This document shows, one piece after another, positions 1-64,000 of a DNA stretch of 64,000 nucleotides. A program made the translations under genes and the position numbers. Under the pieces are notes generated by a model. The model was not told where the DNA came from and did no database searches. It saw nothing but the letters and a program-made list of their open reading frames with translations. The stretch comes from Candidatus Bathyarchaeota archaeon. Its GTDB lineage: Archaea; Thermoproteota; Bathyarchaeia; Bathyarchaeales; Bathycorpusculaceae. The stretch spans positions 32,001 through 96,000 of the forward strand of contig CAVYRJ010000007.1 in the NCBI GenBank assembly GCA_963770935.1, read 5' to 3'. The stretch's first letter is position 1. The number at the start of each line of letters is the position of its first letter.

Positions 1-481
1 TTACTACTTGTCTTCGAATTTGGTGTTTTGGCTTTTAGAGCGGAATATTGATATTGCGGTTATGATCTTGCAAAAAGAATTTGCCCGCCGTACTGTAGCA
101 CCAGTAGGCAGTGAAGAATACAGTTGGTTAACGGTTATCCTAAGTCAGAGAGCGGAAATTGAGCTCTTAGATATTGTGCCCAAAAAAATGTTTTATCCTC
201 AGCCAGAAGTAGATTCAATAATGCTTAAGCTAAACTTTCTGCGCGCCAAACCGTTCGAAGTAAAGGATGCAGCTTTTTTCGTACGAATAACAAAGTGGCT
301 TTTTACACAGCGAAATAAAAAGTTAGGCAAAGCGGTTACACCCTTCATTAGGGACCGCTTCAAGCTGAAAAAGCAGGAAGCCGAGAAACAAGCACTTAGT
401 TTGCCGTTCCATGAGAGGCGAGTGAGAGAATTATCCCCAAAAGATTTTGGAGAAGTAGCAAATGCCTTATCCAACCACTAA
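1..481 (+). CDS. rsmA: 16S rRNA adenine dimethyltransferase (KsgA/Dim1), 5'-truncated by window edge
   Basis: QKEFARR, FYPQPEVDS and LFTQRNKKL motifs of the KsgA C-terminal half. Confidence 0.9.
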   Translation, partial: YYLSSNLVFWLLERNIDIAVMILQKEFARRTVAPVGSEEYSWLTVILSQRAEIELLDIVPKKMFYPQPEVDSIMLKLNFLRAKPFEVKDAAFFVRITKWLFTQRNKKLGKAVTPFIRDRFKLKKQEAEKQALSLPFHERRVRELSPKDFGEVANALSNH

Positions 482-1085
482 GAGAATTCGCTTTGACGAT
501 TATGTTTTTGATTTAAATGATGATGTTTACGAACCTGCTGAAGATACCTTTCTTTTCGCCGAAAACCTTTCCGTTAGGGAAGGCGAAACGGTTTTAGATG
601 TTGGCACTGGATGCGGATTGCTTGGCATATTAGCCGCGAGGAGAGCCTGCATCGTCGTTGCTGTTGACCTAAATCCGTACGCGATTCGCTGTGCAAAAGA
701 AAATTCAATCCTTAATTGTGTGAGCGGTAAAATCGATTTTGTTCAAACAAGCCTTTTTACGGCTCTAAACTTAAAAGCATCCTTTGACTTGATCCTGTTT
801 AATGCTCCTTACTTGCCTTCAAATGAAGATGAGACGAAAACATGGATTGGGCGCTCGTGGGCAGGAGGAACAAATGGAAGGAAAGTAGTTGATTGTTTTA
901 TTTCCGAAGTACCTCATTATTTGAAGCCAAGCGGGCGGGTTCTCTTAATGCAGTCCACGCTTACAGGAGTAAAAGAAACCATTCAAAAATTCAGTTCACA
1001 GGGACTTAACGCAAATGTGAAAGCGGAGTGTAAACTTCCTTTCTTTGAAACCTTAACCCTTATAGAAGCCAAAACAGATGTGTAG
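462..1085 (+). CDS. HemK2/Mtq2-type release-factor glutamine methyltransferase
   Basis: VYEPAEDTFL, LDVGTGCG, FNAPYLP and WAGG motifs. Confidence 0.88.
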   Translation: MPYPTTKRIRFDDYVFDLNDDVYEPAEDTFLFAENLSVREGETVLDVGTGCGLLGILAARRACIVVAVDLNPYAIRCAKENSILNCVSGKIDFVQTSLFTALNLKASFDLILFNAPYLPSNEDETKTWIGRSWAGGTNGRKVVDCFISEVPHYLKPSGRVLLMQSTLTGVKETIQKFSSQGLNANVKAECKLPFFETLTLIEAKTDV

Positions 1086-1135
1086 ACGAAACAATTTAAA
1101 GCCAGAAACCAACTCAATAAGTATTGGTGTATGCT

Positions 1136-1465
1136 ATGACGATTTGGTTTTATGTCAAAACTGATGAAGACCCAAAAGCTGTAGGGGACATTGTCTGTGC
1201 CTTCAACTTCATGCAGGGGCAACATCCTGAGGATAAGTACTCTTGGGTTATTGAGCCTGGACGCGATGAACCTGGCTACTGGGAAATCAAGGGCAAATAT
1301 GCTGCCTTAAAGGATGTCACAATCATATGTATCGTTTATAGAATCGGCGATACTGTGGTTTTTGCTGAAATCGACGACGACTTGTCCCCAAACTTTATCG
1401 ACCCACTAGTAGCCAAGTATGGGTTTGATAATGTCAAGTGGTTTGTTGTCCCCACAAAAGGATAG
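1136..1465 (+). CDS. hypothetical protein (~109 aa, acidic)
   Basis: Clean ORF filling the gap between genes, GGTG upstream of the ATG, protein-like composition; no family recognised. Confidence 0.65.
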   Translation: MTIWFYVKTDEDPKAVGDIVCAFNFMQGQHPEDKYSWVIEPGRDEPGYWEIKGKYAALKDVTIICIVYRIGDTVVFAEIDDDLSPNFIDPLVAKYGFDNVKWFVVPTKG

Positions 1466-1482
1466 GTTAGTGCCTATCCTTC

Positions 1483-1967
1483 TTATTGCTTGTCGTATTT
1501 TTCGACTTCAGGATTCATTATACAAAGCTCTATGCCTGCTTGCTTAAACATTTCAATAGTATCCGCATCAGCATGGTACCTTTTCTCGCAGACCACACGT
1601 TTGATTCCAGCGTTAATTATTATCATAGCACAGGTGCGACAAGGAGTCATTTTACAGAAAAGCGTGGTTCCCTCAAGGGGATACCAAATCTTGCAGCTTG
1701 GATAATTGCGTTTTGCTCTGCATGCAGCGTCCGAACACAATGCTGGGTGACTTCTCCGTTGGAGTTGAATACTTTGCGCAAATCATGCCCTGCTTCGTCG
1801 CAATGCGGCAAACCTGCAGGAGCACCAACATACCCTGTAGTCATGATTCGTTTGTCCTTGACAATGACACAACCGCTTCTTCCGCGGTCACATGTTGCAC
1901 GCCTAGCCACTGCTTCACACATGTCCAAAAAGTACCTGTCCCAATTGGGTCTTGAACCATTACTCAC
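1483..1967 (-). CDS. dCMP deaminase (ComEB-like), one frameshift near 1677-1680
   Basis: HAEQNAI motif in ORF 1647..1967 and TPCRTC in ORF 1483..1740; adding one C to the CCCC run joins GIPL-EGTTLF. Confidence 0.85.
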
Positions 1968-2038
1968 TTTATTGCCTCAACCGTTTTAGAACATAGTTTA
2001 TTAAACAAATTAATAAATTGTATCTGAAGCTAAACCGT

Positions 2039-3338
2039 TTATTTCTCAAGGATGTGGATTTCTCTGCCAACCATGTGGCGCTCATCCATTTCAACCAAGG
2101 ATGAAGTGTTAATTAACCGTTCAAGTCCACCTGCGCTTTGCGAGAACATTTCTTTCGTAAAAGCATAATAAACTTTAAACCCAAGTTGCTCAAGCTTCTC
2201 ACCAATAGGCATAGTCACTGATTGCCCCGAACGCGTTTTAATGTATGGAGTAACCAACACTAAACGTCCACCGGGCATTAAAGCTCTATATGCTTGTTCC
2301 AAGAAACCGAAATACAGCGGTTCCAGCTTCTCAATAATTTTTTCCGCGTATGGACCAGTTGGCACCTGCCGCAAGGCTGGACCCAAATCAGGTTCACAAA
2401 CAATACAATCAACCGCTTCCTGACCAATCTTCTCCACTAACTTGCTAACGTCTCCTTGCAGAACCCTAAAATCCGAACCCTCAAGCCCATATTCCCGTAC
2501 TAACCACTCAAGGTTTTCGCTTGCGGCTTTAACACACCAAGGGTTAACATCCATGCCCACAACCATTGCCTTCTCCAATAACGCTTCCTGAAGAATCGTG
2601 CCAACGCCGCAGAATGGATCGAGCAACACCAATCCAGGCGCACACGCAGACAAGTTAACCATAATTCTTGCTATCCTAGGAGGCATCCCGAAGATTTTTC
2701 GTTGATTAGGCTTGTAAATGTCTCTTTTCTGGAACTCAAAGGGGTTATGCACCGCAACCGTTGTTGCAACAAATGTTTCGTTTCTACCTATGCAGAATAA
2801 TACCTCTGCTTTGTTTTCAACTAAATTCTTCTTTAACACTTCAACGTGGCTTAGCTGAGCTTGTTTGCGGTCGTTGGAAAATCCCATGAACTTTGATTTT
2901 TTACCTAAATCAGCCAACTCATCCTTAAGAGCGCTTCCGACAAACCGCTGGATACCCATAGACGATGACCTGAGGCGTGCTTTCAGTGCAGTATACGCTA
3001 ACTCCAAATAACACCTTCTCCTCAGATTTAGCAATTCCCTCAACTATACTACTCAACGCCAAAGATTCGATTATCTCCGATTTAGCTTGCTTGTTCTTTT
3101 TTAGGAACGCTTCCTTGATTGTTTCTGTTGAAAACTTTGTTTTTACTTCGCCAATTTTTATTGTTCCCCCCAAATCCATTATTATCGTCGATTCGAATTC
3201 TTTTTCAAAGGATAAAGCGAAGAATTCGCCGGAGAAAAACTGGATCTCAAACCTGATGTCTCTGGCTTTAAAGTAAGCGGTTAGCTCCGCTAATGAGAGC
3301 ATCCAATTTTTCCCTGAAATAAACAGGCATGTTGGCAT
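2039..3338 (-). CDS. Trm11/TrmG10-like tRNA methyltransferase (THUMP-like + SAM domain), one frameshift near 2975
   Basis: MPPRIARIMVNL, LLDPFCGVGTILQEA and CEPDLG; N-terminal part in ORF 2925..3338. Confidence 0.8.
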
Positions 3339-3506
3339 TTGGGAATCAAAAAGTAAACCTTACTATATAAGTTGATGATAGTCAACACTTGAATTTGATA
3401 TTTTAAGTAAATTAGTGGAACAGAGAAAATACACGGAAGTATCGTCGTGTATTTACAAATCGTTTAAATATTGCTGGGCGCAAATCCCTTACAAAAGGGA
3501 TGCGGC

Positions 3507-4049
3507 ATGCAAGCACGAAACTACAGGCACGTAAAAAATCGGGCCTACACGAGAAAAAAATACGCTAGAGGTTTTCCCCCACCAAAAATTGTAAAGTTCA
3601 CTATGGGGGATACAAAGGGAACCTTTGAAGTCGAAGGACAACTAATCGCACAGGAACGAGCTCAAATACGCCACAGTGCCTTAGAAGCAGCACGTGTAGC
3701 TACAAACCGTATCTTGATGGATAAACTCATAAATGATTACCTAATGGTTGTTCATCCATACCCACACATAATCCTAAGAGAAAACAAAATGATTTTTGGC
3801 GCTCACGCTGACCGACTTCAACAGGGAATGAGACGTTCCTTCGGCACAGCAATCGGCACAGCCGCAAAAGTAGAAGTAGGCCAACCCATCATAACAGTCA
3901 AAGTGAAAGCTGGTCAAGAGGCAATAGCCAAAGAATCCCTCAAAAGAGGAAGCGCAAAACTTCCAATACCATGCAAAATAGTTATCTCAAAAATTAAAAC
4001 TTCTCCAATCATGACCGAAACGGCTGAACCGGAGACGGAGACAACTTGA
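3507..4049 (+). CDS. rpl10e: 50S ribosomal protein L10e/uL16
   Basis: QIRHSALEAARV, HPYPHIILRENK and GADRLQQGMRRSFG-type motifs. Confidence 0.96.
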   Translation: MQARNYRHVKNRAYTRKKYARGFPPPKIVKFTMGDTKGTFEVEGQLIAQERAQIRHSALEAARVATNRILMDKLINDYLMVVHPYPHIILRENKMIFGAHADRLQQGMRRSFGTAIGTAAKVEVGQPIITVKVKAGQEAIAKESLKRGSAKLPIPCKIVISKIKTSPIMTETAEPETETT

Positions 4050-6475
4050 GCGCCAAAGAGAAAGAATTGGTTTTATGGTTTGATAATTTAAGAAACACTG
4101 ACGTATCCATTGTTGGCGGCAAGAACGCCAGCCTTGGCGAAATGATCCACGCCGCGCTACCTGTTCCTTTTGGTTTTGCGGTAACTGCTTTTTCATATGA
4201 GCGATATATTCAAGAGAAAAAAATTGCCGAACAGATTTACAAGATTATTGCGGAAACAGTCACAAACCCAAACGACCCTAGACAGTACGATACTGCATCA
4301 AAAAAAATCCGTGAACTTATAGAAAAAACTCTGATGCCTAAAGACATTGAAACCGCCATAAGGAAAGCTTACGTCGAATTAAACAAACGTTTTAACTTAA
4401 AAGACACCTTTGTCGCGGTACGGTCAAGCGCAACTGCTGAAGACTTGCCTGATGCGTCGTTTGCGGGTCAACAGGAAACTTTCCTAAACGTCAAAGGTGC
4501 AGACGACCTCATCGACAAGGTGAGGAAATGCTGGTCTAGCCTCTTTACACCAAGAGCCATATTTTACCGAACCGAGAAAGGTTTCCCACACGAAAAAGTC
4601 TTCATTAGCGTCGGTGTCCAAAAAATGGTTAACTCCCGCGCCGCAGGAGTCATGTTCACTATCAATCCAGTTACAGGTAACAGAGACGAAATCGTAATCG
4701 AAGGCAACTTCGGCTTAGGAGAAACCGTCGTCTCAGGCGCAGTTAACCCCGACGATTTCGTTGTCGACAAGAACTCGATGCTGATAAAAGAACGCCGCAT
4801 CTCACGCAAAACAGTCAAGTATGTCCGCGACCCCAAAACTGGAAAAACTGTTCACCTGGACATCCCTGAATCTGAACAAAAAACTGTCTGCATAAGCGAC
4901 CAAGAAATCAACAAACTTGCTGAACTTGCCAAGCGCATCGAGAAGCATTACGGTAAACCCATGGATATTGAATGGGCAATAGATCAAGATCTTTCTTTTC
5001 CTGAGAATATGATGTTAGTTCAAGCTCGTCCAGAAACCGTTTTCGGAACAAAAACAACGGAAGCGATCAAAAATGGAAGAAAACAAAGCTCAAGACCTAA
5101 AGGTTATAGTTCGAGGAATCTCCGCCGGCAGAAGAGGCTACGGCATCGGCAAAGCCAAAGGTTGTCCTAAACATTGAAGATGCCCACAATAGAAATGTGC
5201 AAAGGCGATGTTCTTGTTACAGGCATGACTGACCCTGACTTTGTACCCTTTATGAAAATGGCAAGCGCCATAGTCACCGACAAAGGCGGCATTACATCGC
5301 ACGCAGCCATCGTAAGCCGAGAACTCAACATCCCATGTGTTGTAGGCACTGAAAACGCTACACAAATAATGAAAACAGGCCAAGAATACACGGTGGATTC
5401 AAGAAACGGCGTTATCTACGAAGGCATAATGGCACAAGCAGTTCAACCAGCCGCATCAAACAACGGCGGCGGAGTCATGCAAGTGGCCGACGCTGCTCCC
5501 GTAACAGCTACAAAGATTTACATGAACCTCGGAACTCCCGAGATGATTGAGCAATACAAGAACTTGCCGTTTGAAGGCATCGGATTAATGCGTACAGAAT
5601 TCATCTTAGCCAGCGCCATAGGTCAACACCCAATGGCGTTTGTTGATGCAGGCCAAAGCCAACAATTCGTCGACAAACTTGCTGACGGCATCGCAACCGT
5701 TGCCCGTGCAATCCAGCCTAAACCAGTCGTGGTGCGTTTAAGCGACTTTAAAACTAACGAGTATCGAGGCTTGAAAGGTGGCGACAAATACGAAATTATC
5801 GAAGAAAACCCCATGTTGGGTTGGAGAGGATGTAGCCGCTATATAAGCAAATGGTACGACAAAGCCTTCCGACTGGAATGTCAAGCTATCAAGAAATGCC
5901 GCACCGAATGGGGGCTCAAAAACGTCTACGTTATGCTGCCCATGGTTAGAACCCTCTGGGAAGCAAAAGCTGTTCTTAAACTCATGAGCGAGGAAGGGTT
6001 AGAACGCAACAAAGACTTCAAGATCTGGTTCATGGCTGAAACACCATCAATCGGAATCATGGCTGACGAATTCAGCAAACTCGTCGACGGCTTCAGCATA
6101 GGCTCTAATGACATGACTCAAGGTGTGCTGATGATTGACCGCGACTCTGAACGGCTTGGGCAGATGGGCTATTTCGACGAACGTGACCCAGCAGTCAAAC
6201 GCATCATTGCCCACCTCATAAAAGCCGCCCACGAAAACGGATGCACCGTTTCCATCTGCGGTGAAGGACCATCGAATTTGCCTGACTTCGCAGAATTCCT
6301 CGTCCGAGTCGGCATCGACAGTATATCCGTAAACAACGATGCCGTAGTCCAAACACGCAAACACGTTGCAAGCGTCGAGCAAAAAATAATCCTTGAACGC
6401 CTCGCAGAACAAGCAGCAATAGCCCGCGGGCAACCCCTCAAGAAGCCAACCCAAGACTGGGAATGGCAGCTTTAA
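4046..6475 (+). CDS. ppsA: phosphoenolpyruvate synthase, interrupted by about three +1 indels at 5068-5190
   Basis: [43 protein letters not shown] (phospho-His), [18 protein letters not shown]. Confidence 0.92.
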
Positions 6476-6555
6476 GCCCAAAAGCCCCCTGCGACCAGTG
6501 CAACCTTTTAGTTTTATTTTTTATTATTCTCTATATACAAATATGAGGGCAGAGT

Positions 6556-7557
6556 ATGTTAGGGTTTGATTTTGAAGAGGAAAGAATAAAACAAGAAATC
6601 ACCAATCTCGCTGCCAAACGCGTTCTTCTGCAGATGCCTGAAGGATTAAAACCCCAAGCCCCCAAAATAGCAAAACTTGTCGAGAAAAGTGGCGCGGTTG
6701 CGATAATTTCAGCCGACCCATGCTACGGTGCATGCGACATTGCCATTGCTGAAGCGGAAGGTTTAGGCGTAGATTTGATTGTGCATTTTGGGCATGCGAA
6801 GATGGTTAAGCATGAACCGATTCCAACAATTTATGTGGAAGCCCGGGCAACCGTAACTGTCGACCAAGCTGTCGAACAATCCGTTACGCTCTTGAGCGAC
6901 TATACAAAAATCGGTCTGGCAACATCAGTGCAACATTTACAAATGCTCGACCAAGCAAGAGAAATCCTTGTCCGAGCTGGAAAAACCGTTATAATTGGCG
7001 ACACAGGAAAAATGGTCTACCCCGGACAAGTAAGCGGCTGCAACTACAGCAACGTAAAATCCATAACCAACGAAGTTGAAGCTTTCCTTTTTGTCGGAGG
7101 CGGAATGTTCCACGCGTTAGGCATTGCCCTGAGCACCTCTAAACCAACCATTATAGCTGACCCATATGATAACAGGGCTTACCCGATAAGTGGTGAGGCT
7201 CAAAAGATTCTCAGGCAGCGCTTTGCAAGCATCCAAGAAGCAAAAAACGCCAAGAAGTTTGGGGTTTTTGTCGGGTTAAAGCCTGGGCAAAAACATCTCG
7301 AGAGTGCCCTAAGGATTAAGGAGTTAGCGGAGAAAAATGGTAAAGCAGCATACTTGTTGGCTGCTAGGGAAATTAATCCGGAGACGCTTTTGGAATTTCC
7401 ATCCTTTGATGCTTACGTGAACACTGCTTGTCCCCGTGTTTCTCTTGAGGCAACGAGAAAGTTTGGGAAGCCTGTTTTGACGGTTAATGAGTTTATGGTG
7501 GTTTGCGGCGAATCTTCATGGGAGAACATGCTCAAAAAAGGCTTATTCGAAAACTAG
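6556..7557 (+). CDS. dph2: diphthamide biosynthesis enzyme Dph2
   Basis: [27 protein letters not shown] and TACPRV (three Fe-S Cys). Confidence 0.95.
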
Positions 7558-8219
7558 ATTTGGAGCGGTTCCTCTCTAAAGTTTCTCCCCAACCTAATCC
7601 CCAAGTGCACTTGGAACAGTACACAGTTTCAGAGCAGCTTGCCGCAAACATGCTATACATCGCTGCCTACGCAAACGACGACATTGTTGGCAAGTCAGTG
7701 TTGGATCTTGGGTGCGGTACAGGCAGGCTTGCGTTAGGCGCATTGTATCTTGGCGCCAAGGAAGTTGTGGGTGTTGACATTGACAGGTCCGCTATTAAAA
7801 CAGCCCATGAAAACTCTCGTAAAGCTGGTTTGGCTAATGGTGTTCAATTAGTTAATGGCGATATCAACACTATTGTGGGCAAGTTTGATACTGTCTTGCA
7901 GAATCCGCCTTTTGGAGTGCAAACGCGTGAGGCTGACCGCGCATTCATAGTAAAAGCCCTCGAAGTTAGCAATTCAATATACACGCTCCATAACCATCCC
8001 GAAGTCGATACACGGTTGATTAAACAGCTCAAAGCCCGCCAAGGATTCCTGCAAGTTCCTGCTTCTCCCTTCATTGAAAGGTTCGTTACCAAACATCTTG
8101 GCACCGTTAGCGCAGTTTATGCCATGCTAATGACGATTCCTCGCATGTTCGACTTCCACACAAAACTAAAACATGACTTTGTCATCGACTTGTATGTTAT
8201 CAAAAAGAAAGAGTCCTAA
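7518..8219 (+). CDS. METTL5-family m6A RNA methyltransferase
   Basis: [20 protein letters not shown] and FHTK motifs; typical position after dph2. Confidence 0.88.
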
Positions 8220-8345
8220 GCAGATTTTTTTGTTGCCAGTGAAATCGTATTTTTGTTTATTAATCAAAAGGTTTATTGCGAGGAATGGAAACTAAGCATA
8301 TGCATTTATCAAAATTAAGCTTATTCACAAGTAAAGGGAACCATC

Positions 8346-8927
8346 ATGAGTCTAAAATCTCCAGAACAAAAAAGCGGTCATTTAGTTTTGCCTGGCGAAC
8401 GCTTAGGCGTTATTGAAGAATTTATTCCAGACTCGGGAACATACGTTAAGGACGGCGTTATCTTCTCAAAGATTGTTGGTCGCTCACTTATGGATCTGCA
8501 AACCAGACGTGTATCTGTTTATCCCGTAGTCGAAGGAGTGGTGGTCCCAAAAGTTGGAACTGTCGTCATCGGACAAGTTGGCAATGCTCAATCTGACAAT
8601 GTGTTAGTAAAAATCTTTAGGATTGGACGTAAGAAACTCACGGGCAATTTTGGCGGCATTCTGCATGTTTCTGACGTTTCTGACCGTTACGTAGATCAGA
8701 TAAGTGACGTTTGCAAGACTGGTGACATCCTTAAAGCTAAAGTCATAAGTGAAAAGAACCAAGTTTTCCACTTATCAACTAACGATAAGGGGTTGGGTGT
8801 TTTGTACGGTTTCTGTTCACGATGTAGCACCTTGCTTGAGCAGCATGGGTATGACCTTAAATGTCCAAAGGATGGCAACGTTGAAACACGTAAGATAGCT
8901 CCAGATTACGGCAAAGAACAAATTTAA
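8346..8927 (+). CDS. csl4: exosome RNA-binding subunit Csl4
   Basis: VLPGERLGVIEEF, S1 domain, C-terminal Zn ribbon followed by ETRKIA. Confidence 0.93.
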   Translation: MSLKSPEQKSGHLVLPGERLGVIEEFIPDSGTYVKDGVIFSKIVGRSLMDLQTRRVSVYPVVEGVVVPKVGTVVIGQVGNAQSDNVLVKIFRIGRKKLTGNFGGILHVSDVSDRYVDQISDVCKTGDILKAKVISEKNQVFHLSTNDKGLGVLYGFCSRCSTLLEQHGYDLKCPKDGNVETRKIAPDYGKEQI

Positions 8928-8944
8928 CAAAGGCGAAAAATAGC

Positions 8945-9226
8945 ATGAAAGTTAAAGTGTTAAAGAAATCAGAAAACGAGCTAAAAATAGAGATTGAAGG
9001 CTCCAGCCATGGACTCTGTAACCTTTTGGCAAAGAGACTTTTGGAAGACAAAAAAGTAGAGTTTGCAGGTTACGATGTACCGCATCCTTTAGCTTCAAGC
9101 CCCATTATCTACGTTAGAACTAAAGGCACTTACAAACCTGAAGATGCATTGATTGAGGCTACAGAGAAAGTACGGCAAGCAAATGATGCTTTCGGTAAAG
9201 AGCTCGAGCGTGTCCTCAAAGTCTAA
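8945..9226 (+). CDS. rpoL: RNA polymerase subunit L (Rpo11)
   Basis: EIEGSSHGLCNLL and FAGYDVPHPL. Confidence 0.95.
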   Translation: MKVKVLKKSENELKIEIEGSSHGLCNLLAKRLLEDKKVEFAGYDVPHPLASSPIIYVRTKGTYKPEDALIEATEKVRQANDAFGKELERVLKV

Positions 9227-9349
9227 ATCCCATTAAATTTTTGTTGTTTCTTTTAGGTTTCTTTTGTTTAGACTTAAACCCAACTTGAGACTGTTTTGCG
9301 ATTACTTTAATTTAAAAAACCAACCTTATACTGTTTTAAGGGGAAAAGT

Positions 9350-9933
9350 TTGAGCAACCAAAAAGCGTTTCGAGTCATAAAACCAGAAATTCGAGTGCTC
9401 GGTATAGATGATGGAAAATTCATCCCTCACACACAAGGCAACGTTATTGTCGTTGGCGTAGTACTCCGAGGCGGCTCCTCGATTGATGGCGTTATGCATA
9501 CAACTGTTGCAATTGATGGTTTGGATGCTACAGAAAAATTGGCGTCAATGATTAACACGTCGCCGCATCGTAGGCAACTGCGTTTGGTAATGCTAAACGG
9601 AATAACTTTAGCGGGCTTCAATCTTGTTGACATAAAAAAATTGCATGAGACAACAAAGCTTCCAGTTATGGCTTTGACCTGCATGAAAAACCTGACTTAG
9701 ACTCTATCTATGAAGCCCTAAAACACTTGCCTGACACCAAGGAACGTTGGCACATAGTTCTTGAAGCAGGAGAAATCCACGAACTTATCAATAGAGGCAC
9801 TAAAATTTATGTGGAGATCGCTGGAATATCACTTGCTGATGCACAAAAAATTATTGAGCTAACTTCTTCAAGGAGCAGTGTGCCTGAACCAATACGTGTT
9901 GCCCATCTTATCGCATCTGGAATTACCACTTGA
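9350..9933 (+). CDS. DUF99/endonuclease-V-like protein, frameshift near 9680-9690
   Basis: VLGIDDG, DGLDATE, GITLAGFNLVDI; second frame continues HEKPDLDSIYEALKHLP...VPEPIRVAHLIASG. Confidence 0.82.
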
Positions 9934-10005
9934 CCTAGGCTAAATTAGAAAAAGTTTAAAAGGTACAATGCTAAGGGATTCCCAAAACGTGTGGAGTAAT
10001 GTACT

Positions 10006-10362
10006 ATGGAATTCTGCCCTAAATGTGGTTCACGTCTTGAACCAAAGAAATCAAAAAGTGGCAAAGAAGCAACTCTGGTTCTTGCATGTTCAAAGTGCGG
10101 CTACAAAAAGCCTGAAGCAGACAAAAAAATTGAAACCAAAGTTGCACCCAAAGTTATTCAGCATACTCCCCAACAGTTTGTAGCTGTAATCGGCAAAGAA
10201 GAGCAGAAGTTAAGTACTCTGCCGACGGTGCGTATTGAGTGCCCAAGATGCGGCAATAACACGGCTTATGTTTGGCAAGTGCAAACACGAGGCGCAGATG
10301 AGTCTTCAACTCAGTTTCTACGTTGCACCAAATGCAATTACACGTATAGGGAATACAGCTAA
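10006..10362 (+). CDS. tfs: transcription elongation factor S (TFS/RpoM family)
   Basis: Two Zn ribbons; QTRGADE with the acidic DE pair intact. Confidence 0.93.
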   Translation: MEFCPKCGSRLEPKKSKSGKEATLVLACSKCGYKKPEADKKIETKVAPKVIQHTPQQFVAVIGKEEQKLSTLPTVRIECPRCGNNTAYVWQVQTRGADESSTQFLRCTKCNYTYREYS

Positions 10363-10452
10363 ACGTCTTTCAAATTTTTTCTTATCTTTTTCAAGCATAG
10401 CAATGTGAAGCTATGGCAGACGCATTCTTTTTTAAATCCATGTGCATGTTTA

Positions 10453-11520
10453 ATGGTTGTGTGCGGTTTGAACAACCAAGAAAATCAGCCAAAACCTAAA
10501 AAATACTCAAGTATCCTCATTAAAATCCTGCCGCTAATCGCATTCGCCGCCCCATTAGCGCTGATTTATTTTCTAAACCCGACGGATCCACACATGAAAA
10601 TTTCAGCGCAGGATTCTTTCCAGTTAATGTGGAAGGGCAGAACTTTCCAGTTGTTCTTCATCTGGCTGGTTGCGTTGGAGTTTATTCTCAGTTGGGAAAG
10701 CATTAAGTTAAGAATAAGCAGGCAAAACAAAGCAGGTGCCCTTGCTTTTGCCTTGGTTTTGTTGCTTCCAACATTGTACGTAGTGATAGCGAATTTTTTT
10801 GGGTTAAACTCTGCCATTGCAAACTGGGCATCTCAAAGCGGAGTTACTTTTTCAGGATCGATGCCGCTTGCAATCGAGTATCTTGTTTTTTCACTTCTCT
10901 ATTTCGTGACAACTTTGTTGTCTTTTGGAAAGAAGGGTTTGGTGGGTTTTGCTTTGCCTGCTTTGTTTGTCGGCTTGGTCGGGGTTCTCTACACTATCGA
11001 TAATGTTTTTCCTTACGGACAATTTACGCCGTTTCAGCTTTTAGTTCCAACAACTGCCACTCTTGCCTCTGGCATTTTGGGTTTAATGGGGAACACTGCT
11101 GTGCTTGGCACTGAAATTGGAACTGGAATGCCAACCCTTCAAGTTTATGGCGTATTGGGAACTGCAAAGTTCGCGATAGCTTGGCCTTGCGCAGGCATTG
11201 AAAGTTTACTTATCTTTACGGCTGTGGCTTTGCTGTTTTTAAAACGGATGAACATTTCTTGGAAAGCCAAAATAGGTTTCTTTGTCTTTGGTGCAGCAGT
11301 TACGTACTTCATAAATGTGCTGAGAATTGTTAGTATTTTCAACATTGGGATGGAGTTTGGCGTAACCTCAAATCAAGTACAAACATTCCACTTCTACTAT
11401 GGACCATTGTACGCGATGGCGTGGATTATCTCTTATCCACTGATCATTCTCGCAAGCCAAGGGCTATGGCGAAAAATTAAAATTAGCAAACTTCAACCAA
11501 TACCGCTAAACCCTGCTTAA
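10453..11520 (+). CDS. archaeosortase/exosortase-family transpeptidase (thaumarchaeosortase-like)
   Basis: Multi-TM protein with IAWPCAG (Cys), INVLRI (Arg) and FHFYYG (His); WKGRTF N-terminal motif. Confidence 0.82.
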   Translation: MVVCGLNNQENQPKPKKYSSILIKILPLIAFAAPLALIYFLNPTDPHMKISAQDSFQLMWKGRTFQLFFIWLVALEFILSWESIKLRISRQNKAGALAFALVLLLPTLYVVIANFFGLNSAIANWASQSGVTFSGSMPLAIEYLVFSLLYFVTTLLSFGKKGLVGFALPALFVGLVGVLYTIDNVFPYGQFTPFQLLVPTTATLASGILGLMGNTAVLGTEIGTGMPTLQVYGVLGTAKFAIAWPCAGIESLLIFTAVALLFLKRMNISWKAKIGFFVFGAAVTYFINVLRIVSIFNIGMEFGVTSNQVQTFHFYYGPLYAMAWIISYPLIILASQGLWRKIKISKLQPIPLNPA

Positions 11521-12073
11521 CCAAAATCTGAGCGTTCTGAGGCGGCAAAGAAGCAACATCTTCAGCAACGAATGGACCGTAGGATTTCATGTCTGCGCCC
11601 ATGATGGCTGGGATGCTCTTCAGAAACCGTATAGTAAGCCGTTTGGGGACTGGAGCTGTTTCGGTTTTGACAACAACTTTTATTGGGGCTCTATCTGACT
11701 CTGCTATTTGTTTGATTTGTCCCTGCATCAAGTCGTCGGCGAAATTTTGATATGCTTTCGTGAAATCGGCAAAAGTCTCACACATTCTGGCTTCTTCAGC
11801 CGTGAGCAACTCTGAAGGCAACTTTTGATTTTTAGTGACAGTTTTGATTATTTTTTTGTATCTTGCCCCCAGCAATTCCTTAAGCATCCGCTCAACATTC
11901 AAAGCTTCATGCTCAAGCAAGTTCATTTTGACAGATTTTTTATCAAGAACCTTGTCTTCTGTTTTGATGCGCTGCAGGTACTCAGCGATTTTAGCGTAGA
12001 AGTCTATCTGTAAAGCTCCAAGGGTGGAGTCATCGATTTCTCTTTGCCACGCCGCATACAGTTCATTGTACAT
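11483..12073 (-). CDS. GINS complex subunit Gins15/Gins51
   Basis: Helical A domain plus C-terminal B domain GADMKSYGPFVAEDVASLP; directly downstream of priS. Confidence 0.88.
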   Translation of the reverse strand: MYNELYAAWQREIDDSTLGALQIDFYAKIAEYLQRIKTEDKVLDKKSVKMNLLEHEALNVERMLKELLGARYKKIIKTVTKNQKLPSELLTAEEARMCETFADFTKAYQNFADDLMQGQIKQIAESDRAPIKVVVKTETAPVPKRLTIRFLKSIPAIMGADMKSYGPFVAEDVASLPPQNAQILVKQGLAVLVEVC

Positions 12074-13330
12074 TACTTTGCCAGCCGCGCTCTTTTTTTA
12101 CAGATAAGCATAACTGCAGCAGCAGACAGGCAATTCAACAGTTTGGTTCTTATATGGACCCAACGTTTCCCCACTCACTCTAAACTCTGGAGCATCAGAC
12201 ACCAACACTTCTACCTTGCCCTTTTTAAAAGCTACTGCTCCAGTGAACGGGTCAAAATCCTGTAGGTTCTTTCGCTGGAAACTCTGACTTTCTTTAGACC
12301 TGTTTTGCCATGCAGGGTGCCGTTCATGCGGATTAGACGATGAATGTCTGTGGTGACAACTGTGTCGATTTTTGAGCGATTTTGGTCTTCACGTATGTAC
12401 TCGGCTAGTTTCATCCATGTTTGAATGCTCACGCCGTTGAATGCTTTCCCATTTTCCGTCTTTGATGGCGCGGTTAATTATGGTTTCCTTATTATGACTC
12501 AACAGTGCCCTGTTGCTTTATACCGACTAGCTTTTGAGGTCGTCTTTGGTGGCATTTAAACGAAAATCTTGCATACCGATTCTTTTAAACGTCTGTTCCA
12601 GCCGAAATTGTGCAAACGAAATTTTTTGGTTGAGCCAGTTTTCCTTGGGGTCACGTTTCTTTTGCGCCTTTTTTTCGAACGGATGCTTATGCCTAATCCA
12701 ATAACGTAATCAACGATTTCTTTGCGTGCCAATGCATCTAGTGATCTTATTGATTCATTCTTCGATGTGAACGTGATATCCTCTGTGGCCTGAGAAAATA
12801 CACGTGCAATTCATCGTCGGGAAAAACCAAAATCTTTTCTAAGATATCAAGTAACTTAGCGGTTTCAGTTCGCGGGCGAGATTGAATGCAGAGATCACAA
12901 GGCCAAGTTTTGTACTTCAAATTTTGTCGCTTCACAGTAAGGACATATTTCTGGAGTGATTCCTCTTCCTTTCTAAATCCGCATTTACACATATCAATTC
13001 ATCATGGATTTTGTCGCAAGTTGTTGGAATGTGGTCGGCGTCTATGTCGAAGACTAAGTCGGCGCCAAGCCAGCCTTTTTTGTCCATGTCTAAATCTGGG
13101 TTTTCGTAGTAAGCGCAGGAATGGTAAACATCCGACGGCACAGTTTCAGCAAGCGCTGCTCTGAGGATTTTGAATTCAGCAAACCTTCTGTGCCTAACCA
13201 TGAACCTCTCCTTGAACATAAGATAGCCGAATTCGCGTTGCTCAGGCATTGAGACTTCAGGTATAATTGTGGAGGGGTCTTGGTAGTATTCGGTGAATTT
13301 TTGGTAAACGAATTCTCGAGAAGCCTCCAT
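12073..13330 (-). CDS. priS: DNA primase small (catalytic) subunit, multiple frameshifts
   Basis: REFG, ADLVFDIDADH, SGHRGYHVH (seen across frames) and IDTVVTTDIHRLIR in separate fragments; stop overlaps the gins15 ATG. Confidence 0.88.
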
Positions 13331-13405
13331 ACCCTAGTCCCTTTTGACAGAGTAATTATTCTGTTAGCCTAAATTTAACTATAGCCGCTAAAAAGAAATA
13401 AAATG

Positions 13406-15085
13406 TTAGATTTTGAGTGTGTACCTTAGGTTATCTATTATTTGTAGGGGATTGAAGGATAAGCCGCCGAATGAGAGCAATGCAATCATAAAGATTAGCC
13501 AAATAATTGTTGGTTCTAGCTCTTTCTTTCTCTGAGGAATCAACACGTAGACAAATATGAAGGGTAGATACCAGTTCTGGAAGTATGGCAACATGAAGCT
13601 TGGTCCTAGCAAGGTAAGGGCTAATATCGAAAGCACCCCGTTCTTGTTTAGCATGTAAAATGCGTAAACTAACGTAGCTGCAAGTGTCAGGAGCACTGAA
13701 AGGGATTGCCAGGTCCAAGAGACTTGGGCATGGGGCGCGAAAGCGTTGATGCTATTTAAAATCAATTCTGGTCTCGTTTGCATCAAAGATGGCGCACTCA
13801 AGGCAGCGGTAAACACGCTTATGAGCACAAAAACGGCGCCAGCAATGACAGCCTTATTTCGAAGCAGTTGGCTTCCAGGTCTATTTTTTTCAATGATCTT
13901 CAGGACCCCTATAATAATTAGGGGCAACAGGAATACTCCCGCTTGATATTTTATAATAAATGAAATTCCCACAAACAAAAAGAATCCGTCATAGTGTCCT
14001 CTTAAAAACATGGTTACGGCGATTAGAGCAAAGAGGAACGCAATTGAATCAAACATTCCGTTGGCAGCATAAATGACCAACGTCAAATAAGCAATGTAAA
14101 CTCCAATCAATTTCCATGTTAAATGCATATCTTTCCTCAAAAAAACCTTAAGGAAGAAATACAGGCAAAGATGAGCAAAAACAAGGAAGAGAGCAATTTC
14201 GAGTTTATAAACCAAAACTGGGTTAAAACCGTTCTGCAATAAAGCTCCAAATGGCAAAAACAACAGAATGCTGCCTATCGGATAGAAATGGGGCATTTCG
14301 GGCCAAGTTACAAAGATAAACTGTGAATTGTCTTGGCTTGCAAGTGCCCCTAAGGGTTGGCTAAAAACTGATAAGCCATCCTTAAGAAATAGACTTGAAA
14401 CGTATGCGTGTCTCACATGGTCAGTGTACCAGTTTTCAAACGTTGCAAGCGGGTTAGAATTTACCGCTAAAAGAGAGAGCCAAATTACCAATGATAAAAT
14501 AACAAGAACCAGCAGGTGATTACGGAAGGTTTTGCTTATAATCAGTAGGGGCGTCTTTTTTTCTAGTTTTTCAGTGACTTTTGGAAAATCCAATTTAAAC
14601 ATAATAATTGTGGCAGATACTAAACTTAGTAGGAACATTATTCTGGTTGGAACGGTAAGCGTGGAGAATGGGAAGAAAATTTGTGGCTTTTCAAGTGTTA
14701 CTTCAAAATGAACCCAGCTTGCGTTGGGCGAGCTGGAGGAGAAAACTGCATCGTAATAGTCAGCGCCCGCAGTGAATGAATAAACAATGTTTGTGTTTGA
14801 ATAATTGGTGTAACGGGTACCGTTGTACGTTACGATGGAAAAGTTTTTCATGAAACTATTTTGACAATCAACTCTGACCGAAATGTTTTCTCCGCGGTGA
14901 AAGGTGCCTAAGCCTTTTCTATACACTTCATTTTGGCTTAGTTTGAAAGAATCTTTGACGACTGTGACTTTTTGATTACTGCCTGTAACTATTGGAAATA
15001 AACTTATGACAGATAGAACGATGCTTAGCACCAAAAAAACAGTAGCGACTAAAAGAATAATTTTAGCCAAGCTAAGTTTATTCAT
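13406..15085 (-). CDS. membrane GT-C fold glycosyltransferase (GT87-like) with N-terminal extracytoplasmic beta domain
   Basis: About 11 TM segments; WYTDH, YPIG, FDSI and IKYQ motifs; next to a polyprenol-P sugar synthase. Confidence 0.6.
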   Translation of the reverse strand: MNKLSLAKIILLVATVFLVLSIVLSVISLFPIVTGSNQKVTVVKDSFKLSQNEVYRKGLGTFHRGENISVRVDCQNSFMKNFSIVTYNGTRYTNYSNTNIVYSFTAGADYYDAVFSSSSPNASWVHFEVTLEKPQIFFPFSTLTVPTRIMFLLSLVSATIIMFKLDFPKVTEKLEKKTPLLIISKTFRNHLLVLVILSLVIWLSLLAVNSNPLATFENWYTDHVRHAYVSSLFLKDGLSVFSQPLGALASQDNSQFIFVTWPEMPHFYPIGSILLFLPFGALLQNGFNPVLVYKLEIALFLVFAHLCLYFFLKVFLRKDMHLTWKLIGVYIAYLTLVIYAANGMFDSIAFLFALIAVTMFLRGHYDGFFLFVGISFIIKYQAGVFLLPLIIIGVLKIIEKNRPGSQLLRNKAVIAGAVFVLISVFTAALSAPSLMQTRPELILNSINAFAPHAQVSWTWQSLSVLLTLAATLVYAFYMLNKNGVLSILALTLLGPSFMLPYFQNWYLPFIFVYVLIPQRKKELEPTIIWLIFMIALLSFGGLSFNPLQIIDNLRYTLKI

Positions 15086-15167
15086 TAACTTGCCTTCACA
15101 TCGCTGAAATAGGGTTCCACCCGTATTTAATTTTGCTTAAAAAAAGAAGCGGTAACTCCCAAAACGT

Positions 15168-15884
15168 CTATGAACGCCAAAATGCCCTAATTGTATAGGA
15201 CAAATAGCTTTTGATTTCAGCCCATGAAAGCTTGGATTTGCCACGCTTCCTATTAACAAACAGTATGGGGATTTCCTTTACGTTAAAGTTTCTAAGCGCT
15301 GCCTGTCTTACAGTTTCTATCTGGATTTCATAGGTGTGGCTGTGTAAGTTTCCGATGGCTTCTTTGAGGAAACTTGTGGAGTAGCAGCGGTAGCCGCTGG
15401 TGCAATCTTTCAGCTTTAAACCGAGCGAGGCCCTAGCGATGAAATTGGCTGTTTTGCTTATTATTTTTCTGCTGAAGGGCCACCCGGCAATTCTGCCTCC
15501 TTTGATGTATCTGCTCCCTATTACAATTCCACAATCACATTCCTTCATAGTCGCTAAAAGCTGGGGAATGTCTTGCGGATTATGGGAGTAGTCGGCATCC
15601 ATCGTGAAGACGTATTTTGGGGGTTCTTGGGCTGTAAGAAATATTTTGAATCCGTCAGTTATAGCTGTGCCTAAACCGGTTTTTCTTGGTCTAACATGTA
15701 GAATGATGTTGGAGTATTTTTTTTGTTTATCCTGCACGAGTTCTGCGGTCTCGTCAGGGCTGGAATCATCAATAACCAAAATGGATGTATCTATCTTTAG
15801 GTTTTCAATGTCTTCGATTAATTTCGAGATGTTTTCGGCTTCTCTATAAGTGGGAAGAATCACGCCGACCTCAGAGCCCGTCAT
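15168..15884 (-). CDS. polyprenol/dolichol-phosphate mannose synthase-like GT2
   Basis: ILPTYREAENI, IDDSSPDET, MDADYSHNP, DCTSGYR and RGKSKL. Confidence 0.9.
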   Translation of the reverse strand: MTGSEVGVILPTYREAENISKLIEDIENLKIDTSILVIDDSSPDETAELVQDKQKKYSNIILHVRPRKTGLGTAITDGFKIFLTAQEPPKYVFTMDADYSHNPQDIPQLLATMKECDCGIVIGSRYIKGGRIAGWPFSRKIISKTANFIARASLGLKLKDCTSGYRCYSTSFLKEAIGNLHSHTYEIQIETVRQAALRNFNVKEIPILFVNRKRGKSKLSWAEIKSYLSYTIRAFWRS

Positions 15885-15964
15885 AGTGTTACCAATTAAT
15901 TGATAAGTCATAAAAAATTTTGCCAACCATATAAGGGTTTAATGGACTAATAAATCTTAACAAG

Positions 15965-16996
15965 TCATTTCGTCTGAGGCATTGTCTTTTGTTTTCTCTT
16001 ATAGTACTGTAACGGGTGATAAATCCAGCGGCACAAATCATCCCGGTTCTTGCATACACCGTGCGTTTGCAGAACAGAGCATTGGGGACAGGTGTACTTA
16101 GTTCCCGATCCGCGTTCTCCAGCTATGTGCTCGATTTGGTAGCGGGTTAAACGTTCGTTATAATCTGAAAAGATCTTAAACATCTCGTTGAGTCCCTCCG
16201 GCGTCATCCCAATATTTACCATAAACGAGGTTAAAGTGAAGCGTCCAATGTGGGAAAGATGGTGGGCTTGAGCTGCATCCGCATACAACGCGTTTATGCA
16301 CGGGGGAAAAGCTGCTTGAATGACAACTTTGGGCATTTCCTCAATTTCTTGCCCCATTATCTCCTGCGCCAACTTTGTTAATCCATCAGCGATTGCAACT
16401 ATCTCCTCTGGGAGGTTCTTGATTTCCGAAACATCAAGCCTTTTCTCAACCCGACTCTTCACTTCTTCCTGAAGGAGACGAACAACCTTATCTTGATTTA
16501 AGTAAACCATGCCCTTATCCATAATTTGGTTAACAAGCTTCCACTCAGAACCATGCATGTGCGCGGCATTTTTTAAATAAAAATTGAACCCTATCCTAAA
16601 ATCCTTAAAGGGTTTTCCGTCACTGATATCCCAATTAAAATCTTGAGCTATAGCCCAAATTTTTTCTTTACTTGTTTCCTCTTTAAGCATTTCGGCGTGA
16701 GCAGATTTTGCTACTGCCAATGCAAACCTCTTTTTTATCCACGAATTTTTGGTTGCAATAACCAAAACAAGTGCCGCGGCAAAAGAGGAAATTTCGGTTT
16801 TTTTATCTTTATCCATTTTACCAATATTTACTTCAGATATTGCCTTTTCTACTCGTGCTTGAGCGCGGTCAAAAACAGATTTCTCAGAAGATAACCCTGC
16901 AATTGTAAACTGGAGTTCCTCTATTTGTTTGGAGGCTTGTTTTAAAAATGGGTATTTAGCAAAATCTTCAGAAGATAATGCTGATTCCATTTGCAA
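15965..16996 (-). CDS. priL: DNA primase large subunit
   Basis: FAKYPF, FPPCI, TRYQIEHIAG and YTCPQC...C...C...HPLQYY Fe-S domain. Confidence 0.93.
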   Translation of the reverse strand: MQMESALSSEDFAKYPFLKQASKQIEELQFTIAGLSSEKSVFDRAQARVEKAISEVNIGKMDKDKKTEISSFAAALVLVIATKNSWIKKRFALAVAKSAHAEMLKEETSKEKIWAIAQDFNWDISDGKPFKDFRIGFNFYLKNAAHMHGSEWKLVNQIMDKGMVYLNQDKVVRLLQEEVKSRVEKRLDVSEIKNLPEEIVAIADGLTKLAQEIMGQEIEEMPKVVIQAAFPPCINALYADAAQAHHLSHIGRFTLTSFMVNIGMTPEGLNEMFKIFSDYNERLTRYQIEHIAGERGSGTKYTCPQCSVLQTHGVCKNRDDLCRWIYHPLQYYKRKQKTMPQTK

Positions 16997-17005
16997 TTTG
17001 ACGAC

Positions 17006-17761
17006 TTACTCTGTTTCGATTCTTGGCGCCAAGAAGAAGGTTAACTTCCCCTCTTTTGTCTGCTGGAAGTCGATTCTTACCGGCATGTCACTTGAGAATT
17101 CAAGGGTTGCAATGTCTGAGGTTGCTGAGGCTGCTTTAATGATTTCGGAGAGGTAGCTTAGGCTGAATGTTGCTTTGGCATTCTCCTTAACTTCTAAATC
17201 CAGTAGCGCGTCGTTGCCTTTTTGGAGAGTGATGGTTGCACCCATCAAGTCGCCTGAGGCGCTAAGGGTCAATTTTTCTGGTTCAGCCTCGATTTTTACG
17301 TGGTCGCTTACCAACTGAGCGTCTTCGATTGCTTGGCTTAAGCCTTGGGTTGTGGTTTTGGCTTTGACGTTGAAGCTGATTTTTGGAGTTGGAACTTCTT
17401 CTTCTGAGGCTTCAAGTGTTGGCATGGTAAAGTTACGGCTGTATTTTCCCGTTATTATAACTAGTAATCGTCCAGTTTTATCGTCTAAGGATAGTTCGAC
17501 TGCTTCTTCTTTTCCTGCGCGTTTGAGAAGTTTTAGCAGTTCACTTATGTTCAGGCAGATTTTTGTTGGTTCAGTGGACACGAATTCTTGGAAGATAGAT
17601 TTTGGCCATTCAAAATCAATCATCGCTACGCGTGATGGATCCATGGCTCGAAGTTTTAAGCCTTCGGCGTCAATTTTGAAGGTTGCTTCATCAACAAGAA
17701 TTGAGATGGCAGTAGCCATATCTCGCAGGAGTTTAGCGTCAGACACTTTAAGCTTGAACAT
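17006..17761 (-). CDS. pcn: PCNA sliding clamp
   Basis: LRAMDPSRVAMI, FSLSYL and FFLAPRIE. Confidence 0.96.
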   Translation of the reverse strand: MFKLKVSDAKLLRDMATAISILVDEATFKIDAEGLKLRAMDPSRVAMIDFEWPKSIFQEFVSTEPTKICLNISELLKLLKRAGKEEAVELSLDDKTGRLLVIITGKYSRNFTMPTLEASEEEVPTPKISFNVKAKTTTQGLSQAIEDAQLVSDHVKIEAEPEKLTLSASGDLMGATITLQKGNDALLDLEVKENAKATFSLSYLSEIIKAASATSDIATLEFSSDMPVRIDFQQTKEGKLTFFLAPRIETE

Positions 17762-18196
17762 AATCTCTTCCTCGCATAATCATGTATTGTAAATTTATAT
17801 AGCTATTGATTACGCTTTGAGTTAATAAAATTGTTCCTACCCAAATTCACTAACAAGTCTTTAGCAACATTTCTGATCAAAGCAATAACAAAATACCCGC
17901 AGAAAACATGGTGCCAGAATCATTCCTAGCAATTACCCCGATAGAGACAGAAAATACATGAAATAAGATAGTATGAAACTAGGCTTATAGCATACTGGAG
18001 AACTGGGAGTGCCACTTAACCAGAACTCAAAATGTAATAATCTGCGCATTATGTTGGATTGTTGTGTGTAGGTGCCTTTTCAACAACAGCTACTAAAGAA
18101 AGAGCAAAGCCAGATACTAGAAGCTGTTGGTTTTTGCTTTAAAAGTCATAAAGTATAAGAATGTGTATGTTTCTTTTATGCGAGCTGGTCGATACC

Positions 18197-18472
18197 GTGA
18201 ACGTTCCTAAAGAAGTAAAGACTTACTGTCCAAAATGTAAAGTTCATCAGATTCACAACGTAACTCTCTACAAGGCAGGAAAACGCAGAGCCTTGGCAAG
18301 AGGCGAACGCCACCACGCGCGAGAAAAGCTGGGTTACGGTGGACAAAAATATCCACTGCAGCGAGAATTCGCTAAAACAACAAAAAAACAGACCTTGCGC
18401 CTAAAATGCAAAGTTTGCAGTTTCATGCGTCACAAAGACGGCATCCGACTACGAAAATTAGTTATACAATAA
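18197..18472 (+). CDS. rpl44e: 50S ribosomal protein L44e
   Basis: TYCPKC, GYGGQKYP and KTTKKQTLRLKCKVC. Confidence 0.95.
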   Translation: MNVPKEVKTYCPKCKVHQIHNVTLYKAGKRRALARGERHHAREKLGYGGQKYPLQREFAKTTKKQTLRLKCKVCSFMRHKDGIRLRKLVIQ

Positions 18473-18495
18473 AATTAACGGAGTGGAAAAAATTT

Positions 18496-18693
18496 ATGTC
18501 TGATTGGAACAAACTTATTCCAAAACCGAGAAGCGTCTTCCTTCGGGTTAAATGCCAAAAATGCGGCAATGAACAGCTCCTCTTCAGCAATGCAGTAAAC
18601 AAGATAACTTGCAATGTCTGTGGAGAATTGTTGGCTGAGCCCTCAGGTGGAAGAGCAAAAATTAACGGTGACGTCCAAGCAGTTCTCGAGTAA
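18496..18693 (+). CDS. rps27e: 30S ribosomal protein S27e
   Basis: PRSVFLRVKCQKCGNEQ...CNVCG...PSGGRA. Confidence 0.95.
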   Translation: MSDWNKLIPKPRSVFLRVKCQKCGNEQLLFSNAVNKITCNVCGELLAEPSGGRAKINGDVQAVLE

Positions 18694-18708
18694 GAGATGT
18701 ACAGCAAA

Positions 18709-18774
18709 ATGGCTAAGCGTAAGCTGGATTGGCCTGAAGCTGACGATTTGGCACTTTTTGGAAGGGACAATTAG
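18709..18774 (+). pseudogene. remnant of translation initiation factor aIF2-alpha (21 codons)
   Basis: ATG..TAG reads MAKRKLDWPEADDLALFGRDN; resembles the aIF2a N-terminus (xPExGDL) and sits in the aIF2a slot between rps27e and nop10. Confidence 0.7.
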
Positions 18775-18944
18775 TGGTTTGGCAACTACGCAAATGCGTA
18801 AACTGCGAAAAATACACATTAAATAAAACTATTTGCCCCTATTGTGGTGGACCTGTGAGAATTCCGCATCCAGCCAAATTTTCCCCAGACGATAAATACC
18901 TAAAGTATCGTATGGCAATGAAAAGGAGCGCTACAACAGAATGA
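18774..18944 (+). CDS. nop10: H/ACA RNP protein Nop10 (not in the ORF track)
   Basis: Manual translation from GTG: MVWQLRKCVNCEKYTLNKTICPYCGGPVRIPHPAKFSPDDKYLKYRMAMKRSATTE. Confidence 0.95.
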   Translation: MVWQLRKCVNCEKYTLNKTICPYCGGPVRIPHPAKFSPDDKYLKYRMAMKRSATTE

Positions 18945-19711
18945 AAGAAACATACATCAAAGAATTTGCCGAAATACATCCCAACAACCCTATCCTCATC
19001 GAAGGTCTTCCAGGTTTAGGACTTGTAGGCAAAATCGCACTCCGCTATCTAATTAAACAATTAAAAGCTAAAAAAATCGCCTACCTCTACTCACCACATT
19101 TCCCCTACTTTGTTCTCGTCAACAAAAAAGGCAACGTACGACTCCTAAGAGGAGCATTCTACTATTACAAAAACCCAAAAGGAAACGACATAATCCTCTT
19201 CACTGGCGATAGCCAATCACAAACAATCGAAGGACAATACGAAATCGCCGACCGCATGCTGGACTTCTCTGAAAAACACGGCGTAAAAACAATCGCAACC
19301 ATCGGTGGCTACCGCATGGAACCCAAAGAGAAACCTAAAGTCTTCATAGCAGCAACCTCCCAAGACATCTTAAACAAAGCAATCCAGGCAGGCGCAACCC
19401 TGAGTGCCTCGGGAAGCCCAATTGTAGGCACAGCTGGACTAATACTTGGCTTGGCAAAGTTCAAAAAAATAGACGCTTTATGCCTGCTGGGTGAAACACG
19501 CGGTTATTTACCTGATCCTCTTGCCGCCAAAAGCGTTCTAGAAGTGTTAGTGTCAACTTTCAATTTCGACTTGGATCTTGCTGGCTTAAACGAGGAGATT
19601 GCAAAAGCTGAAACAATGGTTACCCGCCTACAGCAAATAGAAGAAAAACGCGCCGTACAAGCAGAAGAAACCAGAAAACAAGAAGACAAAAAAACAACGT
19701 ATATTTCTTAA
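18941..19711 (+). CDS. PAC2/PbaA-B proteasome assembly chaperone family protein
   Basis: IEGLPGLGLVGKIA, LFTGDSQ and CLLGETRGYLPDP; conserved position after nop10. Confidence 0.9.
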   Translation: MKETYIKEFAEIHPNNPILIEGLPGLGLVGKIALRYLIKQLKAKKIAYLYSPHFPYFVLVNKKGNVRLLRGAFYYYKNPKGNDIILFTGDSQSQTIEGQYEIADRMLDFSEKHGVKTIATIGGYRMEPKEKPKVFIAATSQDILNKAIQAGATLSASGSPIVGTAGLILGLAKFKKIDALCLLGETRGYLPDPLAAKSVLEVLVSTFNFDLDLAGLNEEIAKAETMVTRLQQIEEKRAVQAEETRKQEDKKTTYIS

Positions 19712-20796
19712 GCAAAATTTTTCTTTATTATATCAACCGTCTTTGCGGCTGCTGTGCCATCCCCGAAAGGTGACGCAGAAGGCAACTTCTCTTTTTTCTC
19801 AATGGCTTCCTGTATAGCAGCTAAAATGTTGTCCTTGTTAGTTCCAACGATTTTGGCAAAGCCCGATTCAACGGCTTCCTGTCTCTCAGTAGACAAACGA
19901 ATAACCAGCACCCTTTTCCTTATGTCTGGAGCAGTTGCCTCTTCCTGTATACCCCCTGAATCGGTGATGATTAACCTGCAGTTTTTCATCAAAACCAAGA
20001 AATCCAAGTATCCCAACGGCGGAAGAATCAGAATGTTCTTCATTTTTTCCATTTGGGACAGCATGTTGTTTTCTTGCAGCCGCTTTTTTGTTCGCGGATG
20101 CATTGGGTAAACAATCGGCAGAGGAGATTTCGAGAAAACCTCCATAAACGACTCAAGAAATGCAACGTCATCGACGTTTTCTGCTCTGTGCGCTGTTGCT
20201 AAAGCGAACGTTTTGAAGGGAATCTTCTGCATTATGGTTGATTTCTTTTCGGCGATTGGCAGATGCTGAATTACGGCGTCGATGGCTGTATTTCCTGTGA
20301 GGTAGATTCTGCCCCAAACACTCTCTTTAATGAGATTAGCCTTGGCTCTCTCTGTTGGCACAAACAAGAAGTCGGATATGTGGTCGGTTAGGCGTCGGTT
20401 GTGTTCTTCAGGCATGCGAAGGTCAAAACTCCTTAAGCCAGCTTCCACATGACCCATAGGGATTGTGCGTTTGTTTGCCGCTAACGCCGATGATAACACT
20501 GTGTTTGTGTCGCCTTCCACTAAAACGATGGAGGGCTCAATCTTCTCCAGCAACTGATCCATCTTCATCAATATCTCAGCAGTCTGTGCTCCAGGCGAAG
20601 AAGCATCAATTTTTAATGCATAGTCGGGAGGTGCGAGTTCGAGGTTTTCGATAAATTGCTGAGACATGTTATAGTCGTAGTGTTGACCACAATGAACAAA
20701 TATGCAGGGTAGTTTGGCTTGGTTGAGGGCTCGAATTATCGGTGCCATCTTGATTATTTCAGGTCTGGTTCCTGCAACTACAACTACTGGCTTCAT
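19708..20796 (-). CDS. wecB: UDP-N-acetylglucosamine 2-epimerase (non-hydrolysing)
   Basis: GTRPEIIKMAP, GQHYD, HVEAGLRS, PEEHNR and TDSGGIQEEA. Confidence 0.95.
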   Translation of the reverse strand: MKPVVVVAGTRPEIIKMAPIIRALNQAKLPCIFVHCGQHYDYNMSQQFIENLELAPPDYALKIDASSPGAQTAEILMKMDQLLEKIEPSIVLVEGDTNTVLSSALAANKRTIPMGHVEAGLRSFDLRMPEEHNRRLTDHISDFLFVPTERAKANLIKESVWGRIYLTGNTAIDAVIQHLPIAEKKSTIMQKIPFKTFALATAHRAENVDDVAFLESFMEVFSKSPLPIVYPMHPRTKKRLQENNMLSQMEKMKNILILPPLGYLDFLVLMKNCRLIITDSGGIQEEATAPDIRKRVLVIRLSTERQEAVESGFAKIVGTNKDNILAAIQEAIEKKEKLPSASPFGDGTAAAKTVDIIKKNFA

Positions 20797-20812
20797 CGCG
20801 CTCGTTTCTCGC

Positions 20813-22849
20813 TTATGTTTTCTTTAGGCATCCTTCCCGCGGCTCATAAATCGTTCCTTCCCGCAGCAGTTGCCCAATCATGCGTTCGATTTCGCCCCTT
20901 GGAATCTTCTGCTTAGTTTCCAGCTCGTTCACAAGTGCACCTTTCTCTACGATGCCCGTTATCTTCTCCATATCCATCAGCGTTGAAAGCACTACGTGTA
21001 ATCTGTCGCGGATGCTCTTTGGTCTTCCAGTCATAATCAAGTCAATGTCCACTTTGTATGAGGACATGTCGATTCCGACTTCCTCCAGCGAACGCTTCAT
21101 AATCGCAATTGCTGCATCAGCATCTTCCGCAGTAACTTCTTTGCGCAAGGCAACGCGTGCTCTGGCTTCAGCGACGCGAACCAGCGATTCAAGCTGACGT
21201 GCCGTTATTGCCACTGGTGAACCTTCGGTTTCGCTTGCGGAACGCATAGCTAAGTAAAAGTCACTGAGGCGATTTAATGCGTCATTGCCAAGCTCTGGCT
21301 TGATACCCTTAGCGAAACTGACATATTTCCGCAAAAGCTCCGCATCAACTTGTGCTTCTACAGGGCTCACTCCTCTTCTGTGAATTTCCAAAATGTGCCT
21401 GGACATTTTACTGTCCGATTCCTTGTTTGGCACATCTCGAAGAACGAAGATTAAGTCAAAACGTGAAAGGATGGTGACTGGTAGGGAAATGTTTTCTGCG
21501 ACGGTTCTGTTAGGTTCATACCTGCCCAATGATGGGTTTGCCGCTGCAAGAACCGCTGTTCTCGCGTTTAATGTAGCAACAATACCACCTTTTGCCACTG
21601 AAACTGTGTGCTGCTCCATGGCTTCGTGGATGGCAACACGGTCTTCGGGACGCATTTTGTCCATTTCATCGATGCATGCGATTCCTTTGTCGGCAAGAAC
21701 CAGTGCGCCTGCTTCAAGACTCATGCTTCCGCCTTTCTCTCGGACGACTGCTGCGGTTAAGCCTGCAGCGGTGGTTCCTCTGCCTGAAGTGTATAAGCCT
21801 CTTGGCGCAATTCTTGCAACATATTGGAGCAACTGCGATTTGGCTGTGCCTGGGTCACCTATGAGAAGCGCGTTCATTTCGCCTCTCACGTTCACGTCTG
21901 GCAGGCTTTTTGAAACTCCTCCGAAGAGCAGGTACATTATTGCTTCTTTGATGTGCTCTAAGCCAAAGATTGAGGGTGCAATGGAGCTCATGATTTTTTT
22001 GTGTACTAAGGGGTCTTTTGATAGTGCAATCATTTTTGCTTCTTCTTCAGGTGTGGGCGGTGATGTTTCAGGTTCTTTGCCTAAGACTTCTATGGAGTTG
22101 GCGTCTAGTTGGAGTATGAATGTGCGGAGTTTTCCCATGCCCATAAGCGAAGGTGCAAAGGCGCGTACGATGCCAACTATGGAAACGTGGTCTCCTGGTC
22201 TTGCAACATCCACTATTTCGTCTCCGATAAGTTTCACGGCTAACACACGGGGAAGTTGTCCTGGTGGGAGGTCTTCGGGTTTTTCTTGCAAGCGGAGGTC
22301 TTGTGAATCTATGAATGTGGATTCTTCTTGGCTAAACTCAAATGGTCCGTCTCTTCCACAATCAGGAGCAACACAAACTGCTGGAGCCTTCAAAAACTGC
22401 CCAGTCTGCTCAACTTGATTCATTGTGCCGCAGCGTTTGCATTTGAAAGCTGCTATCTGAACCATCGGTCGCACAGGTGTAGCCCGAACAACGATGCCTT
22501 CAATCATGATTAGCTTGCTCATCTGTCTTGAGCCGAGTTTTCGAAGTTGCTCTTTACCAAGGAGCTTCACGATTCTAACTATGACTTTCTCTGTTTTCTC
22601 AGCATATTCGGCATCTTCAATTCGAAGTTGCTCGTAAGCTCCTTTGCCTGAATGCTGCAGGTACTCTTCGGGCTTGTTAAGTAGCAGTTGCTCTGCAAGT
22701 GCTTGGTCAAAACCGTAGAGTTCTTCAAAATCGATTGTTAATGAGCCTTTTCCTGAAATGGCTAATTGCGCGATTTTTTGCCGGTATTTTTCTTTCTTGA
22801 AAAATTCTTGAAAACGCTGCTGAGGATCGATAGTTTCAAGCTTAGCCAT
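20813..22849 (-). CDS. mcm: MCM replicative helicase (no intein)
   Basis: GDPGTAKSQ, IDEMDKM, LSRFD, ITARQLE, Zn finger. Confidence 0.97.
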   Translation of the reverse strand: MAKLETIDPQQRFQEFFKKEKYRQKIAQLAISGKGSLTIDFEELYGFDQALAEQLLLNKPEEYLQHSGKGAYEQLRIEDAEYAEKTEKVIVRIVKLLGKEQLRKLGSRQMSKLIMIEGIVVRATPVRPMVQIAAFKCKRCGTMNQVEQTGQFLKAPAVCVAPDCGRDGPFEFSQEESTFIDSQDLRLQEKPEDLPPGQLPRVLAVKLIGDEIVDVARPGDHVSIVGIVRAFAPSLMGMGKLRTFILQLDANSIEVLGKEPETSPPTPEEEAKMIALSKDPLVHKKIMSSIAPSIFGLEHIKEAIMYLLFGGVSKSLPDVNVRGEMNALLIGDPGTAKSQLLQYVARIAPRGLYTSGRGTTAAGLTAAVVREKGGSMSLEAGALVLADKGIACIDEMDKMRPEDRVAIHEAMEQHTVSVAKGGIVATLNARTAVLAAANPSLGRYEPNRTVAENISLPVTILSRFDLIFVLRDVPNKESDSKMSRHILEIHRRGVSPVEAQVDAELLRKYVSFAKGIKPELGNDALNRLSDFYLAMRSASETEGSPVAITARQLESLVRVAEARARVALRKEVTAEDADAAIAIMKRSLEEVGIDMSSYKVDIDLIMTGRPKSIRDRLHVVLSTLMDMEKITGIVEKGALVNELETKQKIPRGEIERMIGQLLREGTIYEPREGCLKKT

Positions 22850-22851
22850 CT

Positions 22852-23406
22852 TTACTTCTCTCCTGCGTTTTCTAAAATCTTTGTTTTCCATTCGGATATG
22901 ATTTTGACTAGTTGCTCGTAGACGAGTCTTTCTTCGCTTGTGAATTTTTTCAGAACCTGGTCACTTTGGGCTGGAGCGGCGGATATGGCGACTATTTTTT
23001 TTAGTCGTGAGTTTACGATGTCGCGTGCTAACTGTTTTGCACGGTCGTATTCCTGGTATTTCTCGGATTGTTTTGAGGCTTGCTCTTTTAGGTCAGCGAT
23101 GAACCTGCGGAGTTTCGGGTAAAAGTCTCCTGGCAACTCAGAGATTTGTCCCGGAATTTGTACGCCTTCTTTCCATTGTACCTTAAACAGTTTGGTGGCG
23201 TCAAGGATTTCGTCTTCTCGGAAATGTACCATTCCTGCTGCAGCAAGTTCTTTTGCTACCCAAAAATAAATCTCGTACTCATTGCCTTCGTCAAAGGGTC
23301 CAACAGTAAGCCCTGCAAGCTTGATTTCTGGGCAGTTGCGGTTGGCTACGATTTTAACTAGGGAATTCTCATAACAAAAGTCCAGTTTGCATATTTTCGC
23401 TGCCAA
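22852..23406 (-). CDS. GINS complex subunit Gins23
   Basis: B domain then A domain (FWVAKEL, LPGDFYPKL, RLKKIV, EERLVY); immediately upstream of mcm. Confidence 0.8.
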   Translation of the reverse strand: MAAKICKLDFCYENSLVKIVANRNCPEIKLAGLTVGPFDEGNEYEIYFWVAKELAAAGMVHFREDEILDATKLFKVQWKEGVQIPGQISELPGDFYPKLRRFIADLKEQASKQSEKYQEYDRAKQLARDIVNSRLKKIVAISAAPAQSDQVLKKFTSEERLVYEQLVKIISEWKTKILENAGEK

Positions 23407-23776
23407 CCTTGTTCCCTCTCAATCTGTTTTGCCCTTAACGGGATTCAACACATATAGCGAGATTACGTTTAAGGCTTGCTAGAAAAATAAATTAAACAAT
23501 CTGGAACCCGAGAGCTCCTTTTTTGTCTACACTCTTCTATTTAGAGGGCAGAATAGGTGGATTTGGAAGCGACCAGTCACTCACAGAGAACTATCTGCCT
23601 TCTATTTTTAGATTTAACACTTCCACGGCATTCCAAGTAAGCCTCAAAGGTTCATTTGTTAGAAATTTAGCATTTAAAAACTAGCAAAACTTAGTCTATC
23701 AGTTATTCACTGTCGCTTTTCTGGTTTCAGGAAATTGTTTTGAGAATTAATCATCAACAACATGTGGAGGGTTTAG

Positions 23777-24037
23777 GTGGAATCTGCAACTGATTTTCTT
23801 TCAGACTTCCAGCGTAACAATCGATGGATAATTGAGAATTATAACAATTTAAAAAAGGCGTATAACAACAAATGGATAGCTGCCTCAAACAACGCAGTAT
23901 TAGATCATGATTCTGATTTGAAAAAGCTTGTAAAAAGACTAAAAACTCATTACTTAGAAGTTTACGGTCAAATCGCGGTAGAATACATTACTTCTGAAGA
24001 ATTAGAGAAACTAAATGAATCAAGGCCACAGTCCTAG
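23777..24037 (+). CDS. small DUF5678-like protein
   Basis: WIIENYNNLKKAYNNKWIA..N.VLDHD.DL..L pattern; GGAGG upstream. Confidence 0.65.
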   Translation: MESATDFLSDFQRNNRWIIENYNNLKKAYNNKWIAASNNAVLDHDSDLKKLVKRLKTHYLEVYGQIAVEYITSEELEKLNESRPQS

Positions 24038-25270
24038 GACTTTTATTGCGTTTGCAACTCTGCCCACTCCCAACATTAGGGCTCCTGTGCGCATGTCACT
24101 TTCTTCTTTAGCAACTATTGCCTCTACGTCATTGAAGGCTTTAGTCATCTTTTCTTCAAGTTTTCTGTTGACTTTTTCGAGTGGCCATTGTTCGCGAGTT
24201 AGGTTTTGAACCCATTCAAAGTAGCTGACGGTTACACCGCCGGCGTTTGCGAGGATGTCTGGGATGAGACAGATTTCTTTCTCGTACAAAACTTTGTCTG
24301 CTTCAGGGGTTGTCGGTCCGTTTGCTGCCTCAGCAACCACCTTGGCTTTGATTTTGTTAGCGTTCTTGCAAGTAATCTGGTTCTCAACCGCTGCGGGAAT
24401 AAGTACATCACACTGCAATTCAAGCAACTCTTCGTTGGTTATGTTCCGGCAGCCTTTGTAGTTTTGAACGCTGCTGGTTTTTTCTTTGTGCGCTAAAACC
24501 TCCTGTGGAATTAAGCCGTCTGGGCAGAAAATTCCTCCTGTGGAGTCACTTGCTGCTATGACTTTGCAGCCGATTTCGTTTGCCGCCACCGCCGCGTGGT
24601 ATCCTACGTTTCCAAAGCCCTGAATAGCAACCGAGGCTCCTTTGAGTTTTAATCCGTTGTTTTCTGATGCTTGTTTTACGCAGTGCATCACGCCTCTGCC
24701 TGTGGCTTCTGTTCTGCCCCAAGAACCTCCGATTTCGACTGGCTTACCGGTCGCACTTTCGGGTATGCTATAGCCTTTAAGTTGGCTGTAGGTGTCCATT
24801 ATCCATGCCATAGTTTGAGCGTCGGTGTACATGTCAGGCGCTGGAATGTCCCGATGCGGTCCAAGGTATTCGGCGATTAAGCTTACGTACCTTCGGGTTA
24901 AGCGTTCGAGTTCGTGTTTGCTTAGTTTTTTAGAGTCGACGCATACACCACCTTTGGCTCCGCCGAACGGTATGTGGGCGATGGCGCATTTCCAAGTCAT
25001 TAACATCGCGAGCGCAGTGACTTCGTCGAGGGTAATGTTTGGGTGGTAGCGGATTCCGCCTTTGAAGGGTCCACGTGCATCCCAATGCTGAACCCGAACA
25101 CCGTTAAAGACGTTAACTGCTCCGTTATCCATTCGGATGTCTATGCTGACTATGATTGAGCGTTTAGGTTGGCTTAGCATCTTATGCATTCCGGAATCCA
25201 GCCTGAGCTTTTTGGATGCTAATTTCAGTTGGGATAAAGCAACGGTTAGTGGTGTGTGTTCTTCCGCCAT
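24020..25270 (-). CDS. gdhA: glutamate dehydrogenase (Glu/Leu/Phe/Val family)
   Basis: GPFKGGIRYHP, GGAKGG, DIPAPD, QGFGNVG and NAGGVTVSYFEWVQN. Confidence 0.95.
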   Translation of the reverse strand: MAEEHTPLTVALSQLKLASKKLRLDSGMHKMLSQPKRSIIVSIDIRMDNGAVNVFNGVRVQHWDARGPFKGGIRYHPNITLDEVTALAMLMTWKCAIAHIPFGGAKGGVCVDSKKLSKHELERLTRRYVSLIAEYLGPHRDIPAPDMYTDAQTMAWIMDTYSQLKGYSIPESATGKPVEIGGSWGRTEATGRGVMHCVKQASENNGLKLKGASVAIQGFGNVGYHAAVAANEIGCKVIAASDSTGGIFCPDGLIPQEVLAHKEKTSSVQNYKGCRNITNEELLELQCDVLIPAAVENQITCKNANKIKAKVVAEAANGPTTPEADKVLYEKEICLIPDILANAGGVTVSYFEWVQNLTREQWPLEKVNRKLEEKMTKAFNDVEAIVAKEESDMRTGALMLGVGRVANAIKVLGLWP

Positions 25271-25511
25271 AAAGCAAGCCTTCTATTAACAAATGTTAAG
25301 CAGATTGGCTAGATAAGAATTTTGTGTGTTTGGTTGATGCTTTTGTATACAAATTATTAATTTGGTACTTTTGCTTGGTTAATTGTTGAGGCATAAAACA
25401 CTGATTATGATCCTTTTCAAGGCAAAACTTTCCTGAATCCAGAAAATGGGCGTTTCAAGAGAGCGTTAAGCTTAAAAGCCAAACCATTTTATATTTAATT
25501 AGGGAAAATCA

Positions 25512-25871
25512 ATGGCATTTGATTTTGTTGCATTATTAATTCAAATCGTCATAGGCATCATTGTAGTTGCACCGATACTTTGGCTAGTTGGAAGAGCATT
25601 AGCAGGAAAAGACAAAGCAAAATTCACAGACGCCATCTGGATAGTTGTTCTAGGAACAATCATAGGCGCAGTCGTTGGCGCCCTCGTAGGCAGCCTGATA
25701 TCAGCAATAATAATGTTCATTATTTGGCTTGCACTAATAAAGCACTTTTTCGACTGCGGATGGCTAAAAGCATTCGTAATTGCTGTAATCGCGGTCATTG
25801 TCTTCATAATCATTGTGTTGATATTAGCAGCCATCGGCATTGGCATAATAGCACTGGGTTTGGGTTTCTAA
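25512..25871 (+). CDS. small 4-TM membrane protein
   Basis: Four hydrophobic segments; IKHFFDCGWLKA. Confidence 0.7.
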   Translation: MAFDFVALLIQIVIGIIVVAPILWLVGRALAGKDKAKFTDAIWIVVLGTIIGAVVGALVGSLISAIIMFIIWLALIKHFFDCGWLKAFVIAVIAVIVFIIIVLILAAIGIGIIALGLGF

Positions 25872-26081
25872 ATCCGGTGCCCACCACTTTTTTAAAATCA
25901 TGTTCTTTTATATTTCTTGCTGTATGCATCTTTTGATTTGTTCTGTTTGACTTGGACATTTTTGCCTGTTTTTATGCGATCTTGAAGCTCGTTCAAATGC
26001 AAAGTTTATTACTGGATTTTATGTCAGTAATTTTTTGTCTTCTGATGTTTATTCTAAAAAAATAAAAAAGAAAAGATTGTT

Positions 26082-27692
26082 TTAATAGTCAAGAATTTTC
26101 TTGACTGCGTCGTTTTCTACTTCATGAGCCAACGGAATGCCGGTGACTTGCGTCGCTATCGTGCTTAGGCTCATCAGATCGTCGCGTTTTAGCAAGCCAA
26201 GATTCCATTTGCGGTTGCCTGCCATCAACTGTTTCAAGCCAACGCCGACTCTGTCCGTTAGGTATGTATAGACGCCTATGCTTTCCAGTGGGATATCGCT
26301 GAAGCGATTGCCGTATTTTGCTTTTAGTTCGGGTGTTGCAATGAAGAATTTGTCTGGCGTTGCACCGAATTTTTCTACGAAACTCTTGGGTAGTTTGCCC
26401 TCTTTCGCGAGTTGTCTGAAGTAATTTGCTTTCATGGCTGCAGTGATAGGTGATCGTCCCATTAGAACCGCTTTTACTAATGGTCCTTGTCCGAAGTTGC
26501 TCATCGCTATGGTTTTGAATATGGAGGTTTCTTCGATGAAGCCGCCTGCCATAACGAGGTCTGGGACGTACTTGCCTTTCTTCTTGAGGATTTGTGCGCA
26601 TTGCATGACTAGTGCTTGCAGGTACAGTGTGGGAATGCTCATTTCATCCATCATGGGTACGGGGCTCATGCCTGTTCCGCCGCCTGCGCCGTCAAAACTT
26701 AGGGCATCGATTTTTGCTTCTGAGGCCCATTTCATTGTGTATGCTACTGCTGAGGGTCTGTATGCGCCTGTTTTAAGGAAGACTTTTTTGGCGCCCTGTT
26801 TACGAAGCCAATCGATGTCTTCTAGGAAGCCTTTTTCTTTGGGTATGCCGACTCGGCTGTGGCGCTCAAAGGTGTTGAATACGCCGTCTTTGAAGGCTTG
26901 CTGAACCACTGGGTCTTCTGGGTCGGGAATAACGATGTAGCCGCGGTTCTTAAGCAAAATTGCTTTCTGCAGGTCTTTTAGACGTACTTCGCCGCCGATG
27001 GCTTTGGCGCCTTGACCCCATTTGCGTTCGATTATGTTTACTTCGAGTTTGGATAAAGCGTAAGCGTCTATGCCGAGTCTTTGGTCTTCAACGTTTGTTT
27101 GAATGATGACGTCGCCGTATTTTCCATCCCAGAACTTGCGGAATGAGTCGACTCTTCGTTTTAGTTCGGGTGAATGGGTTATTTTGTCTTTGGTTAATGT
27201 GGCTTCTGTGTCCATGCCTGCGATGTTTTCGCCAATCGTTACTGATACGCCTGATAGTGCTGCTCCAATTGCTAGGGCATCCCAGTTTGCGCGTGCAACT
27301 TCTGTGGAGCCGAAAGCGCCTGTTAATATTGGGAGTTTAAGGGGCATTCCGCCTATGACTGTTTCTATGTTTGCGTTTGGGAATATGGCTGCTTCTGAAG
27401 TTTCCGGTATGCCTTGGGCATCGAAGAGTCCTGCTTGTATGCTGAAGTGTGACCAGTCTAAGCCGAAGTTTTTGAGTGCTCCTGCGGTGCTGGTTCCGAA
27501 TTGTGCTGGTTCAGGGTAGAGTGCTTCTCGTCCTCTGAAGGCTGAGAGGCTGATTTCGCATAGGATTGGGCAGTCGTGGATGCAGATGGGGCACATGCCA
27601 CTGATTGTGCTTGTGTCTTTGACTCTGGTGTTTGTTCCAACTGTTGATTTTCCGTTTAGATATGAACTGTTTTTATGTACTCTTTCACTCAT
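26082..27692 (-). CDS. stand-alone FMN-binding glutamate synthase family protein
   Basis: KWGQGAKAIGGE, LKTGAY, DGAGGGTGMSP and MAGG; N-terminal CPICIHDCPILC. Confidence 0.85.
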   Translation of the reverse strand: MSERVHKNSSYLNGKSTVGTNTRVKDTSTISGMCPICIHDCPILCEISLSAFRGREALYPEPAQFGTSTAGALKNFGLDWSHFSIQAGLFDAQGIPETSEAAIFPNANIETVIGGMPLKLPILTGAFGSTEVARANWDALAIGAALSGVSVTIGENIAGMDTEATLTKDKITHSPELKRRVDSFRKFWDGKYGDVIIQTNVEDQRLGIDAYALSKLEVNIIERKWGQGAKAIGGEVRLKDLQKAILLKNRGYIVIPDPEDPVVQQAFKDGVFNTFERHSRVGIPKEKGFLEDIDWLRKQGAKKVFLKTGAYRPSAVAYTMKWASEAKIDALSFDGAGGGTGMSPVPMMDEMSIPTLYLQALVMQCAQILKKKGKYVPDLVMAGGFIEETSIFKTIAMSNFGQGPLVKAVLMGRSPITAAMKANYFRQLAKEGKLPKSFVEKFGATPDKFFIATPELKAKYGNRFSDIPLESIGVYTYLTDRVGVGLKQLMAGNRKWNLGLLKRDDLMSLSTIATQVTGIPLAHEVENDAVKKILDY

Positions 27693-27878
27693 TTGTTCAT
27701 TTCTCCAAGTTCCACTAACGTTAAATTGAACACCATTGCGTTTGTTCAGTATTTAACACTATTCAATAGCATCTATACGAAAAAAACGATGTTTATACGA
27801 AATAAATGTAACAACCGTTCAACATTATACATGACTTATAAAAACAATTTAGACCGCAGAAAATGCTTGGACAATTGT

Positions 27879-28214
27879 CTAAAACTTTTCAAGATACTGT
27901 TCAAACTGCTTCCTATCTCTCAAACAGTTGGGACAAACACATCCAAACGGAAGATTCTTGGTAGTGCACAGATCATCGTATTTGCATTCACCACATGCAA
28001 AATCTTTGCCGCAGCGCGTGCAGCTTTGAAGAAAAACCACTTCAGTGTTAAGGATGCCTCCAATTATATCCATGAGCTTCTCGATGTTGTTGTAGCTTTT
28101 AATGGAGAAGACACCTTGCTCTCGGTTGTATTCGCAGCCCAAATTCATGAGGAGAATGAACTTTTCTTTTTCAACCCGTGGAAGCTTGAAAGCTTTCTTG
28201 TTCAAAACCGCCAT
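27879..28214 (-). CDS. Cys-rich putative zinc-binding protein downstream of rfcL
   Basis: CTRC-CGEC-C-CVCPNC; starts 7 nt after the rfcL stop. Confidence 0.7.
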   Translation of the reverse strand: MAVLNKKAFKLPRVEKEKFILLMNLGCEYNREQGVFSIKSYNNIEKLMDIIGGILNTEVVFLQSCTRCGKDFACGECKYDDLCTTKNLPFGCVCPNCLRDRKQFEQYLEKF

Positions 28215-28220
28215 TTTTGC

Positions 28221-29459
28221 TCAAAACCTGTTCATTTTAAGTAAGAAATCAACCTCTTCAGGCGTAAACTTAAACCACGCTGCCAGTGGACTTGTCTTTT
28301 GCTTTTGCAGAATTATCTTAACGAAGGGAACAAAATCGTTTTTTGCGATTGAATGTGAAACGTGGCATCGGGCACCTATTTTGCCGCATATTCCCTCCAG
28401 CATAGTTCTTTTGCCCTTAGTCCAGAACAAAGTGATAATGCGAATCGGGGGCGAAATGAACTCAAACGGTTTGTAGGATTGGGGATTTACCGCGGCGGCT
28501 TTAGATAAGTTGTTGAAAAAATACTTCAAAAGATGCCAATGCTCTGTTCCAATCCTGCCCCGGAAAACGTCTGCTTGCGAAACAAAATCGTATGCAGCGG
28601 CTAGCTCCTCTGGGTCAGTGTACCGTCTGGGAAGGTTGTCGCTTATGGAAAGTAGAAAGTCATCGTAGTCAACGTTTGAGTAGCTTAGCAAACTTGATAC
28701 TTGGGCGATTGATTGTGCCGTGAAGAATCCTCTGAGTGTGTCATCCATGCTGATGTCTTTGTTTCTTGAACTCAGCATCACAGTGTCCTGAAGGGTTAAT
28801 GTATGGTTTTCTTCGCTGAGGCTTTGCAGGTCGTTTATGGCTGACCGCACGTCGCCTCGGCTGTTTTGGGCAATTCTCTCAAGCGCCTCAAACTCCGCTT
28901 TTACATGTTCTAGCAGGCAGATTTTCTGCAATAGTGCAATTACAAGTGGAATGCGTATCTGCTGAAAACGCACAAGCAAACACACTTTCTTTAGGGGTCG
29001 CAGTTTTTCTATGTCAGGGTCGTTGGCAGCCATTATAACTGGTGCACGGGCTTCTTCGACTATTTTGATGATTGCGCCAACGCCGCCTCGGTCTTCGTTG
29101 CCTGCGATGCCGTCGACTTCGTCGAGGAAAAGAAGGTTTCCCTTGCCTTGAGTTTTTGTTGAGAAGTTGTCTAGTGCGACGTAGGAGGTGGCAGGTTTAG
29201 CAACTGCGTTGATTGCTTTCTCTGAGCGTGTGTCGCTGGCGTTCATCTCGATGATGGAAAAGCCGAACTCTTTTGCGGCAGCATTAACCAGTGCCGTTTT
29301 CCCCACGCCAGGGGGTCCATACAGCAACACTGCCTTCTTGTTTCGACGTTTGCTCTTTAGCCACTCCACAAAGGTAGCTTTTGCTTCTTCGTTGCCAACG
29401 ATGTCCTCTATCTTTTTTGGGCGGTATTTTTCAACCCATAAAAGATCATTTCGCTGCAT
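28221..29459 (-). CDS. rfcL: replication factor C large subunit
   Basis: WVEKYRP, GPPGVGKT, MNASDTR, DEVDG and GDVRSAINDLQ. Confidence 0.94.
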   Translation of the reverse strand: MQRNDLLWVEKYRPKKIEDIVGNEEAKATFVEWLKSKRRNKKAVLLYGPPGVGKTALVNAAAKEFGFSIIEMNASDTRSEKAINAVAKPATSYVALDNFSTKTQGKGNLLFLDEVDGIAGNEDRGGVGAIIKIVEEARAPVIMAANDPDIEKLRPLKKVCLLVRFQQIRIPLVIALLQKICLLEHVKAEFEALERIAQNSRGDVRSAINDLQSLSEENHTLTLQDTVMLSSRNKDISMDDTLRGFFTAQSIAQVSSLLSYSNVDYDDFLLSISDNLPRRYTDPEELAAAYDFVSQADVFRGRIGTEHWHLLKYFFNNLSKAAAVNPQSYKPFEFISPPIRIITLFWTKGKRTMLEGICGKIGARCHVSHSIAKNDFVPFVKIILQKQKTSPLAAWFKFTPEEVDFLLKMNRF

Positions 29460-30453
29460 AAGTTTCCTCTACATTTTTCCCAAACTTTGCAAACTGCGCC
29501 AGAAGCGCGCTTAGTTGGATGTCGCTGTTTGCGCCCTGCGTTAGGCGATAGTCGTATTCGCCGATGATGTTTGAGAGATCAGCTTTCTGTTCTGGTGTTA
29601 GGTCGGACATTTTGAAGATTTCCCGTTGCACTTGTCGAATGATTTCTGAGCCTGAAAAGCCGAAGGATCCCATTATTTCATACATTGTTTTTCTGGCTTC
29701 GATGAAATCGCCGTAGAGAGCTTTTCGGATCATTTTTTGGACTTGCATGGGGCTTGCTTCGCCGATAACCAGTGAAACCGTCTTCTCGTCTACGCAACCT
29801 TCCTTGTAGGCTGAAGCAGTTTGAAGGGCGTTTATGGCGTGCCTTAGGTCGCCTTCTGAGTAATCAACGATTTTCTCTGCTGCTTCAGGCTGCAATGTAA
29901 CGTTTTCTTTCTTGGCAATGCATTGCAGGTGCTCTTTCATGGCTTGCTTGTCTAGCCGGGAGAAGCGGAAGATGGCGCAGCGGCTCTGGATTGGCTCGAT
30001 GATTTTGCTGGATTGGTTGCATATTAGGATGAATCTGGATGTCCGTGAACTGGTTTCCATTATACGTCTGAGTGCTGTTTGGGCTGGTCCAGTCATCTGG
30101 TCACATTCATCCAGAATAATTAGTGCGAATGGAATGTCGCCAAAGCCTGAGCGACTGTAACGTGAGAAATCTTTGATTCGGTCGCGGACGGTATCGATGC
30201 CTCTCTCGTCGGAGGCGTTAAGCTCTAATGTGAAGTTTCTCCAGTTTGCCCCGTATAGTTCATGAGCTATAGCAAGAGCGATGGTGGTTTTTCCTGTGCC
30301 TGGGATGCCTGCGAGCATGAGGTGAGGCATGGTTTTGGATTTTTTCATAAATGCTTTGAGGCTCTCCACGATGTCTTTTAGGCCTACGACATCGTCGAGG
30401 GTTTTGGGGCGGTACTTCTCAACCCACATAAGCGCTTCTTCATTAGTTGTCAT
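29446..30453 (-). CDS. rfcS: replication factor C small subunit (no intein)
   Basis: WVEKYRP, GTGKT, LNASDERG, DECD and IQSRC. Confidence 0.95.
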   Translation of the reverse strand: MTTNEEALMWVEKYRPKTLDDVVGLKDIVESLKAFMKKSKTMPHLMLAGIPGTGKTTIALAIAHELYGANWRNFTLELNASDERGIDTVRDRIKDFSRYSRSGFGDIPFALIILDECDQMTGPAQTALRRIMETSSRTSRFILICNQSSKIIEPIQSRCAIFRFSRLDKQAMKEHLQCIAKKENVTLQPEAAEKIVDYSEGDLRHAINALQTASAYKEGCVDEKTVSLVIGEASPMQVQKMIRKALYGDFIEARKTMYEIMGSFGFSGSEIIRQVQREIFKMSDLTPEQKADLSNIIGEYDYRLTQGANSDIQLSALLAQFAKFGKNVEETYAAK

Positions 30454-30536
30454 AAGTTAACCTTCAACAATAAATTATAGAATAACTTGCTCTAATTACT
30501 ATTTTATCTTTCTCTATCAAAAAAGATATAGCAAGA

Positions 30537-30869
30537 TTAGCCGATCTTGCTGCCTTCAACAATATCTTTTTCAGGCTGCAATACCGTAACGTTGCCAGCT
30601 TCGTCTTCAGCCGCTAAAATCATGCATTGCGATTCTATGCCCGCCAGTATGCGCCTTTGGAGGTTTAAAAGGAAAACGCATTTTTTGCCAACCAACTCCT
30701 CAGGCTTGTAATATTTAAGCAACCCCGCAACTGCCTGGCGCTTCTCTGACCCAAAATCAACGAGAATTTTAATCAGCTTTTTCGATTCGGGAATTTGGGT
30801 TGCCTCTATTATTTTTCCAATGCGCAAATCAATTTTTTCGAAATCTGTGAATGTTATTTCTTCAACCAT
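30537..30869 (-). CDS. tRNA-binding OB-fold protein (Trbp111/CsaA/MetRS C-terminal-like)
   Basis: DFEKIDLRIGKI, RQAVAG, NLQRRILAGIESQCMILAA. Confidence 0.88.
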   Translation of the reverse strand: MVEEITFTDFEKIDLRIGKIIEATQIPESKKLIKILVDFGSEKRQAVAGLLKYYKPEELVGKKCVFLLNLQRRILAGIESQCMILAAEDEAGNVTVLQPEKDIVEGSKIG

Positions 30870-31049
30870 CCAGTTCACGTCATCGCTAGGTTATGGCGCA
30901 TTTAGATATTTACTTTGCTTGCTGGTTAGTTGGTTTCTATGTCTGATTTTTTGCGGCAACATGTCTTCTAAAATTAGCTTTTTTGATATGCAAACTTGTG
31001 TGTTGTGGGCTTTTTTTTACTGAAAAATTCTTTGAAAGCTTGAGCAATT

Positions 31050-31724
31050 TTAAGACTTGCTGTTTCTGGGTTTTCGCTTAATTGTGCGTTTCACTGGGTC
31101 AAATCGTTTTAGTTGGTCCTCAAGTGATTTTCTGCGCACTTCCAGCGTGATGTCGCCCCGCGTAGACTCAATGATTCGCCTCGCAATGTCTGATTTGTGT
31201 CTGAGTCCTGGGACAAGCATGTAAGCCTCATCCAACGCTAACATTTGAATGAAGACTTGGTCCATGATTTGGAGGCATTTTTCGCCTTTCTCAACTTCGC
31301 CCTCTCGCAGGTTATCAAGCGCCAAACGCCTGTACTCGCCGATAACATCAGCTAAACCCAGCACATAATCGACAGAAGGCACATTAATCTCCGCTGGCGT
31401 CACAAACCGCTCTTCCCTAACTAATACCAAGAAGATGTTCGCTTCAGAATATTCTTGAAATGCCGCGCTAAGCATGCCCCCGTAAATGATTTCGGGGTAC
31501 TGTTTAGCTTGTTCTTGGAGTCTTACGATTTTTTCTTTGGCGCTTGCAACCATTTTTTCGGCATCGTCGAATCTTTTTTGGTGAATAAGCAGAATCGCTT
31601 GTTTAGATAGGCTTGTGGCTTTACGCATACTTTCATGCGTTTCCTCGCGAATCTGGTTCTTTTCCATAAGCTCGCATTTTACTGCTTGGATAACTGCTTC
31701 TAGAGAGGACAATACTGCACCCAA
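31050..31724 (-). CDS. Translin/Trax family protein
   Basis: FQEYSEA, DYVLGLADVIGEYRR and LRHKSD. Confidence 0.88.
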   Translation of the reverse strand: MGAVLSSLEAVIQAVKCELMEKNQIREETHESMRKATSLSKQAILLIHQKRFDDAEKMVASAKEKIVRLQEQAKQYPEIIYGGMLSAAFQEYSEANIFLVLVREERFVTPAEINVPSVDYVLGLADVIGEYRRLALDNLREGEVEKGEKCLQIMDQVFIQMLALDEAYMLVPGLRHKSDIARRIIESTRGDITLEVRRKSLEDQLKRFDPVKRTIKRKPRNSKS

Positions 31725-31779
31725 TAAAAGGATTGGTTTGGTTGTTTATTTCAATTTCTTAAAAAACCTACGCATATTC

Positions 31780-31971
31780 TTATATCGGTTGGGAGCCTGC
31801 CCACTTCTCAACAAGCAGCCTTCCATCGCCTAAAGCGAAGCTTACTTTAACAAAAACTGTGCCTCCGCCCTTAAACGGGAACATGCTGTCCTCTGCCAAG
31901 TCTTTAGGCAAGTAAACAAGGTACTTGCCGTCTTTCCTTCGAAATAGCCTTCCTCTTCCTTCGCTTACCAT
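31780..31971 (-). CDS. small AbrB/MazE-like swapped-hairpin protein
   Basis: DGKYLVYLPKDLAE...LLVEK pattern. Confidence 0.55.
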   Translation of the reverse strand: MVSEGRGRLFRRKDGKYLVYLPKDLAEDSMFPFKGGGTVFVKVSFALGDGRLLVEKWAGSQPI

Positions 31972-32114
31972 AGCATGATCCCCGAATGACCAAGACAGAA
32001 AAATTAGTATTTAAATTTATCCAACTCAAGGTTTTCATATTCGGAGTCTGATTGAATGCAAAAAGTTGCAGAATCCTAAGAGCGATAGTTTTCCGTTCAC
32101 AGGTAAGTAGTTAG

Positions 32115-33083
32115 TTAGGCTCTAATCTGAATCGGCTTCTCTAACCTACTTAATAGCACCACACGACTCTCAGGCGCTTCATTGATTACTTTGTACCCTG
32201 TTTTCTCAGCTAATTGTGCTGCGAAATCCTTGACTTCTTCATGCATGGGCATGCGGTCAAAGCCTAAGCGTAGATTTGAAAAGCCAATATGCATGTAGGC
32301 TTTCGCTTCGATGTAAGTGGGGTTAGCATTCTCTACAAGTCGGGCGTACGAGTCGACTAAATTCATATTATGCTCCTTTACCAGAGTCATGCGGATTACG
32401 GTTGGGCAATGAAAACTCTGTAGCAAACCAAGCGTTTCATTCAGCTTTGCCCATGCACCGGGAAATAGGGGGCGGCAAACCCTTTTGTAGACTTGCTCGT
32501 TGGGAGCGCAAAGTGAAATGTACAGTTGGGTGGGTTCTTGACTTAACTTCGAGAGTTTGGACGGCAGTGTACCGTTTGAAACAAGAAACGTGGTTAAGCC
32601 TTTCTGGTGGAACGTGCGGATAAGTTCGCCCAGCGGCTCGTAGAGTGTTGGTTCACCAGTTAAGCTTATCGCCACTTGCTTGGGTCGTTGCGCTTCTTGG
32701 AATTTGCGCCAATTCGTCTTCTCGTTACCCTTATAGCCGCTCAAAATTTTTTCCTGTGCCCTGAAACAGCCCTCAACAATCTCTTCGGGAGTGTCTTTGG
32801 CTGGGTTTTTCATCTCATCCCATTTAACCTCCAAGTCTCCGCTCTGTGCCCTCCAACAAAACAGGCATTGATGCGTACAAGAGTATAGGGACGGTGTCAT
32901 CTGGATGCATCGGTGGGATTGAATGCCATAAAACTTCTGCTTATAACATACTCTTCCGTTGACTATGGATTCGTAAAGCCACTTGCATCTTTTAACCGCT
33001 GAGTGACTTCCGATTAAATGATACTTTTGCTTTTTGAGAGCGCCTAAAAGCGGGGATGCCCCATTGTTTTCCAAGGAATACAC
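32115..33083 (-). CDS. taw1: 4-demethylwyosine synthase Tyw1/Taw1 (radical SAM)
   Basis: HSAVKRCKW, CYKQKFYGIQSHRC, CTHQCLFCWR and SLTGEP. Confidence 0.95.
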   Translation of the reverse strand: MYSLENNGASPLLGALKKQKYHLIGSHSAVKRCKWLYESIVNGRVCYKQKFYGIQSHRCIQMTPSLYSCTHQCLFCWRAQSGDLEVKWDEMKNPAKDTPEEIVEGCFRAQEKILSGYKGNEKTNWRKFQEAQRPKQVAISLTGEPTLYEPLGELIRTFHQKGLTTFLVSNGTLPSKLSKLSQEPTQLYISLCAPNEQVYKRVCRPLFPGAWAKLNETLGLLQSFHCPTVIRMTLVKEHNMNLVDSYARLVENANPTYIEAKAYMHIGFSNLRLGFDRMPMHEEVKDFAAQLAEKTGYKVINEAPESRVVLLSRLEKPIQIRA

Positions 33084-33250
33084 CGAGTTGCTGTAACATT
33101 AGAAAAAGCGTCTTTTAAAAATCCCTATGCTCACAAGTAATTTTCTGCTTGAAATATCCTTTAAGATGTATCTATTCATTCAGGCTTATGTTGGACATTT
33201 AAAAGGTAAAGTTTAAAATCATCTCTTAATTAAATCATGAGCATTCGAGA

Positions 33251-35344
33251 ATGATGGCTATCTATTTAGGAGCGCAGATTGGTTTGAACAAGAAAATTAT
33301 TACAGTTTCCATTTTATTCCTTATTACGTTAGCCGCAGTGGTAACGCCCCTTGATGTCTATGCGCAGACAAACATTGGCGTAGCGATTATCCAAATAACC
33401 CCAAGTACAGCAACTGGACCAGTGGGAACAAGTGTAAACATTCAGGGATCCATTTACACTAAAAACGGTTCTTACCAGCTTATATTAGGTAAAACTGTTG
33501 TTGCAAGCAGTATTTCTGAAGGTTACTATGTTAATAGAAACTTTACCGTACCCGAGCTGCCAAGTGGTCCGTATGCATTAATACTTAGAGATGTTGCCAT
33601 CAACATTAATTATTCTTCAGCTTTTACGGTTTCAACCGGCTACATGATAAATGCGATTCCTTCATCGGTGCAGGAAGGCAGTAGTGTTACATTAAACGTT
33701 AGCGTTACTGGCGGTCAAATAAGCACTTCATACAACGCCGATATTTCTGTGTCTTTCCCAAGTTCGCTTGGCACCACATACTCAAAAATTGTTTTCTTAG
33801 GGACCCCCAATGTAAAGGGAACTGCAAGTGCACAACTCACTTTTCCCGATAGCAGTTTCCAGCCCAGTGGTTCAACTACTGTTTATGCTGGAGTATACTC
33901 AGTCTACTTTAACAAATCTGCATCTTTAGCGCAAAACCAGTTCTCAGTAAATTTCATCGATTCAACCACCTACCATAGAGGTCAAACAGTAAATGTGCGA
34001 GCGATAGGTTATCAACCTAACGAACCGGCAACCCTTACTGTAACAAATGTTAAATCTAGTTCACCCCTTGACACCGTCTCAGCAACGGCTTCAGCTGAAG
34101 GCATAATTACCACAAGCTGGGCAGTTCCCTCTAAAGCCGACATTGGTGACTATACAATAAAAATATCTCCTCAAAACAATCCGAAATCAATACCGGATTC
34201 AGAAACCTTTTCAGTTATTGGATATTCAGTTAAAGTTCAAACTACAAATTTAGCTGGTGAAGTTGTCCCTGAAATATCGATTCAAGCCCTTGATGTGTCA
34301 ACAAACACTGTGTATGACGCTATTAGTGGTTCAGACGGGGTTGCAAACTTAAAGCTTGACAAAGGAACCTACGCTTTAACAGCCCTCTGGAACGGCGTTA
34401 GTGCTGGAGGAACAAACATTACCGTCAGCGGAGATGCAACCTTTAATTTCCCTCTCCAGTTAACTAATATTAAGATTACAGTAAAAAGCATCAACGGAGT
34501 TACAATGCCTTTCGTTGACTTAAACATAGAATACCAATCAAATACCGTGGGTGCTTCAGGCCAAACAGACTCTTCAGGAAGCTTCATTTTACATTCAGCG
34601 TTAGCGGGCTCAAGTTACACCATAGACGCATCAATTTACGATCAAATCTTTAATGCAGGCAACAACACCATAAGTAATCTCCCCGCTCAGGCAACCGTCC
34701 AAGTATTCATTATTTGTCCAAGCAAGACACTTTCACTCAAAGTTGTCGGTTATAACCAGGAAGCAATTCCAGATGCGCGCATAGAACTGGTAGAGTTGTC
34801 AAACGGTTTGTTCTATTCTGCCACAACCGACAACAATGGTGCAGCCTCAGCTCAAGCTACCTTCGGAATGTACCGAGCGAGAGTCTATAAGGGTAATGCC
34901 CTGATTAATGAAACAAACGTACAAGTCTTCAACGACAGTCAGCAGCAAATCCGGTGTACACTATTTGGTATTCAACTTTCAGTTGCAGTTGTTGATTTCT
35001 TCGGCAATCCAATCTCTAATGTAAAAGTCACTTTGAATGGTCCTGAAAAACTCTCGGAAGTCACTCAGAGTAATGGAAAAGTCACTTTCAACAATATTGT
35101 CGGCGGAAACATGCAGATAATAGCTCAAGCTACAGGAACAAAGGATGCCTATCAAGCTTTAGCATTAACTGTTAACGAGCCAACAGTGGTGCAGATAAAG
35201 ATTGACAAGTATGTTGCTTTGGGGTCGTTGCTGATACCTGCAAGCTCGCTTATTACGATACTGATAATATTGATAGCCATAATCTTGTTTGCTCTCGTAG
35301 AAATCTACAGACGAAAAAGAGCCAAACCCGCCACGGCAAACTAA
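33251..35344 (+). CDS. cell-surface protein with Ig-like/carboxypeptidase-regulatory-like repeats, C-terminal TM anchor
   Basis: Signal peptide, repeated TD.NG/G.Y beta-sandwich units, TM followed by RRKRAK. Confidence 0.78.
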   Translation: MMAIYLGAQIGLNKKIITVSILFLITLAAVVTPLDVYAQTNIGVAIIQITPSTATGPVGTSVNIQGSIYTKNGSYQLILGKTVVASSISEGYYVNRNFTVPELPSGPYALILRDVAININYSSAFTVSTGYMINAIPSSVQEGSSVTLNVSVTGGQISTSYNADISVSFPSSLGTTYSKIVFLGTPNVKGTASAQLTFPDSSFQPSGSTTVYAGVYSVYFNKSASLAQNQFSVNFIDSTTYHRGQTVNVRAIGYQPNEPATLTVTNVKSSSPLDTVSATASAEGIITTSWAVPSKADIGDYTIKISPQNNPKSIPDSETFSVIGYSVKVQTTNLAGEVVPEISIQALDVSTNTVYDAISGSDGVANLKLDKGTYALTALWNGVSAGGTNITVSGDATFNFPLQLTNIKITVKSINGVTMPFVDLNIEYQSNTVGASGQTDSSGSFILHSALAGSSYTIDASIYDQIFNAGNNTISNLPAQATVQVFIICPSKTLSLKVVGYNQEAIPDARIELVELSNGLFYSATTDNNGAASAQATFGMYRARVYKGNALINETNVQVFNDSQQQIRCTLFGIQLSVAVVDFFGNPISNVKVTLNGPEKLSEVTQSNGKVTFNNIVGGNMQIIAQATGTKDAYQALALTVNEPTVVQIKIDKYVALGSLLIPASSLITILIILIAIILFALVEIYRRKRAKPATAN

Positions 35345-35454
35345 ATTTCCCCCTTTAATAGAAAAAAGTTTATATGGTTTCCAAATCACTTAAAGAAAGC
35401 TAAGGACCAGTACAAAAAACACAACATTTTGAATTGACAATTGAGGTGTATCTG

Positions 35455-35742
35455 TTGGCTCAATCAAAAGCTTGTTCTCCAGCATGTCAATCTTTTAAGT
35501 GTGCAAAAAACTCTGTGTTCTACAGACGCGACTCTGTTTGGTGTAGAGAGACCGAAGAACAATGTAACGTTGCAAAATGTACATATTCAATGTGCATGAA
35601 AAGACGTATGCTACCTGGTGGGATTTGCGGCGAAACCGTTAAACGCAAAACCGTTGAAAAAGATGTCGACGACTTCTTCGATGATTCAGTGAAGATTAAA
35701 GGAAAGGCACTGCGTAAACTCGGAGACCAAGACTTCTATTAA
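35455..35742 (+). CDS. Cys-rich hypothetical protein
   Basis: 8 Cys in the N-terminal 60 aa; GAGGTG RBS upstream of TTG. Confidence 0.7.
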   Translation: MAQSKACSPACQSFKCAKNSVFYRRDSVWCRETEEQCNVAKCTYSMCMKRRMLPGGICGETVKRKTVEKDVDDFFDDSVKIKGKALRKLGDQDFY

Positions 35743-35793
35743 ACAAAAGGCTAAAAACAAAACTTGATCGTGAAAACGCGAGTTTTTTTCTAT

Positions 35794-35955
35794 CTATTTA
35801 GATTTAACCCGTTTAACTACTGGCGGCTTAACCTTCTTCAGAATCCTGTATCCACAGATGATGCATTTGGTTTCTCCACCACGTAACTCTAACTCTTCAG
35901 ATGGTACTCTTGAGCCGCATCTCATGCATTCATAAACAATTCCAGATTTTTCCAT
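35794..35955 (-). CDS. rpoP: RNA polymerase subunit P (Rpo12)
   Basis: YECMRCG...KCIICGYRILKKVKPP. Confidence 0.92.
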   Translation of the reverse strand: MEKSGIVYECMRCGSRVPSEELELRGGETKCIICGYRILKKVKPPVVKRVKSK

Positions 35956-36033
35956 TGAAAGCGCCTGTCCTACAAAGAAAAGCATTTTACTTTTAAACAT
36001 TTCCAATTACTTGCAGATAATGAGGATGGTTAG

Positions 36034-36894
36034 TTGAGAAAACGGCTTCGAGACAAGCTCTCCGCGGCTTTGCCGCCCGATCAGCTCCGTAGAGTTTACA
36101 GTTCATTCGATATTGTAGGCGACATAGCCATAGTCAAACACAATAAAGTCCAAAATCCCGAATCCGTCGCAAAACAGATAATGGCTACTCATAAGAATAT
36201 TAAAACTGTCCTCACTCCAACTACCCGCATAGAAGGCGACTTCAGAGTTAGAGAATTAATGTTGTTAGCGGGAGAAAACAAAACAAGCACAATCCATAAG
36301 GAGTCTGGATGTACCTTTAAGGTGGATGTTGAGAAATGCTATTTTTCACCCAGACTTTCGCATGAGCACAAACGTATCGCAGAACTCGTTTTGCCCGGCG
36401 AGGTGATTGTTAACATGTTTGCAGGCGTCGGCTGCTTTAGCATACTCATCGCAAAAACCCAAAGCCAAAGCAGAGTCTACTCGATTGACGTCAACCCAAC
36501 CGCAGTTGAGTATATGGAGGAAAATATTAAAATCAATGATGTTTGCGGTCAGGTTATTCCGTTGCTGGGTGACTCAATGGACATAATCCAAACTCGCTTG
36601 CAAGGTGTCGCTGATCGAGTTCTAATGCCGCTGCCAGAGAAAGCCCTCGATTACCTGCCTTTTGCACTTTCTGCGCTCAAAAAAGTAGGCGGCTGGATTC
36701 ACTACTACGATTTTCAACATGCAGCGGGAAATGAAAACCCAGTTGAGAAAACCAAGCTTAAGGTTGCTGAAAAACTTGATAGCATCGGCGTAAGTTATGC
36801 GATTGTTAATTCGCGTGTGATGCGTCCGACTGGTCCAAACTGGTATCAAACAGTCCTAGACATAAACGTTGCCGTGTTGCCGAACAAGTTTTAA
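36034..36894 (+). CDS. Trm5/Taw2-family tRNA methyltransferase
   Basis: FDIVGDIAI, HKESG, YFSPRL, NMFAGVG and RVLMPLP. Confidence 0.9.
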   Translation: MRKRLRDKLSAALPPDQLRRVYSSFDIVGDIAIVKHNKVQNPESVAKQIMATHKNIKTVLTPTTRIEGDFRVRELMLLAGENKTSTIHKESGCTFKVDVEKCYFSPRLSHEHKRIAELVLPGEVIVNMFAGVGCFSILIAKTQSQSRVYSIDVNPTAVEYMEENIKINDVCGQVIPLLGDSMDIIQTRLQGVADRVLMPLPEKALDYLPFALSALKKVGGWIHYYDFQHAAGNENPVEKTKLKVAEKLDSIGVSYAIVNSRVMRPTGPNWYQTVLDINVAVLPNKF

Positions 36895-36929
36895 TAACTC
36901 AACGTTAACTATCTATTTTGTGGAATCCA

Positions 36930-37199
36930 ATGAAACGAAAATTAATGGAAATCCTCGCTTGCCCAATCGATAAGTATCATCCTTTGGACCTTCACGTTTT
37001 TGAAGAAAAAGACGAAATAGTGGAAGGATTAATCGTTTGCCCAAAATGTCTACGTTGGTACCCCATCCGCGATGAAATCCCAGAAATGCTGCCTGATGAA
37101 CTACGCAAAGAAGCAGACGATTTACCGTTTCTGAAGAAATGGAAGGAAAAAGCGCCCCAGAAAATTGTTTCTGAAGGCAAACCCTTTAACTTAAAATAA
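36930..37199 (+). CDS. Trm112 methyltransferase activator
   Basis: LMEILACP...EGLIVCPKCLRWYPIRDEIPEML. Confidence 0.92.
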   Translation: MKRKLMEILACPIDKYHPLDLHVFEEKDEIVEGLIVCPKCLRWYPIRDEIPEMLPDELRKEADDLPFLKKWKEKAPQKIVSEGKPFNLK

Positions 37200-37206
37200 G
37201 TTTTTT

Positions 37207-38157
37207 TTATCTTTTTATTTGTATTGCCCTGTTTTTTGCTGAGGACTGTAATGCAGCGGTTGCGACTTCTAGAGCTCTCACTCCGTCTTCGCCTGTAACG
37301 AGAGGCTTCTTTTTGTCCACTATGCAGTCGACGAAGTGTTGGAGTTCCTGTTTTAATGGTTCTTGGAACTGGTTTCTAGGCTGAACGGTTTCTTTTTGTT
37401 GCTCAATCCATAAATCCTGTGTAATATAGTCGAGTCGCATTATAGCGTCGCTTCCTGTGACGGTTAGGGAGCGGGTCTTGTAGGGTGTTAGCCAGTTGGA
37501 TTCAATGAATGCGCTTTTGCCGTCTTTGTAGGTTAGCATTATGTGGGCGTAGTCTTCAAATTTTTGGATTCTCATTTTGCCCATCTTTGCGTAAACAGAG
37601 ATTGGATCCTCATTGGAAATGAAGCGCATAACGTCAATATCATGAATGGCGGTGTCCTTGACGACTCCGACATCGCCGATTCGCTCGGGCCATTGAGAGA
37701 CACGTTTAGCTGTGGCACATACTAGTTCTCCAATTTTTTTGTTCTCAACTGACTGGCGAATAATTTGCAAACCAGGTATGAACCGCATGAGGAAGCCAAC
37801 GGTAAGGTGGAGACCGTTTTCTTGTGCTGTTTTCACCAGTTTCTGGGCTTGCTGGGTGTTAGTTGCCATTGGTTTTTCTACTAAAACGTGTTTTCCTGCA
37901 TTAAGCGCTTTGATTGCTTCTTTAGCCAGAATCGTAGACCACGTGCAAACATTTACCGCTTCAATAGATTTGTCTTTTAACATTTGTGCGCTGTCAGAGT
38001 AGGCTTTTACGCCGTATTGTGCAGCCATGGCTTTGGCTCTTTCCGGATTTACATCACAAACTGCGATAAGTTCAGTTGAAGTAAGTTCCTTGTATACTCG
38101 CGCGTGGTTTTTTCCCCATTGCCCAGTTCCGATTACTGCGACCCCAAGTTTCTTCAT
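37207..38157 (-). CDS. Gfo/Idh/MocA oxidoreductase (WbpB-like UDP-sugar 3-dehydrogenase)
   Basis: GTGQWGKNH, HVLVEKP, DTAIHDID and NWLTPYK. Confidence 0.88.
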   Translation of the reverse strand: MKKLGVAVIGTGQWGKNHARVYKELTSTELIAVCDVNPERAKAMAAQYGVKAYSDSAQMLKDKSIEAVNVCTWSTILAKEAIKALNAGKHVLVEKPMATNTQQAQKLVKTAQENGLHLTVGFLMRFIPGLQIIRQSVENKKIGELVCATAKRVSQWPERIGDVGVVKDTAIHDIDVMRFISNEDPISVYAKMGKMRIQKFEDYAHIMLTYKDGKSAFIESNWLTPYKTRSLTVTGSDAIMRLDYITQDLWIEQQKETVQPRNQFQEPLKQELQHFVDCIVDKKKPLVTGEDGVRALEVATAALQSSAKNRAIQIKR

Positions 38158-39482
38158 TTCTTATCAGTTCCTCTTCCTAAGCCAAGATATATGAAGCCTT
38201 CTGCTTCAACTTTTTGGGGTTCAAAAATACCTATTAAATCAACGATAACCGCTGGTGCTTTCATTAGGGCTTTTAGTTTTTTCAGGTTTAATTTTTTAAA
38301 CTCCTCCTGCCCCGTCAGAATTACAATGCAGTCTGTACCTTCCACCGCCTCATTTAAACTGGTCTTTACAACACGCCAATCTTGAGGACCCATCTTTGAA
38401 ACGGGGTCGTAAAGGTTGGGTTTAGCGCCTTTTTGTTCAATCATCTTAACGAAAACGCCAGTAGCCGTCGTTGGGTTAGCGGTGCCTAAAACTGCGATTT
38501 TTGCTCTGCGCAAAGGTTTGCCACCGCTTCTTAGAGCATCTTGTGTTAAATTAACCGCGTGTTTAACCATGTTCTCGTTAATCTGCCTAGCCAACGTTGG
38601 AAGCCTAAGCTTAGCATTCAAGTTCTCCGCGCTATCCAGCAGCAAATACGCTTCGTTTCGGTGTTCTTCTTCAACGATTGTCGGCCAAAAGCTCGGATCG
38701 TTGAGGTCAAGGAATTTTAAAACTTTGAAGTAGTCGGTGTTTGCGTTTTCGCAGAAAACCGACAGCTCGTTAGCTAATGCCCTGTTTGCATCTTGCTTTG
38801 CCACTGTGAAGAGCGTGGCTGTCTCTGCCGTTTTTATGTCGTTGATTTCCTTTACTTTTTTTGTAATAGTTTTGAGGATAATTGAAGCTGCGTTTAAGCT
38901 TGCTGGGTCGGCGGCTGCAACCTTCAACTCCAAGTCTGCAATCGCGGCCTTTAAGGTAAGGAGGGGGTTGTAGGCTAAACCAAAATCTTTCCCTACCTTG
39001 AGGCCCGACGTATTCTCCAATGTTTCTTTTACAGCGCCGTCAATGAAACCGATGCCTGCAATACCGCCATAAATAACCAACATGCCCTGATGGAGTGCTG
39101 CTCCGACTTGTTTACAAGCACTTACTATTTGTGAGTAATCTGTTTTTTTCTGTTCGTCCACTTTTGCTCCAATAGCTATTACGATGACGTCGCTTTGGGA
39201 AACAGCTTCTTTTCGGTCGTTGCTGACGCCTATTTGTCCCGAGTTGATGTGGTTTTTGAGGTTCGCTTCATCTCGCAGTTGCGAGTTTGGAGTTTTTCCC
39301 TTAGCCACCTTTTTCATAACCGTCGGGTCAGCGTCCGTGCAGATAACACTAAAGCCGACTTCAGCAAAAGCATTCGCGTAGCTGATTCCTTTTTGTCCAC
39401 ATCCGATAACGCTCACAGTATATTTTGAGCGCTTCTCCTTGGTGTCTACCTCTTCAGGTTTCAGGTTTAGGACTGGGGGCAT
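38154..39482 (-). CDS. UDP-glucose/GDP-mannose dehydrogenase-family protein with degenerate active site
   Basis: Overall three-domain layout (SGL..G.DFGLAY, ALANEL, ARQINENM, YDP) but catalytic motifs are altered. Confidence 0.78.
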   Translation of the reverse strand: MPPVLNLKPEEVDTKEKRSKYTVSVIGCGQKGISYANAFAEVGFSVICTDADPTVMKKVAKGKTPNSQLRDEANLKNHINSGQIGVSNDRKEAVSQSDVIVIAIGAKVDEQKKTDYSQIVSACKQVGAALHQGMLVIYGGIAGIGFIDGAVKETLENTSGLKVGKDFGLAYNPLLTLKAAIADLELKVAAADPASLNAASIILKTITKKVKEINDIKTAETATLFTVAKQDANRALANELSVFCENANTDYFKVLKFLDLNDPSFWPTIVEEEHRNEAYLLLDSAENLNAKLRLPTLARQINENMVKHAVNLTQDALRSGGKPLRRAKIAVLGTANPTTATGVFVKMIEQKGAKPNLYDPVSKMGPQDWRVVKTSLNEAVEGTDCIVILTGQEEFKKLNLKKLKALMKAPAVIVDLIGIFEPQKVEAEGFIYLGLGRGTDKK

Positions 39483-39519
39483 CAGCTATTTCTCCAAAGT
39501 AAAAGTTTTTTTTGGCTTA

Positions 39520-40890
39520 CTACATAGTTTCTAAGATTTGTTTAAGCCTTGAACTGTAGTCTTCCACTAGCTTTAATGCTTTTTCTTGGTTTTTCGCCTC
39601 AGCATACAATCGGAAAACTGGTTCTGTGCCGCTTGGCCGAATGAGAATAGCGCTGGCGTCGCTAAACCAAATTTTGACTCCGTCTATAGTGCTGACGTTT
39701 TCGCCCTTAACTTGTTCTGAGAGCTTTTGTAGGAGAGGTATCTTTTTGTCGTCTGCGCATTCTATTTTTCCTTTTTCAATAAAATACTGCGGTTGTTCAG
39801 CGACAAGTTCGGCAAGTGTTTTTCCTGTTTGCGCCATAGTGTTTAGCAGCAGTACAGTTGTCATTGCTCCGTCGCGGACCGCTTGGTGTGGACCGTAGAA
39901 CACTCCGCCGTTCTCTTCCCCACCAAGACTGGCGTTCTGTTCCTTCATTTTTTGGGAGACAGTTACGCTTCCAACCTTTGTCCAAATTAAGTCGCCCTTG
40001 TATGCTTCAACAGTGTCTTTGATTAAGGTGGAAGAACTGACCGGAGTTATTATTTTAGCGCCCGGATTCTTGAGCAGGTACTGTTTTATGATTATAGCGA
40101 AGGTTTTGTCTCCCCAATAAATCTCGCCGTTGCCGCCAACAAAGATTGAGCGGTCAGCGTCACCGTCAAATGCTACCCCCATGTCGGCTTTGATTGCTTT
40201 TACAGTTGAAGCCAAATCACCCAAACTTTCGGGACGTGGCTCAGGCAATCTTCCAGGGAAGGTACCGTCGATGTTGGCGTTTATGCTAGTGATTTTGCAG
40301 CCGAGTTCCCTCAATAGCGAGGGCGCAGTTAATCCACCTACGCTGTTTGCGGCATCCACAACCACATGGAAATGAGCGTTTGCAATTTTTGTTTTGTCAA
40401 CTTGTTTCTTGATAGCTTGAATGTATTCATCGTTAATTCCAAGCAACTCTCGCTTTGTTCCAAGTTTGTCCCAGGGGGCAAAAACGATTTTATTGTCAAA
40501 GTAAATGTTCTCTATTTCAACCTCTTGCTCATGTGAGGTTTCGATGCCGTCACCCCAAATAACCTTAATACCGTTGTATTCTGGGGGGTTGTGGGAAGCC
40601 GTGATGATAACTCCGCCATCCATCTTGTGGTTCTTAACAGCGAACTGCAGGGAAGGTGTTGGTGCCATTCCAGCGAAGAAAACATTGCATCCAGTGGCTG
40701 TCAATCCAGCAATCACTGCTTTAGCAAACATCGGACCGCTGGTTCTAGCGTCATATCCTAAAAGTAAGTTTTTTTCTTTTCCGAAAAAAGTTCCGATTGA
40801 AGTTCCAATTTTTATGGCCATTTCAGGCGTCAATTCTACGTTGACAAGGCCACGGATTCCGTTTGTTCCAAAAAGCTTTCTTGTACTCAT
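39520..40890 (-). CDS. glmM: phosphoglucosamine/phosphomannomutase
   Basis: LFGTNGIRG, TASHNP, DGDADR, GEENGG and IRPSGTEP. Confidence 0.9.
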   Translation of the reverse strand: MSTRKLFGTNGIRGLVNVELTPEMAIKIGTSIGTFFGKEKNLLLGYDARTSGPMFAKAVIAGLTATGCNVFFAGMAPTPSLQFAVKNHKMDGGVIITASHNPPEYNGIKVIWGDGIETSHEQEVEIENIYFDNKIVFAPWDKLGTKRELLGINDEYIQAIKKQVDKTKIANAHFHVVVDAANSVGGLTAPSLLRELGCKITSINANIDGTFPGRLPEPRPESLGDLASTVKAIKADMGVAFDGDADRSIFVGGNGEIYWGDKTFAIIIKQYLLKNPGAKIITPVSSSTLIKDTVEAYKGDLIWTKVGSVTVSQKMKEQNASLGGEENGGVFYGPHQAVRDGAMTTVLLLNTMAQTGKTLAELVAEQPQYFIEKGKIECADDKKIPLLQKLSEQVKGENVSTIDGVKIWFSDASAILIRPSGTEPVFRLYAEAKNQEKALKLVEDYSSRLKQILETM

Positions 40891-40932
40891 GTAAGTTCAA
40901 CTCAGTACTTACTTAACAAACAAGTCTAGGTT

Positions 40933-42006
40933 TTAAAATGTTTCAGTGACTTCTTTGGCTGGACAAATTACTGAACCATCATGCATGTGAACGCTGTCTT
41001 TAACTCTGGCAAGGTCGCCAATTACACAGCCCTTGGGAAGTTTGACGCCTTTGCCTATTTTTGCTCCTTCTCCAACGATTGCTCCGTTGAGGATGGCACC
41101 GTCGGCTATTTGAGCTTCTGCAAAGATTACTGAATTGGCAATTTGTGCGTTTGTGCCCACTTTGACGTTTTTGCCCAAGATTGCATATGGGCCTATGACT
41201 GATTTTTCCCCAATTGAGACGCCTTCATCCAAAGCAATGGGGTTCTTTAACTCGAAGGATGCTGGATTTTTTTGTTCAACTTTTTTTGAGATGGCGTCGA
41301 GAACTATTTTGTTTGCTTCTAAGTACTCTTGTGGCTTGCCAATATCTATCCATAAGCCATTGATGCAGTGGCCGCACAACTTGCCTTCCTCTGCCAACTT
41401 GGGAAAAACTTCTCGTTCCAAAGAAACTGCTCTACCCCCCGGAATATACTCGAAGATTTCTGGACTGAGAACGTAGGCTCCTGCGTTTATTAGGTTGCTT
41501 GGTGCATGCCCTCTGGCTGGTTTCTCAACGAACCGCCTGATTGTGCTGTCGTGTAGGTCTGCAACGCCAAAACTGCACGGATCCTCGACTTTGCAGAGCG
41601 CAATTGTAGCTAACGCGCCCGTTTTTCTATGGGTCTCAAGCAGTTCTCGATAGTTAATGTCAGCATATATGTCGCCGTTTAGCATGATAAAAGGTTCGTC
41701 ATGCCCGATTAGTTTCTCAGCTTTCTTTAGTGGACCACCTGTTCCCAGCGGCATCTTGGGCGGGTCAACGGAAAATCGGACTTTCAGACCACATTTTAAC
41801 GGTTTATGTTGACGAATATAGAAACGGGTAAGTGCGTTGACGGCGAGGATGGCTTCGTTTACACCGTTGTTGACTAAACGTTCAAAAGTCCACTGAAGAA
41901 GAGGCTTGTTTACTATAGGAAAAAGAGTTTTCGGCCTAGAACAACTCAGCGGTCGAAGTCTTGTGGCAAAGCCACCCGCTAAAATCAATGCTTTCAGAGA
42001 TGTCAC
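40933..42006 (-). CDS. NDP-sugar pyrophosphorylase (mannose-1-P guanylyltransferase-like)
   Basis: LAGGFATRLRPL..PK, FVEKP, WIDIGKP, hexapeptide repeats. Confidence 0.9.
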   Translation of the reverse strand: MTSLKALILAGGFATRLRPLSCSRPKTLFPIVNKPLLQWTFERLVNNGVNEAILAVNALTRFYIRQHKPLKCGLKVRFSVDPPKMPLGTGGPLKKAEKLIGHDEPFIMLNGDIYADINYRELLETHRKTGALATIALCKVEDPCSFGVADLHDSTIRRFVEKPARGHAPSNLINAGAYVLSPEIFEYIPGGRAVSLEREVFPKLAEEGKLCGHCINGLWIDIGKPQEYLEANKIVLDAISKKVEQKNPASFELKNPIALDEGVSIGEKSVIGPYAILGKNVKVGTNAQIANSVIFAEAQIADGAILNGAIVGEGAKIGKGVKLPKGCVIGDLARVKDSVHMHDGSVICPAKEVTETF

Positions 42007-42087
42007 CTTGGTGTATGTAGTACAGTAATGATGCTGTTTTTATTTAAACGGTTATGGCGCTTAAATCTGAATTGAGGGTATCCAAAT

Positions 42088-43638
42088 TTATTCCCACTCG
42101 ATTGTTGCTGGTGGCTTATGAGTAATGTCATAGACAACGCGGGTAACCTGTGGAATCTCGTTTGTTATTCGGGTAGAAATCTTCTCCAAGATGTGGTAGG
42201 GAATCTTGGCAAAACTTGCTGTCATGGCTTCACGGCTCTCCATTGCTCGCACAGCAACAACGTAGCCGTACGCGCGTGCATCACCCTTAACGCCAGTAGC
42301 TTTCGTGTCTGTAACCACCGCAAAGTACTGCCATAGGTTCTCCATTAGATCATTCTTCTCGATTTCTTCTCGGACAATTTTGTCGGCTTTTTTTGCAATA
42401 ACGACTTTTTCGTCGGTTAACGGTCCGATTATCCGTACAGCTAAGCCTGGTCCTGGGAAGGGTTGGCGGTTGACTATTTCTTTGGGTAAATCCAGCATTC
42501 TTGCGACTTTGCGGACTTCGTCTTTGTATAGGTCTCGGAGAGGCTCGAGGATTTTCTTAAACTTTATCTTATCCGGCAACCCGGCAACGTTGTGGTGCGA
42601 TTTTATTTTGTCAGAGTTTTTTCTGAATCCTGATTCAATCCTGTCTGGGTAGATGGTGCCTTGGATCAGGTATATGGCGTCTGACTCATTGGCGATTTCT
42701 TCAAAAACCCTGATGAACTCCTCGCCCATAATTTTTCGTTTAGTTTCGGGCTCGGTGATTCCTCTCAATTTAGCCATGAACCTTTCTTGGGCGTTGGCAA
42801 CGAAAAATCGGATTGGAAATTTTTGGAAGGCTTCGCGAATTTGTTCTGTTTCGCCTTCCCGCATGAAACCATGGTCAACATAAACCGCAGTTAATTTTTC
42901 GCCGAGAGCTTTAGCTGCCAATGCCGTAGCGACGCTGGAGTCTATCCCTCCGCTTAACCCAATAATGGCTCTGGCGCCATGGGTTTCGGTTTGGAGTTCT
43001 TTTATCATTTTTCCTATGAGGTCTTCCATCTGCCAGTTAGCTTTGCATTTGCAGACTTGGAAGATAAAGTTTTGAAGCATGCGCATGCCCTTTTCGGTAT
43101 GTATGACTTCAGGGTGCCATTGGAGTCCGTAGATTGGTTTGGTTTTGTGCCTAAACGCTGCAACGGGGCAGTTTTCTGTGTGAGCTAACGATTCGAATCC
43201 TGGAGGCGGAGAGAAAACTGTGTCGCCATGGCTCATCCAAACCTTCTCACTCTCACTTAACCCTTCCAATACGCCCACTGGCTTGTCTATTGAGACTTGG
43301 GCAATGCCATATTCTTTGCAGGTTGCCGGTTCAACTTTGCTGCCGGTTAGTTGAGCTAAAAGCTGATGCCCATAGCACAAACCAAGAATTGGTAAGTCCA
43401 CTTCTAAGATGCGTGGATGAAGTTTAGGAGCGTTTGGTTCATATACGCTTGAGGGTCCGCCTGAAAAAATCATGCCTTTGACGTTAAACTTTTCATTTAG
43501 AGCCGCTACTTCTTCGGGTGAGATGTCGTGGGGAACTATTTCTGAGTAGACACCATGTTCCCTGATTCTTCTGCCGATGAGGTGGCAGTATTGCCCGCCG
43601 AAGTCCAAGACGAGTATCGTGTCGTATTTTGCTTGCAT
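42088..43638 (-). CDS. guaA: GMP synthase, fused GATase + ATPPase
   Basis: DFGGQY, GLCYGHQ, QWHPEV, SGGIDS, IKSHHNV and KPPATIEWE. Confidence 0.96.
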   Translation of the reverse strand: MQAKYDTILVLDFGGQYCHLIGRRIREHGVYSEIVPHDISPEEVAALNEKFNVKGMIFSGGPSSVYEPNAPKLHPRILEVDLPILGLCYGHQLLAQLTGSKVEPATCKEYGIAQVSIDKPVGVLEGLSESEKVWMSHGDTVFSPPPGFESLAHTENCPVAAFRHKTKPIYGLQWHPEVIHTEKGMRMLQNFIFQVCKCKANWQMEDLIGKMIKELQTETHGARAIIGLSGGIDSSVATALAAKALGEKLTAVYVDHGFMREGETEQIREAFQKFPIRFFVANAQERFMAKLRGITEPETKRKIMGEEFIRVFEEIANESDAIYLIQGTIYPDRIESGFRKNSDKIKSHHNVAGLPDKIKFKKILEPLRDLYKDEVRKVARMLDLPKEIVNRQPFPGPGLAVRIIGPLTDEKVVIAKKADKIVREEIEKNDLMENLWQYFAVVTDTKATGVKGDARAYGYVVAVRAMESREAMTASFAKIPYHILEKISTRITNEIPQVTRVVYDITHKPPATIEWE

Positions 43639-43846
43639 TATAGTGGCTCAGAACTTATTGGGGTTTAGGCTCTAATTTAACATTACTATCTATTTTCTGT
43701 TAAAAATCAGGCGTTACTGTACCCCTGGATTGTTGATTTATGATTCATTGTTCGGGGAAAAACTAAACTTTTATTAACTTAATCATCTGAATATCAGAAG
43801 GATGTTCCAAAAAAGCCAGTTCGGCTGAAAGAACGTGCAGGGTAGG

Positions 43847-44296
43847 ATGGTTATAGAATTGAATGAAACTGACGTAAAAATTCTAAAAGGTCTCCTAGAG
43901 GATGCAAGGTTCTCGAGCAGACAAATCGCCAAGAATGTTGGCGTTTCAGTCGGCACAGTCTTGTCTAGAATTAAAAAGATGGAAGAAGACGGTTTAATCA
44001 AAGGGTACTCAGTTATCTTGGACCATGAAAAACTCGGTTTTCAATTGACTGTAGTGACTGAAATCACAGTCTCCAAAGGCAGACTTGTTGAAACAGAAAA
44101 CGAAATAGCCAAAATCCCCAATGTCTGCGGAGTCTACGACGTTACAGGCTTAACCGATGCCATCATCGTTGCCAAATTCAAGAGTCGCGAAGACTTAGGC
44201 GGATTCACCAAAAAACTACTCTCGTTGCCGTACATAGAACGCACAAACACTCACGTAGTGTTAACGACAGTGAAAGAAAACTTCCGGTTACTCTAA
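43847..44296 (+). CDS. Lrp/AsnC transcriptional regulator
   Basis: HTH (DARFSSRQIAK...GTVLSRIKKM) plus RAM domain (YDVTG). Confidence 0.92.
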   Translation: MVIELNETDVKILKGLLEDARFSSRQIAKNVGVSVGTVLSRIKKMEEDGLIKGYSVILDHEKLGFQLTVVTEITVSKGRLVETENEIAKIPNVCGVYDVTGLTDAIIVAKFKSREDLGGFTKKLLSLPYIERTNTHVVLTTVKENFRLL

Positions 44297-44314
44297 AAGG
44301 AATAAGCCGAAAAC

Positions 44315-45376
44315 TTAGGGATTAGCTTTTTCAGAGTGATTTTCCATCTTGTACTTTAGTTCTGGCGCGGCGATGGTGATTTTTGTTCCTGCCGCCACAG
44401 GACTGGTTATCCATACGTTTCCACCTATAACTACGTTGTCGCCTACTATGGCTTCTGCTCCCAGAAGTGTTGCGCCTGAATAGATGACTACATTGTTGCC
44501 GATGGTTGGGTGGCGTTTTCTGCCTTTTATTATGTTTCCTTTCTCGTCTTTTGGAAAGCTTAGCGCGCCCAAGGTTACGCCTTGGTAGAGTTTAACGTTG
44601 TCTCCGATTTCCGCTGTTTCGCCGATGACTACACCTGTGCCGTGGTCTATGAAGAAGCTTTTGCCGATTTTTGCGCCTGGATGAATGTCTATTCCTGTTA
44701 GGGAGTGCATGTGCTCGCTCATTATCCTTGAAATCAGTGGCACACCATTCAAGTAGAGCTCATGCGCTATCCTGTACGTAGAAATTGCGAGAACACATGG
44801 ATAACTTAGGATAACTTCTTCTGAGCTTACTGCTGCTGGGTCACCGATATATGCTGCTTCAATATCTCCGCTAAGCATGGAGCGGATTTCGGGCAGTTTT
44901 TCAAGAAGTTCCTTAACTACGACATGGGCGCGTTTTTGGCACACGTCCTGTGGGCACTCGCTGATTTTTCTGCATATGTACTTGAGGCTTTTCTCAACCT
45001 CTCCCGTTAGTCGCGTATAAACCGAAGTGAGTTTTGTGCCGAGATAGTATTTTACGTTGGCTTTGGTGATTTCTGAATCGCCTAAGTAACCTGGGAAGAG
45101 AATCGTGAATAAATCTTCTAAGACTTCAATAACTACTTTTTTAGCTGGCAGGTCTTTGCCTTCAAGATGATCCATGCCGCCGAACTTTTGGTAGTTGACC
45201 ATGATTTCGTCGACTAGTTTGGGAAGGCCTTTTTCAACCCAATCCTGCTCCACTTTGTCATTGTTTCGCATAAGGGCATCTAGCATTCTGTCTGGGTTCC
45301 AGCAGTCTGCTTCGAATTTTTTTTCTTTGCATTCTTGGCAATCTTTTGGTCGGAACTGGTTGGGTTTTGTGGACAT
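44315..45376 (-). CDS. cysE: serine O-acetyltransferase (EpsC type)
   Basis: [33 protein letters not shown] and KRHPTIG. Confidence 0.93.
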
Positions 45377-45447
45377 TTTCTTTCCCTTTCTCTACTATGT
45401 GAAAAGGGGGAATATAAGAAAAGCGTCTTTTTGACGCAAATTATATG

Positions 45448-46377
45448 TTAAGATTTTAGGTCTTGGAACAAAACCGTGCTTAAGTAGCGTTCTCCTGTAT
45501 CTGGTAGGATGACGACTATTAGTTTGCCTTTGTTCTCTTCTCTTTTTGCGATTTCTATGGCGGCGTATGCAGCTGCTCCAGAAGATATCCCGACAAGTAA
45601 GCCTTCCTGTTGAGCAAGTTGTCTTGCCGTTTCCAGTGCCTGGTCGTCAGTTACTTTAAAAATTTCATCAATCAAATCCATCTTTAACACGTCGGGTTTA
45701 AAACCTGCACCTATACCTTGAATTTTGTGGGGTCCTTTCTTTCCACCGCTTAGCACTGGCGATCCTGCCGGTTCAACCGCCACGGTCTTTAACTCTGGCT
45801 TTTGCGGTTTAATGAACTGCGCGATGCCTGTTATGGTTCCGCCTGTCCCCACGCCCGCAACAAGGATGTCTACTTTGCCATCGGTGTCTTCCCAGATTTC
45901 AGGTCCAGTGGTCTCTTTGTGCACTTTGGGGTTGGCTAGGTTTTTGAATTGTTGAGGCATGAAACTGTTTGGGGTGACTGCGATGAGTTCTTCGGCTTTT
46001 TTAATTGCTCCACCCATGCCGTCGGGTCCTGGTGTTAGCACAAGCTGTGCTCCGTAGGCTTTGAGGAGGTTGCGGCGTTCCACACTCATTGTTTCAGGCA
46101 TGGTTAGGATAAGTTTGTAGCCTTTGACTGCTGCTACCATGGCTAAGCCGATGCCTGTGTTGCCTGAGGTAGGTTCGATCAGAGTTCCGCCGGCCTTTAG
46201 GCCTAGTTTTTCTGCCTCGGCTATCATGCTTTGACATATGCGGTCTTTGACGCTGCCGCCCGGGTTTCTGGCTTCTATTTTGGCGAGTACAGTGGCGTTG
46301 GCTCCTTTAGTTAGTTTGTTTATTTGGACAAGGGGTGTTTTTCCGATTGTTTCAAGGACGTTTTGGTTGATTTTCAT
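45448..46377 (-). CDS. cysK: cysteine synthase A
   Basis: [32 protein letters not shown] and DTGERYLST. Confidence 0.96.
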
Positions 46378-46394
46378 TTTTAACACCTAATTAT

Positions 46395-46430
46395 TATAAC
46401 AGTGTTATAGAGAGCGTTGTTATAAACTTT
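46395..46430 (-). promoter_or_regulatory. cysK promoter (BRE/TATA) with downstream inverted repeat
   Basis: Minus strand AAAGTTTATA at 46430-46421; TATAACA-G-TGTTATA at 46395-46409. Confidence 0.5.
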
Positions 46431-46543
46431 ATCACTCATTAACACTCGTAAAACACTATAACACACTAAACCTAAAACACTTACGCCAAAACACAAAGTA
46501 AAGCCTTTAAATGAGCCCTGTTCCTATATTTCCGCAACACAAC

Positions 46544-46631
46544 GCGGAGGTCGCCCAGCATGGCCAAAGGCGTAGGACTGAGGCTCCTATCCCGCAGGGG
46601 TTCGTGGGTTCAAATCCCACCCTCCGCACCA
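46544..46631 (+). tRNA. tRNA-Leu(GAG), CCA encoded
   Basis: Acceptor GCGGAGG/CCTCCGC-A-CCA, anticodon arm TAGGA-CTGAGGC-TCCTA, long variable arm, GGTTCAAATCC T-loop; TTTAAA box at about 46506. Confidence 0.96.
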
Positions 46632-46699
46632 AAATTCAAGTTTTCCGAATACACAAAAGTAAAATAACTGTTTATAGCAATTGACAATCGGCGACTCGT

Positions 46700-47072
46700 A
46701 TGCCTATTTCAGTTAGGTGCCAATTTACTCAACGTTTTACAGTTTCTGCCCAAGAAGCATTCGACTGGTGTACAAACTCCGTGGAATTGCAGGGAGAATT
46801 GAGAAGCAAAAGTTAGTTCACATCTACCCGGACCACTACAAATGGACATCAACGCATTTAACGGGTCCAATTAAGCCTCCCAATTCCTTTATCAGATAAC
46901 ACCACAGGGCAAAGATGCTACAGTTTTAACCTTTGAAGCGCTTCACATAAATTACGATGGAAAAGCTGATGCTAAACTATTTGCTGAGCGATTATGCAAA
47001 GAAGATGCTCATGCATGGAAACTTTTGGCAGTCGCGATGGTTGAAGACAAGAACAGACGTCAGAAGTCTTAG
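46700..47072 (+). pseudogene. fragmented hypothetical gene (START/SRPBCC-like appearance)
   Basis: Three successive frames read MPISVRCQFTQRFTVSAQEAFDWCT / EKQKLVHIYPDHYKWTSTHLTGP / SQFLYQITPQGKDATVLTFEA...LCKEDAHAWKLLA. Confidence 0.55.
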
Positions 47073-47276
47073 ACCTTTGATTTCCACAAAATAGTTCTTT
47101 GTCCAAGAACTCTTTTTTAAATCATTTGCCTTCATATAAAACGGTTGGATTCTCCGGGCATGATTGATATTTTTGCGGTCAATTGGTTTTTCCATCAATA
47201 TAACGATTTTCTTAAGTAACGCATAAAAGCCAATGATACACAGTGATAATTTAACACCAAGAAAGGTTTGGTAACA

Positions 47277-47891
47277 ATGTCTGCTAAAACTCAACAGAGA
47301 AAATTCGTTTCAGTTGACCCAGGCAAATGCATTGGTTGCGGAATCTGCGAGTACGCTTGCACCGTGGAAAAGGGTGAAGGCATCTGGAATCCTCTTAGGT
47401 CCAGAATCAGGGTTGTCCGCATGGCACCTATCTTCAATTTTGCTTTAACTTGTCGAGGGTGCCAAGATGCAAGATGTGTAAAAGCGTGTCCCGAACGAGC
47501 TCTCTCACAATCAGAAAGTACAGGATTACTACTTATTGATCAGGATAAATGCAAGGGCTGCGATTGGTGTGTTCAAGCCTGTGAACATGGAGGAATCACC
47601 ATTCATTCTGAAACAGGAAAAGCTATCGCATGCAACCTCTGTGAAGGCGAACCAAAATGCGTCGAATCCTGTCCAGAGGAAGCCTTAGAAATTGTTGAGT
47701 CAGACGAAGCAGCCGAAAAACGTTTCAATGACGCATTCACAAACCTGGCAGCGCAAACAGAAAAATTAACTGCAGCCGTCAAGAGCAAAGATTGGAAGCC
47801 GCTGTTAGCTACTGCCGAAAAACGTTCTGAGAAAATCACAGAGAAACTGCAAGCCTTAAACAAGAAGGAAAAAGCTAAAAAACAAAAATAA
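47277..47891 (+). CDS. 4x[4Fe-4S] dicluster protein (DmsB/HydN-like) with C-terminal helical tail
   Basis: CIGCGICEYAC, CRGCQDARCVKACP, CKGCDWCVQAC and CNLC...CVESCP. Confidence 0.9.
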   Translation: MSAKTQQRKFVSVDPGKCIGCGICEYACTVEKGEGIWNPLRSRIRVVRMAPIFNFALTCRGCQDARCVKACPERALSQSESTGLLLIDQDKCKGCDWCVQACEHGGITIHSETGKAIACNLCEGEPKCVESCPEEALEIVESDEAAEKRFNDAFTNLAAQTEKLTAAVKSKDWKPLLATAEKRSEKITEKLQALNKKEKAKKQK

Positions 47892-47900
47892 CTTTTTTCC

Positions 47901-48752
47901 TTACAACAAGTTTCCTTCGTAACCACGCAGAAGACTGTCGATGTCTAATCCGACTTTCTCGCCAACGTAACCGCCTTCCAGAACAAAGAAAGCTGGTTTT
48001 TTTAATTGTGCTACTTTTTTGCCGATCTCAAAATAGTCCTGCTCAACTAAGCCTAAAGTAGCTAAATCACCTTGATGTGTGTCAAAGCCTGCGGAAACTG
48101 CTACGGCCTCAAACTTGGCTAAATCAACCATACTTAATGCTTTGTCGAGAGTTTCCAAATATCTTTTTCCGCCAAGATCCCCTGGTAAGGCGAAGTTTAT
48201 GCAGTTGCCCTCTGTGAAGTTGCCTGTTCCAGGGTAATTGGGTGACTGGTGAAGGGAAACATAAGTTACTTTTGGGTCGCCTTGAAAAATTTCTTGCGTA
48301 CCGTTTCCATGGTGTCCATCGATGTCTAGGATCAAGGTGTGTTTCCCTGATTCTTTGACTGCTATGGCGATGTTATTTAGGTAGCAGAATCCACGAGTGT
48401 AAGCTCCCAGTGCAGCACCGTTCCTTCCAACGTGGTGTCCAGGTGGACGCATAAGCGAAAAACCATTAATCTTGCTCGCTAAGAGTGCACTGCCAGCCGA
48501 GAGTCTAGCGAACTCATAGATGTTGTTGTATGCAGGTGTATCTGAATCTTCAACTAACCCTTTTTTTACGTTAAAAAGGTAATCAGCATCATGAATTCCT
48601 AGCAGTTCCCAATCGTCTGCTGGCGAGGGCTCCACAAACTCCCGACCCTTGGATTCCAAAATGTCATGCGCTCCTTTTACTCTCTGAGGTCCTTCAATGT
48701 GCCATGTGCCATAGCCTAAGCATTTTTCTGAATAGACTATTTTTGTTTTCAT
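47901..48752 (-). CDS. histone deacetylase/acetylpolyamine amidohydrolase family protein
   Basis: RPPGHH, GFCYLNN, DIDGHHGNGTQ, SAGFD and LEGGY. Confidence 0.92.
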   Translation of the reverse strand: MKTKIVYSEKCLGYGTWHIEGPQRVKGAHDILESKGREFVEPSPADDWELLGIHDADYLFNVKKGLVEDSDTPAYNNIYEFARLSAGSALLASKINGFSLMRPPGHHVGRNGAALGAYTRGFCYLNNIAIAVKESGKHTLILDIDGHHGNGTQEIFQGDPKVTYVSLHQSPNYPGTGNFTEGNCINFALPGDLGGKRYLETLDKALSMVDLAKFEAVAVSAGFDTHQGDLATLGLVEQDYFEIGKKVAQLKKPAFFVLEGGYVGEKVGLDIDSLLRGYEGNLL

Positions 48753-48849
48753 CGCGGGTTGCATCCATTAGACACATAAGTACGCTTTCACATTTTAAAA
48801 ACATAACTAGCCAAAATTAACATTACCGAAGTAATCGGAGACAAAGTTC

Positions 48850-50799
48850 ATGGTCGCTCAGAATCCATTTGACAACTTTCGCCAAGAATGCCAAACTACA
48901 TTAGCAAACGCATTAAACAAGACTCTGCCTGAAATCAAACAAGCCACAATAATTCTAAACAAAACACCAAACATCGAATATGGACAATTAGCTTCATCTC
49001 TGTGCTTTGAGATGGCAAAAAAACTTGGACAGAAACCAATCGTTTTAGCCAAGCAACTTGTCGACGCCATGGACAAATATAGTTTCTGTCTCATTGAGAA
49101 GGTTGCGCCTGCAGGTGCAGGATACATAAACTTCTATGCTAACTTCGCCAAATTCTCATCTTTAACCTTGAAGTCAGTTAAAGCATTAGGGTTTGAATAC
49201 GGCTTTGTAAAAACTGATAAGCCTCAAAAAATAATCGTTGAACATACCAGCGTTAATCCGCTGCATCCCATCCATATTGGTCAAGCCAGAAATCCAATGC
49301 TTGGGGATGCACTGGCGAGGATTCTCCAGTACAGAGGGCATGAAGTTTCACGGCACTATTACATTGATGATGTTGGTCGACAATCATCTGTGGTTGCATA
49401 TGGGTATGCTAAACTTGGTAGACCAAAACCTACTGAGAAAGCAGACCTTTTCGTAGGTAAAATATACACAGTTACTAGTTGCCTAGTGGAGATAAATCGC
49501 CTAAAGAAAGCACGCGAGCATGCCAATGCCGTTCATTCAGCTGATGATTTAGTTAAGGCAAACAAAGAAATCGATGAGTGGATGTCGATTGCGGTTGAGC
49601 TTAAAGAAAAGTTTCCTGTGCTTTTCGAGGCGTTAACCGCAGAAATCGGTTTAGATGAGAACCCGGAAGAAGAAATCAACCGGTTGAACCGCGCTTACGA
49701 AGATGGTGAACCAAACGCAAAACAGCTCATCCGGGAAGTGAGCGATTTGTGCCTTGAAGGCTTTAGGGAAACCATGAAGCGTGTCGGAGTCACTTATGAT
49801 TCGTGGGATTGGGAGAGCGATTTCGTTTGGAGCACGCAAGTTAATGATGTTTTGGCAAAGCTGAAGACTTCAATGTTTGTTCATAGCGAAAAGGGCGTGT
49901 TGGAGTTTGACGCTGAAAAGGTTGTACAGGTCTTTGGTTTAAAGGCGAAGTTGGATTTAAGCCCAAACAACGAGGTTCCTCCACTTACGCTTGGACGCGC
50001 TGACGGCACCACACTCTATACAACCCGAGACATAGCCTATACCCTCTGGAAGTTTAAGCAAGCCCAAAAAGTCATCAACGTAATCGGCATGGAGCAGTCG
50101 CTGGCACAGTTGCAGCTGAAAATTGCGCTTTACGCCATGGGTTATATTGAGTATGCTGAGAACTTGGTGCATTTCGCCTACAACTTGGTTACGTTGCCAG
50201 GTTACAAGATGAGCAGCAGAAGAGGACACTACATCACGTTTGACGACGTTTTGACCGAAGCGGTTCAACGTGCTTATGAAGAGGTTTCGAAGCGTTCACC
50301 GATGCTCTCTGAGGAGGAGAAACGCACTATCGCCGACTTCGTAGGTTTAGGTGCTGTGCGGTATGCACTCGTCGACGTGGATTCTTCTAAGCCAGTGGTG
50401 TTCACTTGGGAACGTGTGCTGAACTTCGAAACCAACAGTGCACCCTATGTTCAATATACTCATGCAAGAGCCTGCAGCATCCTTCGCAAAGCTGCGCGTG
50501 ACCCCGAAAAACCAATGTTTGAACTGCTAACTGAAAAGCTTGAACACGAACTCATCTTAGCTTTAGCTGGGTTCCCTGACATGTTCATCGAAGCCACAGA
50601 ATACCATAAACCCAACATGATTGCCGACTATACAAACGTACTTGCGGATAAATTCAACACATTCTACAACGCTTATCCCGTGATTAAGGCGGATTCACGA
50701 GAGCTTAGCGATGCTAGAATTGCCTTGACACAAGCAATAAAAACCGTGATGCATAACGCACTTAACTTGATTGGTGTGGTTGCCCCAGAAAAAATGTAG
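48850..50799 (+). CDS. argS: arginyl-tRNA synthetase
   Basis: EHTSVNPLHPIHIGQARN, DGTTLYTTRD, KMSSRRG, PYVQYTHAR, terminal PEKM. Confidence 0.96.
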   Translation: MVAQNPFDNFRQECQTTLANALNKTLPEIKQATIILNKTPNIEYGQLASSLCFEMAKKLGQKPIVLAKQLVDAMDKYSFCLIEKVAPAGAGYINFYANFAKFSSLTLKSVKALGFEYGFVKTDKPQKIIVEHTSVNPLHPIHIGQARNPMLGDALARILQYRGHEVSRHYYIDDVGRQSSVVAYGYAKLGRPKPTEKADLFVGKIYTVTSCLVEINRLKKAREHANAVHSADDLVKANKEIDEWMSIAVELKEKFPVLFEALTAEIGLDENPEEEINRLNRAYEDGEPNAKQLIREVSDLCLEGFRETMKRVGVTYDSWDWESDFVWSTQVNDVLAKLKTSMFVHSEKGVLEFDAEKVVQVFGLKAKLDLSPNNEVPPLTLGRADGTTLYTTRDIAYTLWKFKQAQKVINVIGMEQSLAQLQLKIALYAMGYIEYAENLVHFAYNLVTLPGYKMSSRRGHYITFDDVLTEAVQRAYEEVSKRSPMLSEEEKRTIADFVGLGAVRYALVDVDSSKPVVFTWERVLNFETNSAPYVQYTHARACSILRKAARDPEKPMFELLTEKLEHELILALAGFPDMFIEATEYHKPNMIADYTNVLADKFNTFYNAYPVIKADSRELSDARIALTQAIKTVMHNALNLIGVVAPEKM

Positions 50800-50959
50800 A
50801 CTTACAAAATAGTTGAAAGCACAAATAAAACAAAAAACCAAACCACCAACATCTGTTTACAACCAAACCTTTCGTGCTCAGTTTTGCTTCTATAAAGGGC
50901 TAAACCTAAAACAACAAAATAGAAATAAAGTGAAACAAAATAAAAAATTAGTTAGACAT

Positions 50960-51232
50960 TTACTCTAAAGGTTTGACGGGGGCTATTACCTCTTTTTCAA
51001 GGCTTTCTTTTTCAACGCGAGAAGACATAACTGCAACTACTAGCGAAAGCACGGCGATAAACAGATACGGCAGTATATTCGATAAGACAAAAAATGCAAC
51101 ATATTCTGCTGGGGCATCAGGACTCGCAATTTGAAGAAGATAGAAAGTGTCGATGGCTGATAAAACCACAAATATTGTGGATGCGATTGCGAAGAAAATA
51201 GCAACTTTTTGTATGATTTTCAAGTTATTCAT
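50960..51232 (-). CDS. small 2-TM membrane protein
   Basis: Two hydrophobic helices and a charged C-terminal tail. Confidence 0.6.
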   Translation of the reverse strand: MNNLKIIQKVAIFFAIASTIFVVLSAIDTFYLLQIASPDAPAEYVAFFVLSNILPYLFIAVLSLVVAVMSSRVEKESLEKEVIAPVKPLE

Positions 51233-51463
51233 TATTTATCCCTATTATCTTTTGTATGGTGAACTGTCTCATTTTAAGCTATTGCCAAATCTGCTTATTT
51301 GGTAATCTATTCACACTACTGTTTCACGAGGTCACAAAAATCGGTGTCACCCAATAATTTTTTGCATTTTCTATGGTGTCTTCCAAGATATTTTTTCGTT
51401 TATTTGAGGTAGATTTTTTAGATATGACCGAAATTATTCATAAAAGAAACTTGAGGCGATAAT

Positions 51464-52138
51464 ATGGGACAGTGCTGGGTCATTTGCAAAAAAACATTCA
51501 GCGTCACCTTAGTTTTTAATGCACTTTTATCCATCGGTTGCGCAATGGGCATCCTCTCAGGTCTCTACTGGCGCTACCAGAATTGGCAGCCATTTTCCCC
51601 CTACCTTGTCAGCGCTAGCGTTTTTTGGGTTCTGATCGTTGCTGCAGTTATTAACATTTTTCCAAGCGCGGGACTCGGGCGCTCCCTACACACCGGTAGG
51701 TTGTTCTTTCACCATTATTTCTACGGCTTTCTAGTTTTACTTTTCTCAGCAGCTTACATCATTTTCTTCACGCCTGTGTCTTTGTTTAACATCTTTTTTG
51801 TAAACGACACCAGCGTGTCAGTTAACGTTGGCAGGGTTTTCTTGCTGGGTGGAGGTGCTCTGGTTTTAGATGACCTTCCAGATGTTCATGGAAGAATTGA
51901 TTCATTCCTCTGTTGGCTAAAAACTAAAGCTGGGCAAGGCGGAAAAATAATCTCTGCATTGCAACTGATAACTGGCGCAGTCTCGTTCTACCTCTTTGTC
52001 GCAATCACTCTGGCTATGAATCAAGATTCCTCGTACATTACCATAGCTAACTTAGTCGTACTTGTTTCCGTGTTCATAACGAGTATTACCTCACTCATTT
52101 TTTTTAAAAGAAAAATATGGCTAAAAATTCAGTGCTAA
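51464..52138 (+). CDS. 6-TM membrane protein of unknown function
   Basis: TM pattern; LHTGRLFFHHYFYG and LVLDDLPD; GAGG RBS. Confidence 0.7.
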   Translation: MGQCWVICKKTFSVTLVFNALLSIGCAMGILSGLYWRYQNWQPFSPYLVSASVFWVLIVAAVINIFPSAGLGRSLHTGRLFFHHYFYGFLVLLFSAAYIIFFTPVSLFNIFFVNDTSVSVNVGRVFLLGGGALVLDDLPDVHGRIDSFLCWLKTKAGQGGKIISALQLITGAVSFYLFVAITLAMNQDSSYITIANLVVLVSVFITSITSLIFFKRKIWLKIQC

Positions 52139-52224
52139 ATACTTAACATCCCCCACTTGTCAGGCGTTCTCGCAATAACAAATTTCATATACAAGCCCAA
52201 TAATGTAAAACGAGGTGCAAACTA

Positions 52225-53295
52225 ATGGTTAACGATTCATATTTCCAAAAGAAACTTGAACCGATCAGGGTTACAAAACAGAAACCGATTTCACAGCTTT
52301 TAAAAGAAATGGGCAAAACTGCTTATCAAGGACGCAAACTAGGCGAAGCCGTTGACGTTTGGGAGAATATGATTAATTCAAAAGACACCGTAATTGCCAT
52401 GGGTTTTGCGGGTTCCATGAGCACAGCGGGTCAATGGACAATTATTAATTGGCTTATGGAAAACCGTTTCATCGACGTGCTGGTCTCCACGGGCGCTAAC
52501 GTTAGCGAAGACATCGTTGACGCAATGGGTTTGGGTTACTGGCAGGGAAGTCACATGGTAGACGACGCGACGCTCCTCAAAGATGACGTGAACAGGTACT
52601 ACGATGTTTACGGAAAAGAAACTGATTACCGTAAAATGGAAGAATTAGTCACAGACTTTGTCATGACTTGTAAAACCGAATACAACTATACGTCAGCGGA
52701 ATTTCTCTATTTACTCGGCAAATACCTTGGCAAGAAAAAAATTCCCGCCATCTCCGCAGTTGCCGCAGCCAATGGTGTCCCAATCTTTAGTCCAGCTATG
52801 GTTGACAGCGCATATGGCGAAACCTTCCTTTTAGCCAAAAACCAAGGACACACCGTCCACATTGACTCTGTCAAGGAATTTGACCAGTTCGTCAGCATTG
52901 GCACAAAGACTAAGGAAGTCGGTGTTGTCTACATCGGCGGCGGAGTCCCCAAAGACCTGACCCAACTAATCGCCATATCCGTCTCGCCGATGACCTGCGA
53001 CCAAGGCGTCAAAGGCAGAAAAGGCGGCTTACGCAAAAGCCTACAAGAATACTACTACCCCCACAAATACGCAATCCAAATCACTACCGACTCTCCGCAG
53101 TGGGGCGGATTAAGTGGATGCACACTGGAAGAAGCAATCAGCTGGGGAAAAATTAACAGCCAAACCGGCACTCGAGCAGTCTGCTATTGTGACGCAACCA
53201 TCGCATTACCCCTCATCTGCCACGCACTCGCTGAGCGTGTACCTGAGAAACGAAAGGGGCCAGACATGAGTTGGCTGTTTAAAGACGTCCAATAA
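52225..53295 (+). CDS. deoxyhypusine synthase-like paralog (homospermidine synthase/SpeY-like)
   Basis: STGAN, IGGGVPKD, QITTDSPQWGGLSGCTLEEAISWGK and DATIALP. Confidence 0.88.
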   Translation: MVNDSYFQKKLEPIRVTKQKPISQLLKEMGKTAYQGRKLGEAVDVWENMINSKDTVIAMGFAGSMSTAGQWTIINWLMENRFIDVLVSTGANVSEDIVDAMGLGYWQGSHMVDDATLLKDDVNRYYDVYGKETDYRKMEELVTDFVMTCKTEYNYTSAEFLYLLGKYLGKKKIPAISAVAAANGVPIFSPAMVDSAYGETFLLAKNQGHTVHIDSVKEFDQFVSIGTKTKEVGVVYIGGGVPKDLTQLIAISVSPMTCDQGVKGRKGGLRKSLQEYYYPHKYAIQITTDSPQWGGLSGCTLEEAISWGKINSQTGTRAVCYCDATIALPLICHALAERVPEKRKGPDMSWLFKDVQ

Positions 53296-53309
53296 ACGCC
53301 TTATCTTTC

Positions 53310-54269
53310 TTATTTTTTCTTTTTACTTAACCTTGTTAAGAGCGAGCTTGTCATTATTGGCATTACTACGGTGGCGTCGCCTTCTATCATGATTCTTTTT
53401 GCTTTTTCGCTGATTTTTCCCCATGAAACTGCTTCGCGTGGTCTTGCGCCGCTTAGGCTTCCATCCCATTCATCTGCGGTGCTAATGTAGACCACAAAGT
53501 CTAAGCCGTCTTTGAATTGGTTCCACCAAATCGTGTGGTGCTTGCTGATGCCGCCGCCAACGATGAGGGCGCCGCTTTTCTTAGCGTCGAAAACGATATT
53601 GTTGAGGTCGCCTTCGTCTTTAAGCAGGTTAATCCTGAAATCCTTGTGATCTTGGCTGAAGAACCATAATTGGTAGCCTACTGAGCCGTCAGTTATGCCT
53701 GGCACGAAAACTGGTATGTTGTTTTTAGCTGCCCAGTAAAGAATTGAGCTTTCATTGCAGCAGCGTAAGCCGATTTCGCGGCAGAGTTCAGTGGTTGAAA
53801 ATTCTTTTTTGCCTTCTTTATAGAGGTCTTCAAGCATGCCGATGATTTTCTTTTCGATGATAACGCCATAGCTGTCGTTTGGCACAAGCACATTACCTAA
53901 GCGGTTTAATCCTTCTTGGTGCAGTTTGGAATCGTTCATGATGAAGCTGCCCTTGTAGTAGTCTTTCCAGCAACGGGCAACATCATGGTCTAAAGTGCCG
54001 CATGTAGTGATTAAGATGTCAACAAGACTGCGTTTAACCAGCTCTTTAATTACGCCTCGCGTACCAGTCGCACATATGTCTGCCGGGAAGGAGAGGAACT
54101 TGACACAGCCCTTTGAATTAATCATAGATTCCATGATGCTTACGCCTACAGCAAGCTTTCCTGCGGTGAAACCCCACGCAGCATCCATCTGGCTAACGAG
54201 TTCATCTACTGACATTTTCTCTGTGAACTGGTAATCTTTCACGGCTACTTTATGTGCTTCTTTAGGCAT
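53310..54269 (-). CDS. dys: deoxyhypusine synthase (canonical archaeal type)
   Basis: GFTAG, NRLGNVLVP, TDGSVG, GGGISKHH and DGSLSGARPREAVSWGK. Confidence 0.93.
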   Translation of the reverse strand: MPKEAHKVAVKDYQFTEKMSVDELVSQMDAAWGFTAGKLAVGVSIMESMINSKGCVKFLSFPADICATGTRGVIKELVKRSLVDILITTCGTLDHDVARCWKDYYKGSFIMNDSKLHQEGLNRLGNVLVPNDSYGVIIEKKIIGMLEDLYKEGKKEFSTTELCREIGLRCCNESSILYWAAKNNIPVFVPGITDGSVGYQLWFFSQDHKDFRINLLKDEGDLNNIVFDAKKSGALIVGGGISKHHTIWWNQFKDGLDFVVYISTADEWDGSLSGARPREAVSWGKISEKAKRIMIEGDATVVMPIMTSSLLTRLSKKKK

Positions 54270-54329
54270 ACAACTGACTCCTACACCTGTTTAAGAAACA
54301 TAAAATAAATAGGTGTCGAAACAGCGGCG

Positions 54330-55220
54330 CTACTCTGAAAGATAACTGATGATGCGTTGGTAGATGTCTTTGTCGCTGGAGTCTTCGTAGCCTGCGTAGA
54401 TGCTTGGGTTATCGTTAACTTCGACGACCACGTAGTCGCCGTTGACTTCTTTGATGTCCACGCCATAGAGTCCCTTGCCGACAACATTGCACGCTTTCAA
54501 AGCTACTTCCCGGAGTCTCGCAGGCATGTCCCTTTTCTGTGAACTTACAGTTCTGCCCCAAATCACAGTTGGTTTGCCGCGAAGTTTGGCGCCATGCTTC
54601 CATTTGCCCTTAGGAATCATATATTTGCAGACATACAGCACATCGTTGTTTAGGACGCCAACTCTCCAGTCAAACGCTGTCGGCGTAAACTTTTGGATGG
54701 CTAAAACATCAGATTTCTTAAAGAACCGCTTGGCAACCTCACGAAAACTAGTTTCACAAGCAGCTTTTTCCACATAACGGGAGAAACTAGTGTATGGAGC
54801 CTTTATGACAACTGGTTTTCCGAGCTCTTCAAAGATGTCATTGATCTTTTTGCGGTGCAAATCATCCTTATTTAAGAACACAGTGGGAATGTGTGGAACA
54901 TTGTACTTTTCGAAGAGTGCATATTGGTGGATTTTGTTGCCGCATACCGTGATGGATTCGGGGTCGTCGATGACTTTTATGCCTAGTTCCCACGCGGTTT
55001 TGGAAACCACATAAGCCGTGTTTAGGGGGTCTGTTGTTGCCCTGATGAAGACGGAATCGTATTTTGGCACGTCAGAAATGTTTTCGCGGAATAGGAAGTT
55101 GAATTGGTTGCCTGATTTTTCAGCTGCTAATTTGAAGTTGGCAAGCGCGCCTTCCTCACGGGGATCAGTAAAATTATATTTCTCAACAAAACAAGCGATC
55201 TTAGACACCGAAGGGTACAC
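54330..55220 (-). CDS. RimK-like ATP-grasp ligase
   Basis: FIRATT, VIDDPESI..CGNK, VIKAP..SFS, FDWRVGVL, GLYGVDIK and EVNDNPS. Confidence 0.9.
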   Translation of the reverse strand: MYPSVSKIACFVEKYNFTDPREEGALANFKLAAEKSGNQFNFLFRENISDVPKYDSVFIRATTDPLNTAYVVSKTAWELGIKVIDDPESITVCGNKIHQYALFEKYNVPHIPTVFLNKDDLHRKKINDIFEELGKPVVIKAPYTSFSRYVEKAACETSFREVAKRFFKKSDVLAIQKFTPTAFDWRVGVLNNDVLYVCKYMIPKGKWKHGAKLRGKPTVIWGRTVSSQKRDMPARLREVALKACNVVGKGLYGVDIKEVNGDYVVVEVNDNPSIYAGYEDSSDKDIYQRIISYLSE

Positions 55221-55902
55221 CCTGCTCAGAAATGAGCAAAACCTCTTTGGATATTATTTGCAAGTCCTGTTCGGAAAGCTCCTCTTTCTCTACGGGTTGC
55301 AGCCCACACAAATAAGCTTTATCTACAGTTTTTTGTATGTGAAGTTTGCAAATTGGGATTTTGAAAGTTACAAACACCTTTTTGGCGATTGATTCTGTCT
55401 CTGGATCAGCGCCTGCAACCTTGCCAAAGAAGCTTTTAACAGTTAACACTTCACCCTTAAGTGGTTGAGCGCAAACAGCGAATTTATAATTCATCCCTAA
55501 GCTTTTCATAGCGCGATAGAGTGCGCTTTTGTTCTGGGCAATTTTGAAGCCATCGTAAATGAATGGGTTAACCGCGAACAAAATTACTGGTAAACCAAGC
55601 TCCGTAATGATTTTTTTAACTGAATCGGTGACGAGGTTGGGCAATGTTGGCACCCCCGCCTTCGCCGCACGGAGTAGAAGTAATGGGGTTCGGCTGGAAT
55701 CGATAATATTTTCGCATGATGGGACAACACGGTTGCCTAAAATCTCCGCGTGCATAGATACATAATAACCCGCTTTCATGTAGCGATATTCATTGCTGAT
55801 GTTGAGCGTTGGTTCTTTGATTGTGGATTCTAAAAACGATGCAGGTTTTATTACTCGTAGATTAGCTGTTAGGTCGATGTTTGAGACGACCAACACGGTC
55901 AT
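55201..55902 (-). CDS. RimK-like ATP-grasp N-terminal (RLAN) domain protein
   Basis: LNISNEYRYMKAGYYVSMHAE..G..V.P RLAN signature; overlaps the ATP-grasp gene. Confidence 0.8.
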   Translation of the reverse strand: MTVLVVSNIDLTANLRVIKPASFLESTIKEPTLNISNEYRYMKAGYYVSMHAEILGNRVVPSCENIIDSSRTPLLLLRAAKAGVPTLPNLVTDSVKKIITELGLPVILFAVNPFIYDGFKIAQNKSALYRAMKSLGMNYKFAVCAQPLKGEVLTVKSFFGKVAGADPETESIAKKVFVTFKIPICKLHIQKTVDKAYLCGLQPVEKEELSEQDLQIISKEVLLISEQGVPFGV

Positions 55903-56000
55903 GAGACACCAGGTAATTGAAAGGCGTTATTCGTGCAGTTATATTTAAAATTAACTATTAATATATCAGCATCTCAAGTTAACGCTGAACAAAAAAAGGG

Positions 56001-57197
56001 GCAAAAACAACGTATAAACCGCTAGAAGTCCTCGGACCAGAACACGAATACTCGCTGGTCGACAAAGATCTGAAAGTTTTGCCAATCGCCAACAAAATCA
56101 TCAAGGGCTATTGTGGGAGGATCATAAACTTCATTGAACTTCCCAAGTTTACATTTGGAAAAGAAATGCAACTTCACGTTATGGAAATCAAAGCTAACAC
56201 CCCATTCAAAACGCCCACAGAATTTGAAGAAACCATGCAAGTCGCCGTAGAAACCCTCAGTCAAATAATACAAAAACACGGCGCTATGCTGCTTGGAACA
56301 GGCATGCACCCGCAAATGAACCTCAAAGACACTGAAATCTGGCCTCACTACCACAGAAAAATCTACCGGCAATACGGCAAACTCTTTAACCTAAACCAGC
56401 ATGGATGGCTAAACATACAGAGCTTCCATTTGAATTTGCCTTTCGAAAAAGAAGCTGATGCTATCCCAATCCACAACCAACTCGCCAACCTATGCGCTTA
56501 CTTGCCCGCGATTTCTGCTTCCTCGCCAATCTTTGAAGGCAAAAAAGGATCCGACATTGACAACCGATTACAATTCTACAAAGTAAACCAGAAAGAGGTC
56601 CCTTCCGTAACGGGCGAAGTCATTCCCGAATATACTTCTTCACTTAATCAGTACAAGCGTGATGTAATTGGGCGGTATTCAATGGATTTGGAGAGTGCAG
56701 GTGCAGACAAAACCCTGCTGCATCGGGAATGGGTTAATTCGCGAGGTGTGATTTTCCGTTTTGACCGCCGCGCTCTCGAAGTTAGGGTGATAGATGAGCA
56801 GGAATGCGTTAAGTTGGATGTGGCGCTGGCATGTTTTGTGCGGGCTGCCCTCAGAGGTTTGATTGCGTCAAACGCAGAGCTTCTCCCTCATGATGTTTTA
56901 GTCAAAGACTTAAACGCGGTTATCAAGGATGGGCTTTATGCTAAAGTTTTAAGTCCAAATGGTAGGTCTGCGCGGGAGGTGTGCCGATTCTATCTCAAAT
57001 TAGCTCTTGAGTATTCGGAGGATGATGAGAAAAAGTACTTGTGGCTAGTTGAGAAGCGGATTGAGGAAGGTAGCCTCTCTGAACTTATACGGGTAGACGT
57101 TTCTAAGCGCGCCCAAAAAACAGATTTCCATGAGGGCATCATAGATGTTTATTCAAGGCTTATTAAGTGCCTCTCCGATAATCAACCCTACTTTTAG
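56001..57197 (+). CDS. glutamate--cysteine ligase family 2 (GCS2) carboxylate-amine ligase; start codon unresolved
   Basis: In-frame GPEHEYSLVD upstream of the called ORF; EMQLHVMEIK, GTGMHP, HGWLNIQSFHLN, SASSP, NSRG..RFDR.ALEVRVIDEQEC. Confidence 0.85.
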   Translation, partial: AKTTYKPLEVLGPEHEYSLVDKDLKVLPIANKIIKGYCGRIINFIELPKFTFGKEMQLHVMEIKANTPFKTPTEFEETMQVAVETLSQIIQKHGAMLLGTGMHPQMNLKDTEIWPHYHRKIYRQYGKLFNLNQHGWLNIQSFHLNLPFEKEADAIPIHNQLANLCAYLPAISASSPIFEGKKGSDIDNRLQFYKVNQKEVPSVTGEVIPEYTSSLNQYKRDVIGRYSMDLESAGADKTLLHREWVNSRGVIFRFDRRALEVRVIDEQECVKLDVALACFVRAALRGLIASNAELLPHDVLVKDLNAVIKDGLYAKVLSPNGRSAREVCRFYLKLALEYSEDDEKKYLWLVEKRIEEGSLSELIRVDVSKRAQKTDFHEGIIDVYSRLIKCLSDNQPYF

Positions 57198-57205
57198 GTG
57201 CCCCA

Positions 57206-57748
57206 ATGCCAGAAGACAATAATGGAACAACGTACTCGTTTGATGTTTGTGGTCAATGTAGAAGCATATGTTGCCAAGACGCCAAACCGCCTCTAACTGA
57301 AAACCGAAAACAAATCATCCAAGAATATCTAAAGAAACAAAGTATCAAAATAGCGCAACCCTTTACCAAAAACGACTATTCTTACCCAACTGTCGATGAA
57401 GAAATTTACTGCCGTTTATTTAACAAAAAAACAGGCAAATGTATAGTGCATCTCGTTAAGCCGGAAACATGCGTTTCTGGGCCAATAACATTCGACATCA
57501 ACTTCAAAACCAAGAAGGTTGAGTGGTTTTTGAAGAATTCAGATCTCTGCGCTTACGCAGGAATCCTATACAAAGACAAAGCCGCTTTCATGGATCATTT
57601 TGAAGTGGCAAAGAAACAAATAACCGCGTTAATCAAACGGTTGAGTGCCGATGAGTTGAGGGCAATTGTCAAAATCGATGAGCCCCATACGTTCAAGGTC
57701 GGCGAAGACAATTTGTCTCCTGAAGTAGTTAGAAAGCTTGGATTATAG
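57206..57748 (+). CDS. YkgJ-family cysteine-cluster protein
   Basis: CGQC...CC, C.LF....GKC.VH..KPETC..GP. Confidence 0.8.
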   Translation: MPEDNNGTTYSFDVCGQCRSICCQDAKPPLTENRKQIIQEYLKKQSIKIAQPFTKNDYSYPTVDEEIYCRLFNKKTGKCIVHLVKPETCVSGPITFDINFKTKKVEWFLKNSDLCAYAGILYKDKAAFMDHFEVAKKQITALIKRLSADELRAIVKIDEPHTFKVGEDNLSPEVVRKLGL

Positions 57749-58075
57749 AAAGCCAGCATCCCTTAGTTTAAGTGCCACAGCAATGTTACCTTTAAATTGG
57801 ACTCTTCCAGTGAAGAAGGCTTTTTCTGCGCTAATTTTCTTATTTATTAGATCCATGAAGTCGTTTTCATTCATCTTCAAAGTTAGAGATGGAGTTGGGT
57901 TTGTTCCTTCTTTTACATCAAGTTTCTGGTCTTTTATAGTAATTATCCAGCTGCCTCCCTCAAGGCCCGTTACGTTTATTTGAGCTACAACGTCGATGCC
58001 AGCTGCTTTTTCTGGTTTAAACCTTGCGGGTAAAGTTTTATCGAAGAAATCTTTGGGTGTTTGTGTCTCCATCAT
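57743..58075 (-). CDS. SCP2 sterol-binding domain protein
   Basis: F.PEKAAG, GGSW, AFFTGRVQFKGNIAVALKL. Confidence 0.85.
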   Translation of the reverse strand: MMETQTPKDFFDKTLPARFKPEKAAGIDVVAQINVTGLEGGSWIITIKDQKLDVKEGTNPTPSLTLKMNENDFMDLINKKISAEKAFFTGRVQFKGNIAVALKLRDAGFL

Positions 58076-58134
58076 TTCAGCCTTTTGATTTTCAGCTATT
58101 TTATGCAGTTGGGTTATTGAACGTTTGGTTATCT

Positions 58135-58893
58135 CTATCTGAAGAGGTCTCTTTCTTTTACTCTAGTAAGCGATGTTGCTGATGCGTTTTCGTCCGGTTG
58201 ATAGTTGTATCCTCTGATGATGGCGGCTGGGATGCCTTCGTTTGCCTGGCCAATTACAAGTTCAGCAGCTGACGAAAGTTCGTCTGCAATCGCAGTTTGT
58301 TTAATTTTGAGAACATAGCCAAAGAGGTCTTTTTCACCGCGCCTATCCCGTATAGGTTTGAATCCTGCAACGCCAACCGCTATGTTAATCTCGCCTAACC
58401 TAAATGGTCTGCCATGAGTGTCAGAAACAATAACTGCCACATCCGCACCCGTTAAACGTTTGATTTCTTTTCTGATGTTTTCCGCCGAAGCACTTGGGTT
58501 CTTGGGTAAAGGCACCACATTTCTGTCACCAGAAACATTTGATTTATCTACGCCAGCGTTGGCGCAAATTATACCGCTGACGGTCTCTGTTATGATGCTG
58601 TTTTGACCTATTCGCACGATGTCTTTGGTTTCCTGTAAAATTACTTCAACCAATGATGGGTCTTTATTGGTTTTCTGCGCAATTTCCTTTGCTCTTTCCG
58701 AGGGCGTGACTTGGTCTAGGTTGATTATGTTTCCTTCCGCCTTCGAAACTACGACATGCGTAACTACGATAACGTCTTTAACTTGGATTGGGGTGTTCTG
58801 TTTTTTTGCCGCATCAACAATGAGCTTGCCTAAGTTGTCTCCTTTCTTTATTAACGGTAAATTCTCAACAGCGAATACTTGAATAGGATTCAC
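58135..58893 (-). CDS. cofE: coenzyme F420-0:L-glutamate ligase
   Basis: VVSKAEG, CANAGVDKSN, SDTHGRPFR.G, DLFG, ADELSSAA and DLFR. Confidence 0.94.
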   Translation of the reverse strand: MNPIQVFAVENLPLIKKGDNLGKLIVDAAKKQNTPIQVKDVIVVTHVVVSKAEGNIINLDQVTPSERAKEIAQKTNKDPSLVEVILQETKDIVRIGQNSIITETVSGIICANAGVDKSNVSGDRNVVPLPKNPSASAENIRKEIKRLTGADVAVIVSDTHGRPFRLGEINIAVGVAGFKPIRDRRGEKDLFGYVLKIKQTAIADELSSAAELVIGQANEGIPAAIIRGYNYQPDENASATSLTRVKERDLFR

Positions 58894-59032
58894 GCGTTTT
58901 GCCTCTTTTCTTAGGTTGCTAATTAAGCGATAGAACTTAAGTTTATCTTTGCCAAAAATTTAGAAAACAAAAAACTAAAAAAAGAATAGTTTGGAAAATT
59001 GTAGAGACCAAAAAGGTCTCTGATTTAGTTGT

Positions 59033-59758
59033 TTAGCTTCGGAACTTCTGCAGTTTTTGCAGCATCAGTTTGTCGCCTTCAGCGTCACCTGCGCATGTTG
59101 CAATGATGCCGTCGACGAGTCCGACAAGTTGTGATGCTTTCTCTTCCACTGTTTCCATTGTTGCAGCAGTTGGCCAGCCAATCATTTTGACTGTTTCGAC
59201 GTTTTTCGCTGTTCCGACTAGGAAGTATGCGAAGAGTGGCTTGTTAAGTTTTTTGCATTCTGCTGATACTGCTTTTAGTGCTTCAAATGATGAGTCTTCA
59301 AGGCGCATGAAGTATACGAAGTCCCATGGTTCGCGTACTCGTTGAAGTGTGTTTTCAATTGATTGTCTTGCTGTTAGTAGGCATCCGAGTTTTAGGTTTT
59401 TGGTCTTTACATTAGTGCGGATAAAGTCTCTTGCTGCTTCGGATGAAGGAAGCATTTTGATGGGTTCACCGTATTTGGGTTTGTCTCCCATTGTGACTGC
59501 TAAGCCGTCTAATCCGACGATGTCGGATGCTAAAGCTAAGCCTCCTACTTCAACTGGGCCTTTATAGTGTAGAATGAAGATTGGGACGACATATTTTTCT
59601 GGGTACTTGTATTTGAGTAAGCAGCTTACTACTACACCGCTTGGAGCAGGGAAACCTGCTGCGCTGTCAGTTACGTTCCATCCATCGACTAGGTCTTTAA
59701 GTTCTTCGGCAAGCTTTAAGAATTTACGTGTTGGCACAAACTCGTTTAGTATTTTCAT
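59033..59758 (-). CDS. methylenetetrahydrofolate reductase (MetF)-like flavoprotein, divergent
   Basis: N-terminal EFVP, VDGWNVTDS and LAVTMGD.PK.G match MetF barrel strands; C-terminal half poorly recognisable. Confidence 0.55.
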   Translation of the reverse strand: MKILNEFVPTRKFLKLAEELKDLVDGWNVTDSAAGFPAPSGVVVSCLLKYKYPEKYVVPIFILHYKGPVEVGGLALASDIVGLDGLAVTMGDKPKYGEPIKMLPSSEAARDFIRTNVKTKNLKLGCLLTARQSIENTLQRVREPWDFVYFMRLEDSSFEALKAVSAECKKLNKPLFAYFLVGTAKNVETVKMIGWPTAATMETVEEKASQLVGLVDGIIATCAGDAEGDKLMLQKLQKFRS

Positions 59759-59873
59759 GGAGATTTCATCTCAGCTTAAAGGGTGAGATGTTTGGGTTAA
59801 AAAGCCTTTTGCATACGAAAGGTTTAGCTTTCAAGTTTAACGCTTTCTCCTTAAGTGTAATCAAAAACAACTG

Positions 59874-60740
59874 TTATTTTGGACTGTTTGCTTTTTTCAA
59901 GTTTTTTTTGGCGCGTGAGTGCTTAAATTTGGTTAATTTGATGATTTCTTCCTTATCAACTGGTTCCTTCGAGAAGTTAAGTTTTTTTAGCAGTTTTTCA
60001 CCCGCCTTTGTCCTAATAATCACGGTTGAGTACCCTTTTTTGCTTCCTACGGAACCTACTGAGATGTCGGCTTGATGTGAGGTGAAATCATCGCAAAATC
60101 GGCATGCTCCTTCAGCGGCGACATCGAGGTCTTTTACTTTGCAGCTAATCTCTTTTCCATCAAAGTACATCATGAATTTTCCATGCTGAACTTGAGTCTT
60201 CTCTGCTTTGTCCAAATCAACGTCAAACCTTGCCTTTATTTCATCTTTTAGTTTGGCGATATTAAAGGCTTCAAAACAAAATAAACCGATAATCGTGATT
60301 TTGCAATCGTTATTGAGGGTTTGCTGGATTTTTCTCGCCGTTTTAGCTTCGCAGGGCGTGCAAACGATGGCTATTCGCTTTTTGTCGCAGCTGATTAGTT
60401 CTCGTAATTTTTTTGTGACATTAACTTTGAGATATTTAGTTCCCTTCGCCGCCAAAACATCACTAGGATTCTCGGCAACGACTGCTTCAGCGCTATACCC
60501 TTTCCCGCGGCGAACAACTATGGCTGAATCAAACAAGCCCTCCTCAAAACCTTTAACCAAAAGTGAAGTAGCTATTCCGCCGTCCTGTCCCTTAATGCTG
60601 CTTTTTGCAGAAAAAATGTCACAGTAAACGCCAAGGTCCTTGTCTTCTATATCTTTCAAGAATTTCTGCGCGATTTTTGCTTTGTCTTGCGCGTCGGGGT
60701 TTTGATGTTTTTCTGTTTTAGTTGTGTTCGTCTCAGGCAT
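59874..60740 (-). CDS. F420-reducing hydrogenase/dehydrogenase beta subunit (FrhB/FpoF family)
   Basis: GQDGGIATSLL, GTKY, TPCE, IGLFCFEAF, CRFCDDF...ADISVGSVGS..GYSTVIIRT. Confidence 0.9.
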   Translation of the reverse strand: MPETNTTKTEKHQNPDAQDKAKIAQKFLKDIEDKDLGVYCDIFSAKSSIKGQDGGIATSLLVKGFEEGLFDSAIVVRRGKGYSAEAVVAENPSDVLAAKGTKYLKVNVTKKLRELISCDKKRIAIVCTPCEAKTARKIQQTLNNDCKITIIGLFCFEAFNIAKLKDEIKARFDVDLDKAEKTQVQHGKFMMYFDGKEISCKVKDLDVAAEGACRFCDDFTSHQADISVGSVGSKKGYSTVIIRTKAGEKLLKKLNFSKEPVDKEEIIKLTKFKHSRAKKNLKKANSPK

Positions 60741-60965
60741 ATTCGAAGTTCAACCGAAACTTTGATAAACTTAGTGGGTGTTTTCGAGCAAATAAAGTTT
60801 TAAACGTTTATTATAGTAATCGCATTGAATTGAAACCACCAAATACTGATCAGCCTATCTTTAGGTTCTTGAGACAAGTTTTCACTATTCTACAAATATG
60901 TTTCTGTTTTTTCAAGGAAACGTAAATTAGTTTGGCAAGAAAATTATTCCTAGTTTGTGATTTGT

Positions 60966-61745
60966 ATGAAAGTAGCTGTTGCTGGTAAAGGCGGCGTCGG
61001 CAAAACTCTCATCGCCGGCGGTTTAGCTCATGGTTTCGCTGAGCGTGGACTAAAAACAATAGGGATTGACGCGGATTCCTCCCCAAATTTAGGTTTAACA
61101 TTGGGGTTATCAGCGGAAGAAACACGTAAAATAGTGCCCATTTCAGATAATAAGCCCTTGGTGGAGTCAAAAACAAGCACTGGCTACTCAGGCGTTTACA
61201 ACCTAAACTTCAGCGTAGACGATATCGTAAAACAATACTCAATACCCACCCCTCTTGGAGTAAACTTGATTGTTATGGGAACAGTCCACTCAATGGGGGC
61301 AGGTTGCATGTGCGCCCCAACAGCTGTCATTCGTGCCTTGTTAAGGCACCTTGTTGTTGAACGCAATGAAGCAGTTGTTCTAGACCTTGAAGCTGGAGTG
61401 GAACACATCGGAAGAGGTACCGCGCAAGAGGTTGATGCATTGATAATCGTTGCAGACTCCAACTTAAAATCTCTAGAAATTGCCAAGCACATCCATGACA
61501 TGGCTAACGCGGCGGGAATGAAACATCTCTATCTTGTGGGCAACAGAGTAATGAACGACACTCAAAAAGAAGCAATCCAATCTTTCGCAGCCCAAAACGG
61601 TCTTTCCATCTTGTCTTTTGTGCCTTTCGACCAAAAAGTAATCGAGGCTGACATGCTTGGCGTAACCCCGCTTAAGAACAAGGAAATAACAGCCGTTAAA
61701 ACAATAGATGGAATATGCGATCTTTTATTAAAGAAAGCAGCCTAG
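60966..61745 (+). CDS. cooC: CooC/AcsF nickel-insertion ATPase
   Basis: GKGGVGKT, IDADSSPNL, GAGCMCAP (CxC) and DLEAGVEHIGRG. Confidence 0.9.
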   Translation: MKVAVAGKGGVGKTLIAGGLAHGFAERGLKTIGIDADSSPNLGLTLGLSAEETRKIVPISDNKPLVESKTSTGYSGVYNLNFSVDDIVKQYSIPTPLGVNLIVMGTVHSMGAGCMCAPTAVIRALLRHLVVERNEAVVLDLEAGVEHIGRGTAQEVDALIIVADSNLKSLEIAKHIHDMANAAGMKHLYLVGNRVMNDTQKEAIQSFAAQNGLSILSFVPFDQKVIEADMLGVTPLKNKEITAVKTIDGICDLLLKKAA

Positions 61746-61903
61746 CGTCGGGAATTTCCAAATAAATTTCTTTTCTTGTGGGTATTTAGCTTCTGTGTTT
61801 TGGTGAGAAAGCTCTGATAGAAGAAAAAGCTGTGTACTGCCCTTTTTGTTCTGGTTGTTTTAGGTTGCTTTTTTGATTTAGGGCTTGATTTGGTTGCAGA
61901 TTG

Positions 61904-61963
61904 AGTCAGTAATAGTCAGTAATAGTCTATAGTAGTCCTTAGTAGTCAGTGATAGTCTGTAAC
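61904..61963. repeat. six tandem imperfect 10-bp repeats (AGTCAGTAAT consensus)
   Basis: AGTCAGTAAT AGTCAGTAAT AGTCTATAGT AGTCCTTAGT AGTCAGTGAT AGTCTGTAAC. Confidence 0.85.
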
Positions 61964-62142
61964 CTTACAGGAATCGAAAACAAAATCCTGCAAATCCAAG
62001 ACGTTGATATATTACATCGCAGGATCAGACTTAATTCCCGAGTTACGCAAAGACACCCCTGAACTCAAAAAATCTGCTTTGCAATCGGGGTCTCTGATTA
62101 TGGGGGTTATCCCAATGTTATTGTTGTTGCTATTGGAGTAAC

Positions 62143-63132
62143 TTACAGCACGTATAGATTTCCAACACTATTGGCCACAAAAGCCTCTGAGAATTTCTCA
62201 TGTATGGCATAGAGTGCTCGCCAACCTGTACAATGTGACGGCACGATTAATTCAGGATTAATTTGTATTAATTCCCCTATTGTAGGCATTATTCTTTTTT
62301 CAAATTCTTTCCCAGCTAAATGAAAGCCGCCAAATACAGCGTAAACCTTTGTTGTTCCAGTGATCTGTTGAACATAGTGTATTGTATTAATTATTCCTGC
62401 ATGAGCGCACCCAGAAATGATGACTAAACCCTTGCCTTTCACATTAAAGACCAAAGCACGTTCATCTAAGATCAACGGATCAGACTGCCACATGCCATCC
62501 CTGTGAATTCGATTCTGAGTAAAGCCCTTTTCAAAATCAACAGTTCTCGGTATCTCACCAGTTACACAAGCCAAATCTTGGGCAATCAATTGTGGTTTTT
62601 TTGTGTTTACAATTTCTGCAGGCATAAGCTCCCATAAATGTGGAAACGATGGATATTCCTTGATTTCTCCTTTAGAATTGGCTGTTCCTCTACGCTTAAC
62701 CATGTCTTCATGAGATATTATTGTTAAATCGCTTTTGTTAACCGCCTTTACCACTTCGGATAATCCCCCGAAATGATCGTAATGGCCATGTGAAAGAACA
62801 ACAAAGGAAACTTCGCTTAAGTCAACTCCCATCCGCTTAGAATTAATGACTACTCCTTTGGGACTAACGCCTGTGTCAAATAGCAAAGTGCAGACTTTTT
62901 CACCGCTAAAAACTCTGATAAGCACACAAAAACCGTGCTCTGCAAACGGCAGTTCTGGATGTGCTTGAGCCCACTCGCATTCATATCGCTCTTTAGTCCA
63001 ATTTCTCAGCGATTGCACCTCTTTTCTAGAGTTGCTTGACAGAAAATCTACACTATTATCCATTAAAGAAACAATTTCCAATTTTGACGTTTCTTTTAAT
63101 CCTACAGTTCCATTTTTCAAAGGGATAACCAT
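62143..63132 (-). CDS. MBL-fold metallohydrolase (MJ0301/MptH-like family)
   Basis: AEHG, LFDTG, SHGHYDHFGG, SGCAHAG, GGFHL and PSHCTG. Confidence 0.88.
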   Translation of the reverse strand: MVIPLKNGTVGLKETSKLEIVSLMDNSVDFLSSNSRKEVQSLRNWTKERYECEWAQAHPELPFAEHGFCVLIRVFSGEKVCTLLFDTGVSPKGVVINSKRMGVDLSEVSFVVLSHGHYDHFGGLSEVVKAVNKSDLTIISHEDMVKRRGTANSKGEIKEYPSFPHLWELMPAEIVNTKKPQLIAQDLACVTGEIPRTVDFEKGFTQNRIHRDGMWQSDPLILDERALVFNVKGKGLVIISGCAHAGIINTIHYVQQITGTTKVYAVFGGFHLAGKEFEKRIMPTIGELIQINPELIVPSHCTGWRALYAIHEKFSEAFVANSVGNLYVL

Positions 63133-63134
63133 CG

Positions 63135-63704
63135 CTATAGAGTTCCTCGATAATGTAAAGTAGCAGGGCAGCCAACACATTTTTTGGTTTCATATCTTGC
63201 ACAAGTGCAGCAATCCACTTCACACGGTGCTTTGTCCTTTCCCTTGTGAGTGAGATATTCTCTAATTTGAAGAAACTGTGAAAACTCATTTTCACTGATT
63301 GGGTAAAACTCTGACCTGCGAATTCCCGCACTACTTCTTAATGAACACTTCTCCACAGATATGCTGTCAAGTGTATCTTGGTCTTCCGCAATAACAAGAG
63401 CGATTAAGTTGTATCCACCAATAGTTTTGAAGATGTGGACTACCCGCGGGCAATCCTTGAAGCGCTTCATGACGTTTTGCATTGACTCAGCATCTTTCAT
63501 TTCTAACAGTATCATGGCTGGAATTAACCTGAAAGCTGCAGGGTTCATTAAAGCTTGATTTCTTATGACTCCTTGATCTATCAGTTTGTTTAGTCTCTTC
63601 TTGACGCCGACATTAGTGAATCCTGTAATCTGTGCGAGTTCTTCAAGCGTTGTTCTTGCGTCGATTTGTAGTTTGCTGATTATTTTTCTGTCAACGTCGT
63701 CCAT
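63135..63704 (-). CDS. Lrp/AsnC regulator with C-terminal Cys-rich extension
   Basis: HTH + RAM domain; APC...CCTC......CVGCP tail. Confidence 0.88.
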   Translation of the reverse strand: MDDVDRKIISKLQIDARTTLEELAQITGFTNVGVKKRLNKLIDQGVIRNQALMNPAAFRLIPAMILLEMKDAESMQNVMKRFKDCPRVVHIFKTIGGYNLIALVIAEDQDTLDSISVEKCSLRSSAGIRRSEFYPISENEFSQFLQIREYLTHKGKDKAPCEVDCCTCARYETKKCVGCPATLHYRGTL

Positions 63705-63795
63705 AGATTCAACCTTCTTGTTTACTTTCTAAACATAACATATTAATATTGTTTATATATTAAACTATGTTATCATCAAAACAAAGGTTATCCGA

Positions 63796-64000
63796 ATGAC
63801 GAAAAGAATAATGATGCCAGTTGAAGACGAAAAAGGATTAGAAGGTAAAATTGCACACCACTTTGGAATGGCGCCCTACTTCGCCATAGTAGAACTTGAC
63901 GAGAACCAAAAAACTCCAAAGGTCAAAATTGAACCTAACAGATCTGAGCATATGGGCGGTGCCCCAGGGCACTCGCATGAAAGTTTCCTGGCATTGAAAC
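63796..64000 (+). CDS. NifB/NifX-family (FeMo-cofactor-binding-like) protein, 3'-truncated by window edge
   Basis: Manual translation MTKRIMMPVEDEKGLEGKIAHHFGMAPYFAIVELD...N; HFGxAPYF signature. Confidence 0.85.
   Translation, partial: MTKRIMMPVEDEKGLEGKIAHHFGMAPYFAIVELDENQKTPKVKIEPNRSEHMGGAPGHSHESFLALK

Follow-up and report, generated by a model that had tools for sequence, protein, structure and literature searches.

Translational coupling by termination-reinitiation was reportedly described by Huber et al. in 2019. In the available text of Huber et al. 2023 (PMC10666635), termination-reinitiation in archaea and bacteria is stated to require gene overlaps or very short distances; a distance of ~20 nt nearly abolishes it, and the last 15 nt of the upstream gene are sufficient in E. 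coli. The locus described here likewise has co-directional ORFs, with a -1 overlap (TAGTG) and, downstream, a -4 overlap (ATGA). The upstream genes in those systems, as the accessible part of that paper presents them, are real genes or reporters, whereas here the upstream ORF is the remnant of a gene and has no conserved peptide. In contrast to that reporter work, the dependence of nop10 on this remnant is deduced from comparative data.

The second point of comparison is genomic. The accessible text of Berthon et al. 2008 (PMC2643942) names the gene set L44E-S27E-aIF2alpha-Nop10 the LSIN cluster and places it near replication genes. We analysed a window of 64,000 nucleotides from Candidatus Bathyarchaeota archaeon (positions 32,001 to 96,000 of contig CAVYRJ010000007.1, forward strand, assembly GCA_963770935.1) that contains this cluster with the same genes, order and strand, and with a COG2047/PAC2-type gene after nop10. 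Genes for the replication proteins PriL, PCNA and MCM, identified by Pfam, adjoin it here too. Replication and LSIN genes are co-oriented in the account of Berthon et al. (PMC2643942, as far as its available text goes), whereas PriL, PCNA and MCM lie here on the opposite strand. The main difference is that the 'I' gene has been cut to 66 nt, its function having apparently moved to a paralogue elsewhere in the genome.

Turnover of duplicate genes proceeds by reciprocal loss of paralogues. Here too, one copy was lost after a duplication that probably took place within the genus. In this case, however, the lost copy is the ancestral, syntenic copy of a core translation factor; its loss appears to have been repeated, and it proceeded by internal deletion rather than clean excision, leaving a readable mini-ORF behind.

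An aIF2-alpha remnant between rps27e and nop10

The cluster begins with rpl44e, encoding ribosomal protein L44e (18209..18472, + strand; Pfam Ribosomal_L44, 87.1 bits). The start of this gene is uncertain: GTG 18209 was adopted, and an in-frame ATG at 18161 is also possible. tblastn detected rpl44e in the extracted region of 120/120 congeners. It is followed by rps27e, encoding ribosomal protein S27e (18496..18693, + strand; Pfam Ribosomal_S27e, 70.9 bits) and ending with TAA at 18691-18693, and then by nop10 (18774..18944, + strand; Pfam Nop10p, 85.8 bits, residues 1-51 against profile positions 1-50). The nop10 stop codon and the start codon of a PAC2-family gene (18941..19711, + strand; Pfam PAC2, 154.3 bits) overlap as ATGA at 18941-18944, and the latter gene closes the tightly packed series. 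The surrounding genes, all assigned by Pfam and all on the - strand, encode the primase large subunit PriL (15965-16996), PCNA (17006-17761), a UDP-GlcNAc 2-epimerase (19708-20796) and MCM (20813-22891).

Between the rps27e stop and the nop10 start lie 80 bp (18694-18773). They comprise a 15-nt spacer (18694..18708, + strand), which runs from the rps27e stop to the ancestral aIF2-alpha start, and an ORF of 21 codons plus TAG (18709..18774, + strand), which we call the scar. The spacer contains an ATG at 18697-18699, 3 nt past the rps27e stop and in frame with the scar ORF; counting from this ATG the ORF is 25 aa long, and counting from ATG 18709 it has 21 codons. The scar TAG (18772-18774) shares its G with the nop10 GTG (18774-18776), giving a 1-nt overlap, TAGTG. 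A preliminary description, made from the letters of the sequence and its open reading frames, had reported the 80-bp gap, the overlap of TAG with GTG and the identity of the neighbouring genes. All three were borne out, the gap and the overlap by reading the coordinates in the sequence, the genes by their Pfam matches. The 25-aa scar peptide matched no Pfam family, and an Rfam search of 17700-19800 returned no match at E ≤ 1.

We globally aligned the scar to four full-length (786-nt) operon aIF2-alpha genes of congeners. Scar nt 1-38 matched gene nt 1-38 with 30-31/38 identities across the four genes, scar nt 48-66 matched gene nt 768-786 with 15-16/19 identities, and the nine bases between the two aligned ends were ambiguous. 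The alignment score was 59.1, compared with 20.5 ± 3.9 in shuffled sequences (maximum 33.7; 0/300 reached 59.1). Since both ends of the scar align to the ends of the gene, 720 of its 786 nt have been deleted. What is left is a 5′ remnant with the start codon and ~12 N-terminal codons (18709..18746, + strand, gene nt 1-38), and a 3′ remnant with the last 19 nt of the gene including its stop codon (18756..18774, + strand). The 3′ remnant contains an AGGG, a weak Shine-Dalgarno-like motif for nop10.

Comparison with relatives gave the same picture. In 54 congeners a 786-nt aIF2-alpha gene occupies exactly the same rps27e-nop10 gap. Translated, the long congener scars still show an N-terminal stretch of the S1 domain followed directly by the C-terminal end of the operon protein, and the shortest scars retain 14 codons. 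The preliminary description had interpreted the mini-ORF as N-terminal codons of aIF2-alpha fused to its last codons after an internal deletion of ~0.7 kb, and had proposed aligning the peptide to the aIF2-alpha termini of relatives and the locus to sister genomes. The end-to-end alignment, in which both ends align at a score equalled by 0/300 shuffles, supports this interpretation, as does the graded series of longer congener scars in which both gene ends are kept; comparison of 120 genomes of the genus found homologous scars in 65 others. We regard it as virtually certain that the 80-bp gap holds a remnant of aIF2-alpha and that the gene was replaced by a paralogue elsewhere in the genome.

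An artefactual gap produced by assembly collapse, or real loss of aIF2-alpha from the organism, has a negligible probability, and no observation spoke in its favour. In a comparison of sequencing runs made on contigs, contigs of two DNA runs from different studies bridged the gap without an indel (X1 record 3, 18646-19261; X4 record 13, 18670-19377); X1 is possibly the sample from which the genome came. Because of these two contigs, and of the homologous scars in 65 further assemblies of the genus, assembly collapse was excluded; against real loss, the same genome holds a full-length paralogue. A contig from an RNA library (X15 record 5, 18701-18853) shows no differences and spans the scar/nop10 junction, extending 73 nt to one side and 80 nt to the other; it gives a weak hint of transcription, in a library that may contain DNA and from contigs that cannot show a single transcript. 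Regions left uncovered in the RNA-library runs carry no information.

The aIF2-alpha paralogue and losses of the operon copy

The whole assembly (1.98 Mb, 18 contigs, 91.4% complete) was searched with the PF07541 profile. Exactly one match was found in this genome, on contig C9. It is an uninterrupted ORF of 262 aa without stops (G000:C9:179092-179877, corresponding to L001:1399-2187 on the - strand), with an S1 domain (PF00575, 49 bits) and an EIF_2_alpha domain (PF07541, 95.2 bits). About 250 bp of AT-rich DNA lie upstream of it, and a multicopper-oxidase-like gene faces it. This paralogue is presumably the working alpha subunit. The preliminary description had left two options, that the gene was relocated or replaced or that the lineage had lost a core initiation subunit, and had pointed to an aIF2-alpha search of the whole assembly. 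The profile search, with its single full-length match on C9, shows the first option to be right and excludes the second.

Downstream of the paralogue lies a 124-aa ORF (L001:1013-1387, - strand) with no Pfam match, beginning 11 nt past the paralogue stop behind a GGTGA motif. By tblastn, this ORF directly follows the paralogue in 43/80 related loci, and it may be a conserved partner gene. In one congener (G092), two full-length copies of the paralogue were found on contigs C8 and C9, each 92% identical to the query; these may represent two strains in one bin, which has a listed contamination of 6%, rather than a further duplication.

In order to place the scar in the genus we used a comparison set of 120 species genomes and extracted the rps27e-nop10-PAC2 region from all 120. 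nop10 was present in 120/120. In 54 genomes the rps27e-nop10 gap measures 795-812 bp; the other 66 carry scars, with gaps of 59-300 bp, and no lengths lie in between. Copy status was counted by hand from the table of aIF2-alpha matches. Among the matches listed, 25/54 full-gap genomes have the operon copy only and 29/54 have both copies. Among the same listed matches, 54/66 scar genomes have an uninterrupted second copy and five (G107, G129, G076, G124, G120) have one that is interrupted or split by a contig end, while the second copy was not found among them in seven (G011, G086, G090, G094, G021, G130, G074), which are 52-88% complete.

A protein tree was built from 76 rows (LG+G4, quick search), comprising 17 paralogues, 52 operon copies and, as outgroups, 7 proteins from other families within the order, and omitting G087, G089 and the paralogues of the remaining genomes. 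All 17 paralogues group together (SH-aLRT 100, stem 0.26) in a clade nested inside that of the genus (99). This nesting points to a duplication within the genus or at its base rather than import from afar. In the same set the two kinds of copy differ at 11 positions, each of which sets at least 90% of the 17 paralogues apart from at least 90% of the 52 operon copies. At two of the 11, positions 49 and 231, all 7 outgroups carry the operon residue as well; the changes there are W49R and Y231W. W49R falls in the SEISS.W/R.IRN loop of the S1 domain, which we take to be the counterpart of the Ser51 region in eukaryotic eIF2-alpha.

Losses of the operon copy were counted on a tree of four flanking genes (1,411 DNA columns, some nodes weak). 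Fitch reconstruction of scar lengths was tried and rejected, as it implied an impossible regain of the full gene; maximal all-scar clades were therefore counted instead. The scar genomes fall into 13 such clades under 6/6 rootings, and this genome sits in one that contains 25 genomes. Given the limited number of columns and the weak nodes, 13 is to be taken as an upper estimate of independent losses. The tree thus suggests that the operon copy was lost many independent times, at most 13.

Three further observations concern the operon copies and scars of relatives. In two genomes (G087, locus L123; G089, locus L116) the operon copy is full-length and frameshifted, with two or three frame changes needed to read through it, and the second copy is open; these frameshifts represent either an early stage of decay or indel errors of long-read assembly. 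Terminal branches of operon copies are somewhat longer in two-copy than in one-copy genomes (median 0.066 versus 0.037; Mann-Whitney P=0.044), which is only a hint because related genomes are not independent. Scars of 120 bp with 34 codons are shared by G016 and the G013/G115 group, clades that stand apart on the flank-gene tree. The common scar could have arisen either by deletions that recurred at one and the same microhomology or by species exchanging the locus.

Probable upkeep of the scar reading frame and proposed coupling to nop10

In 50/66 scars the ATG is present and the ancestral frame runs uninterrupted as far as the original stop codon. A further three have an open frame with ATA in place of ATG, and premature stops occur in 0/53 of these open scars. 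The ATG is retained in 60/66 scars, in 53/66 the distance between ancestral stop and nop10 start is -1 to +2 nt, and the ORFs, measured from the ancestral start, range from 14 to 94 residues. In the other 13/66 scars the frame is broken or the stop is gone (G098, G092, G106, G113, G096, G070, G108, G019, G004, G079, G100, G095, G053), so that an open frame is not indispensable. In eight of these 13 the shifted frame stops 12-13 nt before nop10 (G092, G106, G070, G108, G019, G004 and G079, with G096 at 12 nt), and in three (G113, G100, G098) ribosomes in the +2 frame would run 28 nt into nop10. No compensation was found in the broken scars with respect to the nop10 start codon, which is ATG in 1/13 broken and 4/53 open scars.

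The substitution test was based on 149 unique interior substitutions in four same-length scar classes. These were spread evenly over codon positions (57/44/48), and the scar peptide is therefore not conserved. Nonsense substitutions numbered 0, against 6.15 expected (P=0.0015). Substitutions per site were highest in the spacer (0.51), compared with 0.20 in the first 16 nt of the scar, 0.36 in its interior and 0.18 in its last 19 nt. Across 65 scars, conservation reached 77-100% in the first 16 nt from the ATG and 85-100% in a 12-nt block near the 3′ end, and the spacer varied from 12 to 19 nt in length. On the tree, 17 length changes occurred in the ~15-nt spacer, against 11 frame-state changes in ORFs with a mean of 104 nt, making frame-changing indels about ten-fold rarer per base in the ORFs than length changes in the spacer. 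Homopolymer runs are commoner in the ORFs, covering 10.8% of positions versus 2.0% in the spacer, yet frame changes are still rarer there.

Scar lengths gave a more ambiguous result. Lengths are in frame for 21/30 distinct values, an excess over a null of 1/3 (binomial P=4.4e-5). As a control, we examined short direct repeats in 52 intact operon genes and found that the share of in-phase pairs ranged from 53% for 4-mers to 80% for 8-mers; microhomology deletions would therefore often be in frame without any selection. Under a null of 0.5 the excess has P=0.021, and in view of the control the argument from in-frame lengths loses most of its force. Taken together, the comparative data indicate that the scar ORF is probably kept open by selection. 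The preliminary description had suggested that the mini-ORF may persist to preserve translational coupling to nop10. This suggestion gains comparative support from the lack of nonsense changes and the small number of frameshifts, as well as from the conserved ends of the scar and the mostly TTG or GTG starts of nop10, but it is not proven, and the in-frame-length argument for it was weakened by the repeat-phase control.

Features of the nop10 start are of interest here. In 54/54 genomes with a full-length operon gene, the distance between the stop of aIF2-alpha and the start of nop10 is -2 to +2 nt. Across the 120 genomes, the start codons used by nop10 are TTG in 94, GTG in 19, ATG in 6 and AAG in 1. 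A 16S rRNA was not found in the genome's own assembly, and for this reason the anti-Shine-Dalgarno sequence was taken from three congeners, whose 16S 3′ end is GGAUCACCUCCU, with CCUCCU in 3/3. Read by eye, only the AGGG upstream of nop10 can pair with this 3′ end, through a 4-bp match.

Coupling by RNA unfolding, with the nop10 start masked in a structure, was also considered. The minimum-free-energy fold of 18670-18810 was not unusual (z -1.13; 26/200 shuffles fold as well), and this form of coupling is therefore not supported. Further upstream, an in-frame ATG 3 bases past the rps27e stop is frequent in the 25-genome clade and in neighbouring scar genomes, so that a relay could begin there by reinitiation; in other clades, the ATG after rps27e opens a two-codon ORF.

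These observations can be assembled into the following scenario. In an ancestor within the genus, the aIF2-alpha gene of the rpl44e-rps27e-aIF2alpha-nop10 cluster would have been duplicated, the second copy settling at another locus with an upstream region of its own. The operon copy would then have become dispensable in many lineages and been removed by internal deletions, which in this genome would have left the ATG and first codons joined in frame to the last six codons and the stop. This remnant would still be translated: ribosomes would initiate at ATG 18697 or at ATG 18709, translate 25 or 21 codons respectively, terminate at the UAG at 18772-18774 on the nop10 GUG, and reinitiate there by termination-reinitiation. 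nop10 would in turn pass ribosomes on to PAC2 through the AUGA overlap. The scar would thus act as a minimal relay that supplies ribosomes to nop10, with its non-AUG start and 4-bp AGGG, as the full gene once did.

Published constructs offer a yardstick for such a relay. In the available text of Huber et al. (PMC10666635), 15 nt of the upstream gene are sufficient in E. coli constructs, and here a 3′ block of ~19 nt is conserved; the stop 13 nt upstream of nop10 in broken scars falls in the range of partial loss in the constructs described there. The published effect of distance and the 15-nt result fit a relay that is conserved only at its start and over its last ~19 nt. With a probability of roughly 0.6, we favour the reading that the scar is a translated relay ORF kept for termination-reinitiation coupling onto nop10. 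This would imply that the scar ORF is translated and that translation of nop10 depends on it.

Much of the pattern could alternatively be left by a passive relic, the main rival reading, in which only cis elements matter. The 3′ end would then be kept as the ribosome-binding region of nop10, translation of the scar being irrelevant; the 5′ end would be kept because deletions into rps27e are lethal, and open frames would result from in-phase microhomology deletions combined with too little time. The 53-80% of repeat pairs that are in phase would alone predict most of the 53/66 open scars, 13/66 scars are broken without visible compensation, and the rate of change at the two ends is only about two-fold below that of the interior. 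Such a relic, however, leaves unexplained why 0 of 149 interior substitutions are nonsense when 6.15 are expected (P=0.0015), why the per-base rate of frame changes is about ten-fold lower than that of spacer length changes, why the ATG is retained in 60/66 scars, and why conservation starts exactly at the ATG, after the most variable spacer. We consider it unlikely, though it has to be reckoned with.

The same ORF-upkeep data could be claimed by an explanation in which the scar is translated but kept open for a reason other than reinitiation, for instance to shield the polycistronic mRNA from nucleases or to avoid harmful out-of-frame ribosomes over the nop10 start. Consistent with the latter, +2-frame ribosomes would run 28 nt into nop10 in the three scars mentioned above (G113, G100, G098). 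Shielding, on the other hand, would hardly differ in the commonest broken form, which stops only 13 nt upstream of nop10, and both the exactness of the stop-start junction (-2 to +2 nt in 54/54 full genes) and the non-ATG nop10 start in 113/120 genomes point to reinitiation, making a reason of this kind improbable. That the scar encodes a functional micro-protein would agree with an ORF open in 53/66 genomes; but a product of 14 to 94 residues with an unconserved interior, substitutions even over codon positions (57/44/48) and no Pfam match makes this very hard to credit.

A proposed ribosome relay and its significance

The relay reading can be extended to the genus as a whole. The gene would have been removed up to 13 times, selection each time keeping the start region and the last ~19 nt open and in frame as an evolved ribosome relay; the surviving paralogue, with fixed changes at otherwise invariant positions such as W49R in the S1-domain loop, may have become an alpha subunit of different function, present side by side with the ancestral subunit in 29 species. 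To this extended view we would give even odds. In the literature searched, including a term search of the part of a 2025 review that was available (PMC12548453), we found neither scars of this kind nor aIF2-alpha paralogues described for Bathyarchaeia.

A core initiation subunit has thus not been lost in this archaeon, even though automated annotation of the operon alone could suggest so. Almost universal as its conservation is, the L44E-S27E-aIF2alpha-Nop10 cluster can be broken up, provided that a duplicate has taken over first. The body of the gene is dispensable, whereas the start and the last few codons remain as a readable bridge. The scars offer a testable natural case, with many phylogenetic replicates, of translational coupling constraining gene deletion within operons. 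If the relay reading is true, they would amount to a natural deletion experiment, replicated across lineages, from which the requirements of termination-reinitiation in uncultured archaea could be read. The minimal retained 3′ block of ~19 nt agrees with the 15 nt described as sufficient in E. coli reporters in the available text of PMC10666635.
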